Shown: in pieces, positions 1 to 64,000 of the stretch
How the letters are laid out: each line of letters opens with the position of its first letter
How positions within the stretch are numbered: position 1 is the stretch's first letter
From: Neodothiora populina
Lineage: Eukaryota
Assembly (NCBI RefSeq): GCF_041146345.1
Contig: NW_027191407.1
Coordinates: 310,001-374,000, forward strand
Direction of reading: 5' to 3'
Length of the DNA: 64,000 nt
Notes under the pieces: generated by a model
What the model saw: the letters and a program-made list of their open reading frames with translations, nothing else
Databases searched by the model: none
What the model was told of the DNA's origin: nothing
Position numbers and translations under genes: made by a program

Positions 1-604
1 CAGCACTCTCGCCTTGAAGCGCAACAACTCGATGATGCCGAGGACAATGTCGTTGACATAACAGAAGCCGCTGGCCTCGCTCTTCTTGGCGTGATGGAGA
101 CCGCCTGCCCAATTGACGGCGACATCGCACTTTCCGCGGTTCAGACGAGCGGCGCCCTCCATGCTGCCTCCAGCGCTGATTCCACAAAACTCAAAGAGGC
201 CGTCGAAGACGGGACAGTCATCGCCGACGTTGTATTTGCCCTGCTCTTTGGCGTAGTTGTCCATGTTGTCCGGGGTGACTTTTGACAGGAAATCGATGTA
301 CTCGTCGGTGTGGAACTGGGTCATTTCGTACTTTGAGGCAGGCTTCGCGCGCTGTGTCTTGTCAGTAGGTACACCAGCACAGAAGGGCACGAGATCCACA
401 TACGTAGATCTCCATCTTCTTGTAGAGACCGTAGTTCATGATCAGACTGTGGGCCATTCTTATGCGATGGGGCTTCATGGGATGACCGGCATTGTAGGCG
501 TAGTTTCCGACATCCGAATCGTAGAAATAGGCGACTTTCTTGTTCTGAGCTCCGTTGAGTCGAGGAGGGTCGATGGGCGCATAGCCCTGCGTGCCCGAGG
601 CCAT
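1..604 (-). CDS. RPD3: Class I histone deacetylase Rpd3/RpdA (5' part; runs off the window start)
   Basis: Exon 1 604-404 MASGTQG...[50 protein letters not shown] intron 403-352; exon 2 [22 protein letters not shown]...[31 protein letters not shown] (HDAC active-site HH motif). Confidence 0.97.
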
Positions 605-950
605 GGCTGGGGATGGTGGAAGGATGAGGCACCCTGATGACTCGGAGGACCCGAGACGTCGAATGTGGCTTGCTGGTGACGGGAAGAGACGGTCAATTAA
701 ACCAATGCATTGGTATGCGCGAGAGTGGCAAGGCTAAGGTAAGGTAAGCGTGGAATATGGAGAAGCCGGAACAAACCCCAAGCAAACATCCCAGGCCATC
801 TTGTCAAGAGTCCGTGCGTCGGCTCCGATAGTCCTGATAAAGATAGAAGCCGCGTTCGTCGAGTGGAGCTACAGCCAGGCAGCCAGGCGCCCAGATGATA
901 TACTGCACTACTAGACAAACCAGAGCAAACTGATACACCTTTGTAGCTGC

Positions 951-998
951 CCATCATCCATCATCCATCATCCATCATCCGTCATCCGTCCATCCATC
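951..998. repeat. Heptamer tandem repeat (CCATCAT)n, decaying to CCGTCAT, in the RPD3/RPN11 divergent promoter
   Basis: ccatcatccatcatccatcatccatcatccgtcatccgtccatcc read directly. Confidence 0.8.
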
Positions 999-1247
999 TC
1001 ATACACTCGATCTCGCATTCGTCATCCACACCATCCACCACTTTCTCATCGCCATCGTCATCGTCACCACCGCTCCAGCGACAATCCACCAGACCATTTC
1101 TCTTCATCCATCTGGTCTCCTCATCTGATCACTTGCAGTCTTCGACGCTCATCGACAACAGCGTCCTGAGCTCAACCCTCGGCCACTTCGAGTGTCAATC
1201 ACAGCCTTCCTCTATCTCGTCCTCCTGAAGCGCATACACATCACATC

Positions 1248-2383
1248 ATGGATCGCCTAAGTCGAATGTTGGCTGCCGCCCAGGGCATGGGAGGCGGCTC
1301 CGGTGGCCCTCAGCAGGACAGCAACATTGTCGACAACAGTGAAACCGTCTACATTTCATCCCTCGCCTTGCTCAAAATGCTACGTCACGGCCGCGCAGGT
1401 GTGCCCATGGAGGTCATGGGTCTGATGCTGGGCGAGTTTGTCGATGACTATACCGTGCGCGTCGTCGATGTTTTCGCCATGCCGCAATCAGGAACCGGCG
1501 TCTCTGTCGAGGCTGTGGATCCTGTCTTCCAGACCAAGATGATGGATATGCTCCGTCAGACCGGCCGGTACGCTGACTCTTTTTCTCCTCTGCCTCTCAC
1601 ACCCGACTGACCTTTTCTCTTCCCAGACCGGAAACCGTCGTTGGCTGGTACCACTCTCACCCTGGTTTCGGCTGCTGGTTATCCAGCGTCGATATCAACA
1701 CACAACAGTCCTTTGAACAGCTCACCCCTCGCGCCGTCGCCGTCGTCATCGATCCCATCCAATCAGTCAAGGGCAAGGTCGTCATCGACGCCTTCCGCCT
1801 CATCAACCCACAGACGCTCATGCTCGGCCAAGAGCCACGCCAGACGACGTCCAACGTCGGACACCTCAACAAGCCCTCCATCCAAGCTCTCATCCACGGT
1901 CTCAACAGACACTACTACTCCATCGCTGTCGGCTATCTCAAGGGTCGGGGAGGCGGAGGCGCGAGCGGCTCGTCCCAAGGTGTTGGTGCCTCGGCCGGCC
2001 TCAGCGGTGAAGAGGGCATGTTGATGAATCTACACAAGAGCGTCTGGACAGAAGCCTTGACAATGTCCGACTTCAAGACCGAGGGCGACCGCAACCTCGA
2101 CCAGCTCAAGAAACTCGTCTCCCTGGCCGACGGCTACGACAAGCGCGTCAAGGAAGAGACGGAACTCTCCAAGGACCAACTGCGCACGCGCTACGTCGGA
2201 AAGGTAGACCCCAAGAAACACATCGAGGCGCTGTCTCAACTTTTGCTCGAAGACAACATCGTGAGCGTGTCCCGGCAGATGATCGACAAGGAGGCCTCGG
2301 TCCCCACCATTTACCAGCCATGCGTCTCCGGCGATCTCACAGACAACGCCGACGGCGCCATGCAGCTCGACGAGGAACTCTAG
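1248..2383 (+). CDS. RPN11: 26S proteasome lid deubiquitinase Rpn11 (MPN+/JAMM)
   Basis: [31 protein letters not shown]; intron 1568-1626 (gtacgc...cag); JAMM motif [17 protein letters not shown] in exon 2. Confidence 0.98.
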
Positions 2384-2861
2384 GATCAATCCCCACTAAA
2401 GACAAGAGAAGGATGACGAGGACTACATGATGTTGTACTATACCGTTCAGGTCAAAGCCGCGGTACGGGGTATGTAGACGACCCCCAGACAGGTTTCAAG
2501 AATCCAATCAGACCTATCCCTGAGGGATCATCTATGTTCTCTCCTCTCCATATCCATCAGGTAAAGTATGATCCAATACAGTGCATACATGTCTCTCCCA
2601 TCCATCACCTCCTATATCAAAAGAGCCGAAGTCAATCAAAAAACCACAAGAGAAGAAGAAGGCGTGATCATGAAAAGCGCGTGTTATACATCAAAGTTGC
2701 CGTAACCGGCCAGCCAGCCAGTCTTTCCCTCCAGTCAGGCAATCAGCCAGCCAGTCACCCTATCATCACCGAATCCAACCCGACAGGGCAACGACCTAAA
2801 GGTAAGAAAAGACAACCCCTTCGAATCATCATGGTCGTACACCCAACCCAGCCTATCGACC

Positions 2862-5800
2862 CTACATACCCCCCAAACTACTCGGCGTAGAAGTAACAGG
2901 GCCATAAGTACTGAGCGGCCAGAGCGCGGCAGCGGCAGCAGCGACAGCAGCGGCCGTGGCCGACGACGACGACGACGACGACGAGTTCACAATACTATTA
3001 CTGTTATTGTTGTTCGACGTCGACGTGGCGTTGTTGTTGTTCCCAGGTCCGGCGCTGTTGTTGTTGGCGTTGTTCGCGATGTTGTTGGCGTTAGACGAAG
3101 AAGAAGAGGCGTCGAGGCCGCTCAATACGCTCCCTACACTGGCGTCGCTGACGCCTTGGAGCGCCATGACGTTTATGCTTTGGTTGTCGCCTGCGCCTGT
3201 CGCACCGTTTATGCCGCTTGCTGATGAGGGCGTGGTGTTGGGTAGCTTGTTTGCGACGGACGAGGGGGAGGTCGAGTCTGCGGCGGTGTTGCTGTTGTTG
3301 TTGTTGTTGTTGTTGTTGCTGCCGAGGGCTAGTAGAGTCGATGCTGACTCTAGTGGTGGATAGGGAGAGGAGAGGTTGCCGAAGCCGTTGTTGAATAGTG
3401 ACATCATGTCTGTCGTGAAATGCCGCCATGCTGCTGGTCCGTACAGGTTTTGTTGCTGCTGTTGCTCTTGCTGATGATGGTGATGGTGGTGGTGGACGGG
3501 TGCAAAGGGGTTGGTTGACGTTGGGTCGTTGCCTGCGCCATTGCCTCCAAATGCTTGCATGAACTGCTGAGCCTGCTGGTCTTGTAGCTGTTGTTGCTGG
3601 TGTTGCTGGTGATGATGGTGATGGGAAGGTTGGAGCTGCGCTTGCAGTGGTTGGCCTGAGTTGTGAGCCGCCAGTTGCGCTTGAAGATCGGGCTTGATGT
3701 CCACACCCGTATCCGATTGAGGATAAGGGTTGTCAAACGTCAGTCCGTTCGAAGAATAGGTAGGAACAGATGTCCCGGGAGGATCGGGATACGAAAAATT
3801 CGCTGCTCCTCCACTGCCGCCTACTGATGGATAAGGCCCAGGTGGTGAGGTGAGGGACGGATCATGGGCAGGGTCGAGGTACGGCGATGGATTATTAGGG
3901 TCGTTTGGTGACGGCCCGCCGTCCGTGGAGTAGACTGGCGCATACCCTGGCGGTGCAGTGCTGTACTGCACCATACCTGAATGGTCGCCGGCCTCGGAAG
4001 TCACTGCTTGAGGAGATGTTCTTGCCATGGCTGCCGACGCAACAGCGGCAGACGCCGTACGCGCCGCCAGGTCTTTGCTGATCGTATCGATCGCTGTAGA
4101 AACGATGGAGCGCACAGCAATCTGGAGTCGAGGGCCAGACCCCAGCATTTGGCCAATGTCCCCTATAATGCCCAACCAAGTCTCCATGTCCGCCTTGAGG
4201 TCGTTGAGCTGCGCAGAAGTGATGCGGTCTTTCCTCTGGTGCCACGTGAATAAAGTGACGAACATGGCAGATAACCACACGGTAGCGTTCAACCACGTTG
4301 TGTCCAGACCCTTCAGCGCCCGCATGCCTTGCGCAATACGAAGCAGCTCCGAGCTAGCCTGAAGACAGATGTCGAGGTTCTTGTTCATTACTTCCTGGCT
4401 TTGAGTACGACATACGGCTGGGTGATGGATAAGCAAATTCAGCTCTTCAGAGCCAAATTGCAGATACAACGAACAGACTCGGTCGTCCTGCGCGGTTTGC
4501 GGACCCCCGGAAAGCTCGATTGGTATGCTTTTCTTGAACACTTCGAGGTCCTTTTCAAGCTTCTGAAGGGTGAGTTCGTAAGAATGCGGCGGCGCCCTCA
4601 CCGAGTAAATTGTCGATTGCACTTGCAGATTGACCAATACCCACTTGAAGTTATGACAGCCGACTCTGAAAGAGCACTTGTGCCAATCGTCGCATTGGCT
4701 TTCAGCGGCGGTAAAGTCGTGTATCGGCTTAGGAAACTCTACGTCAAAGTCTTCCAAGCGGACCGCGAGAGGGCGACCGAGCTTGTTACTGATAGAGCAG
4801 TGGATCACCAATACACTCCAGAAGACTCGCTTTCTCAACTCAATTTCAAGTTCACCCATTTCAGGGGCTGATTTGTTCCAGGCGTTGACCGAGCGGTGTA
4901 GTCCCATCTCGATACAGAGTGTTAGCGTCAGACTAGACATGAACCATGCGGCGCCAGGCTTAGTGAAGTTGCGCAGGTGCAGACAGATTAATGCTATAGC
5001 TTGCATGTTGGACAAGGTGCGCTCTTGCATCAGCTTCTGTAGATAGCTGACAGCATAGCGGTAATGGTCAGCCCAGTTGTTCTGTATAGCGTTTCTCGTC
5101 GAGTACTGAAAAAGCATCATGGCCAGCACCATGTGTAGCTGCACAGTCTCGGCGATCGACGGAGAATAGGATGCATCGGTGTGCAGCCTGTCGACCATAT
5201 CCAGAATGGCGGGTTTGTGCACGATGGGCGCATGGCAATTGACGGCCTTGAAGTACCATTCGCAGAACGCCTTGCATTCCTGATATGGAGGAAGACTAGG
5301 AGGCTCGTAGATGTGTCCGCCAAAGGCAACTTGCAAGAAGTTCTCATAGGATGTTGGGGAGAATGCCTCCTGCGCATCATTCGTGATAAACTCGGCCAAA
5401 TCAAGCTCCATGCCGAATAGTGTCAACGAGGTACCTTTGATCGGGCTGACCCATTCATTCGACCCCGACACACCGAGATAGTTGTCTCCCAAAGATCCTG
5501 GGCCTGCTCGGTAGTCAGGTAGTCCTGCACCTCTACCTCGGCTCTTATCTGCAGAGTCCGACAGAATCTGAGTTAGGTCGAACGTCTGCGCAGGCCATCC
5601 GAAGGTAGGCGATCCTCCGGGCGCAACATAGGCCATTGGCATTACAGGCGCAGGACGAGGCTCCATACCAGTCTCCTGGATCTGTGCTCGGAGATCACTG
5701 ACATACTGTTTCAAGGTTATGTTCTCGGCTTCGATGGATTCCGTGTGTCCTCGGGACGTCGCGCGGCCAGTAATGCGATCAGTCGTCTTGCATTCCAGGT

Positions 5801-6072
5801 TGTTCTGTAGACATGGTGAACAGCCACCCGGCCTGGCATCACATCTTATCTTGCGAATCTGTTCATAAACAACAATTCATCAGCCCATGCGACGGCACAT
5901 ATACAACCTGGAAATTTTCTCCCACCTTGCAGCGATCGCATGCTTGACCCGTTCGCGATGTCCCAGTGAGCTTCTTGCGCACTGAGCCCGAGAAATCACC
6001 ACCATTCGAAGTCCTAGCATGTTTGCTTGGTGTGCCATCCGAGCCTGCCTCGCTCATGCGCTTGGCCGGCAT
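2862..6072 (-). CDS. Zn(II)2Cys6 transcription factor with fungal TF middle homology region and Q/H/N/S/A-rich C-terminus
   Basis: ATG 6072 MPAKRMSE...RTGQACDRCK | intron 5925-5859 | IRKIRCDARPGGCSPCLQNNLEC (6 Cys), continuing into the 950-aa ORF with EMGLHR...ELRKRVFWS...LGRP. Confidence 0.93.
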
Positions 6073-6483
6073 GTTGCGATGGCTTTCTGAGTTGCGGTAT
6101 ATACCGTCTCTTCCTGTACGGTACAAGCCGTCGCAGCTTCGAGGTCGATTAACAGTCGGACGTGTCGCGAGTCTGATACTATACGACACAGATGATCGAA
6201 TCTCAATCTTATCTGCTACGTTCTTGATGCGATACGAATACTGATTGTTTTGATCTCTGGTGCGCCTTGCTATTCTCAGTTGTGGCGAGCGCAGACCCGT
6301 ATACCTGACTAACTTGGCAAAAAATAAAGATACAAACACGTGACCCCGCCCGTACTTTCAGGTGTAACCGCGATACTGCAGAACATCTTCTATAGAAGCC
6401 TTCTGATATATTAATTCTCACTCTGATGACTTCAACAATTGCAGCCTGGGATTCCCTGTTCATCAAAGAAGAATAAATCAGTC

Positions 6484-7181
6484 ATGGCGGAAGTTGAAAC
6501 AGTGGTATTGCCTCACTTGGCAGATTATCCTCTCTTCGTAGCACTGTACAAGGACGTGACAAATGCAAATTTCCTTCGGCAGCAATTGCTTGAGGGAAAC
6601 AGTGACTTCGAGTACGCATTCCTGGATGCTCAAGTAGTACGTTTCAGTCAATATTATTACTCCCGAGACCAAGTCTGAACACTTCAGATCCTGTCACGAA
6701 CGCAGATTCTTGCCGCTTGCTTCAGAGCCGTCAACGATATGGTGCATAATAGGCTGAAGAGTCGCAACGTTCACTCTGAGATTGTTTTCTCACTATCGCC
6801 CAATAACAATGTGCGTGCACTCCTTCTATATTCCTCCTACTCGCTTTGCGTTATTGACAAAAGTCGCAGATCGCAGAGTCATTCCGTCGATTTGGCATCA
6901 CAGATACTACAAAGGATGTCTTGGCTATCAAAGTGCGCGTCAGTCCAGAATTCACTTCTGAGTCTGTGAGCCAGCACTTGACCCAACAAGTGAAGGGACA
7001 GGCTATCGAGGTATCAGATGAGATACTTGGCGATCTCGTTGATCTTGCAAGACTCAAGAAGATCTACAAGCTCAATGCACCGCCAAAGAAGGGTGGTTCA
7101 GGCATTGTTTCGTCGGCAGCGGCGGAGAGAGATGAAATGGAAAGTTCAATCCTCGGAGCCATGGCTCTCAAGGGGTCATGA
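6484..7181 (+). CDS. CGI121: KEOPS/EKC complex subunit Cgi121
   Basis: Three exons joined by GT-AG introns: [15 protein letters not shown]...[35 protein letters not shown]...RLKKIYKL...[10 protein letters not shown]. Confidence 0.9.
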
Positions 7182-9062
7182 AGTGCAGACGATGCGCAGT
7201 GTGACAGACTTGCTCGAAACCATCGAACATCAGTGCCGCATTCGTCGATTTTATTCTCGCAGGCGTGGCCTCGCGTCCAATGGCTAATCGGCACAACGTA
7301 CATATGTACAGCGAGGGGTAACGTGAACAAGGATGCATAGCAAGGACCTTGTTCCGATCGGTATAGCTATGGCAGCCGTATGGCGAGGGGGTAATAGGAG
7401 AGGTCACTTGACTCACCCCCGGGTGTCACTGGACTCAATACCAGAATCATCGAGGTCACTTCACTCATTAATTTCCGCCGGTTTTAGCGAAGGTTCTCTC
7501 CCAAGACCCAGCTATGAACAAGCATCGGACAACTCCCAGGAGCTAGTCACTGCTAGTACAAGATTGAGAGCCTGCGCCAATTATTGATTGACTTTTCGTC
7601 TTGCAGTATACCACTACAATACAAAAAGCCTCACATTACAAGCTTTCAGCATATCTGTAAGCGACGTTTCTTTCTCAACTCTCTTGGTGTTTCAAGACTT
7701 GAAGTCTCCGAAAACACCGCGGTTTTCAGACTTCGTACTGTCGCTCAAAAGGTCACTATTGGAGTTTTGACATGTACTTATTCGTATAGCAAGGCTGCAG
7801 AAGGGGCAATCTGCAGCGTTTGACTCCTCTTCTGGTAGCTGTCCTGCAGCTTGCGCGCATTCGGTCCTTGCCTTATCGCAAGTTTGCTGGTAAGAAGACC
7901 AATATATCACGCATTCATACAGATCCTTGAGCTGACGACGACAACGTTCAAGATCGGTTCTCGTTCCAAAGTCTCCGTCGTGTACTAGCACATGCACGAG
8001 TAGTCGCCAGGGCAGGCGCAGCCGCGCGTTTTGCTAGCACACGCAATTGATAATCTTACAAGTACCTTATCACCTTAGGGCTAAATGCATGTGCATATAC
8101 TTCACTGATCTCCGTAAGACTACATCATGCATTCTAGGTCATGCTCGCGTGAAACAATATTGCTCATGACAGTAAGCCTCGAGGGCCGTTTGCAAGCCTT
8201 CGTAGACGGAGATGACATCTCAGTCCGGCAAGGGTAACATATTGTACCTTATGCCCGCAGACGGTTGTGAAAACTGGGCTAGACTAAAGCTAACGGTTTG
8301 TCTTGACACAAGCCTTGCCAAGTTCAGTTTAAAAGCTTGGTTCAACATTGCCATGCGCCACCTGCATGCATGTTGGTTCGGTATTCAATTTTCTCGTCGT
8401 CACCGAGCTTGGTGACGTGGACGCCCGCGTCTCACTCAGTCAACCAGGGCAGCTCAAGAGATCAAACAGGCAGCCTGACATGCTGACCACGGCAAGATCC
8501 TAATCCAACAATAGCACGTCGATCATGAGCAGAGCCTCCGAGCAATTGCGTTCATCGCATCCCCCGCGTGGAGTTGCAGGCGGAGAACAAACCACATTCT
8601 ACTAAGCCGCCTCGTTCAGCCCCGACTGAGGGAGTCGCGGCTCAGCACGGACCCAGAGCTTACACCACGCACGATCCGGGAGGAAATCCTAGACCACGCC
8701 TGGTAAGAAAAAGTCTAAACCCAACGCCATGTAAAATACCCTCGACACCTACAGTATTGTATCGAAACTTTAAGTCGAATCAAAGAGTCCGCGCAATAGA
8801 AGTTCCGCCCCTGGTCGGACATATCATAATTTCCTGTTTGGGTGCGAATGTTGCATATGTGTTGATAGGGCGAGGCTGTCCGATCGAGACTCTGCTCACG
8901 CGACACTGTATTATATCTATTGCCTTTCCTTTGTTTCGAAACTTGCTCTGCTCACTTACGTTCTTTCGATTTCAAGGCTTGCATTATAACCCCTTTACAT
9001 CTCGATTGATTTTTTTATGGCAAGTGCACTACCAAGCATTTTGGTCGTGTGCACACTTAGAC

Positions 9063-10244
9063 ATGTTGTCATCATATACAATCTTGCTAGCATTCAATAC
9101 CTTGGCTTCATCGGTCTTTGGTAGCCCATTCCCGCCTCCTTCCAGAAGAGATGCCGACTTCAACAGTGTGAGAACACGACTGAAGCATGACCACAGTGGC
9201 AAAGGAGGGGATGACCCTGGCAAATATTTCCATGAATCAACGTAAGTGAATTGTCGGAAGAGGGCGGCAGTAGTTCAGGAGTTCATCTGACATCCATAAG
9301 TTTTCACCCTCATTACGATGGTCGTTTTGCAGAGAAGCCGCTGCCATATGACGAGAAGCGGGTGCATCTCACTGCTCTCGTCCAGACATATCTATCGACC
9401 ATGAACGATATTGGCGCAGAGACCTGGATCATGCATGGCAGTCTACTGGGCTGGTTCTGGAACAAGAAAATCATGCCTTGGGACTCGGACATCGATGTGC
9501 AGATGTCCGAGAACTCCATGACCCACTTAGCTGATTACTACAACATGACCGTCCACCATTTCAAGCTTCCGGGAGTCCCCAAGGGCCGAGATTACATGCT
9601 CGAGGTCAACCCTAACTGGATTAACGGCAGTATCACTGACACATTGAATGTCATCGATGCCCGGTGGATTGACACAGACAGTGGTCTCTTCATCGACATC
9701 ACAACATTGAGACCCAACTTGACGGCTCAAGAAGAAGGCCATGAAGGCTACATGATGTGTAAAGACAAACACCACTACAATCACTCGGATATCTTTCCGC
9801 TGCGAGGTCAGCCTGTCTATTTACATCACACCTTTTGACACTCGCTAACAGTCACAGAATCCACATTTGAGGATATCCCAGTGAAAATTCCTTACGCATA
9901 CACAGACCTCTTGATTGAGGAATACTCACACGAAGCGCTGGCCGTACGTGATTTCGAGAATCACCACTTCGATCAATTGACCATGGAGTGGAAACCAATA
10001 AGGTGAGCCAATTTTCTTACATGCACATGCCTACGGCGAGGCGCTGACAATTGTACGTAGTACCACCTCAGGTGGTAAGAAGGCGCCTAAGATGTCCTCG
10101 AAGGATCATGGCTTTCATCTTCCCAAGGGCATTAGTAAGGCTGCATTAGCTCGCCTGTACGCTGGTCGTACTCCCGGCGAGTCGGACGTGGGCAAGCCAC
10201 CTCCTCCAGCGGAAGAAGTCAATACAGCATCTATCATTGTTTGA
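9063..10244 (+). CDS. LicD-family (Mnn4/fukutin-like) phosphotransferase with N-terminal signal sequence
   Basis: KYFHES|FHPHYDGRF, TWIMHGSLLGWFWN, PWDSDIDVQ, IDARWIDTDSGLFIDIT; introns 9242-9300, about 9807-9857 and 10003-10060; stop TGA 10242-10244. Confidence 0.9.
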
Positions 10245-11663
10245 TGAGTGGATTTTCTGAGCATTTAAGCATACGATTCAGTAGAGTGCATGAAGAGACT
10301 TGTCGCAAGGATCCAGAAGCAGACCTCGAAGTTACAATACGATGGCAGTGATACACGGTCATCTGAATGAGGAACAAGCAGGTGCAAGTAGATGTCATGA
10401 GCATGGTTCGCATATAGTTTAACAGTGGCGTTGTTGGACGGTAGGATTAGTACATGAGCGTTCGACTTTAGAGATCGGGACCAAAGATATGATTGTCTAT
10501 ATTGTTTGCACAATGTCTCCAACATGACTATAGACATGACATCCACATCCCATTTCTACTGTAGTTAGCACTTGTCGACCTTCAAAGACTGCGTCGAGGC
10601 ATGTCCTGTTCGGTTCGGACGTTCGAGAGCCACCAGGGTTGGTATTGTTGTGGCGCCGGCGCTGATGTTTCGGCCGGTGCTCGGCTCCGCATCGTGGAGC
10701 AGGGCTGGATCTGGAGAACCAGTATTTGCAACAAAGCTTCTCATAGATTTCAAATTCACTCCAGACAAGTCACTTGTCAATGTAAACATCTCGGGCTGTA
10801 CTTGGAGACTTGCATGTCTCGGATGGGACATGTGCATCTAGTGCGAGTGGTACCATTTTCGCCTTGTGCGATTGCAGGGCTCGGAGAAATGTGGCTTGCT
10901 TGATTCTATCACCGGCTCGACTGGAGATGAAGTGACGATACACCACTTTCGTCGTGAAGCGTTCCTAGGTCGTTACTGGGGCTTCACGGCGCCTATACTC
11001 TACGGACTATGAGCATATGACTTTCTTCAGATCGAATCCAGAACCCAGCTATACGTCTGCAAGTCTCATTTATTATTTGGTGCATGGCACTTGACCATGC
11101 CTTGGCATGTGAGGTCGAGGCTCGATGTCGGGTGACGAGGCCGAGGGCAAGTCCGCCAGCCAATTACCTTGAGCAATCATTCGGTGTTGTTTTCACGTCT
11201 CACAAAGCGCCTTTGTCCGGCGGCAACTTCAGGAGCCTGTCACCGCACATATGCCCCGTCTATTGTGCGACATGGTATCCTTGACCTCACAACACTAAGT
11301 ATTCCCAAAGCGCTGTCCTCACTGGCGTGTGTCGTATGAATGCATTCGTCGTCGAAACAGCTTCGACAGGCATTTATCAGCGTAGAGTCTGAAATAGACA
11401 TATAGTCTTTCGACCACTGTTCCACAGCAGCAAGATACTCTCTCCCAGCGCTAGATGAAGGAAGCATGGGTTCTGCAGAGTAAGTCTGGTCGGTCGCTGG
11501 TGAAACTATCGCGACGTAAATTATAGAGGACATAGACACACAATGTAGGTCGATTCGTGGAATCGCCGTGCCAAATTCGACTTCTTCTTGAACAAACCTT
11601 TTGGTGTCCATCGATTGGCCAGCAGGTGAAAGATCTCTCGAGAGATCATACATCTTCAACATC

Positions 11664-11688
11664 GGGGGGGGGGGGGGGGGGGGGGGGG
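11664..11688. repeat. G25 homopolymer
   Basis: 25 consecutive G counted. Confidence 0.95.
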
Positions 11689-12227
11689 TTTCTTTTAGCT
11701 TTCTTTGTTGTCGCGTATCGTACACCTAGTGCTTGTTCAAGAAGCACCGATTTCCTGTACTTCCTTGCCTCACTTTCACCTCGTGGCATCAGTCCATTGA
11801 CTCGTTCATTTGTACAACAATGCCAACAGATCAATAGTCATTGTTGCATTGTCACGTTCTGATTCTCAAAGCGCTGGATCGCATAATAACATTACACATT
11901 CGTTCTTTTTCTGTTCTGTCTGTCTTCTTTCATCAAGCAGTCTTTGTCTTTTGAAAAGTAACATATATTCAAGTAGTCTGCAGGCCGGTTCCTGAGACTT
12001 CTTATTTTCTCCTGCAAGACATCATTTCCACAATATCGAAACGTTTTGGCTCTTGAGACAAGACTTAAGCAAGACAAATACACACTCTTTCAACAACATA
12101 TTCGAGCCGGCTCGAAACACCTTGCGAAGACCTTGCTGGTTCAAGGACTTCTTACTCAGATCAATACAAAAACACTCCTTCCCCAACACTTTTCACTACA
12201 ACACCTTTTGCGAAAGTCGAAAAAACA

Positions 12228-13814
12228 ATGTCACTCAACAGACCTCTATTCACACTGAAGAGTGTTGCTAGCGCTGCATACATCCTTCTTCTTTCCGGCG
12301 TCGCCCACGCCCATTCTTGGGTTGAGGAGATGCAGGCCATCGGCAACAACGGATCGTACACTGGCGACTACGGCTATACTCGTGGATATGTTGCTCGCAC
12401 TGACCCTGGATTCAACGGCGATTCGGTCGACTACCTTCTGCCTCCTCTTGCTTCGGGCCGTACTCGCATAGATCAAAGTGATCTCCTGTGCCATCCTGAC
12501 CAGCGCACATCAAACTACAGCGACAAATACCCGCGCCTTGAGATCACTGCAAATGGCTACTTCGCCATGAAGTATCTTGAGAACGGCCACGTCACTCTTC
12601 CCGACACTCAAGCAGGCAAGCCAAAGGCCGGAGGAACGGTCTTTATCTACGCCACTACCAAGCCATCCGATACCGAAGAGATTGTCGATGTGCTCAAGTG
12701 GACAAGCAGTGGCGACGGCGGAGATAAGCGTGGCAGTCTGATCGCAAGCAACAATTTCGACGACGGACGATGCCATCAGCTGAACTCCGGCGAACTCTCA
12801 CAGCAGCGTCAGGCCAAGTTCCCTGACCGAGTGGCTCGACAACCTACTTCTCAGATCGAGCAGTGGTGTGAGTCCGACGTGCAGATTCCTGCTTCCATCG
12901 CACACGCCGGCGATATCTTGACTCTTTACTGGGTGTGGCAGTGGCCTACAGCCCCTGGTGCCGATCCAGTCTACCCTACTGGCAAGGACGAGTACTACAC
13001 TTCTTGTGCAGAAGTGAAGATCGTCGACGATTTGTCTCATGCTGCACCTGTGCACGCCCTTGTGCAGCAAGATCCCCAGACCAACGCAGTCAGTGATTAC
13101 AAGAGTAGGACTGCCTACACCACTTTTCCATCTGTCACCCTTGCGAGTGCGACGGGTGGTGGCTATGGCTCTGCATCTACCGCGTCGTCGTCATATGCAT
13201 CTTACTCTTCGTCTTCTTCCGTGGACGGCTCTTCTGCATATGCCGCTGGCTCCACGACGACGGCTATGGCGACAGCCTCTACCTCGCCTTACAACGCAGG
13301 CTCTTCGGCGTCTCCTACCGTCGTGAACAGCCTGCCGTACATCACCTACTCGCTGTCCTACCTGCCGACATTCACGACATCCGCCGTCGTAGCCCTTGGC
13401 TCTTCTGACGTAGCCTCATCAAGCTCTTACATGTCGTCGGCTACAGGCTACTCAAACTCGACAAGCACATACTCCCACGGCCGCCATCACCACACTCACG
13501 GCACCGGCAACGACCATACCGTGACGGAAACAGTTACGGCATACATGACGCTCTCGCCGAAGACACCCGACCCTCAGGTGGCCGCACTCAACACTGCCCA
13601 GTCCGAAGCGTCCACTGTTGTCGCCACGGCCACAGCGACTGCTATCGACGTCGTCACGGCAACTGCTACTGCTACGGCCACGGTGGCGGACTTGTCATCG
13701 TCAACATCATCATCATCGTCCACGGCAGAGGCTTGCGCAAGCGCTGGTATCACAGGTCTTGGATCATACAGACGCAACTCGGCGAAGTTCAGACATCGTC
13801 GTCGTCGGGATTAG
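12228..13814 (+). CDS. Secreted protein with mature N-terminal His (LPMO-like histidine-brace candidate) and Ser/Thr/Ala-rich tail
   Basis: Single-exon 528-aa ORF; signal peptide ending AHA|HSWVEE; YLENGHVT, TLYWVWQW and DEYYTSCAEVKI motifs; low-complexity S/T region from about aa 300. Confidence 0.85.
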   Translation: MSLNRPLFTLKSVASAAYILLLSGVAHAHSWVEEMQAIGNNGSYTGDYGYTRGYVARTDPGFNGDSVDYLLPPLASGRTRIDQSDLLCHPDQRTSNYSDKYPRLEITANGYFAMKYLENGHVTLPDTQAGKPKAGGTVFIYATTKPSDTEEIVDVLKWTSSGDGGDKRGSLIASNNFDDGRCHQLNSGELSQQRQAKFPDRVARQPTSQIEQWCESDVQIPASIAHAGDILTLYWVWQWPTAPGADPVYPTGKDEYYTSCAEVKIVDDLSHAAPVHALVQQDPQTNAVSDYKSRTAYTTFPSVTLASATGGGYGSASTASSSYASYSSSSSVDGSSAYAAGSTTTAMATASTSPYNAGSSASPTVVNSLPYITYSLSYLPTFTTSAVVALGSSDVASSSSYMSSATGYSNSTSTYSHGRHHHTHGTGNDHTVTETVTAYMTLSPKTPDPQVAALNTAQSEASTVVATATATAIDVVTATATATATVADLSSSTSSSSSTAEACASAGITGLGSYRRNSAKFRHRRRRD

Positions 13815-15305
13815 AGAGTCAGGCTGGCCATGTTTTCCTCTGCTTTTTTTCCTTTTATTTTTGTCTGCCTTTCTCATGTTTCTTCTGAAATTGGGGAATG
13901 GTGGGATCGGCGTTGTTGTTTTCTCTCATAGGCGTTATGGGGTAGGGAGTTTGGCTTTTGGTGACGGTGGTTGATCTACGCATACAAATGCCCGCTTCTG
14001 AACTTCTCTTCTCTCACTTTTTCCTTTTGAGCTTCATATTCTGCGAGTGGGCCAGCGACGGAGGAAAAAGACGTAGAGATGGAGCACCGGCCGGGCAGTC
14101 CATCACAGGTGATGGATGGGACAGATTCTGCTTCCCTCATCTTTCACTCCATTGGGCTTCTAGTCAGAAAGAAATCAAGAATAGAAAAGAATAAAAACAA
14201 TAAAAAAAAAAGTGAAGAGAAAGCTCCAAGAAGATGCAAAGTCAAGTGTCTCGACTGAAGACCCCCAGGGGCAGGGGAAGATCTCCTCGGGCTGATGAGT
14301 TGAGAATGGAACATATATACATGAATCCCCCTTTCGAGGGGAAAAAGAATCGAGAAAAGGAAGAATAGCATGAATAGGGAAATTGAATTTGAAACCACTC
14401 CCACACCATGAATCTTTGGCCCTCATCCTCCAGAGCGTGTGAGTATAGAAATTGCGTGACTTTTGCATCTCGCGGGACGACTTGCACTCTGTAAACAACC
14501 TGCACTCCATCAACACCGAGATGAAACTTATTGACCGGTAATATCAGGTAGTCAAGGTAGGTAGGTGCAGCAAGCACAGTAAGTCTGCAGATGCTTAGAT
14601 ATAGCAAGTAGGGTCCAGTAGTACGGAGGACCTTCGTACTGAGGTAGTAGACTAGGCCATCGAAGGTAAGGTGGTGTATAGCAATACACTCGAGGAGCGG
14701 ATGACATATGCGCCTTGTCCCACTTTACCTTAAGGTTGTTTTGAGATGAGGAGGGCACAGTAACCGCATGTCGGAAGAGCTTGGGAAGTGGCTCAGACAA
14801 GCACTTGTCATTCGCGGACGGGAAGTGCTGCAAAGAGCGGGGGTTACGTAAGGTAATGGAAGGTAGAGCATGCGGTGCTGTCGCGCTCCTTCCTTTTCTT
14901 GCGACCTAGCTTGTGAATTTAAGCGTTGCCTGGCCGAGGCCGTGAGTGGAGTAAGCACATATAGCTGAGCAGAGCGAATATGCTGTGAGGAAGAAGGAAA
15001 AAGCTGGGAAGGTAGATAAAAGCCAAAAGAATCATGTGCATGCATTTTATGATGTAGTATGTCCTTTACGATACACACACAGTCTCAAGACTTTGTCTCT
15101 CTGATCTCTCTCTCGCTCCCTCTCTGTCTCGGTCTCTCCAGTCGCCGATCGGCACTCCCTGCCACATCGGGGACCCGCCAAAAAAAATGTACAACTTCGT
15201 CTTCTTCTTTCGCTCGTTTCGGGGAAATTTCATGCGTGCGCTTGTTGTTAGGGGGGGGGGGGAAGGAACAAAAAGTGTGAAGTGGGATTTGCTCGCTAAC
15301 TGAAT

Positions 15306-16316
15306 CTATCTGTACTCGGGGCGCACAAAGTCGGCGAGGGTCTTGGGCTCGCCGTCGAAGTTGTGAGAGCCGTCGGTGTCGGCGTGGTCTTTTTGCTTTG
15401 TCAGTGTTGAGTTCTTGATCAAAAGAAAGAAAGAAAAGAAAACACATACGTCCGTGGTCGTGGTGACCGTGGCCGTCGTCCTGGGGTCCGACGTATTCCA
15501 TCTTGTAGACACCACCGCACTCGGGGCAGCGCTCGACGGGGCGGTCGCGGGAGGTGGTCAGCCAGATGACATTGTGGGTGTCGGCAGGGTAGCCGGTGCA
15601 GCCAAGGTACTGCTCGTCACCGTAGGACTTGACGACGATGGGGTTGTCGAGGGTTCCTTTCGAGTGCACATCAGTACATGTCTTTCTTCTCTTTTCCCAA
15701 GTCCTGTCCTCGAATCTCTTGCGCAAGACATGTCCACTCTTCGACATGCGACTGCTGGTGTTGGCTTCGAGAATTGGAGAAGGATGGACGAGGAAAAGAA
15801 GGGTCCTCGGCGGTGGTGTGATCTCACCCTTCCTGCTTGAGTCGAGGGGTCTCATGTCGAAAACATCAACACCCTGCATCTTTCCCAAGATTTCGAGACG
15901 CTCGAGACCGGTGGACTGGTCGAGATCGGTGGGGACGGTTCCCTCGGGGGCACCAGGGGGGAGAAGGTCGGCCTCGGAGGTGAGCTCTAGAGGAGACGCC
16001 ATGTGATTAGCCAATGGCCTGTGGTCTTTCAGTCATCGCAGACCCATGGCGCGCGCGACAGGGAGCATGGCGGCAGCGGCAGCGAGACGGAACGAGTTGG
16101 GAAGCATTACCCTCGAATGGCTTCATGGTCGTGCTGGACTGGTCCTTCTTGGCCTCGACTGCGCATAGTAGTAAGTCACTGGGAGCGTGGCAGCCATGTC
16201 TAGACAGAGCGAGAGGCCTTACAGCGAGTGATGGAGGAAGAGAAGGGACGGGCGACGACGGCAGGGCGGTAGACACCACGCCTGGCGATGGCGAGGGCGG
16301 AGCGACGAAGAAACAT
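15306..16316 (-). CDS. COX4: Cytochrome c oxidase subunit IV (yeast Cox4 / mammalian Vb), 5 exons
   Basis: Arg-rich presequence MFLRRSALAIARRGVYRP; GTVPTDLDQSTGLERLEILG; Zn ligands in GCTGYPADTH...RCPECG; four GT-AG introns. Confidence 0.95.
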
Positions 16317-16892
16317 GACGGCGATTGATTGTACAAGAAAGAGTCGTGCGATGGGATGCGCTACTTTGCGTTGCGTAGGTTGATTCTTGGTTTGGGACAA
16401 GCTCGTCGTCTTGTTGTCTCGTCTTGTGCTGCTCCGGAAGTTGCATGATTGCTGGCCTTGGCGCTGACCTTTAGCCCGGCAACCTCCGCTTGGTGCTGCT
16501 ACCTGTAGGTAGTCATGCTAGTCATGCTTCTGACTCTGTGATGCCAGGGCTATGCCGCGTGCATGACTCATGATATAATTCTTCCAGTTCTTGCCCTCGT
16601 GCCTCACAATTCATCCGTCCCTCTTTGACTGAACTGACATTTGTGTTCTCATCCCCGCAATAAACACCGACCAACATTATTTTCCGCCCTTCATCATTGG
16701 CTCACGCGCTCGACTACGTCCATGTCTTTATAGCGAAAAGTCATAGAGAGGAGCCTATCCACTGCACGATCCTTCGGGAGCAAAAAGTTGCGAGAGCACG
16801 AGCAGGAGCGAGGCTATCGATTGAAGCAGGGACAGAGTAAAGAGGAGGAGCGAGAAGCGAAAGGGAAGAAGCACGAGAGGGATAGAGAAGAG

Positions 16893-18011
16893 ATGGCGGG
16901 TCTCAAGCTGGAGGCCTCGAGCGAGGAGCTCTACGACAAATGTTACACGGCCACTCGCAAGTCGGCCGAGGGTCTGACCAAGATCTTCTCGCAGGAGGAG
17001 ATGCTCAAGTTCGCAAATGTCGAAACCACCGCCGCCCTCATGCCTTTGGTGCAGGGCTTGATGGATGCCCAACTGCTGCGCGTCCTCACGCTCGAGGGCA
17101 AGTACTGCTACGCGGTCAGACCGAGAGACGATGCTATCAAACTCAGCACTCTCGAAGAGCAGGAACTCATGGTCTACCAGCAGATCGAAAACAGTGGCAC
17201 CAACGGTATCTGGGTCAAGACTATCAAGCAACGCACCAATATCCACCAAACCGCCGTCACCAAATGCATGAAAACCCTCGAGGGCAAGAAGCTCGTCAAG
17301 CCCGTCAAGTCGATCAAAAATCCCACCCAGCGCATCTACATGCTGTCGCACCTGTCGCCGAACGAAGATGTCACCGGAGGTCCATGGTTCAGCGAGGGCG
17401 AGTTGGACATTGAACTTATCGCAGTCACCGCGGATGCTGTTGTTCACTTCATCGAGAAGAACAGCTGGAAGACCGTCAACATCAAGCGAGAACATCGCAG
17501 CCCCTCTCCCATCAGTATCGATGATCCCCCAGTCGGCAGCAAAAGGAGACGCCACGACGCTGGCGATATCGAAGGCATCCATCCCAAGTCCCAGAGCCGA
17601 GCCGCCTTCACGAGCCTCGAGCCCACCCAGATTTCCTATCCCGCAGGATATCGCAACTATCCCACCGTACACGCCATTAAGCATTTCATCGAGCAATCGG
17701 GCTTCTTGAAGAACGCTGCCGAGTTGACCATTGCCGACTTGCAGACCCTGCTTGATGTCTTGGTGTTTGACGAGCGCATCGAGAAGATCGGCGGCGGCTA
17801 CCGAACCGTCCGAGGCGTCTTCGGCGCCACCGAAGCCATGAAGAACATGATGGTCGGCAGAGCCGTCACCGACGCTGTCGAGGAGGGTGATATCGGCAAT
17901 GGCCTCAGTCAGGCTCCCTGCGGGCAATGTCCCGTCTTCAATCTCTGCCAAGAAGGCGGTCCTGTCAATGCGAGAAACTGCGAATACTTTGCGACTTGGC
18001 TAAGGACGTGA
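16893..18011 (+). CDS. RPC34: RNA polymerase III subunit C34/RPC6
   Basis: VYQQIENSGTNGIWVKTIK, VKSIKNPTQRIYML, VTGGPWFSEGELD; C-terminal Fe-S motif PCGQCPVFNLC...NCEYF; first ATG at 16893. Confidence 0.95.
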   Translation: MAGLKLEASSEELYDKCYTATRKSAEGLTKIFSQEEMLKFANVETTAALMPLVQGLMDAQLLRVLTLEGKYCYAVRPRDDAIKLSTLEEQELMVYQQIENSGTNGIWVKTIKQRTNIHQTAVTKCMKTLEGKKLVKPVKSIKNPTQRIYMLSHLSPNEDVTGGPWFSEGELDIELIAVTADAVVHFIEKNSWKTVNIKREHRSPSPISIDDPPVGSKRRRHDAGDIEGIHPKSQSRAAFTSLEPTQISYPAGYRNYPTVHAIKHFIEQSGFLKNAAELTIADLQTLLDVLVFDERIEKIGGGYRTVRGVFGATEAMKNMMVGRAVTDAVEEGDIGNGLSQAPCGQCPVFNLCQEGGPVNARNCEYFATWLRT

Positions 18012-18878
18012 TTCGTGTCGAGGAAAACTGGTTTCACAAAGCGAAGGAGTCATGAGGCGTTTGGAAACACGCATTTCTTGTCATTTGCAAATTTGCATCT
18101 GCTGGCGTTTATGTTGTCGACGTTGCACGCTGCTCAAGTGCTGAGCCCGAGCGTGATAGGTCATGGCAGGAGATTATATGAATCACTACGATCTCGTTCC
18201 ATGTTCGAGCCTTTGTTTTACTTGTGATTTCTGCGTCGCTGAATATCATATCCAGCTGTGGGACCCGATGCACCTTCGCATTTAGTGTTCAATCTGAACT
18301 TCCAAACGATGCAGTCGCTGGACCAGGCAAGCTACTGCCGAGGTTAGTATCCTGGCGAGTCCTTTCGTGAAGCTGATTTGCTCACTGGCATCCACCTTGA
18401 TGGCCGCGCCAAAAGACTCAACGTCACACTGCGCTCAATCCCTTCTCATGCGAATAGAATATAAAGCCAGCATTGACCTTCTGCAGTCGAACCGAGAAGA
18501 CTTTTTGTAATTCTCCAACTTCGACCTCCAACACTTTCACATTTTGCATTGTCCGGCACGGGAGCACATATACTATACGTCTTCATGTGACATGCACAGC
18601 GAGATCCGCACATGAGCCCATAGGGGAACCCTGTCCCGCCTACACAACCCATCGCGCCTTCACCCATCCTGTGTCTGCGCCACTCTCGAGCGGTTCGCTC
18701 TATGAACAACACCCTCATGCGGGCACGTTTCCCTTCTGTCCGACCCTGATCAGTCTTCGCCGCGAACGAAGCTTCCGGCAGTTCCGCCCAGCAAATGATA
18801 ATCTGGAAGAAGCCGAACCATTTTGTCGTCGCGCCATTGATTTCCGTTAAGGGAAATCCAAGCTACAACCTAAGCACT

Positions 18879-19052
18879 CAAAGGTACAGGCGAACTATTA
18901 CCGAGAGTCGAAAGACCCGAAACTCGGAAGCTCTGCCCAGACCGAGTTGCTCGCAAACCAACAAGTCGAAACGTTCAAAGGCAGAGGCGACTTATCTCCG
19001 AGGGTCGAAAGTCCCGAAGCTCGGAAGCTCTGGCCAGAACGAGCTGCCCGGG
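18879..19052. repeat. Imperfect direct duplication, period 97 bp
   Basis: ccgagagtcgaaagacccgaaactcggaagctctgcccagaccgagttgc (from 18901) vs ccgagggtcgaaagtcccgaagctcggaagctctggccagaacgagctgc (from 18998). Confidence 0.85.
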
Positions 19053-19562
19053 CGATAAGCCCACACGATACGTCACGCCCAAATTAAAAACACCCCGCTC
19101 TTATGGCGGGGCACCAGCATATGGCTGCAACGGATTTGGAATCATTGCATATTCAAGCACCTCTTTTGAACAACAAATGGCAATCCGATTGACTCAAGAT
19201 CTGCATAGGAGCAAGGGAGAAGGGGCGTAATTGGTAAACCGACGAGTAATCATGTCTGAACTGAAGGAAGCGGTCAAGCAACTACTGTACCGTTGTCATC
19301 CATGTAGGTAATGCGAGCCTGAGCACGCCGGCCCTTCGGACACTTGGCAGCCAGCTCAGTACGTGGAAGAACACGGAGAGCATGATGATGGGCAGTTTGC
19401 TGATGTCAACGGCGGGTTCGTATGGCTCGATTGGAAAAGGTCAAGTAGAGCTGTCCTCCCCTCCCATACTCGACTTCTTTCTATCATCCATCCTCATCAT
19501 CTTGTCTTCAATCAATATACTTCTCACCCAAACCAAAACCACCACCACCACCAAACATCAAA

Positions 19563-20329
19563 ATGACTAGCTACAACGGAGTCTGCCACTGCGGCCAAAC
19601 CGAGTGGGCCGCCACCCTCACCAAGGAGCAGTCCGGTCACATTCTCTGGTGAGCTCTTGGCGATGCTTGCTGCTTCCGAGTCTTGCAATCTGTATACTGA
19701 TTGTCAACACAGCCATTGCGACACCTGCAAGATCCTCAGCGGTGGTACCTACACCCTGAACCAGATCATCCCCAAGTCTTCTCTCAAGATCACCAAGGGT
19801 GCCGACTCGCTTAAGAAGTACACCTACCAGGGTGAATCAGGTAAGCAATTGACTTTTCTCGCTGCTTTCAATGCGACTCAAGACTTCCTCGAATCACCAC
19901 TCCATGCTGCGATATTTGACATCATCGACCCCACCCGCAAGAGAAAAGAGTATCTTGGAACAAACCGAGTCCAGCGCGGCCCTGAAGCTTTCACGCTCAT
20001 AGCAGCGCCCCTCACGGAATCGTCTCGTCCACCTCCAAATCCTACCCCGCACCACCACTCATACACGAAAACCTTACATATCCGCGGATCACAGCCCCTC
20101 ACTAACTTTCTCTCCAGGCAAGAACGTCAACTGCTACTACTGCCCCAACTGCACCACCCACGTCTACCACCACCAGGAGGTCGCCGGCCCTGACACCATC
20201 GTCCTGCGCACCGCTCCTCTCCCCGAGGGCCGCAAGACCTTCCAGCCTGCCGCCGAGATCTTCGGCAAGGACAGACTTCCCTGGGTGAAGGAGGTCGCCA
20301 CCACTTTCGCTATCCTTCCTCCTCAGTAA
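19563..20329 (+). CDS. GFA/Mss4-like (glutathione-dependent formaldehyde-activating, CENP-V) Zn-binding protein
   Basis: MTSYNGVCHCG...C|HCDTCK...GESG|KNVNCYYCPNC...AEIFGKDRLPWV; introns 19649-19712 and 19841-20117. Confidence 0.9.
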
Positions 20330-20902
20330 AATATTGGGGGGCTCAGGGGTCCATATGTGAAAGAGTCGTGGAGAATTAGTTGGTGAATACGTAGATATGA
20401 AAGGATAACATCTTTTGGTATCATCTTTTGCTGTCCGCAGGGTCTTCATAGGTGCAATGTAGATGTGAACGTGATCCTGCTTGTTTCCCTTGCCCAATCA
20501 ACCCTTCAACATACCTACTGGTCAAAACGACAGTCAACGATATGCAAATGACATGTTGCCCATTCATATTCGCATACTGTAGCTGCATTGATATCAAATA
20601 TCACATAGAATCTCGACTAAACTTTTGATATGTACAATATATACCGGATGCCCATTGCCCCAATATCCCATGCAAAAAGATTCCCGACGCCTTGCCTACT
20701 TGCTATGTAAAAGCACATTTTCGGGATCCAATCCTCCCTTCTTGGGATCCCATTCATATCTCCAAGCGAGTTCCTCTTCCACACCGGCTCTGCAATAACA
20801 CGCCGACACCCATCTTCTGTCTCTTTCGTGTTGGTTGGTATTTCTTTCTTTTCTTTTCTTTTCTTTATGCCAAAGCCACACCGAGCACTCAAAGCGAAAC
20901 GC

Positions 20903-22636
20903 TCAAGAAGTGCCATACCCTCTATGCCCGTGCTCCCTGACAGTGTCCTCAGCATCAGCACCAGGCATGAGCGTCTCGCGCGCCGCCTCGGCCTCGTCCT
21001 CGAGCCCATCTCTCTCCATGACCCTGCTCTCCCGCCAGACATAGCCCACGAGCACGACGCCGACGAGCAGCGCCGCCGAGAGCAAGATGACATTGACGGG
21101 CACGGGATCGTTCCTGAACTGCTTGTGCGTGAGCGCGTCCAGGCCCTGCGCTGAGAAGTTGAATAAGCCCGCAAGACAAATGATCAGGCCGTAGACCTTG
21201 CCGAAGGTCGCGAATCCGAATACTTTGGCGCTGTAGTCTGATACCGCGGTGTAGTAGAGCGGGCGGTAGACGACGAACAGGCAGATGTTGGCGTACGCGG
21301 CCCAGGTGTAGGGTAGAACGCCTAGGACGCCGATGCTAGTTGCGATGGCGACGAGGAGGCCGAGCACGAAGGGCGTCGAGGTGTGGTCTAGGACCAGCCC
21401 GATGAAGGGCACGGAGACGACGCCGCCGAGGGGTAGCGCCAGGTCGAAGAAGTCGTTTACCCGCTCTGCTTGCGTGGCCGAGTGCAGGATGTATTGGTAT
21501 TGCGTGCGGATCGTTGCCACGAAGTAGTTGATGCGCGTCATTTGCACGACGGTGAAGAGAGTGATTAGGATGAACCATGGGGTTAGGATCTGTTGTGCGG
21601 CGGTCTTGCCGTGGAGAGCGCCCCATACCCCTGAGATGTGCTGTTTCTTCTCTTCTTCGGCGGCGTGCTCGTCGCCGTCCTTGGTGCCGAGTAATTGGGT
21701 TATCTCTGACACGACCGATTCTCTGCGCTCGCGGCGTTCGTTGAGCAGAGCGTGGCGCGCAGCCTCGTCTGCGTCTGCGTCCATGGCGAGGTCGTCGTCG
21801 TCGGTCTCTTGTTCTGTCACTTGGTTGATCAACTCGCCAACCGTCTTGTAGGAGCTGCTGGGCATGAGGAAGATCTGCGCCACGAGAATAAAAGCCGGGA
21901 CAACGAGATAGACCAGGAAGAACTTCTTGGGCATGAAGCTGCCGTTGGTGGATTGGTAGATCAGGCGATACACGAGGAAAACGGCACTGCTGGTGTCGAA
22001 TGCGCCTGTCAAGAGTGCGAGGATGAGTCCGGAGTGTTTGGGGAAGGTGTTGCTCAACTGGAAGCTGGAGATGAAGACAAAAGGACCGCCGAGGGCAAGG
22101 AAGAGATATCCAGGAATGTAAGCATCGAACGAGTTCTTCAAGTCTTGGGCGAAGGCAAAGAACAGAGCGCCAGCGAACAGAAAAACGCATCCGATCATGC
22201 CAGCCACCCTGGGGCCATAGTGATCCAAGATTGTTCCCACGGGCAAAGCGCAGACATTCGTCGAAACCGCGGCGATGGTGAACATGAAGTTCAGACGCAG
22301 CTCCTGCTCATAACACACCCATACTCCGTTGTCCAGTTCTTCCTTTGTGCATTTGTCCCGGTAGACGCCTTCTTGGATCAGGACAGGCTTGATGGCTGCA
22401 TATCCAAACACCACACCTGCAGCGAACAAGCAATACAGAACCGCAACGGCAACCTGGGCTATCCTCTTGAATTTGCTGACTTCAAATGCTGCAATGGGTT
22501 CAACCTCATGTGCCTCTGGGGGATCCCATCTTCCGACCGGATTGAAAGACAATTTTCTGTTCTCCGAGTCTGCTGGAGACAAGTCTCGCCGCCGTGATAT
22601 CGACTCCATCGAGGATCGACGTTGATACAGAGACAT
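20903..22636 (-). CDS. FMP42: MFS transporter, Fmp42/SLC43 (LAT3)-like
   Basis: 577-aa single-exon ORF with about 12 hydrophobic segments; AGVVFGYAAIKPVL, LPVGTILDHYGPR, VFGFATFGKVYG. Confidence 0.85.
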   Translation of the reverse strand: MSLYQRRSSMESISRRRDLSPADSENRKLSFNPVGRWDPPEAHEVEPIAAFEVSKFKRIAQVAVAVLYCLFAAGVVFGYAAIKPVLIQEGVYRDKCTKEELDNGVWVCYEQELRLNFMFTIAAVSTNVCALPVGTILDHYGPRVAGMIGCVFLFAGALFFAFAQDLKNSFDAYIPGYLFLALGGPFVFISSFQLSNTFPKHSGLILALLTGAFDTSSAVFLVYRLIYQSTNGSFMPKKFFLVYLVVPAFILVAQIFLMPSSSYKTVGELINQVTEQETDDDDLAMDADADEAARHALLNERRERRESVVSEITQLLGTKDGDEHAAEEEKKQHISGVWGALHGKTAAQQILTPWFILITLFTVVQMTRINYFVATIRTQYQYILHSATQAERVNDFFDLALPLGGVVSVPFIGLVLDHTSTPFVLGLLVAIATSIGVLGVLPYTWAAYANICLFVVYRPLYYTAVSDYSAKVFGFATFGKVYGLIICLAGLFNFSAQGLDALTHKQFRNDPVPVNVILLSAALLVGVVLVGYVWRESRVMERDGLEDEAEAARETLMPGADAEDTVREHGHRGYGTS

Positions 22637-23627
22637 GATGAATAACCGCGAGCACCTGAGCCTCTCTTGTTATACCTCTGTACAATGCCAATATTACTCC
22701 GATTGTGAGATATGTCTTGCTGGTCGAATGGTCGAGCTTAACCCCGCAAATCCTCACTGCCAAAGATGACGAAACGCGTGAACGTTGCTGTATTAGGTCA
22801 AGAGGCAGAGACAAAGATGCAGCAAAGTTGGAGTTATTAGGTAATTGGCGAGATCACGCGAGCAGAAGTGGTGGACCTTGTACCTCTCTTAAGTAAATGC
22901 GACAAGAGACAAGTAGAAAAGAAAGACTAGGTGACAGAGACAAGACGGCAGAGGAAAATTCTTTTTTCCTTCTATTTCTTCGTATCAGGTTCAACAAAGT
23001 TGCAATCTGCAGGGTCCTGATATCGTCGTCTTGCGCCTCGGTCTCAGCCTAGACCCATGGCATTTTCTTTTCTCTGCAGCGGAAAGTGATAAGAAAAAAC
23101 AGACTTCGCAAATTATGGTTTGCGGTTCATGCAGCGTAGCGCAGCACAGTGCAGCTTTCCCCTCGGCCTGCTCCGATTAAGCGGCCGCCGTTGCAAGTTC
23201 TTGCTCGAACAAAACATGTAACTATCACTGTATCTGGGTATCTTAGTTCAAATTTGGCAGATTCAGACAGAGATGGCGGCGGAAGGTGGATATAAAGTGG
23301 ATCTTGGTTTGTTTGATCAGATCCGATTATATTGCAATTCCGCTGCATTTGCGCCGTGTCTAATCAGAGAATTATGAGGAGACTCTGTAGAACATGCAAA
23401 AGACCAAAACACCGATTAACTCCGGGCGCATGCAGGTACATAGATCAAGTGCCGTTCGGCGGCACGCGACGGCTTAAGAACAACACAAGGACTGTCGCGT
23501 CTCTTCACCCTTCTGGTGTGACAATCCGCCATTACAACCGCTTTGTCCCCGTCCGCAATTAGTGGGTGGATCGACATTCAACATCTCTCCCCTTTGTCGC
23601 GTTGTGGTTAGGCCTCGATGATGGCGC

Positions 23628-24345
23628 TTAAGCTGCGTCCTTCATCCTGATGAGCCCAGCTCTCTTAGCCTTGAACCATAAGGTTGGCAAGAGAATGCAC
23701 GAGCAAGTGAAGAGGATACTAAAATTCCATGCTTGTCAGCACTAATCTCTTGTCTTCCACATTCGTAAGGAAAAACTTACCACAAGGCGATGCAGAAGCC
23801 CCAAATGGCCTTGGTCTCGTAGCAATTGGCCCTAGTGCTACCCGCCCAAGTATACAGACCAAGGGTACCGCCGCTTTTGATGTTTGCGACCAAGCTGGAG
23901 ATCCACGAAGCAGTGCCGTCGGCGCTCGCTTTGGACGAAACATTGGGCGCAGCCATGCAGTTCAGGAAGCTAATTGGCTTTCCTACGACCACACTGATGA
24001 CAACGAAAGCAATGAGCAGGAGCGAGTCGATGCCCGTCATGATGAAGAGGCCGAGGTTGGCTCCGGCATAGAAGAGAGCGATACTAATGAGGCAGTACAG
24101 AGCCGCGATCGAAGTCTATGCATGACTGGTCAGTTGAAATTCCAGTAATCGAATTTCATGTCACTGCGGCGTACAATACTGAGAGTACCGACAATCTCCT
24201 TTGGAGGGGACACATTGGTGGATACTATTTCCGCGACGAAGTTGGCCGTTATGCCCACAATGGCGACCATGGACACCAACGCTAGGCCCCGGACATAGAG
24301 GAAGGTCTTCGCCAGGGGAAGGGCGCCGTAGTCTGGAATAGGCAT
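23628..24345 (-). CDS. Small four-TM membrane protein (MARVEL-like), 3 exons
   Basis: MPIPDYGALPL...IVGTLSI | TSIAALYCLISI...NCYETKAIWGFCIALC | ILFTCSCILLPTLWFKAKRAG...DAA*; two GT-AG introns join hydrophobic segments in frame. Confidence 0.75.
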
Positions 24346-26090
24346 CTTGAATGATATTTGTTCCGATGGATTACGCTACTGGAGGAAAAGTAGACTGGAA
24401 GAGACTGTGTGCGCTGGGTTGGCTGGTATCCAATGAAAGACTCGAAAAAAATGGTGAAACAGTTATCTGATCAACGTAAGGATTGAAAACGAAATTGCAG
24501 TGCCTGGAAAGAGGAAAAGACCAAAGACTTAAGGAAAAAGGAAAGGTGCTCTGAAAGAACTGCTCTGATGTTGTAGGATGATGAGACCGTTCCAGACCAG
24601 GAAAGACAAGAGTCTTAAGTACAACAGACACCTCCCCCAGGCGTCATCAGCCATGTCCAGAACAGAGTAACGAGTCTAGATACTAATTCAGTATCCCTCT
24701 GGTCAAACAGAAGCTCGTTTTTCGAAGCGCTCTACAGCTATTCATGGCCAATCGATGCAGGTGGACCGTGCCGTGCAGCGCGCTTGCAGCCACATTTCAC
24801 TTCATACACTTTTGTTTGGGACAGGAGCTTCTCTTACGTTCAGACTTGCGACACTGATCCTGGAGATCTACTCGCGCTCACTCGGTCGCAGGTTTGGCGT
24901 GATGGCGAGACTGTCCGGAAGTCTCAAGCGACAGCCCCGTCGAGGCGAGCGTTCTCGGGTCCTCTAAGAATAACATACTACCCGGGATCGCGCTCGCACG
25001 GTAAGTAAGATGCTCGCTCGCATATTTTGTAGTGTGCAGTGGGGTTGGTAGACAGAGTTCATGTCTTGCATCAATTAGACATAGCCACGTCCGGAAGCGC
25101 TCATATATGGAAACCCAGTCAAAATCGGCCATGAATGTCAACAAGACTCGTACGGACCCTCGCTTACTCTGACAGCACCATCGTCTCACCGATGGAGAGA
25201 TGACACAGTCGATACTATGGTGACCAGTAACATGACTTTAAGCAGCAAAACAAGCCTGTATAAACTTGATATGTATGAGCAAATACACTGTGCTGAAGAC
25301 AGACATAAAGGCATCGATGCATGTACTGTGACGGATATCTCAGGATAGACAGGGGCATATTCGCGTAAGCCGTAAATGATTGTCCCTGGGAGGATGTCTC
25401 TGATTTGGACATATTTGTCTTCCGTGTCTGACGATCATAGTGTGTCATGTGGAGCAGATTCTCGATGTGGCTGTTCATTGACGGAGACACATGATGCTAT
25501 ATCTGGAAGGACGTCTCGCAGACTATACGACAGACACGGACAGCATTGGGACCCGCGTAGGCATTATACTTGCACCAAGTACACATATCAAAGATGTTAT
25601 GACGGTCAATACATTTATTTGTTGCATGTGAACTCTTTTCTTCAAATAGCTATTACCCCAACATCGCGGGGTGCGGGGATGATAGTTACAGCATAAAGGT
25701 CCGTCCTTGCGCAAGGAGTCCAAGTTCTGCCCCTCGAATCCGTCAATTTCGCTACGAAGAGGTGCTACTCGAGACAGGAAATTTCTCTGGTGGTGCGACC
25801 CGAGTTCAGCATCCTCTTAGGCACTCAAGCATGCGGATGCGCGGCCCGAGTTGGATCATACCACCTGCATAGGCGTAGGCTTGACCGGCTATGCCTACCC
25901 ATTCAAGTAGCTGGACCTCCACTTTAACCTTTGCCCCTCGGCCAACTCTTATCTGTTATCAGGAACTCCGCACCCCCCACCGTGCTTGGGGTGATCCTTC
26001 TGATGACAATAACACTTCATTTATATCTGTTTGTCGTAGTCTTGATATCTTGCCTGCTTCTCTACTTAGGCATCTGTGAAATCAGACAGG

Positions 26091-27864
26091 ATGTGGCCGT
26101 TTGACTACTTTGAGCACTTGCAGGATTGGTGGGTTCACCTATAATGGGAACAATGTGATAAAAATAGTCTAATGTTTTTATAGCAAGAAGAAGCAAGATG
26201 AGCGAGCGTCACGAATCGCAACTCTGCCTGCTCTATATCTCCTTCCTCTGTCACCGGAGGAGAAGGCTATACTCGATGCACCTATAGATAAACTAGTCCA
26301 AGATGTCCAGAGCAGGACTATTGCCGCTGTGGACGTATTGCGTGCTTATGGAAAGGCGGCGACTAAAGCACAGGAGGCTACGAATTGTCTGACTGAGATA
26401 ATGCTTCCAGAAGCAGAGCAATGGCTGCAAGATGGCGGTATCAATCTTGATGGGCCTCTTGCCGGTATTCCTGTATCTCTCAAGGATTCCATCATCGTAG
26501 GGGGTTTCGACGCCAGCGTCGGCTACTCCAGCAAAGCTGGAAACCCTCATTTGTCAGACGGCGGTCTGACCAAGATGCTCAAGGCTGCAGGAGCTATTCC
26601 GTTTGTCAAGACGGCCTTGCCGATCACGCTGCTCTCTTTCGAGTCTACAAACGATCTATGGGGACGTTGCAAGAACCCACATAACCCCGATTACTCCCCT
26701 GGAGGCAGCAGTGGTGGCGAGGGTGCTCTCCTCGCATATGGTGGTAGCAGGATTGGCATAGGCTCTGATGTAGCCGGATCAGTCCGAGCTCCTGCACATT
26801 TCTCGGGGTGCTACTCTCTAAGATGCTCGACCGGTCGATGGCCGAAGGCTGGAGTCGACACGTCGATGCCTGGACAAGAAGGTATTCCATCCGTCTTTTC
26901 TCCCATGACTAGGACACTTTTTGACCTGCAATACTTCACCCGCGCATTCATCCAATGCGAGCCATGGAAACACGATGCGACTGTACACCCTATTCCTTGG
27001 CGACAAGATGTCAGTGATGCATTCACCGAGAAAAAGAAGCTCAGAGTCGGCGTTATGAGGACTGATGGAGTCATTGATCCTTCGCCCGCATGTATTCGGG
27101 CTCTTGAGATGACAGTGGTTGCCCTCAAGGATCAAGGTCACGATGTCTTCGATCTGACGCTGCCTCCTGGCCCATACTCTCCCTATGAGGGTCTCTGCAT
27201 CGCATCTCAACTCTTAAACGCAGATGGAACAAAGACGTTCCGTTCTTTCTTCCGCACAGGTGAAACAACCGATCCAGGCGCTGGCCAAATGACATTCTAC
27301 ATGTCCCTTCCCAGTCCGATCAGATATCTCTACTGGCTGTACGTCCGCTATATCCGACGTGACCCCATCTGGGCTGGGCTTGTGAAAGGCTTCTACGCCA
27401 AATCCGCTGCTGAAAATTGGGCACTCGTTGCAAAGAGAGAGGTTTTCAAGACCAAATGGTTCGAGTGGTGGAACGGCATAAACGAGAGTGGCGAAATGGA
27501 TGCAATCATCTGTCCACCTAATGCCACTCCAGCTGTGCCACACGATGGTATGAAATATGCCGTCTCTTCATGTGGCTACACTCTCCTGTGGAACCTTCTG
27601 GACTACACTTGCGGCATTATCCCAGTAACACATGTTGATCCTGTCCAAGACGGCCTTCCATTGGGTTTCAAGCTCAACCGACTGAACGGCGTAGCACAAG
27701 GTGCCTACAAGTACTATGATGCTCCAAAGATGGCAGGGCTTCCTGTAGCGGTCCAGGTCGTTGGAAGACGACTGGAAGAAGAGAACGTGCTTGCTATCAT
27801 GGGCAGGGTGGAGAAAGCATTAGAAGAGAAAGGGGAGCGGTACGACTTGCTCCAAGTTTCATAG
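26091..27864 (+). CDS. Amidase signature family enzyme (acetamidase/FAAH-like)
   Basis: Short exon 1 MWPFDYFEHLQD and one intron, then GPLAGIPVSLKD, PGGSSGGEG and GSDVAGSVRAPA (Lys-Ser-Ser triad). Confidence 0.93.
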
Positions 27865-28334
27865 CATGTGTAGTCTGCGGGTATGTCTGCACGTAATTGC
27901 GGGAACACATAACGCTTCCCATGATCGTTGACTGCATGTCTAAGCTACACCATTTTGTTATGCACTAATTAGCTCATATATCGGTTTCGAACGATCAGTC
28001 GTGGCGGAAGGCTCCACCACGATATCCTTGGCACAGCCGAAAGTGGAAGTCAGGATGCATAGTGGAGGAACTCCGATAAGTCCGACGCTACATTGATAAT
28101 ACAGTATCGGCGTATCTATCAATCATTTGCCTGCATACACCGTCTCACCATATTGCACCATCGTCTCCGTTCGTTAGTGATCTGTTAACTTGTCTTGTCG
28201 CCTTTGTATTCTCGAGTCATCAGCTAGACAAAGTGAGTCGTCAGATCTTCGCCATCAAGACGACCTGAGTACCTCACCTTTTCTTATTCACTCTTCCCTT
28301 GCTACCACTACGTCACTTGTGTATGATATCAAAA

Positions 28335-29569
28335 ATGGGAGGTGGGCCGAACCATGTGTTGTGTCTTTTGCCCTTGCCGGCTACAGGTGATACTGCTCAG
28401 GCGATTGAGCGTTTGAAGAAGAGGTTCCCAGATGTCAAGGTCACCTATCAGAGTGTCGCCTTCTCTCGTGATTTTGAGAAACAGGCGCTAGAGATTCCGA
28501 AGGGTATGTATCTATGTCAATTCGGTGTCATGATCAATAGAAACACCCGCTGATTGATCTCCTGCTTCGAGGTTTATGGAAGGATGTTACTGTCCTCGTA
28601 ACGTTATTCACAATGCCCCCTTCGACATCAGATGCACCTCATCTTGAGTTGGTGCAGCTCTACTCTGCAGGCTCAAACCAAGTTGCCAATAACCCGATAT
28701 ACAAGGAAACCGACATCCCAATCGCCACGGCTTCCGGGGTACATGGACCACAGATTGCCGAATGGGTCATAATGACATATCTGGTACACAGCCACAAATT
28801 CAAGCAATTGTATGAGCTACAAAAGGAGAGGAAATGGGGAGATAAGCGGGATGAGTCTGGCATCAACAAGGTCCGAGACGGCGTCGGTTTGAGATTGGGT
28901 ATATTGGGATATGGCAGCATTGGACGCCAGGTTGCCAGAGTGTGCAAGGCGATGGGTAAGCCACTGCTGATTTCGAAGCGTAATTTATGCAGGCCTTGAG
29001 ATTGACTTCAATTTTTAGGCATGGACGTCATCGCATACACAGCGACGCCAAAGGACACACCCGAGAAGAAAAAAGATCACGGGTTCATTGTGCCTGGGAC
29101 CGGCGACGCAGACGGCTCAATTCCCTCTGCTTGGTACTCCGGATTGGACAAGAAGTCCCTGCACAATTTCCTCTCACAAGATATCGACATCTTACTGGTC
29201 TCTGTTCCACTGACAGACGAAACACGTCACTTTCTCTCCACCGAAGAGTTTTCTGTCCTGAGCCAAGGAGGAAAGAAGCCCGCTTTCGTGACAAACATAG
29301 CTCGAGGACCCATCATCGATCAAGCTGCGCTCATCAAGGCTCTCAAGGATGATACACTCGCTGGTGCTGCCCTCGATGTCACTGATCCTGAACCCCTGCC
29401 CGAAGATAATGAGTTGTGGGAGCTGCCCAACGTCACGGTGACACCGCATGTGAGCGGTGCGGGACAGTCGTACACCGACCGCGTTTTCCAGATTTTGGAG
29501 CTGCAGCTTGACAGAAAGGCCAAGGGCGAGCCGTTGATCAATGTGGTCAACAGGAAACGAGGCTATTAG
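28335..29569 (+). CDS. D-isomer-specific 2-hydroxyacid dehydrogenase (NAD-binding)
   Basis: GILGYGSIG Rossmann motif, NIARG, GAALDVTDPEPLP and TPHVSG; two introns. Confidence 0.93.
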
Positions 29570-29774
29570 TATTAAAGTAGTATATATATTCACTGCTGCA
29601 AAGTGCCAACGATACATAGAAGAGTACTCCTCAATGTCCAAGTTGCCCGTCCTTACCTCCAAAGCTTCGAGACCAAAGTAACGGCATCTGCTCGATCCGG
29701 TTACTGAAACAAATAAAACAACCGACCGTCAATCGTGCAGGACAAGTGAGACAGCAGAGCAAAAACAAAAGCAA

Positions 29775-29869
29775 TGATTCCGCCCGGGTTCGAACCGGGG
29801 ACCGCCTGTGCACATAAGATCCGAGGACGTCTGTTAGACAGAAGTGATAACCAACTACACCACAGAACC
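29775..29869 (-). tRNA. tRNA-Val(AAC) with 21-nt intron
   Basis: Reverse complement GGTTCTG TGGTGTAGTTGGTTATCAC T TCTGT CTAACA [GACGTCCTCGGATCTTATGTG] C ACAGG CGGTC CCCGG TTCGAAC CCGGG CGGAATC A; all stems pair; T-run terminator at 29761-29770. Confidence 0.95.
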
Positions 29870-31899
29870 AGCTGTGCAAACTTTGACACGAATTGAATAT
29901 ATGTAGTGTGCTAGTGACATCGATGGCTCAAGAGATACTCGAGGTGTGCTGGGACTGCCTAGTCAATCTGATGAGGTCGTGGGGAATTCTTGGTTCTTCG
30001 GAATGTGCTGCATGTCTACTGCTTGTCTGCTGCGTGCCATACTTGATTCTTCGCCATGGACGCTGCTTTGTCCTCTGACATATCAGGTTGAGGAGGCTCC
30101 TTGGACAGGGTCCGCCTCCAGTCTATCTTGGACAACTGCATATGACTTGCTTGCTCATGCTATCCTCGAGCAATGTTCGCGAGCTGACGACTAGCATGAT
30201 GGCGCTTTAGTCATAGATGCGATTTGAAGAGTGTCTCGCAGTATACATCAACGTGATAGTCCTATGTGCAACATCTTTACTCAATGTGCTCAGGTAGATA
30301 TCCTGGCAATTGTCTCATTGAATATTGTATAGCAGGTTCTTGATGCTATGCACATGATGATGACGAGGACAATGTTATCTCACAATCTGCCCTGTCATTT
30401 CTCATCGAGCTGCCCCCGTCTCAATATGCAATGTTGACTTCTCCATGGCATTAATCTTGGCGTGACACCTGCAACGACTAACGGATCGACCATAGGTTTC
30501 GACAGCGAGTATGCCAACTGCTTTGAGGCTCCTGAGACTTGATCTCGAGTATTTCTCCTGTCCGTGTATCCGGAACTTGGGCTCGTCTCTTTGGCTTTGT
30601 CGGCGTTAAGCCCTCCCGGAAATTCTAGATAAGGTAGTGTGCGTCCGTGCGTCCGTGCGGTCAGATGGTCAGATGCAGGTGGTCAGTAATTACGGATTTT
30701 TATATCTTTCCCGCGTATACCATGCAAACAGCATGACTTGTTTTGCCAGCGACACGAGGAAGAAACGTAAGGAAAGACACGTTGCCGGGCGCTCGCAGTC
30801 ATCTCATGTTGTTGGAATGGAGAATACCATTGGATTCAGTCTGCCAGCCTTGATGAAGCCTTCATAGCCGATGTCCTGACGCGATGCGATCAGACGTCTG
30901 ACGGCCGTGGGAGTTCCACCCATCAACCATTCACCATAACTTGTAGATGAGGATTTGCTGGGCCTGAACATTCTCTGTCTCTTCCAATATGCCGCTACCG
31001 CCAATGCCATTCGCGAAGAATGGCCAGAATGGTGTGGTCGGCGGCAAGTTCCGCCGCTCCGCTCTCACCATGTTAGCAAGGACTCCCGTGCCACGTAAAG
31101 ACATCTCCTGTCATGAGCACCTCCCTTCTTTGGCTTTGCCATCCAGATGTTATTTGGTGCATCATTCCTTGATGTTCAGCTTCCACATATCCATCGTTGC
31201 TTCATCGATAGCTGTTCCCTTCGGTTTCAGGGTCGAGTGCGCGTCTTCAGTCGACCGGGATGAGTGTCAGGACCGACCTTTGTTTCGCTCACATAGACCA
31301 TGTCGCTATAGTCGCCATTGTCACTCGATAGGACGATGTTATGCTCAGAGCATGAATCGGGGACACTGACTTTTTGCTGTATCTGAATTCGCGTGCTCAC
31401 AGCTACAGAGCTTGCAAGCAAGAGTTCCATGTTTAGCACAGCAATATTCGAAGCACTTATGCAGTTTGACCACCGACGAACACGCAGCAGGCCTCGAAGA
31501 ACTTTCATACGACTCAGGCTCTTGATATCTGTCTTCAAGATAGCAGAATAGTTTCCGCCACGTTATCGAAGAGGCTTTGTTGTGCTCTTGTCTGACCCGT
31601 TCTTACAAGGAGAGTGTTTTGTCAGATATACAAGACCAGAAGAAGCTCACTTCATGGTATCGACACCACGATCTGCGTGGTACCAGCCTTTGACCAATCC
31701 AAGCTGGCCAAGCTTGGGCTGCGTTCATGTGGTCATCCATCTTTGGTTTCTCACCTCGAATGGCGACAGGCTATCACTTACCTCAGCAACATAGTAGTGA
31801 TCAAAAGTCCGCGCCATATGTCTGTTTGGTGTCTTACCGATGGTGTCGATCTCTGCAGCCCATCGGCCGTCCAAATCGCACACCGCAAGCAAGCCATAT

Positions 31900-32760
31900 T
31901 CACAAGTCGAATCGTGATATCAATGGTGGAGCGCTTGTGGGAACTCAGGAAAGCTTCGTCAAATGGATTCGGTAGTGGCCCGGTGGTTGAGGGCCATGCA
32001 CCTGCCTCATGAATATCGATCACACCAGTTGCGCCGACATCTTTCCCGACTCTTATGAGGCAAAGTCAAAGTTGTTGTCGAGCAAGGCGACTGACATGTC
32101 GAAGGACGATAGTAGCTTCTCGCAGAAGACTGGGACAATCATTCGTTCTTCTCGGGAAACGTTGCCTCGAACCTTTCACAAGCTGGACCCGCGTGTTGCT
32201 TCAGCCAGACTGAGCCACTCGTGGTACATGATGACTAAGCGAGAGTATTCCTTCAGGATATGGCCAACTTTGAGAGACGACGCTCCAATTCGAGCTTGGT
32301 GGTTCCACCTCGACCAGTGGTAGTCTTCCTTAAGAGCTTGGTACAGTACGCCATTCCTGGCTTTGTGGTCTATACGCGGCTCACAGTGTGGTTCGAGGGG
32401 CTGCCACCTTCCTCTCGCTAGGCTACTCTTTCGCCAAGCAGCAACGCGACCTGGGTATCGATGACATGGCATCTGACCACAAGACTGTTTCACGTTGGGA
32501 CTAGGCGGATCGCGTCAAGTTACTCGTTCCTTCAGGGTGATAATCTGGACGTTGTCAATCAATCGCTTGAGAATGAAGCCTACTACACCTGCTGTCAGAC
32601 AGGGAGGCTCATCGACTCATAGAAATCGGGACCTTGCACATACCCATTGTCAAGATCTCTATCGAAGTTTGGTGATCCGCGACGAGGGAGCCCATATGGT
32701 TGGTCGAATGCACCACTGTGATCAAGACTTCTGGTGGAGTGGTTTGCGATTCTGGTAGTC
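31900..32760 (-). pseudogene. Possible decayed intron-containing gene of unknown family
   Basis: Canonical intron 32643-32589 (gtatgt...ctgac...cag) followed by a long protein-like frame broken by several stops (GVVGFILKRLIDNVQIITLKERVT*...EKLLSSFDMSVALLDNNFDFAS*). Confidence 0.35.
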
Positions 32761-34528
32761 GCAATCAGAAGGAATGCGAACCTCGTGCACGAACATGGCA
32801 GTCCAGGACCAGGATTGATAATGCCGGTGCCTTAGACACTTGCGAGGTGTTGCTTACTGTTCTAAGGGATGTGTGAATATCACAGAGGACAGAGGATACG
32901 CAATTCTCTTGGTCACCATAATCACACCATCATTCTGGTCAGACGTCTCGACCAAGACGAAGGCTAACTTGTCCTCGCTGGTTTATTCTCGGATCGGTTG
33001 TGCTGCTTATGCATCCTGCCAGCTCTCGATCGGGGTGCGCGATGCACCTTCACTATCCTGCTAGCGAAAGGACTAGCTCATCAAGTTCAGGCTGTCGGCA
33101 GCGGTATGGGCCTTTGACGCTTTACTTAGGGCGAGAGAACATAATGGCGATCGCTCTATTATGAACACGATGTGAAAGCACCATGAGGACAAGCGCAGAT
33201 TGGATGACCTTGGGCAAATCCAAAGCTACATTTTGCAGACACAGCGCACAGACCATGCCTCTCTGCAATCACATACACAAGCAGCCTGCGAAACGATACA
33301 CTGGGCCACGGTATGTTGCTTGTAGAGCCCCGTAGTCAGCAAGATGCGAGACTAGCAAGTGCGAGTCAGACGAGAATGGGTGCATAAGACTTGAGCGAGG
33401 CACATTGTCCAAAAAGGCTCCGATCCCATCACGCTGCCAAATCAAGGGAAATCCTCGAACAGTATCAATATGCTCTTCATTTGAGCTCGATTATGGTTCA
33501 TTGGGCTACGTAGGCAGATGTTGAGAGACCACGTCAGGAGTGGAACTTGATGTGTTCCTCTTTCCTGCCCACTGTCCCTCATGCCCTCGCGCAAAGCATG
33601 AGAACAGAGGCGACGATTATATCCCTGCAGCATCGTCTTGCCATGTGTTCGATGAGGTCATACATGAAGATTATGAACATGTATATTGCCCATAGCGTGC
33701 TCCTCACCACGGTTGTCCTTTTCATGGAAGAATATTCCTCAAGCATTTGGCAGCGTCACTGGTCGTTAACGATGTCCATACGGTCAGCCGATAAGACCTT
33801 GAGCTATACACAGTGACTGCTAGCAGGGGCGCATTATGGCTACACAGAGTCAAGGCCTATGTCTTGATAGTTCGTAGACAGTTGCCATTGCATCGTGGCG
33901 AGTGCTTCTCATCTCTTGCGGATTGCTGGCAGGGTCATCCTGGGATAGTCGTTGCCTCCTGATCTGATCAGATCTACAAGGTCATATCTTCAAGGCCATG
34001 TCAGCAAAGTGCTTGCTGGCCGTGGCATGCAGAGCATCAGGAGTACAACCCCACTTAGATTGTCCTTGCCTGTTACAATCGATGTTGTATGGAGCTGCTC
34101 TATCAGGGCTCAACAAGTGCTACAGAGTGGCTTTTGTTGGTACATTTCATACAAGCCGCAAAAATCGACATCAACACATCGTACCGACAAGAGAACAGAG
34201 CAACGGCAATACAGACAGACAGAACACAAGAGGATCGCGACGGCATCCTCATATTACTACTGACGTATGAACCCAGCGTGTCGTGTTGTGAGGGCATCGG
34301 TGGAGCGTGGTGGCCTCCCATGTTTACACTCCACACGCACACACTTACCACATGCATCAAATTACTATGGGTATACGAGCAAGAGGATCAAGCACACGAG
34401 CACAATCACATCAAGGAATAGGAGATACAACTCTCTTCTTCAGCTCCCAGTCCAAAGACCAGGAAGACCAATGAAAAAATGGTGACTCATTCGTCGACCT
34501 GAGAAAGTGCAATACAGGTGACAGTCAA

Positions 34529-34858
34529 GTTCCAAAGATTGGCGTCTCTGTTTCAAGACGCGGAGGGCCGTCTGCGGCTGAACACAGTCAGGCGCGCCCC
34601 CAAAAATGGTTCCACTATGAAGAAGACATGTTAGAACAGGAAAGGTAATCACCATCAAAGTCATGGTTGAGCTGAGTACTTACAAAATTGTCTCCGTTAA
34701 GAGAACCAAAAGAGAGCCGTCTGCCGCTAAAGACAGTCAGGCGACTCCCAGATAAGGGGGGAGCCAGTCCCCTGAGGGAGGAAAGAAGGATGAGTTGAGA
34801 AGAGAAAGGGCGAGCTTATATACCTGCCACCTTCACCTTGCTTACGTAACCGGGGCAT
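34529..34858 (-). other. Putative spliced ncRNA or micropeptide unit with two copies of a ~74-nt module
   Basis: Intron 34683-34615 (gtaagt...ctaac...tag); copies at 34750-34609 (spliced) and 34602-34529. Confidence 0.5.
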
Positions 34859-36830
34859 GCCCCTTCCTCGCTTAGACTCCCTTCCTGAGCCTGGGGCAAC
34901 TACATGGGTACTTGCTTTGCGAGTGGTATCCCAGGCACTGGTACGCCCCTGGGCTATCTAACAGCGAGCCCTTACTGTGTGATGAGTCACTTGAAGAAGA
35001 CTGGTCTACAGGAGCGCTGTTGTCTCTAGAACAACACGCTGCGAAGGGTATCTACCCTCCAAAAGATCTCTCACGTCCTTGGGATACCCCTTAGTGGTCT
35101 CTTCCATGCAATGTGTTGCTCTCCTGATGCTATCGCCGTCTGTTCCACGATTCGAGCAGTGGCAGCAGTCTCTAGGACAACTTAGTGAATACACTGCAAA
35201 TTTGCCTGTTTGTATTCTCAGTTGTCGTCTCTGTCAGAGGCTCCTTATGCTCGTCAGTGAGATCTATCTGCCTGCTGAGATGCTTCATGCATCCTCTAGA
35301 CCACCTCAGAACTTTACGTGTGTACTCTGTTGTAACGACGCAATTGGACAGCTATCTCCCTGCTTCCGTCCTAAGCTGGCTGTATTCGAACATGCATTGC
35401 AGACCTACTCCCCTTGGCTCACATAAGCTATATCGGGGGCACCTTCATGATAAGGGAGTGTGTATGCGCTCCAACAACGCTCTTTGCTTCCATGGCCTCC
35501 CACATGACATAGCCGTCTGTTCACTTCATGAGTAGCGACGAGTCTACAGACCGCTAGGTCGCTTGAGCTTCGATGCATGATCCTGCAGCCTGACATTGCT
35601 GTGTGGATTGTTGTGCCTGAAAGCGCGGCTCGCTATCAGCCAGCCTCAAGTTCATGTTTACGTGCCCAATATGTAAAGTCTTTACAGCATGTCCTCGTAC
35701 TCGTGAGGGTACACAATCGAGACATTCTGTTGCTTGAGAGTCGCACTTGTATAGCTCTACAGGACAGCATGTATCGGTTGTGACGGACTCCTACACAATC
35801 ATGTACCCCTTTATTGAGGCATGGATCTTGTCTGCCACATTCACTACATTAGATTGGTCTGGCGGCCTCACTAAGATCTTGAAAAGCTCGCGTTGAGTCA
35901 GGCACTCGTTCTAGTGTGGTGCACAAGTCACATAAGTTAGCGACAGCAGCATGACACGGGCACAACCCTTGTAGTTGCACCGATTGAATGTTGCATTATC
36001 TAAACCACTAGCTGGCGAGATGTTGTGATGCCATACAGCTATCATGTAAACCCCATAGGCGTAGTGCCAGGCGGATTCTAGGTGGACCACTGCCTTGATG
36101 GTTCCCATCGTGCTCTGCAGCTCGCCGCCCTCCCTTCTACCTTTCAATACGGGCTGGGAAGACTCATGGTCTACGGCGAGTCTATAGGCGAACTTGGTTG
36201 AGCGAAATCGCTCGTGCATGGAATGTCCTCTTGTCTTAACACCCGACACCCATCAGCATGGTAGTAGTGGTGAAGACATGCGGCTAGGCATGATTTGAAG
36301 ACGACAGCCCGTACCAAGAATCGTAGTGAAGGTTGAACCATGAGCCACGCTGGGAGCTGCTTAGGTGACGCTATTGTGGAAGCGCGCGTGGTGCCAAAAG
36401 AAGACGATCCGACCTGAAGGCCGAAGATGAACGATATCGGAGTCCTGGGACACGTTGCCTAATGCCGAAAGACGAATTGTGCAAGGCATTGCTCTGAGCT
36501 GTCTGATCCTGGGCTGCATTCAGCTTCATAGCAAGGATGACAGTAGCCGTCTGCTGAAGATCTGTCTATAGGCACCTATTCTCCGTGAGCTGTGATGAGC
36601 AAGAAGCGATGAGCATCCCAATGGTCACACGGGAGCCACCAGTACGCGATGGGCCGATGAGGTATCGCAGGTCTGGCAGCGATGCTGCCCTTCTACATGT
36701 CAATTGCCATTCGAAAGGTAGCTGCCGTGATGTAAGAAGCTTGCGAAGCGCGGTCTAGATCTCAGCGTTCGTTGCGTAAGGTGCGAGGCATGGCCACTAT
36801 CATGAGCACGCGCGGACAAGCATTGTCAAC

Positions 36831-36900
36831 AGCAGATAAGGCGTAAATTTTCAATGTCGCAGCATATAAGACATAAAGTCTCAATGTCGCAGCATGTATA
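36831..36900. repeat. 30-bp tandem repeat (about 2.3 copies)
   Basis: agcagataaggcgtaaattttcaatgtcgc / agcatataagacataaagtctcaatgtcgc / agcatgtata. Confidence 0.8.
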
Positions 36901-37036
36901 GCGACAGAGACATACGAGGTGCGTCATCACGGTCATTGGCGCAGAAGGAATACCGGAAGTGAAATGCACTTGTCCTGTCCCTCTGCTCGATCTACGAAAA
37001 GAGAAACGCCGAACATTAAAGCTATATATACTGCAG

Positions 37037-37815
37037 GTGTTGGATATTTCACACTGCCCCCCTCCGTAGAAGGTAAGCTGCGGAGTGGGGCGGTGGCCCA
37101 AAACACCTACCAGTACTAACATCGAACAGGTAGGCGAGGGTCGGGGTTCGACTCTTCCTCTCGCCAGAGATGTAGCACCCCTCCGGTGTGAACTCTTTTG
37201 CCATTTCCTTTTGCTTCGCCCATCTTTTCCGCCAGGGTATGATTGCGCAGCTGCTGGAGGACATCATGCTTTTGCACTCACATTATCCTGTATCTGGATA
37301 TACGATGCCCATCTCTAATACCCATGCCCAGGTCTGCAGGGGGTGTTTGGGTCAATAGATTGTCACTCTGGGCCACTCTTCTATCCAAGCTTGTCACGAC
37401 AACCTAGTAGCGACTGAGGAGGCCCATGACCGCAATATATTGATGCGAGGGTGATAAGTGACTGCATTTACTTTCTTCATCTATAGAGCACCACAGGAAG
37501 ATGGGCACTTCCGACAGAGCCTTCTGCGCTAAGTGACGAAAGATGTGCAGCACAAGACTATATGTTATGGGTGTTTTAAGAACTTCAGCTGAGACCCGTG
37601 GCGGGGCCAGGTAAGTGCACGATTTGGCTAACTCGTTGGTGAGATACAGGAAAGACCCCCGTTTGATTCGCCGCCAGAGGTGTAGTATCACCGGGTGTGA
37701 ACTCTTTTTTGCCTTTGATTGTGTTCGATGCAGGTAAGAATTGTTTCTATCATTACGCTTCCTGTTTACTCTCATGAGGTCACCCTACGTTTTTGATACG
37801 TGAGTATCTCTCAGA
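37037..37815 (+). ncRNA. Putative multi-intron non-coding transcript (or decayed gene) with a duplicated exon
   Basis: Introns 37073-37129 (gtaagc..tactaac..cag), 37237-37331 (gtatga..ctaat..cag) and 37611-37649, plus a donor at 37734; exons 37130-37236 and 37650-37733 share about 45 nt. Confidence 0.4.
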
Positions 37816-38539
37816 CTTCCTTATAAGTGTCTCGAGATCTGTTTGAATCCCATACGGGTCTCATACAAAGCTGTATGCATCTACACTGGAAGAGAGCCGA
37901 AATCGCATCTCTTTCGTGTCCTCTGACATTCTAGTCTCGGTGTGTAGCTCGTTGCGTGTGACTACCATATATATGTTAATGCGGGACCTGTCTATATATG
38001 TTGCACCCCGTCCTCTACCCCTTTAAAAGGCACTCGTTTTGGGTCATGCTTCTCCAGAAAAGACAAAGAAAATTGCTCATAAGCGAGTATCTACGTCACG
38101 TTGCCACAGGAACACAAGCAAGGAAAGACTCTTGATCCAAGACGGAAGTGAAAGCCAATCTGTACATGCAACATAGCTGCTTTGCCTTTTATCTGTCGTT
38201 CTCTTTGCTTCTGGCTTCCCGAAGGCGAATAAATACACTTTCACTTTGCCTTTTTGCATCCTTGCAAGATGACTATAGAGATGTGCATCGCTCTGGCGGC
38301 TTACTCAAGTCAGTACACGGTTTACGGCAAAGGTACCGTTGATGAGTACAACATTAAGGTACGCTTAGCAAGGACACTTACAACGCCATTCTATCAGATC
38401 AAGAAAGCAGTCATTTGTTGAGTTGTCTTGATACAACACATTTCTTCATCTGCACAAGCTAGCAATAGTATATCACGTATCAAAGAACATCATCTGCGCT
38501 CTTTCTCACTGCCATCATTGTATCGTGGTCCGATAACAT

Positions 38540-41075
38540 TCAAGCCTTCAGCACGCCATAAGCCTTCCAGACCGTACCCTCGATGATGCCAGTCCATTTC
38601 TTGAGCGCAGCATGATCGCCAAAATCGATAGCCTCGACAAGACCCGGGAACGTAGCACCGGCGTATCCAGTCCACAGCCCAGGCGCAAAGATAACATGCT
38701 TGAACCAGCTTCGCGAATCGAGACCTTTGGCGTACAGGAAGGCACGCTCAAGATACTTGTACTGGATGTTGACGGCGCGGACTTCGGCGTATAGCTTGAG
38801 TTGCATGACCGGGTTGTGGATGTTATGTTTGCTCGCGGCGGCTGCGGCGACGCGAGCGGCGCGCGCGTCGAAGGTTTCGGCTGCCGTGCTCAGACTGGCG
38901 ATTGCCCTGTCCAGACCTGCAAAGGACGCGGCTGCGTTGAACTCGTATTTGGATGCTGCGGCGCGCTCCTTGACGCTGTCGAGATACTTTGCCAAACCAA
39001 CTGCGTAATCGGTCGCGTTGAAGGCAATCACTGGCTCTTCAACGAGCTTGGCCGCGAGGAGAGACCATAGCTTTGATGCTGTGATGTGGTAGTTGAAGGT
39101 CGGGTCGCCGTACTTGACCATCCAGGCATAGCTGTCGTAGTTGCTGTGGTAGTGGTAGATCGGGTCTTTGGGTCCAGTAGCGCCAAAGCCCATGTCGAGC
39201 GATGGTATACCTGCGAAATCTTGGAAGGCAGTGAAGTCGGATCCGGAGCCCATGGTGGAGATCTTCTTGTCCCACAGGTCATATACTGAGCTACCTTCGA
39301 CTGTCTGGTTGGGAGATTGCACCTCCTTGGTGATTTCGATGAGTGCCTTGTTCAACACGGGAGCCGCACTTGCAGAGAATTTGGTGCCGCGTGTGCCGAC
39401 ATCGACATTGAGATAGGCTACTGCACTGTGGGACAACCAAGGCAGAAAGTCCTCGACCCACTCAGTAGAGCCAACAAGTCCGTACTCTTCACCATCCCAG
39501 CTGCCGAAGACAATGGTGCGTTGTGGCTTCCAGCCTTTGCTAAGAGCAGCTCCAAACGAACGTACGACCTCATTCAGGGCTGCTGAACCAGAGTTTGGAT
39601 CACCGGCTCCGCCGACGATCCAGGCATCGCGGTGGTTGCCAAGCACGATGACCTCGTCAGAGATAGATCCGTTGATTATTCCAATGGTGTTCCAGGCCGG
39701 GGTGATGGTGTAGTTTTGCAGGTTCATCAAATTGATGGTCAAGCTAGGTGGCGAAGGTCCGATGTTGTAAGAAACGTTCTTGTAAACAAGACCACCTCCT
39801 TGCCAATACTTGCCAAAAGACTCTGCAGTTGGGCCATGGCCATTTAAGGCCTGTAGTAGTGGCAGAGCCTCTGCATATGAGACCGGCAGCGAAGGGATAG
39901 ACGGAGTGGACTCGTTTGCAGGTTTGCGTTCAGCACCAGGCAGGGACGGGTATCCAGGTGTAGTAGGGTCGCCAGGGAATTGACCTGGTTGTTCCATCAG
40001 CACATTCACCTACCAACACGCTTTCGACTTAGCACGCCAGGAAGAAACTCACTAAGGTACTGGACACTTCCTCGCTGGACACTGCTAGGGTTTCTCGCTG
40101 GTCCTTCTGGGTATGCCTTGTAGCCGTTCTCCTCGGTAATCTCGCCATCATCGCCAGGGTCGCTGTAGATGATGCAGCCGATCATACCCAACTCCTGTGC
40201 TCGCTTGACCTTCAGACCGCGGAAAATACCGCCATATTTCGCAAGAGCTATCTTGCCCTCCAGTTCGATTCCAGCTTCTTGAAGTTCCTCAAAGTCTTTG
40301 TAAGTGCCGTAGTTGACAAACACATACTGTGCGGTAACATTGCCGCTTGCCGAGTAGCCGTGGAAAGTCGGAATCCTGTTGGGAGCACTGGAAGTCGGGT
40401 CGTCCTCAAGGATATTCTCCTCCAATGTGGCTTCGAAAGAGACCTCGCCATTCTTCAACAACGTAAGTCTATGATCAAGCGGATAGTTGGTGTAAACTTC
40501 GTAAGCCACGACTTCGCTTTTGACGCCCCATTCTTCCCATCGTTCCTTCGTCCACACGGCTTGGCTAAGATTCTGGCCCATCAAATGCGGTCCGGCGGTG
40601 TAGTATTCGCTCCATGCCTTTGCTTTGTCTGCGTCCGGAGTTTCAAGAAGAATGGACTTCAGATTCTCGTAACTCAAACCATCTCCTGCTGGCCAATTGG
40701 GATGTGGTGGTGTTTTCGAACTTGCAGACCAGGAAAAAGGAGAGAAGCCTTTGCTGTCGCCATCACCAAAGAGATCACTTTGCCCTCCAAGGGCAATGGT
40801 AAGCAAAGCAAAGGCTATAATGGTGACTGGAACAGATACAAGAGCTATCGTACAAAAGCGCCGAAGCTATCGAAACACAACGTCAATCCATGCTGTCATG
40901 GTGATTTACATGATTCCTCCCGGACACATCTCTGCTCAAGGAGAAATTAAACAAGTTGGTGCTGACTTACTGTCTGGTGTGGGTATCGCTGCCGCTGTGG
41001 TCTTACAGGCACCGCTACCAATAGAGGTGTGTCCTCAGAGGCTTGCATATTCGCGAATGTCTTCTCATTCATCAT
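38540..41075 (-). CDS. Membrane-anchored M28 glutamate carboxypeptidase II / transferrin-receptor-like protein (Vps70/Tre-like)
   Basis: N-terminal TM anchor, PA domain (VNYGTYKDF, YGGIFRGLKV), Zn-binding GNHRDAW, GDPNSGSA and WDGEEYGL, C-terminal WFKHVIFAPG; two introns. Confidence 0.93.
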
Positions 41076-42092
41076 CAACGTACTGATTTCACACCGTGAC
41101 TCGTCCGTATCATCTGAGCTCGAGACAGAGCCGTCGACGAATATAAGATGACAGCACAACTCTCGGCCGACACTCACTTCGTGTTAGGCCGGGCAGATTG
41201 ATATCTGCTGCCGTATAGCTAAATACTCGATAGATAGGCCAGTCAGGCCTTGTACTGGCAAGCTTCAAGGATCGAGGACCTTCCACGTTAGGCATGACGA
41301 TGTGGGGTACTGTAGTTGCTGATCTTACCACTTCAGACATGAGGTAGGAAAATGTACACCAGAATCACCCCATTGCGTGAGCACCTGCAAATGCACGAAA
41401 AACGCCACGCTTCTTTTGTTTTCTATTATTCTTTCGATTCTACTCTCATACAACTATTCATTCTTAGATGTGATTTTCGATATGAGGATTGAAGTCGGGT
41501 ATTGCTTCGATTTTGATTCCATCCATTACTCGCTCAAGCTACGTAAGCTTACCTTTTACACTCCCGCACAGTCAAGAAAGACCGGCCTTATCGGAGATGT
41601 TCCCCAAGGGCTTTGGCGCTTCTGCGGCCACCCTTGGACCGCATCTTACTATTTGTTCTTCCACCTCCATGACATCCTGAAAGTAAGCTACGTTTCTGTT
41701 ATAGTCTTATATTGCAGCGGTCGGTGAATTCCTTCATAAATGAATACAACAAAGCGAAGTCCGAGCTCTCGTTCGGTATTGGCAGTCGCTAGTCTGCCAC
41801 TACTTCGAGGCACTGGGAACATCGAAGATGCCAAGACCGATCTCGATGAGATCTTCTTGTGATCATTAATCGAGCGTTATTCGAAATCATCCTTCCCGGT
41901 ACACGTAGTGAATGCGATGCGATGGCTGCCGCACTCAGTCACCTGCGGTATATATGCAGACAAAAGTGCCTCGGCACAGCGAGGTTTCATGGCTAATCGG
42001 TGAAACAATCATAGGTGTCAACATGTCGCATGGTAAGTGGTAACCCGCAGACATTACCAAGAAGTCGATACACATTTGTCCATCCGAGGCTT

Positions 42093-43159
42093 TCATCTCC
42101 AAGAAGACCCAGCTGGACCTATGCCGTCTCTGGGTGATGTTATAAACGGTGGCGGAAAATGGTGTGCAGGCGGTCTGTTGGCATCTAGCTCAGGTGTCTG
42201 AGGGGCTGATAGAGCTGGAAGATCGAGTGAACTGAGCGCGGGTAAAGTCCGCGTTCGAGGTGGTGGTGAAGGTACTTGTGATCTACTAGGTCTCGTCCGT
42301 CCCGCCGCAAAGAGATTGTTGACTTGCGAAAGAAGACCATCGGTGACGCCGTGCTGTTGGATCCTGGAAGCCAGTGTTTCTGCGAGGGCACTGTCATCCA
42401 GGTAAGTGAGCACGACCATTAACTCCTTCAGCTTTTCGTTCTCGTTATTCAGCAGCCGATTCTCCTCGGCAAGACCATATGAGACTTTCTCGCCGCCGGA
42501 CGTTTCTGCTCTTCCGAAAGTAGGATGACTATGCATAGCCTTACCGGAGAACATATCGTCCCTTCGCGACCGGAAGTCACCTGGCATTGGTCTCGACGGC
42601 ATTGCAATAGGTGGCAACCTTGGAAATGATCCTGCCAGTGGGTACGTATCGAGGGGCAGAGATGATTGCGACGAGGTCAGATGAGGCGGGAGTGAGTCGC
42701 CACGACACTGCAGAACCTCTTCTTTAAAGTGACGGAGGTGGGCCACCTCTTCTCGAAGTCGATGAAGTTCATCGAAAGCGTCCCTATAATTCCGGAGCTC
42801 TGTCTGGAGTTCCGCATTCGTGGCTTTCAAGTTTGCAATCTTGCTCGACTGCGGGCCTCCAACATCGTAACTGCAAATTTGTACGCCCCTCTTCAAGCAA
42901 TTGCCGCAGGCTGGCCGGGCACCGTTGCACTAGAGACGAGTTAACGAAAGCAGACTCTCAGATGCGCAGGTGTGCTAACCTTGGTTTTGCGCTTTCTACA
43001 CCCGTCACAAGCAACATTGGTGATGGGTGCACGGCGTTTTGGATGCCGTAGAAATTGAGATGATTGCTCAGAATCCGAAGTGGTCGAAGGACCTTCCGCC
43101 GGTAGAATCTGTCGATGCAATTGTCTGTCGTCTATATCTTCCATGGTTGAGGTGCTCAT
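42093..43159 (-). CDS. Small Zn(II)2Cys6 transcription factor (no middle homology region)
   Basis: ACDGCRKRKTK | intron | CNGARPACGNCLKRGVQIC followed by coiled coil IANLKATNAELQTEL. Confidence 0.88.
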
Positions 43160-45358
43160 TTCTGCGGCTCGGTATGGCCATGAACTCGCTACTCGTTATC
43201 GCGAACAACTGTGATCCGGGGTTGCTGGACGCTCTGCCGTGTGACGTAGCCCTGCGATGATCAAGTAGGGAACGATCGCGCATGCGCTTCTAGATTAAAG
43301 TGGCAACAGTAGACATTTCCGAAGGCGAAGCGAAACTACAATAACAGCTGTGGTTTCGTGGATGGGACAAGAAGATTAGACTAATGCTCGTCAGACGATT
43401 CGTTCCCAGACAGATTCGGAACTCTGGGTAATTTGTCAAGGAGCGCCGTCCGGACGAGTCCCTGTTCGTACACGCGAATCGGTCGATTGCATGCGGGCTT
43501 CTCGCGTGACGCGGAGCGGGCTTTGCTCGACTTCCAATGGTAGAGGGATAGGGATGCACTGGTAACGGTAAGGTACCTGTAACCTTTCGAGCTTGTATTT
43601 TAACATTGGCTATAGAGTAGCAATGCTCCAATGCCCGAGCTTGCACAACAATACAGTGGAGTAGAAAGAGATGCTCTGCGTCACATCTTCTGCGATTACA
43701 GCTAATTATTAACCAAACTTATATGGCCGATCACTACCTTACTCAGTGTGAGTTCTCTGGAGAGCCACAAAAGCCTGAATCCTGATTCGTAACGGAAAGG
43801 GTGAGCTCGTGTGTCGCCCCAAGATCGAAGATGATTTGTAGATATGACTGTCCACTTCCAGGAGCCCTTTGGATCGGGAAGACGATCGGCCAGCGATCCG
43901 TCTGCCAATTAGACGGGACCTTACTACCATTCGTGTAGTACAAAGTCTATCGTCTGCAACTAGATTTTTCTTTGGACATTGCAGACTTTACACATAAGGT
44001 AGTCACTGCGGAGAAAGCCCCGCTGGGAAGGGCCATAGGTCTCGCACCCACTCAGTCACCGATCAACCATATGGGGAAAAGCCGCTACACACTCTCGCAT
44101 CTCGTGAAGCCGACGGGTTCAGGCATGAGAGGGACGCTCGGCGCCGATGAAATCCCATGCTCCTAGCCTCCTCTCGACACCTTGTTTATGATGCACTTTC
44201 TAGCCTGAATTCCATCAATATCGATCTTATGTAGTAAAGTGCGATCCTGCGACTGCACTAATTCTATCCGTTGCACGGGCCATCAGCAACTCTAAATTTC
44301 GCTGTCACAGTAATACTGCCGTAAGGTGGGCCTCGAAGGCTGTCAGGTTACCTGCATACCTACCTGCCTGGACATATGGCGTATATAAATCCACGTGGTG
44401 GATGATTATGCGCATTTCACTTTTCCAGACACCATGACTGTCTGGGGGCGCCCACAATGCTTGGTCCCAAGGGATCTTGACCCTGATTGAATTTACTGGT
44501 ACACACAACACCCATTGCAGACCTTGACTCTACTTTACCTTAAGGTTACCTCAAGCTGGAACCATGCAAAGAGGCGGAGGCGGTCCGCGCTCCGAACAAA
44601 TGTGCATGCGTATTGGCCTTAACGCCTTTGGATGGTAATTGCTCGGAACGAATTGTACAGGCCCAGTAATCAATTCGTGATCGTTAGGTATGATTCATCT
44701 GACGGTACGTTGTTATTGAGGTGAAGGTGATTCGACGTCAATGCATTCTATCTGACTGCACCTTTCATTGCTCCGAACGAATCATACAGGCTTAGTGATT
44801 ACTCATTATCGTCATTGTTCCCACCACCAGCAATACGTTGTCATGGTTTTGGATCATCGCCTGCTTAACAGTTCATCCTTCAAGTCATCTTACAATGTGA
44901 GTTCTATTGATAATGCAGGAGCTACTATGCGAATTATGGTACCCCATATCAATCTAGAGTTTGATGTATCCGAGATAGATCATCACAGGAAAGTGCAACG
45001 AGGATACACTCGGCCCAGGACGGCGGCAACTACGAATCTCTCGAATCATGTCAAGTGAAGTGATGTACACGACAATATACCTTTCGAAGCGACGCGACCG
45101 GGTACCCCGTAGACTCGGCGGATTGTCCGCGAAGCGCTTACATGCACTGGTCTCCAGCAAGTCACAAGCCTTTGCAATGTCCAATTTCCTTTTCCGCACT
45201 CGTCATAGAGAGAAGCGTGAGTCTGATTCGTGCCTTGCCAGTTTCAAGGGTGTTCGATCTGTTGTAGAGTTACATTCATTTCTTCGCGGGCCCCCTGTTG
45301 ATTTTGTGGATCTAGTAGGGATGGCTCGTCTGGAGGGACCTCTGGATGCACGATCAGA

Positions 45359-46490
45359 TTGAAGTATTATAGGTACTTGTACATCTATCGAGCAATGTTT
45401 CCGGAGCCACCATCGCCACTGCGGAGCCCTCAAGAGTTCTGGAACTGGCGGAAAATAGCCGACGTCGATGCTACTGATTCATCAAACTGCTCACTTAACA
45501 GCGTCGACGCAGGTAGCCGGCCGCCTTGGCCTGCTGAAATCTTGACCCATGCGTGCGGTAATTCGTGCCGCCCCGGTTGATCGACTGTCCAATTGTCAGC
45601 GATCCTGGCTCATGGTAAAGTATGGTTCGTAAGCCCAACCTTTTCGCATAAAGATCAACATGTAATATACAGGCTTTGCCCAGGGGTACTGTAGTGAATT
45701 GATCATTGCTCAGGAGAGTGGCTGTCCGAGTGTTGTACGAATACAAGTATTGTGACAAACAAATATATGTTGATCGGAGCTATGTCCTCCTTCATCCCAA
45801 GCCGAAGTGTCAATACATAGAGCATATTTTTGCGCGGAGCCAACATATAACTTTCGTCATTCGAGAACGTGGCGAGACCTATAATATACCAATCGTGGGT
45901 GAGAAGATATCACTACTGTTTGTCTGGAGGCAATCACCCAGTAATGGTACCATTCCACTATACCGGCAGCGGCACGGCACCTACCCTAGTGTGTGTGTCT
46001 TATGCACAGATACACGTCCGTGTGTGGTTCACACAACCGTTTACGAGTTGTCGTTAGTCGCCTTCTAGAGAGTGGTTTATATGGATCTGCAACTACCGTT
46101 CGAATTCTTTGGATGGAATATCTCAATGTCGAATTCAGGTCTTGCCAGGCCTTCTCCCGGTCAAGTCATGTTGGAGGATCACATTGTTCTATGATGACCA
46201 GAATCTCAACTGCTAGCAATACCCTTGCGACGTACAAAGACAGGATCGTTCATCTCACAGCTGGAGCAGGAGAGCTGGTATATAACCCGCACTATATGTA
46301 AGGACTACCACCTTTCAGGGATGACAACCCTTATACACATGACCAAGGTCTTGGACACGTAATTCCCGGGCCAAAGAAATTGGACCATGTGACTACTTTC
46401 AAGAGCGAGACGGTCCTAGGCGTACTTGTGCTTAAGAAGCCAAAGAACATAGCATCAAGAATCATCAGGTGTAAGGAAATGCCACGCTGA
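45359..46490 (+). pseudogene. Possible decayed gene of unknown family
   Basis: Consecutive protein-like ORF fragments; frame 45993-46490 is open except for one TAA (46299-46301). Confidence 0.35.
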
Positions 46491-46951
46491 GGCTTGTTGC
46501 TCTTCGATGTAAGATTCTCGGCATGAATCGGTGTGCTAAGCTTAGCTTCTCTCTACCTCCCCCCTTCAACTCTCTAGGCTCAGGTTCAAAGAGTTTGTTC
46601 TGGCTTTTATCCTCCGTTGAAGTGGTTTGACGAACATGTTGATGGGGAAATAATGAGAGGAGAAATGCTGACGGTGAGCTCGATGAGTTGTGATTTAGCT
46701 GAGGCGAACGGACGACAGTAGACTGCGCTCGGACAGGTAATGGAGATTATGTTGCTTTTTTCATCATGGGGTTTTGCTTGATGCTCGATCGAAACTGTGT
46801 AAAGCCCCCCTCTCCTTATGAATGAGAAAGAGAAAGAGATAATGAAGGGAGAGGAGTGGGCGAACAAGATACACATCTAGATCTCTGTAACTGAGTCTTG
46901 AAATGTACAAATCTACTACATAATCTTTCCATCTCCCGAAATTGTATCTAT

Positions 46952-48321
46952 CTACGGCAACCAAGCAGTGAGCCCCCTGAAAGCCTCCAGCAGATCGCGC
47001 TTCAGATCCTCGATGTTCTCGACTCCGATACTGACTCTCAGCACTCTGTCATCAACAGTATCATCACTCATGCGCCTCCACTCGATCAGACTCTCAACGC
47101 CTCCCAGACTAGTGGCGTGCTGGAACAAGTGAGTCTGAGACGGAAGACGCTTAGCCATTTCCTTGCTGCGCATCCAGATGGCGAAGACGGGACCGTGGCC
47201 ACTGGGCATCTGCTTCGTGAGCCACTTGGGGGTTTTGCCTGTGGATTCATCGATCTGCAGACTGGAGTGCTGAAGCTTGTAGACTGCTTTGCGCACGATT
47301 GCGATGTCTTCCTCTGTGCTGTCGCCTTCGATCTTGCCCTTCATGAGCGTGTCGAGCCATCTGACGAGCTCGGTCGCGTTTGCGCTCTGGCGCGTGATGC
47401 GCAGCTCGAGGGTGCGCAGACTCCTGACGCCCAGCCAGCCCTCGAGACTACCCATGACTGCGCCGAGGAACAGTCGGTCTTTGTACAGACCCCAGTAGTC
47501 CTCTTGCCAGGTCTGGCGTTGTTGCGACACAGCGACGATGCCACACAGCATGTCCGAGTGGCCGCCGACGTACTTGGTGCCGCTGTGCATGACGAAGTCG
47601 GCTCCGTGGACGAAAGGGTCCTGCAGAGGCGGGGGAGCGAATGTGGCGTCGACGGTCAATGCCGCGCCTCGCTCGTGGGCCAGTTTCGCGTAGTGTTCGA
47701 TGTCAGACGCCTCGCCGGTAGGGTTCAGTGGAGTCTCCAAGTGCACAACGTCGCCTGTTCCCAGGTCCGCCCATGTGGAGACGTCGTGCAGGTCTACGAT
47801 CTTACATGCCGACAGACGCTGGTACAGCTCTAGCACGCCATGGCAGCCGTGATAGCCCGCTCCAATCGCTACCACCCGCGGTCGTAGATGGACCAGGATG
47901 GCGTGGAACGCGGAGAGGCCAGAAGAGTAGGTCAGACATGGCTGACCGAGGAGTTGTGCGAGAATGGCTTCGAGTCGAGTGGTGTTTGGGGTCGAGAGAC
48001 GGGAGTAGATGTGTGTATCTGCCGGGGCCGGGATGAGGGGGTTGCGAGTCGCCTGTGTATCTAGTGAGCAAGTGGGTTTGTACGGTAGACAGAATTGGTG
48101 GGCCAAAAGGAGCAGTTACATACCTCGCCATCGACGGCAGGAACTAATTTGTCTGGGTCATCGCTATATCGGAATGTGGTCGAGACGTGCAGAGCAGGCG
48201 CTACGTCTGTCGTGCTGTTACATGCGTCATCGCCGTGCACTCCCAAAGTTGCGAACGAGTAATGAGATTTATTAGACGATGCGGGCACCGTAGGTGCAGA
48301 GTCCTTGTTCGATCCGTTCAT
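46952..48321 (-). CDS. Cys/Met metabolism PLP-dependent enzyme (cystathionine gamma-synthase/lyase-like)
   Basis: VAPALHVSTTF, IYSRL, LETPLNP, VDATFAPP, PLP-Lys motif HSGTKYVGGHSD, ATSLGGVESLIE; one intron. Confidence 0.93.
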
Positions 48322-49447
48322 TTTGATATTGATTTATTGTTTGTTAGTATGTTTGTGGCAGATGCAGAGGTCTATATATGATATAGCTGGTGGATGAGAT
48401 GATTCACGATAAGTTATCGTATATAGTGGGGTCCTCTAGGGCGTGCACCGCAACTTGTCAAGTAAACTTTTCTACTGCACTACAACTTGGCGTGTCGCCA
48501 GTGAAAAGTTATTACCAAATGGCTATAGCAGGTAGTCACCTTGATGATAGAAACCACCTCATCGTAATCGCCTTACTCGTGTATTGAGCAGTTTCAAGTA
48601 CACTCGGGGATCCGACATGTGCCATTCCTTTTTCCCCGCCTCTGGTCGAGTCATTGCCCCACCACTCACGAGATGATCAGGAGTCAGGAACGTGACGAGA
48701 CCGCTCCCTCGCAATCCATTACAGGAAAGCCCACTCCAGCAGTCCAACCAATCAATTTGCATGTGATGAAGAGGGGAGCTACAGTACAAGCTGACCAGCA
48801 GAAAACAAAACAACAAAACCGACCCCAACCAGTCATTTCGACTAGATCCCCTACCAAGGAACCGCCTCGACTTGGCTGACGTCTGAAACCGAACCAATAC
48901 CATACCTACCTTAGAACCATTCAACCGCACAAACAGCGCAACAGCAACAAGTAGCAGCAGCAGCATCAGCAGCACAGAAGGCGCGGATCTTTCCGAGACC
49001 GGCGTCCCCGGCGTACTCTAGACAGCTGGGCAAGGCCAGCCCGCCTTGATATACGCGCAATGTGATTCGAAGAATGGCCAAGGTAAGGCAGCTAAAAGAG
49101 CGCGTGAGTGGGTGAGGTACTTGTGCGCCGCGGCAAATGACCCCGTGTTTCTTTTACGTTGGGCGGCAGCCATCCATAGTGAGCTGAAAGAGATGACAAG
49201 GCAAGACAAAGCACAAGCAAAAAAAAAAGCACAAGCTCCCCTCTCTCGTCTTGTTCGCTGTCTGACTCCACATAGTGTGCCAGTACAGCGCAGTATAAGT
49301 ATTTCTTATCGTCTTCACTCCCGGACAGCTCTCTTTTCTCTTCTTACTCCTCCTTCTTCAACCACACACCCTCCACGTCAGCTTATCCCGACAAATAAAC
49401 AATCCTCTTACAACAACATCAACAAGTTATCATAACAACAAGCAAAC

Positions 49448-49705
49448 ATGTCCGGAGGCTGCGGTAACACTTCTTGCACCTGCTCCAGCTGCGGCTGCGC
49501 TGCTGGATCTTGCACCTGCGGGGTAAGCCTTGTTTGACTTTCTGATGTTCGAGACGTGGTCATCACACCGTCCAATGTCCTTTGCTTTATTCTTCTCTGG
49601 GCCGGCCATGATTTCAATCGTTATTACTGAAATACCAGCACGACGATTGTGAACTTGAAGAGTAGACAGAAAACTGACTTTATGCTTTGCTGTGAACAGA
49701 AATAA
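49448..49705 (+). CDS. Small fungal metallothionein, 26 aa, 7 Cys (MSGGCGNTSCTCSSCGCAAGSCTCGK)
   Basis: Exon 1 49448-49522; intron 49523-49699 (gtaagc...ctgac...cag); exon 2 AAA TAA 49700-49705; TATAAG at about 49294 and a CA-rich leader. Confidence 0.9.
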
Positions 49706-50573
49706 ATAAATCATTTCAATCCATCCATCCGTCCAGCCATCCATGCATTTGACTATCGTACATACACCTTGTTTTGGGGAACGAACACAGCACGACGAGC
49801 ACGATGCTTGGACGGAACGACAAGATAATCTCTCGAAAAAGAAACCAACAATAATCAGCTTGGAAAGAACGGATCATTGAATACATGGGACTAAACTTCT
49901 TGGATGTTTGCCGGAGAGATTTTTGCATGAAACGGAGACACTCGTTTGGATGAGTGCGGCGACTTGATCTGGACTATATGCATATATCTAGGTCTTGAGA
50001 ATGTCAAAGATCTGTCGTGTATCATGTATACTTGCCGTCTCGATGCCTTTGCGATGTTGATTTATTCTTGGGGAAAAGGCAACCTGCTGCATGCTTGCAT
50101 GCATGTCTTGTAGGAGAGTATAGATGCAGGGAACTGCTTGTTTGGCAATACCTTGCCTTTGCTGCTTTGAACCTCGACTCTTAAGGTTCGCTGGCTGGCT
50201 TTATTCTTGCTCGTTCACTGACTTGCATGTTGTTGATTGCCGGCTTGCTCGCTTACTCACTTCTCGGCGATCATGACTGTTATGAAAGGACCGACTTGCA
50301 ATTCATGTCTTGTATTCCCATGCATTGCTGCTGATACTGCTAGTACTGCTGGTACTGCCGGTGCCGATGCGGCAGAGCGTATATCCCTTTAGAATGCTAC
50401 TACTACTTCCAGTTTGCCGGCTCGCTATACTCTGGGGATGCTACTGCTACGATAATGATGAATAATGCTGATGATACTCTGCTCCACTCGAGTCCACTCC
50501 AATGCACTACACTACAACTCCAACAACTCGACTCGGAATCGGCCTAGCCTGGCCTAAAGCTACTTACTGTAGC

Positions 50574-50891
50574 TCATATCTTTCTCCTGAGATCAAACTT
50601 CTTAGTCGTCGTTGCTGCCGGCAGCTGTTCGCAGAACCTGTCTCGATCTAGAAGGAAAAACCAAATCAGCAGAATCCCATTCATTGGTTGGCAAGATAAA
50701 CAGGGGAAAACAGAAAGGGGAAAAAGAAAAAAGAAAAACACTCACCATCTTCTCTCTCGAACCCAATCGTGATATCATCGTGTTCCTCGGCATACTCGAG
50801 CCCCTCGACATTGACGAACCTACGCTTGACGCCCTTGGGCCAGCCGGCGGCGTCCAAGCATTCTTCTTCGTCATGGTGATCTGATCCACCT

Positions 50892-50926
<35 letters not shown>

Positions 50927-53900
50927 ATCGTGGTCTTTATCTTTCTCTTTCTTCGGCAGTGTGAACTTGGCGTCTACGAGCTTGACGCAGTACTTGGCGC
51001 CTTTTTCGCCCTTGGCCTTTTCGAACACGTCCGACGGCTTGACTTGGAAAATGAGCGCGTCCGCGTAGCTGTAGTCCTCGAAGAACGCGGCGATTTGCGT
51101 CACGGCGCCTTGCGTGAGCACTTGCAGCCGCACGTGGTTCGTTTCGAGTTTCTTGTAGATTGGCACGACCATTCTTCGTCGAGCGATGGCGAACAGAGAC
51201 ACGCTTGAGTCGAAGCGGACGGTGTGTTTTGTCAGCGCCGTCTGGAAGGTGTGGAGCTCGGTTATCGACGAGAAGGTTATGGAGCGGACTGTTGGCTTTG
51301 TCGTGACGAGGCGCATAAGCTCGGATAGGTCTTGTGGGAGCTGGGGTGGACATCTGCGTGTGTCGACGGAGATCGTCATGTCTTCTTGAGGTGCTCGCAG
51401 GATTTGCAGCGTGGTTGGTTGCTGGACCGGCAATCGGATCAGGAGTTCACCAGGACCTAGTCATGACTGTCAGCAAATTCGAGAGGTAACAAAAAAGAAA
51501 ATGTCACGTACCTAGGTTCATTCGATCCGTCACTCCGCCAAGTCCGTGGTTCGCCACAATTCTCAGACTATCGGAAAGCACGGTATCGCCAGACTCTTGC
51601 CCATTCGCTGTGGGAGTATTGATCACTCGTGCCGCATCCCATCTCAAAGACTCTAGTGCACCGCCTCCTGGTAAGATGCTGCCGGGGGTGCTTGCTGACG
51701 CTGGCTCGATAGTGCAGCTCTTCAACAATGCTTTGCCAACGACAGCCTCATTCGGGTTCACGATGCTGTCATTCAACACATCATAGAGCTGTTGTCGATC
51801 GCCACCGCGACTGAAGAACAACAAAGCCTTGCACGACCGCTTGGGCTCTCGGACCCGGATCACCAACGCCGGAGCTTCTTTAGCTGCCGGGTTACCCAAT
51901 ACTTCGAAGAGCAACGGTGAGTGTGCGTACAGCTCATGGTTGACACTGCTGAGCGTTTTGTTGACCGGGTTCGTCAATAGCAGCAGGCGGAAGCCTTTGT
52001 GGATTCTCTTCGACCCAGTGCCCTCTCGATGTGTGGTAGATTTCTCGAAGATGAATGCGCTGCAGCTCCTCACACGATCTCTGGGGAAGGCATGAGGATT
52101 CGACGAATCCACATACTGCAACTCCGTCAACCCGACTTTATGCACTAATCTCTCGTCGGTCTTTGGCTTCAGGCTCCCCTCGATATTCCTCGTGTACTCG
52201 ACCATATTCCATAGCCCACGGAAATCACTTTCCTGAAACTCGATGCTGAGGTTGAACCCGCGTGGTAGCCGTACGTAGATACCGTGTGAGCGTGCTTTCC
52301 ATGAAACATCGTGCCACGTCGGTCCCTTGTTGTATCCTCCATCCCCAGGTTTCACATGCACATTGACGAGGTCGATCTGACTGGAGATAACAATAGTAGG
52401 CTGGAAATCGGTCTTCGCACGCATCATTGTGAGTATACAGGGCAGTACCACTCGGTCCGTTTCCGCTTCATCAGTGTTTATGGATACACTGACGAACATT
52501 CTGTTGTAGAAGAAAAAGCTTTTGTCGTCGCCCGCCGGAAGTGCTTCAACTGGCTCGGTCTCAGGGATGTCCTCAATCATCAGAGATGTCGAACCGCGAA
52601 GCAGTGATGCTGCGTCTGGCGCGAATCTTGGGTAGTGAATCCAGATGGTAGTGTCCTGTCCCTGTATAAGAGATTGGCGTGGAGGCATGACCTTATTCCG
52701 AGCCATGGACAGCATCAAAGAGCGCAGATGAGAGCGTGTCTCATCAATTTCTCGTTCGAGGTGTCTCGTCCCCGAAGCAGCTTCGCTGGCAGGCGAGTAA
52801 ATGTCATCCAGAGGATCGGATAGAATCCACCAGGTCTTGGCGACGTCAACATGAGCTTGAGTGAGCAACTCTCTGCGCTTACCGTCTGGTCCGCGCGGCA
52901 CATTCCTGACAACCTGGCCAAGTCCAGCTCGGCCTTTATGTAACCACCAAATGGCAGCCCGGAGCCACTGACGCGGTGTCACAGATGCCATGGGATGCTC
53001 GCGCTCGGCGGTAAGACGGAAGACTCCCCTCATATGTGCGACACGACAGTCAAAGTCCGAGTACGCAAGATATTCTGCGGAATCTTTCTGCGCATTGGTC
53101 GGCGAGAAAGTGGCGTATTGAGAGTTTCTTGAAGACGATCTCGTATGCTGATGAGGGTCAGAAGGTGCTCGGGGCGAGTCAGCATGTGGAGGAGAGGGCG
53201 ATGGGGCGTGAGACATCGCCGGTGACTTCTCATATGGCAAGGCAGGTGAAGCAGCATGAGACATTGCTGGTGATCTGGGTTGGGGTATCGAGGGTGACAC
53301 TGCGGGTAACATGGCGGGGGACGACGCAGGTGGCAGATATGGTGAGGAAGCATCTGTTGGAGGCGTGCCATGAGCGGGTGGTGCAGGAAAATAGCCTTCC
53401 ATAGGCGCATGGTTTGGTGTAGGTGTGATGCCTTGGGTGATGCTATGTGACATCGCAGTGGGTTGCAGATGATCTAAACTTGGGAGGCCCCTATTGATCG
53501 GTAGAGGTGCGGTGGGGGAGCTAGGAGACAAGAGGGTGGAGGGTGCCACGGCGTCAGAGAGCGCTCGTGATCGAACCTGCTGCTGTTTGAAGTAGTCTGG
53601 TGGAGATAGAAGATTGTCTATATGGTTTTGAGGCGTTTCATAAGAAGTGTCGATTCTGGACATGCCAATCTGCGCAATGCGCATGAGCGGACTGCGAGAG
53701 TCTGTCGAGATCGACAGTGGTGGCAGAGATGGAGCAGTATCGATGCTATGCAGGCTTGGTCGTGTGGTTCCGGCCGAGTTTCGCACCGGTGGTGTATCAC
53801 GACTGGCGAGGCTAGGTTCTCTCTCAGGTGACATAAAGCCTTCTGCCAGCGCCTGGTACTCCTGCGCGGCTTTCAATGCTGGCTGATCGGGTGAGAATGG

Positions 53901-54977
53901 AGCTCGAGGTGGAGAAGAGCCCGTATCATTACTGGATACACTTCTAAGATCTTCGAGGTCTTCATCGTTGATAATCTGGCGAGAAACGCGACGGAAGGTT
54001 CGTCCCTCGGCATCCAGACGATTTTGTGCTTTCTCCACAAACAGTTTCGATGGGGAGTTTCGCGGAGCGTCTGGGGAAGAATTGGGTGGCGAGGTAGGGG
54101 ACGAATATTGAGGGGGGGGTGTCACGATCTGAGGAGGAGTGTAGGACGCCTTCTCTCGAGCGGATTCCTCTTTTGAGGGGGTTCCAAAGGCAAGGATATT
54201 CTTCGGTAGATGAGGCACAGCAGGAGAGTCAGTAGACGGAGTTTCTGGAGGACAATCGTCTTCCGAGGTGAAAGTAGTGGGGGCGCGCTTCAGCATGCCA
54301 GGCCGCGGCTCAGGTGGGTCATGATGATTTTCGTGTCCATGGCTGGTTTGCTCCAATGGCAGAGGTTGAGGTTGTGGAGGCTTATGTTGTGTCTGGTATG
54401 AAGTCTCGCCGACAGAAGTGGCAGCACGATGCATATCAGGCCTGGCGTAAGGATCCCGAGGTTGAGGACTAAAGGGATGATTTTGATTCTGCCGTAGATC
54501 AGGTCTCGCATTGTCAGAAGGTGCATGATTCCCGGCGTGTGAGCTCGGAGGACGTTGATCTGAGAAGTATCTTGGCTGCCTGGCCTTCCTTCTCGAAACC
54601 TCAATGACAGGAGTCTCTGTCTCGTCTCCCCCCTCTCCAATGATCTCAGGCACGCTCTTGACAAATGCTACGGCGAGATTCTTCCTCCTCTTCGGCTTTC
54701 CGTTGAACAGAAAGCCGCTGGACTTGTCCGTCCCTCCTGTCGCATTTTTTATGTCTTTGGCGTCTGGCCATTGATGTGTCAAGGAGACATCGATACGCGG
54801 GGCTGACGAAGCGTATTGTTTGTCGCTAGTGGTCGAGTATTTGTCCGTGGATGGTTTGAGAAAGTCAACAACATCTTCATTGAGTTTGAAGTGTCCCTTG
54901 TTGGACTTGTCTTTGGACAACAGCTTGCCCCATTTGGACTTCAGCTTTGTTTTTGACGTCGTCGCCTCATCTGCCAT
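50574..54977 (-). CDS. Large conserved fungal hypothetical protein (Pro/Ser-rich N-half, globular C-half), 3 exons
   Basis: 1157-aa and 250-aa ORFs joined by GT-AG introns (about 51512-51457 and 50746-50648); last exon ends TTTKKFDLRRKI*; poly-Gly from (GGC)n at about 50885-50927. Confidence 0.8.
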
Positions 54978-57694
54978 GAAGGGCTTATACTGTTATACAA
55001 GGAGAGTTTGGGATGTGATGGCGGTGATTGGGTGTTGATTGCACGAACAGTAATTTGTGGGGTAAAGGGACCAGTTAGCGGGATGCTTTGTTTATCCACC
55101 GAAACTGTAAATGAATGGTGCTGACGAGGGGAACGAAAGGTCCACTTTCATGACATGACTTGATGCCGGGATGTGAAGCAAGGCGCAGAAGGCAGAATCC
55201 GCTTTTGGGGGTTTGGTTCGATCACTCGACTTGTCTTCTCAGTAGAGATGATCAACTGAAACGTTGACATTCAGAAGCGCGGATCGGGGATGACGAAGAC
55301 GGCGTTGGTTGGAGTATCACGACGTGGTCATTGCAACAAACAGCGCAGCCGCCAGTTGCGACGTAAGAATTAAAGAAGGCAGGTCACTCTCAAGGCACGA
55401 TGCAGATACGATGCCATATGATGCGATACGATATACCTGTGGGTAGTGAGAGCCACTTGTTCACAATCACTCGCCAAACACCAGGGTACCTTACTCGCCA
55501 AGCGACGAAGGAATAAATTAAGCATTTAAACTCCATGTACGAGCCCTTTATCATTACCGAGACATGTGGGAGAAGACCGGTACTGACAGCGAGGTGTCGA
55601 CGGGTCAACCATCTTGAAATGGAGATCTGTGGATTGGTGTCCTTGCTCTCACTGCATCTGCACAATCAAGGTAGGCTCCATGAGACCTGCCGGTAGTTGT
55701 TATCCATATCTTTGTTTTGGCTTTCCATTCTCAAACGAAAGGCGTTGGCAAGCTCGTCGGACCCTGGATCGAGCTACGACCTGCCATTCGTCACCACAGG
55801 CGCGTGCGTTGCAAACAATTGTATGGCAGCATCCCGCTGATAATAATCTCTCTCGAGGCAATTTCATTTATTGTATACAGCATATCAGCGTTTTATGATG
55901 CACGTAGTCTATTGTTGGCCGAAACGTTCGTATCGCCATCGCCCTAATTGGATCATCGCACATTGGCTTTTTCGAGTCCTGACACAAGCATTTTCGCAGT
56001 GTGGCTATTTTGCCTTGCTCGTCTTGTTCTTGGATCAGCGGCAGCACGTCGCATCCGCGCACCTGAGTAGAATTGAAGTTGGTGAAACACAACACCTTGC
56101 GATGAATCCAGTGTCACGGACATAGACGTAGTGTGGAGGGCAGACCTAACAGAAACAACTCTACTGTACAACACAAGCCTTACAGCTCACTCATGACTCT
56201 TCGCCAGCCAACCAACCACATACTGTGCCCTGCGCAATATAGAAAGAACGAAAACATCTAATGCCCTTGCGAGCGAGCAAGCACCAACAATCTTCAGATC
56301 AAGACTTTCTGGAGCACACCAACCCGGGCCCGCGGCGGCACCCCTTATTCCTTTGCTAGTCGATGATGATCGACCCGGACCCGGCGTGAACGCGAAATTT
56401 CGTCGGGCATGTATGGATAGCTTGAGTGAGAAATACTGTTTGTTGTGAGGGTAAACAGTGCTGTATGCATGGCGTTTGCAATGAGCGCCATAGAGAAAAG
56501 AAGATGCACCATGATATCAAGGTTCAGAGCTCGCGCTCTCTTTCCCTTTGTTGCATCGCACTTCGATATGTGTGAGAAGCACACACCTGACGCGGTCGAA
56601 TTTCCAAACTGTAAATGTAATTACCAGCGGTTCACTACTGCAGCGTGAATGCCGTCGTTTTTTTTTCTCACATATAGACCACTACTCCGTTTCACGAGAC
56701 CCAAAGGTGCCACACAGATTTGCAGCCCTTGTGTTTCGCGTGGGACAGACAGACTATCGACCTAGACTCCATAGGTTCTCAGAGATGAGACGCTCGCGAG
56801 TGTTTTGATAGATGGGGTGAAATGTGAAATAACATGAGAAGTGGACTAACACGATGATATAGTAGCCTGCATCTGCGCTCGTAGGCGCATACCATGCGTG
56901 CTATCTATGTACAAACCAGTAGCACTGGGCAGAGAAGAGCCCAGCAATATAAAGCTATGTAGCAGCACCATGTACATACCAGAATCTCGACGATGCAGTC
57001 GACCTCCAGCATACTCAACCGTCGAGTGAAATGCTAATCACAGTGACTGCGAGAATCCTTGGCGTTTGTTATTGATATACTGTATGCACTGCATCGAAGC
57101 TGTATGATTGTAGAGAGGGAGGGCTCCGTCAAACTCGTGAAGCTTCGATCGAGGGCGACCCTGTCTTTGGTCCTTGATCGTGTTCATTTGTTTTTCTCTT
57201 GACCGCAACGGGACTGTGCAGATATCAATCGAAAGGTGTTTGTCGAGGCAAGACATGTGGCTTTATGTATGATGCTATGCAGCTAAATGCTTTAGTCTTC
57301 TCGCCGAAGTTGTTAGGGCGATGATGTTGAACGAGGACCTACGTGCTCAGCGCCGGTGCTGTCCTCGTCAAATTCCGTGTCGACACATGAATTATATAGC
57401 ACACTGCTAAGGTTACCTTACACATGTTCATCGCAAGTATGTTACATCTCCCTCAGCACTCGCAAAATTGGCGCGATGCATCACGAAGAACAGGAAAAGC
57501 AACAGAGAGGCGAACAAGTTGGAGGAAGCAGGGCTTTCATATTTTTTCAATATTCGATCCACTCAAAGACGCTTTTATGGAAATATAAGCCGCTACCAGC
57601 CTCCATTGGATGAAACTGTCATATCTCATATGCAATGTCCCCCAAAGCTGCCGTCCGACCCAGATTATTCTAGTGCAAAATTGTATGGATGCGC

Positions 57695-58605
57695 TTAGTT
57701 GACACCAGCGGCAGTGATGGTGGGAGGAGTGCCCTTGTTCTTGATGGCACCGGAAGACGAGCCACAAGCCTCAATGGACTTGACGACGCTGATGGAGGCA
57801 GTGTCGCCAGGGACGACCTGTCCGAAAACGACGTGGCGACCGTCCAACCAGCTGGTGACGACGGTGGTAACGAAGAACTGAGAGCCGTTGCTATAAGAAA
57901 ATGTAATCAGTATATGACATGCCAACGAGCAGCGAGAGCAGCAACTTACGTGTTAGGACCAGCGTTGGCCATGGACAGGAGGAAAGGCTTGTTGTGGGTG
58001 AGCTTGAAGTTCTCGTCGGCGAACTTCTCACCGTAGATGGACTTGCCACCAGTGCCCTGATAGAAAATAACAAATGTCAGTGAAGGGCCTTTTTATTGAG
58101 ATTTTACAATGAAAGACAACCACTCACGTTGCCACGGGTGAAGTCACCACCCTGGAGCATGAACTCGGGGATGACGCGATGGAACTTGGACCCAGAGTAG
58201 CCGAATCCCTTCTCGCCAGTGCAGAGAGCGCGGAAGTTCTCGACGGTCTTGGGGACTACATCGTCGAAGAGCTCGAAGTTGATGCGGCCAGAGCGCTCTG
58301 TGATGACATTGTCAGTCCATGTGCAAATTAATCCGTGTGGAGCTTGGCTGCAGAGCTGTAAGCTGCTGCTGCTGCTGCTGCATCATTCACTCACCCTTGA
58401 TGGCGTCGTCGCTGGAGGTCTTGCGGCCAGAAGCGTCAACGTTGATCTGGGGACCAGTCCAGGTGCAGTCAAAGTAACACTTGATAGTCATATTGGCGTT
58501 TGTGGAATGGAAAGATCTGATGGGAGAAGTGCGGAGTTGTTGAACAAGAGATGGCTTGAAGGTAGAGGTGATGGGGGTTGAGAGAGATTTTCGGAAACAG
58601 TTCAT
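57695..58605 (-). CDS. CPR1: Cyclophilin A-type peptidyl-prolyl isomerase with optional mitochondrial presequence, 4 exons
   Basis: [55 protein letters not shown] and [10 protein letters not shown]; in-frame ATGs at 58605 and 58491. Confidence 0.95.
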
Positions 58606-59933
58606 GGTTGAAGAAAGTGGGGTGGTGAGGGGCACTGCTGGCTGGTCCCTTTCGTCAGCCGAGCTCGGGCACGTCACTACGACAACTGTCCCATTAATAT
58701 TGTGCATCCACAGTTTGTACTTGTACCCGTAGTGCACCCTGGGCCACCCTCTCAAAACAGGCCGTGCACGCCAGGATGGGCTGTGGATGTGGTGGAATGA
58801 CAGTGCAGCGATAGATTGGGGGAGAGGCGATTGATTCGCCATGCCAAGTCAGGAGGCAATCCACTCGAGAGCAAGAATCGATTCGGCGGGAGCTGATAGA
58901 TACCTAGGCAGGTAAGGTAGCAGATGGCTTGCAGTGGAAACGACACTCCAGTGCTTCCATTTTCCCAGCCAGCTTCAGCTTCAGCTCCAGCTTCACACCT
59001 CCTCCCAAACACATGGCGTGGCGAATCTCACCTTCCTTTGCTCTCTCTCGCGGAAAAAGGCTGGGGACTTCACTCACCGCTATTGTACAGGGGGGCTGAT
59101 TGGAGCTGTGTAAGGCTCGTTAGACTTCATTCAACCGCATTGGCGTCCATGGACGCTCGCATACCTTTTGGATCGAAGGGAATGGTATAGTACAACGTAC
59201 TGGAGCTCGAGAAAGCTTTAGAAGTTCTGTTTCCACAGGTAATAAAGAGCAATGATCGTTTTTAGACTGACGGTGCTTCTCGCTGTTCGACGGGACGACG
59301 ATTTTTCTACTAGAGCTCGAGTGTCCCTGGAGCTGGAGCTTAGACCCATCTCTCGGCTTGGTCAGAATTCGTGGCTCGAGGTCGTCATAGAATGATTCTC
59401 GTGTGCTTCTTTTGTTTCTGGGGCATTCACGGTCACAACAGCAAGGCACAATCGCCGTTCGGATACGTCTACGGAGATCGTGGCCTGTATGGTAAGATCT
59501 GTGATAGTGCCTTGATAGATATAGCCTCCTATCTGTGTATCGTAGCTGTGCTGCAACAATCTGACGCAGAGAGCGGCACAATCTACCTTACCTATACATA
59601 AACACGTGAAAGGGCGCTACTATAGTCTGCGACTTTACCACTTGCGCAATATTCTAGCCTACTTAATGATCATAAATATGTATATATGATATGGGCTGAG
59701 GCTGCAGCGCTCGATGTAGAAGCTCTTGTACCTCGAGAGATTACTGCAATGAGCTGTTCGAGTAATTACCTTGGACACTGACTCCGAACAGTGGCTGGCC
59801 CCTTCTCGTGATTGTTTGTCTTGTTTGCAACGGTATAATCGGCAACGGCATCTCCAGTCAACCCAACCTTGACCTGGCCATAAGCCCAAAACAACACCCC
59901 CGACACAATATCCCAGCATTGAGACAAGGCATC

Positions 59934-61769
59934 ATGAATTTCGACAGCCTGAAGGAGCAGGTGGCCAATCTGTCGCTCTACGACATCAAGGCCGGTGTGC
60001 GTAAAGTACAAAATGGTATATAGGGGTGCCAGCACTGCGTGTCGCGACCCAGACTGATGCCTTTATAGCTGTCATGAACTATACCGAGATGGAATCCAAG
60101 GTCAGCTACTCGCACTTGAGTCTCGGTACATAAAGCACCCCCTTACACTGTATCAGGTCCGAGAAGCAACAAACAACGAACCCTGGGGAGCATCATCTAC
60201 AATGATGCAGGACATCGCAAATGGCACCTTTAACTAGTACGCATCCCACAACAACGTCAATTGAAGCCCTCCCACACAGCGTCTGACGGAACCTATAGCC
60301 AACTACTTAACGAAATCATGCCAATGATCTACAAGCGCTTCACGGAGAAGTCGGCCGAGGAATGGCGACAGATCTACAAGGTCGGTATGACGACTTGAAA
60401 GGGACTTGCAGCATCTGACAGCCCACAGGCTCTTCAACTCCTTGAGTTTCTCATCAAGAACGGTTCTGAGCGCGTGATTGACGATGTTCGATCACACCTG
60501 GCCCTCATCAAGATGCTTCGCCAATTCCACTACATCGACCCCAACGGCAAAGATCAAGGAATAAACGTCCGCAACAGGTCGAAGGAGCTTACCGATCTGC
60601 TCAGCGATGTCGAGAGAATCAGAGCAGAGCGCAAGAAGGCCAGAGCGAACAAGAAGAAATACGGCGGTGTCGAAGGCGGTGCTGGGCTCAGCGGTGGCAT
60701 GTCTTCTGGATCCTCCAGCAGATATGGCGGCTTTGGGAGCGAAAGTGCTACCTACGGTGGCTCCACCAGGCAGGTCTACGGTGACGGCGGCGGCTTTGGT
60801 GGAGAGGGAGAGGACTATGACGAGGGTTACGGCGGTGCCTCTTCGAGCAGCAGAAGCAGGGAGAGATACGAAGAATATGACGAGTACGATGAAGGCGCAG
60901 TCGCCGCACCTGGGAGAAGGAAAGCCGACGTCGCCAGATCGACCTCGACAAAGGCAGCAGCAAAGAAGCCAGAGCCACCGAAACCGAAGGAGCCTGAGAT
61001 TGACCTCTTCGACTTTGGAGATGATGAACCCGCAACCATCTCGACCCCACCTGTCCCTGCCACCTCAAACACGTCAAACGGCAAGGCCCCTGCCAATGGC
61101 GACTTTGGCCTGCTGCAATCTGGCGGTGCAGATGATGACGACTTTGACGACTTCCAATCTGCAGCTCCTGCCACGGCACCCGCTGCGCCTCTCGCGCAAG
61201 CTGCCCCAAAGCCCAACTACAGTTCCCTACCTCCACCGATATCTACAAACATGAACACACAATTTGCTGCACCCCAGCCTCAGCAATTCAACCGAGATGC
61301 ATTCAGCAGCATCATCTCTACAACATCCCCAATCACAAGCGCGTCATCGACCCCTGCACCGGGAATGTCTTCCATGATGTCTCCCACAATGTCACCTGCA
61401 TTGGGCCACCAGTCGCGACCCTCGGGATACCAGGCCACCCAGCCAAACTACTTCCAGTCAGTGACCGTACAGCCCACGCAATCACAGCCGACCTCAGCAG
61501 CAGCCAGTCCTGGCTTCAAGTCACCTGTGGGCGCAAGTGCATCGAAGCCCGCTGCGGGTGGCGACGCATTTGCTTCCCTTCTGGGCGGCATCACCAAGAA
61601 GACGACACCTGCGCCAGCCAACAAGGGCTTGACCATGGCCGACATGGCCAAGCAGAAAGCCAGTGCCGGTATCTGGGGCAACACAGGTACCTCTACCGTT
61701 TCCTCGCCAGCTGCCTCAGCTCCACAAGGTCGCAAGACTGGCGGGGCTATGGATGACCTACTTGGCTAA
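59934..61769 (+). CDS. ENT3: ENTH-domain epsin-like adaptor Ent3
   Basis: LYDIKAGVRKVQNAVMNYTEMESKVREATNNEPWGAS, EWRQIYKALQLLEFL, GKDQGINVRNR; DLFDF and DDFDDF motifs; four short introns. Confidence 0.93.
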
Positions 61770-62176
61770 GCTTGCGTTGTGGTAGATATGATAAATACGG
61801 TCAATGTTTTTGTAGTATTAGTAATCCAAAAGGCGTGTTCTTTTCAGCGGAAGCAACTGTGTTCCTCCTGTGATTGCTTCTATGGAAGACATCATCTATT
61901 GTTCTGGCAGCGACAGCACTATCACCTACCAGATTCACCATTCTTGGCGCATTCGACCTCAATAAGAACGGCGTTACGAAGAGAAGTTCGACCGACGCCA
62001 AGACTTCACGTCGACGCTCGGACACTTTATTGTCTTGGCGGGCACACACTCCAGCCGAAATGTGGCATCGCGGCCAAAATCGAATCTTCGACCGCGACCA
62101 CTTTTCTCGACATCCAGCGACGAAGCGACCCCTTGTCAATTTATCCCTTTAACGCCAACCAAACAGATCAGTCAAA

Positions 62177-63087
62177 ATGGGCAGAGGGTGCGTACATTCC
62201 CGGAGACTCCTGCAAGAGATGGATGGTCGGAGGCGATGAGAACTTCAAGGCAGAAAAAACCATTGTGGAATGGATGAAAAGCTGGATGAGGAGGCCATCA
62301 AAAGAGAAAAGAAAGACGCAGGCTGCTGACACGAGTATCTCTATACAGACGTGGATCCACTTCCGGTAACAAGCTGAGGATGACCCTCGGTCTCCCTGTG
62401 TACGTTTTTATCCAATCTCAAAGTCGAGGACACCCGCGAGCCGCATACCGCACAAACACACACCCTTTCGATCGATAGACACTTCCCGCGCACGACTGTC
62501 CACACATCTGCGACTCGCTCCTTTTTGCACGAACTCACCAGCTAACGAACAACCTCTACAGCGGTGCCGTCATGAACTGCGCCGACAACTCCGGAGCCCG
62601 TAACCTCTACATCATCTCCGTCAAGGGATTCGGTGCCCGTCTTAACCGTCTCCCCGCCGGTGGTGTCGGTGACATGGTCATGGCCACTGTCAAGAAGGGA
62701 AAGCCTGAGCTCAGGAAGAAGGTCATGCCTGCCGTCATTGTCCGTCAATCCAAGCCCTGGAGACGCGCAGACGGTATCTACCTCTACTTCGAGGATAACG
62801 CCGGTGTGGTATGTACATGATCTTTGTGTTTCCAATGGACTTCTGTTGCCCGGGGCAAGATGCAGACCTGCATGGATTATGGAGGGATAGCTATCAGAGT
62901 GCCTGGGCAACGAAAGAACCATATCGCGACATACTAAAAGTCGTCTTCGAGGTCATGCTAATTTCTCCACCAACAGATCGTCAATCCCAAGGGTGAGATG
63001 AAGGGATCCGCCATCACTGGTCCCGTCGGAAAGGAGGCCGCTGAGCTCTGGCCCCGTATCGCCTCCAACTCTGGTGTTGTCATGTAG
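62177..63087 (+). CDS. RPL23: 60S ribosomal protein L23 (uL14), 4 exons
   Basis: [36 protein letters not shown]...[44 protein letters not shown]; introns 62188-62348, 62400-62561 and 62809-62976. Confidence 0.98.
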
Positions 63088-64000
63088 ATTGGCCTCATCG
63101 CTGGGTTCGGGAGGATAAGAGACGGTCTGTCAAACGCATCATGGGATTTTTTCTTGGGCATACGCAGTTGAAAAAGGGACGAACTTTTTGCTTCGCGCGT
63201 ATCTGCTATGCTCGGCTATGGGGGTTTACTTCGAAGCAATTGATGAATCATACAAGGCGAACGAGTAAAGCGCGGGTCAATCTGTCGCAGACGACTACTG
63301 GCGTATAACCGAAGCAAAAAATCATTCCGGGATTGTTGAATGATTGTTAGCAGCTAGCAGGCGACTTTATGCGACAAAAAATCTTCAAAAGAAAGATACC
63401 TTTTTTTAACATGTCATATGCGTGTCTCTGTCAGTTTCCTCACGAATATTGCCAAGTGTGCTGCCGAGTAGCTTCACTGCCTGTCAGTGACACCCTCTGG
63501 GTTTGATCTTCACGAACGAGTCGATATTTGGTTTTCAGGATCACATCCGGTACTCGACCATATGTCCAGACTTCGAGTTTGCCAATCTCCGATCAAGTAA
63601 TCCACATGAGACAACCACAGCCCAAAGAATCAAGGATGTGAGGAAGGTTTTCAAAGTCTAGAACCTTTCTTCTAGACCCCCCAGCCCACGCCCTATCATT
63701 GATCATGCTAAGGCACAACAGCAAGGTGACCAACCACATCGAGGCAGCCGTACCTGATACATCCTAGTGTGATGCACGACAAGCCATCTGCATCTCATCC
63801 TCCGAAACACCGTTCACAGTTGCCCATCTTCGAAAAATGATCTACCCGAAGGAGCCTGGGGCTTTTTGCACTCGCCTGAGCCATGCATAATCTGAAACGT
63901 CGACGACGTATCACAGGAAAGTGTAACGGAGTGAGAGCTGATGATGTTCGTGTATTTTTGCTTTTCACTATCTATATGTGCTAAGGTAGGTCTGTCGTGC

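What the first reader, a model, noticed from the sequence alone, without database searches (positions are those of the whole stretch)
12228..13030. Secreted histidine-brace protein: candidate unclassified LPMO-like copper enzyme family
Seen: the signal peptide ends A-H-A, so the mature chain would start with His (codon 12312, HSWVEE). A second His lies about 92 residues later after a beta-strand-like segment (AMKYLENGH, codon 12588). The domain closes with TLYWVWQW...E-Y-Y-T-S-C-A-E-V, and an early Cys occurs in LLCHP. Known: lytic polysaccharide monooxygenases (AA9/10/11/13-17) need His1 plus a second His and end in a (Q/E)-x-(Y/F)-x-x-C-x-(D/Q/E)-(V/I) strand that supplies the axial Tyr and second-sphere Gln/Glu. 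Inference: this domain has the whole pattern, but its N-terminus and loops do not resemble the AA families I recall. It may be an uncharacterised LPMO or an X325-like copper protein.
Basis: partly seen in the sequence, partly recalled or inferred. Interest (0 to 1): 0.8.

Follow-up and report, generated by a model that had tools for sequence, protein, structure and literature searches.

The report
Unclassified fungal LPMO-type copper protein family
This fungal gene encodes a secreted protein of an uncharacterised family (DUF7492) whose predicted fold and conserved residues match the copper enzymes (LPMOs) that cut tough polysaccharides, yet it fits none of the described LPMO families, so it is a good candidate for a new one.

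Summary
ORF 12228-13814 (+, 528 aa) is the genome's only match to Pfam DUF7492 (PF24320, E 6e-97). In 418 homologues His1 follows a signal peptide (403/403 untruncated), E-N-G-H93 is invariant (418/418), position 227 is Glu/Gln (396/20) and Tyr229 is kept (416). The AlphaFold model (pLDDT 96) matches LPMO-fold proteins first and about equally (Z 8-9.7 for AA9/10/11/13/15 and X325), and Tyr229 falls on the axial Tyr/Phe in 5 of 5 structures I could check. No solved LPMO is found by sequence profile. AA11 is weakly nearest and shares the Tyr-Glu site. Disordered tails end in basic motifs, including the AA9 motif X283 in 45/312 homologues. His93 geometry, copper binding and activity were not measured. 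Best reading: an unclassified LPMO family, probably acting on the fungus's own wall (about 0.5; His-brace copper protein about 0.9). No library paper names DUF7492. Voshol's 'LPMO16' and the InterPro and CAZy entries could not be checked.

The parts
12228..13814 (+). Coding sequence, 528 aa, apparently single exon; only DUF7492 match in the genome
12228..12311 (+). Predicted signal peptide, 28 aa, ending A-H-A
   Evidence: sequence; same arrangement in 398 of 398 homologues by a crude rule; no SignalP
12312..12314 (+). His1 of the mature chain (H29), first brace histidine
   Evidence: 403/403 non-gap; model residue 1 is the first aligned residue against the mature N-terminal residue of the LPMO chains
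12312..13031 (+). LPMO-fold beta-sandwich domain, mature residues 1-240 (core of PF24320)
   Evidence: Pfam E 5.6e-97; AF2 pLDDT 96.1; Foldseek and VIA matches
12489..12491 (+). Cys60, inferred disulfide partner of Cys232
   Evidence: 414/418; aligns with the early Cys of the genome's AA9 and AA11 proteins in non-significant or weak profile alignments; pairing inferred
12579..12590 (+). Invariant E90-N91-G92-H93; H93 (H121) is the inferred second brace histidine
   Evidence: 418/418 at all four positions; follows strand 83-88; V4-M86 covariation pairs that strand with the His1 strand
12609..12611 (+). Gln100, inferred second-sphere neighbour of Glu227
   Evidence: covariation; Q227 goes with non-Q100 in 18 of 19 versus 43 of 125 for E227; 16 changes on the tree
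12771..12869 (+). Family-specific insertion bounded by invariant Cys154 and Cys186 (helix 161-169, invariant R166); second disulfide inferred
   Evidence: 418/418 each; secondary structure
12930..12944 (+). W207-x-W209-x-W211 strand
   Evidence: 410, 417, 408 of 418; aligns with the W-T-W strand of AA11
12990..13007 (+). E227-x-Y229-x-x-C232: second-sphere Glu, axial Tyr, disulfide Cys
   Evidence: register with the axial residue in 5 of 5 checkable structures
13032..13100 (+). Conserved extension (QQDPQTNAV) included in the Pfam model; confidently modelled but outside the LPMO core
13101..13769 (+). Ser/Thr/Ala-rich low-complexity tail (S 22%, T 17%, A 16% over residues 296-528), inferred disordered and O-glycosylated; contains a His-rich patch (13476-13499) and one unpaired Cys (13734-13736)
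13770..13811 (+). Basic C-terminal tip with the conserved (S/G)AKFR motif; no GPI signal
   Evidence: motif in 28 of 151 diverse sequences, shuffle maximum 3; on both sides of the deepest split of the tree

Best explanation
A secreted monocopper enzyme of the LPMO superfamily, representing an unclassified family (DUF7492). After signal cleavage His1 (amine and ring) and His93 bind one copper; Tyr229 sits in the buried axial position and Glu227, with Gln100 beside it, positions H2O2/O2 as in AA11. Reduced copper then oxidatively nicks a polysaccharide, most likely one of the fungus's own wall (chitin or beta-glucan), during growth or remodelling. The glycosylated tail with its basic tip holds or localises the enzyme at the wall. 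Shown: conservation, predicted fold, register of His1, Glu227 and Tyr229. Inferred: cleavage site, His93 as ligand, copper, catalysis, substrate, tail function. Step odds: His-brace copper protein about 0.9; redox-active on a polysaccharide about 0.65; substrate in the fungal wall about 0.5.
For: Invariant H1, H93, E/Q227, Y229 and four Cys. AF2 pLDDT 96. All 43 Foldseek rows shown are LPMOs, best E 1.5e-5; the top 20 of 48,161 representatives are LPMO-fold His-brace proteins, Z 7.6-9.4; 50 of 50 rows shown in the second look, Z 8.2-9.7. Tyr229 maps on TdAA15A Tyr184, AoAA13 Tyr224, NcAA9C Tyr166, AfAA11B Tyr141 and ScAA10C Phe185 from the end pairs of the alignments (with 83, 84, 90, 92). The Tyr-Glu pair is the AA11 arrangement (PMC12186267), and AA11 is the only family with any profile signal (hhalign E about 9e-5, probability 60). 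Covariation independent of AF2 pairs V4-M86, M86-A233, Q100-E227. Tails resemble LPMO disordered C-terminal regions: X283 RxHAR in 45 of 312, shuffle maximum 4 (motif defined in PMC10990093); the genome's own AA9 ends in RSHAR. For a wall substrate: no CBM in 231 homologues scanned, 2 with PIR repeats, 1 fused to PF11790; kept in many lichen formers, rock-dwelling and black-yeast species (names); single match here; no catabolic cluster.
Against: No activity, copper or expression data. Fold scores are moderate (TM 0.39-0.46, rmsd 2.9-4.8 A in VIA, 136-162 of 240 residues aligned), and the tool warns that Z 7-8 can arise from a common arrangement. X325 scores as high as AA13 (Z 8.2-8.5), so fold does not separate enzyme from copper carrier. 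His93 lies about 15 residues before the strand that the second His directly precedes in AA9 and AA11; sequence alignments put the AA11 and AA9 His near position 105, not 93. Invariant acidic or amide residues (E90, N91, D151) could be extra ligands, as the Asp is in X325 (PMC10952591). The AA11 profile signal is weak (5.4 and 8.0 bits against shuffle maxima of 5.9 and 5.0). RxHAR is concentrated in one part of the tree (6 of 151 diverse), is absent from the 107 further homologues, and its specificity to LPMOs was not tested. The appended wall-related modules are 3 of 231.
Confidence: 0.5

Rival explanations
1. A redox-active His-brace protein without a polysaccharide-cleaving role, acting as an oxidase (H2O2 source) or helper, as proposed for AA16 and left open for AA14.
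For: Tyr-Glu sites are associated with high oxidase activity (PMC10472438; PMC12186267). AA14 has the same domain-plus-basic-tail architecture and a disputed substrate (bioRxiv 2025.11.04.686606 abstract). About 80-100 residues of insertions have no LPMO counterpart and might block a flat binding face.
Against: AA11 enzymes with this site do cleave chitin or chito-oligomers. AA16 and AA14 score lower in the fold search (Z 6.6, 6.7).
Confidence: 0.17
2. A true LPMO acting on external polysaccharides (plant, algal or insect polymers) for nutrition or host penetration.
For: X283 is known from cellulose-active AA9s of plant pathogens. Homologues occur in plant-associated species such as Zymoseptoria, Cercospora, Macrophomina and Elsinoe. 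Top Foldseek hits are AA9.
Against: No CBM in 231 homologues; single match here beside three AA9 genes; wide presence in lichen and rock fungi, which I recall as poor in plant-wall enzymes; no third conserved His and mostly Glu rather than the AA9 Gln.
Confidence: 0.15
3. An X325/Bim1-like copper-binding, uptake or signalling protein with an LPMO fold but no catalytic turnover.
For: LaX325 is among the best structural matches (Z 8.2-8.5). X325 has the brace and no detected polysaccharide activity (PMC7924993). Invariant E90, N91, D151 could supply a fourth ligand. The tail has a His-rich patch (15 of 419 sequences). Low copy number fits a housekeeping role.
Against: Axial Tyr and second-sphere Glu/Gln are kept in register, and E227 only exchanges with Q, about 16 times, the pattern of LPMO second spheres. 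GPI-like hydrophobic ends in only 7 of 419. No profile similarity to the genome's X325 protein, which exists separately.
Confidence: 0.13
4. An LPMO-derived or merely similar beta-sandwich that does not use a His brace (adhesin, lectin or effector).
For: An unrelated fungal effector (NIS1) reaches Z 7.2; His93 register is not proven.
Against: His1 and His93 are both invariant, and the E-x-Y-x-x-C strand is in exact register in 5 of 5 checks.
Confidence: 0.05

Closest known systems
Pfam DUF7492 (PF24320)
   Same: The domain is a full-length member (E 5.6e-97, 324 bits against a cut-off of 27).
   Different: The family is listed as of unknown function; no paper in the library names it. Its InterPro text could not be read.
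CAZy AA11 (AoAA11 4MAH/4MAI, AfAA11A 7P3U, AfAA11B 9EXJ/9HDG)
   Same: His1, axial Tyr with second-sphere Glu, W-x-W core strand, lowest rmsd (2.9-3.4 A) and 18-20% structure-based identity; only family with a weak profile signal; low-complexity tail.
   Different: No AA11 chain found with the family profile at E up to 10. Domain is 240 aa with long insertions; E-N-G-H in place of S-A-V-H; about 13 extra residues between the second His and the next strand; HSW N-terminus instead of HM.
CAZy AA9 (NcAA9C 4D7U, CvAA9A 5NLT, McAA9 7NTL)
   Same: Best Foldseek E-values and Z up to 9.7; axial Tyr in register; some homologues share the X283 RxHAR tip.
   Different: Glu instead of Gln in 396 of 418; no third conserved His; PF03443 only sub-threshold (best 21.3 bits against 27.8, in 5 of 231 homologues, none in the query); core ends at the Tyr strand.
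CAZy AA15 (TdAA15A 5MSZ), AA13 (4OPB), AA10 (4OY7)
   Same: Z 8.2-9.4; second His at 91 in AA15 and AA13 against 93 here; axial residue in register.
   Different: 7-18% identity; no sequence-profile hit; PF03067 only sub-threshold in 3 of 231; Asn two residues before the second His where TdAA15A has Ala89.
CAZy AA14 (PcAA14B 5NO7) and AA16 (7ZE9)
   Same: LPMO fold; AA14 has a glycosylated disordered tail with a basic, His- and Cys-bearing tip.
   Different: Lower structural scores (Z 6.7, 6.6); no PF22810 hit; ESM feature score 0.77-0.78, lead level only.
X325 / Bim1 (LaX325 6IBH/6IBI; PF20238)
   Same: LPMO fold, His1, secreted; Z 8.2-8.5.
   Different: X325 has an Asp ligand and a GPI anchor and is about 150 aa; here Tyr-Glu is kept, GPI-like ends occur in 7 of 419, and there is no profile similarity.
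'LPMO16' of Voshol et al. (A. niger An07g08250; PMC5320794, PMC6950343)
   Same: A putative, unclassified fungal LPMO group found by HMM mining, said to be related to AA11, AA14 and AA16.
   Different: Identity with DUF7492 could not be tested (no sequence in the text or in supplements 2 and 4). Its reported range includes Metazoa (4%) and oomycetes (6%); my named hits were Pezizomycotina apart from two entries labelled Quercus suber.

Membership tests
Pfam DUF7492 (PF24320) | Score above the curated cut-off over the whole model | tested here: met
   324.5 bits against 27, model 2-263 of 265
LPMO superfamily | Histidine as first residue after signal-peptide cleavage | tested here: met
   H1 403/403 non-gap; crude -1/-3 rule met in 398/398; no SignalP or proteomics
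LPMO superfamily | Immunoglobulin-like beta-sandwich of LPMO type | tested here: met
LPMO superfamily | (Q/E)-x-(Y/F) motif supplying second-sphere and axial residues, in structural register | tested here: met
   E/Q227 416/418, Y229 416/418; 5 of 5 end-pair register checks, assuming no gap in the last 9-11 residues of the strand
LPMO superfamily | Second histidine placed beside His1 to form the brace | tested here: inconclusive
   H93 invariant (418/418) and the only other conserved His; covariation supportive; no coordinates to measure; sequence alignments to AA9/AA11 do not align it
LPMO superfamily | Binds one copper in a T-shaped 3N site with open positions | not testable with these tools
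   needs EPR, ICP-MS or a crystal structure
LPMO superfamily | Oxidative cleavage of a polysaccharide | not testable with these tools
   needs enzyme assays
AA11 | Axial Tyr with second-sphere Glu | tested here: met
AA11 | Family-level sequence similarity to AA11 members | tested here: not met
   0 PDB sequences at E up to 10 with the family profile; hhalign probability 25-60 on two AA11-like proteins of this genome; 5.4 and 8.0 bits
AA9 | PF03443 above cut-off; His-Gln-Tyr second sphere | tested here: not met
   no hit in the query; best homologue 21.3 bits against 27.8; Glu in 396/418, no third conserved His
AA10 | PF03067 above cut-off | tested here: not met
   no hit in the query; best homologue 18.3 bits against 23
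AA14 | PF22810 above cut-off | tested here: not met
   no hit in the query or in 231 homologues
AA13, AA15, AA16, AA17 | Family-level sequence similarity to solved members | tested here: not met
   profile search of all PDB sequences, 0 hits at E up to 10; CAZy/dbCAN models were not available
X325 / Bim1 | PF20238 match and GPI anchor | tested here: not met
   no hit; hhalign E 0.38; hydrophobic C-termini in 7 of 419, not in the query
X325 / Bim1 | Asp carboxylate as fourth copper ligand | tested here: inconclusive
   invariant E90 and D151 exist but could not be placed
Egh16-like (PF11327) | His1 but Asp instead of a second His (PMC6950343) | tested here: not met
   no PF11327 hit; second His invariant; definition
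Voshol 'LPMO16' (An07g08250) | Homology to An07g08250 | not testable with these tools
   sequence not obtainable

The most novel reading that the evidence does not exclude
DUF7492 is a new, Pezizomycotina-wide family of catalytically active LPMOs that cleaves a fungal cell-wall polysaccharide for which no LPMO is yet known (beta-1,3- or beta-1,6-glucan, or chitin-glucan links), with a second sphere (Asn91, Gln100, Glu227, Tyr229) unlike any described family and an undescribed C-terminal (S/G)AKFR targeting motif.
Probability: 0.25. Interest if true: 0.85.

Novelty: new variant of a known kind. Interest (0 to 1): 0.62.

Why it matters
New LPMO families have each opened a new substrate or biological role. 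This family is large (563 representatives at 50% identity), deeply conserved, present in lichens, black yeasts, and plant and human pathogens, and still labelled 'unknown function'. It has the complete catalytic residue set in register, so it is directly testable with standard LPMO assays. Natural Glu/Gln exchange at the second-sphere position, about 16 times and coupled to position 100, offers a natural experiment on a residue that tunes LPMO copper reactivity. If the substrate is fungal wall glucan, it would add an oxidative step to wall remodelling.

Tried and rejected
Sequence search of PDB with the domain (two chance alpha-hemolysin rows, E 0.4) and with profiles (low-complexity rows only; none). 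Viral structure library: no match at E up to 0.001; best rows include fusolin/GP37. ESM Atlas beyond DUF7492: LPMO-named clusters at 0.77-0.84, lead level only. hhalign against two AA9 proteins of the genome: not significant (E 0.41, 0.17). PxLPMO1 (PMC8035642; abstract and sections 2.1, 2.7 read) is an X325-like protein of about 190 aa, so I set it aside as not this family (no sequence comparison made). 'AA18' is cited to Santos et al. 2025, the metagenomic CelOCE paper, not to this family. Supplements of the A. nidulans His-methylation study (PMC10349129) hold none of six family peptides. Gene neighbourhood: only ordinary microsynteny (RPN11-like 6, COX4-like 5, LicD 4 of 81 loci). Genome-wide SAKFR pattern: 53 matches against 50 for the control; no second tail-end example recognised among the 22 frames printed from 30 loci. 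No RNA holder listed; the one weak run covers only 221 bases of the tail. AA14 and LPMO_10 family searches in this genome found nothing, which does not show absence. Viral contigs: 0 relatives. Prokaryotic genomes: 1 contig, which looks like a mis-binned fungal contig. A fragment model meant to read off the His93 register could not be obtained, so that question stays open. Cluster-member names for ten homologues could not be looked up.
Full report
Observation. The window is fungal. The nearest named homologues are Aureobasidium proteins at about 73% identity, and the genome is 24 Mb in 18 contigs. One uninterrupted ORF runs from 12228 to 13814 (+), 528 aa. Mature numbering (H29 = 1) is used below.

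Family. The domain is Pfam DUF7492 (PF24320, E 5.6e-97); the only other Pfam row at E up to 10 is a chance match on the tail. It is the single match in the genome. Searches found 607 homologues at 90% clustering and 563 representatives at 50%; only the best 120-150 rows of each search were listed and analysed. Named rows are Pezizomycotina: Dothideomycetes and Eurotiomycetes (classes recalled from the genus names), Lecanoromycetes and Lichinomycetes. Two rows labelled Quercus suber are probably contaminants. The lists were cut, so the outer range of the family is not established. Prokaryotic genomes gave one contig that looks fungal, and viral contigs gave none. The tree has two deep clades of 74 and 77 rows.

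Conservation. Across 418 homologues (redundant, rich in Dothideomycetes and lichens): H1 403 of 403 non-gap, W3 403, E90-N91-G92-H93 418 each, C60 414, C154 418, C186 418, W209 417, position 227 E 396 / Q 20 / gap 2, Y229 416, C232 412. The 150 diverse representatives agree. No other histidine is conserved. All 398 homologues with at least 12 residues before His1 meet a crude signal-cleavage rule; the rule had no control and SignalP was not available.

Fold. AlphaFold2 with 150 sequences gave pLDDT 96.1 and pTM 0.93 for the 263-aa mature domain. All 43 Foldseek rows shown are AA9 or AA10 LPMOs, best E 1.5e-5, TM 0.39-0.46. Against 48,161 representatives the top 20 are LPMO-fold His-brace proteins: AA15 9.4, AA9 9.0, AA10 8.9, AA11 8.8, AA13 8.2, fusolin 8.2, X325 8.2. 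Then come the effector NIS1 at 7.2, AA14 at 6.7 and AA16 at 6.6 (second look). These scores are tied, so no family stands out. Only 136-162 of 240 residues align, and the scores are not far above the Z 7-8 that the tool reports for unrelated common arrangements. The clean ranking and the residue register carry the argument.

Register. The alignments start at model residue 1 on the mature first residue of the LPMO chains. Their end pairs, assuming no gap in the last 9-11 residues of the strand, put Y229 on the axial residue in 5 of 5 structures whose numbering I could take from papers: 240/195 gives TdAA15A Tyr184 (PMC5823890, passages); 238/233 gives AoAA13 Tyr224 (PMC4338556, passage); 239/176 gives NcAA9C Tyr166 with E227 on Gln164 (PMC10472438, passages); 240/177 gives AfAA11B Tyr141 and Glu139, and 240/230 gives ScAA10C Phe185 (PMC12186267, passages). 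LsAA9A ended off that strand and could not be checked.

His93 is less certain. It follows strand 83-88, at about the distance at which the AA11 His follows its strand. However, about 13 extra residues separate it from the next strand, and sequence alignments place the AA9 and AA11 His near position 105. Covariation on 419 rows (effective 230) gives V4-M86, M86-A233, M7-A233/V235 and Q100-E227. Q227 goes with a non-Gln at 100 in 18 of 19 cases, against 43 of 125 for E227, over 16 changes; independent pairs go 5.9 the same way and 0.1 the other, median p 0.03, range 0.008-0.375. This puts the loop that carries His93 beside the second sphere. Coordinates are not returned and a planned fragment model could not be obtained, so the geometry is unmeasured.

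Which family. A domain profile finds no PDB sequence at E up to 10. Of 231 homologues scanned, 5 have sub-threshold AA9 hits and 3 sub-threshold LPMO_10 hits, all on the C-terminal part of the domain. Two AA11-like proteins of this genome, found with a recalled motif, give a weak signal: hhalign E about 9e-5, probability 60; 5.4 and 8.0 bits against shuffle maxima of 5.9 and 5.0. AA9 and X325 give none. The Tyr-Glu pair is the AA11 arrangement, which is linked to high oxidase activity. So the protein is built like an LPMO with an AA11-type site but is not a member of AA11 or any other solved family.

Tail. The core is followed by a conserved 23-aa extension and a Ser/Thr/Ala-rich tail. Tips are basic in 91 of 151 diverse sequences, against 32 of 1002 interior windows. 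RxHAR, the X283 motif of AA9 tails (PMC10990093, passages), ends 45 of 312 homologues (shuffle maximum 4). It is found in only 6 of 151 diverse ones, mostly in one subtree, and in none of the 107 added later. The genome's own AA9 ends in RSHAR. The query carries (S/G)AKFR, found in 28 of 151 (shuffle maximum 3) on both sides of the deepest split; 'AKFR' does not occur in the main text of the two tail papers searched. The query tail also has a His patch and a lone Cys, as in the AA14 tail that binds copper and dimerises (bioRxiv 2025.11.04.686606, abstract only). GPI-like ends are rare (7 of 419). No CBM occurs in 231 homologues; two have PIR repeats and one is fused to PF11790. That PIR repeats link to beta-1,3-glucan and that PF11790 is GH128 beta-1,3-glucanase is recalled, and the single fusion may be a gene-calling artefact.

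Mechanism. Most likely His1 and His93 bind copper, Tyr229, Glu227 and Gln100 tune it, and the enzyme oxidatively cleaves a polysaccharide. The fungal wall is the likeliest target, given low copy number, no CBM, retention in lichen and rock fungi, rare wall-linked modules and no catabolic cluster. This last step is inference (0.5). The fold and brace alone do not prove activity: X325 and CopC lack it (PMC7924993, passages; PMC10952591, passages).

Novelty. Searches for DUF7492, PF24320 and a recalled InterPro number found 0 papers. Six family peptide motifs found one unrelated paper. Topic searches showed no title describing this family. 'AA18' is cited to the CelOCE paper. Open risks: Voshol's 'LPMO16' (PMC5320794, parts 1-3 of 4 and supplements 2 and 4 read; PMC6950343, passages and section 9; its Zenodo tables not seen), the three unassigned candidates of Vu et al. 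2014 (known only through), CAZy X-modules, the InterPro text and subscription journals. The scan's earlier notes hold no sequence look-alike, several other unclassified LPMO-like families, and one note naming DUF7492 as the closest family to another gene and mentioning oomycete clusters, which I did not check.

Verdict. A real, well-conserved member of an uncharacterised family that very probably belongs to the LPMO superfamily and to none of its solved families. New variant of a known kind; interest 0.62.

Noticed in passing
window 13779-13793 and homologues: C-terminal (S/G)AKF(R) motif in 71 of 419 family members, after long unalignable tails; possibly an undescribed targeting or processing motif akin to X283.
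   Followed up: partly
window 13734-13736; homologues P0185, P0186, P0205, P0236, P0242, P0252, P0260: Lone Cys near the basic tip in the query; 62 of 151 diverse homologues have a Cys in the last 60 residues and 7 have a C-x-C-x-KRSRI tip, recalling the Cys-mediated dimers of AA9-X283 and AA14 (no control run).
   Followed up: partly
protein P0174 (residues 345-574): DUF7492 joined to a Glyco_hydro_cc (PF11790) domain in one homologue; true fusion or merged gene call not determined.
   Followed up: no
proteins P0211, P0376: Single PIR repeats (PF00399) in the tails of two homologues.
   Followed up: no
proteins P0069, P0073, P0075, P0077, P0096, P0097, P0100: A small group (named members are Macrophomina, Lasiodiplodia, Botryosphaeria, Diplodia) ends in a hydrophobic, GPI-like stretch instead of a basic tip.
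   Followed up: no
L002 1009-2205 (-), L003, L004/L005, L117, L119, L120: Other His-brace genes of this genome: three AA9 (one ending RSHAR, two with CBM1-like ends), two AA11-like (one ending RRHAG...), at least one X325-like.
   Followed up: partly
L116 (contig of a MAG labelled Deltaproteobacteria): Complete DUF7492 gene with signal peptide and S/T tail on a 10.9-kb contig; probably a fungal contig mis-binned into a bacterial MAG.
   Followed up: partly
window 9236-9838 (+), 15085-16032 (-), 16788-18011 (+), 1577-2380 (+): Neighbours are a LicD-family gene, a cytochrome c oxidase subunit-like gene (recalled label), RPC34 and an RPN11-like gene (recalled label); microsynteny only in 4-6 of 81 related loci.
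   Followed up: yes
window 11664-11688: Run of 25 G about 540 bases upstream of the start codon.
   Followed up: no
fold search, PDB 8XGL: The Magnaporthe effector NIS1 is the best non-His-brace match (Z 7.2, 115 of 124 residues), which may point to an LPMO-like fold in NIS1.
   Followed up: no
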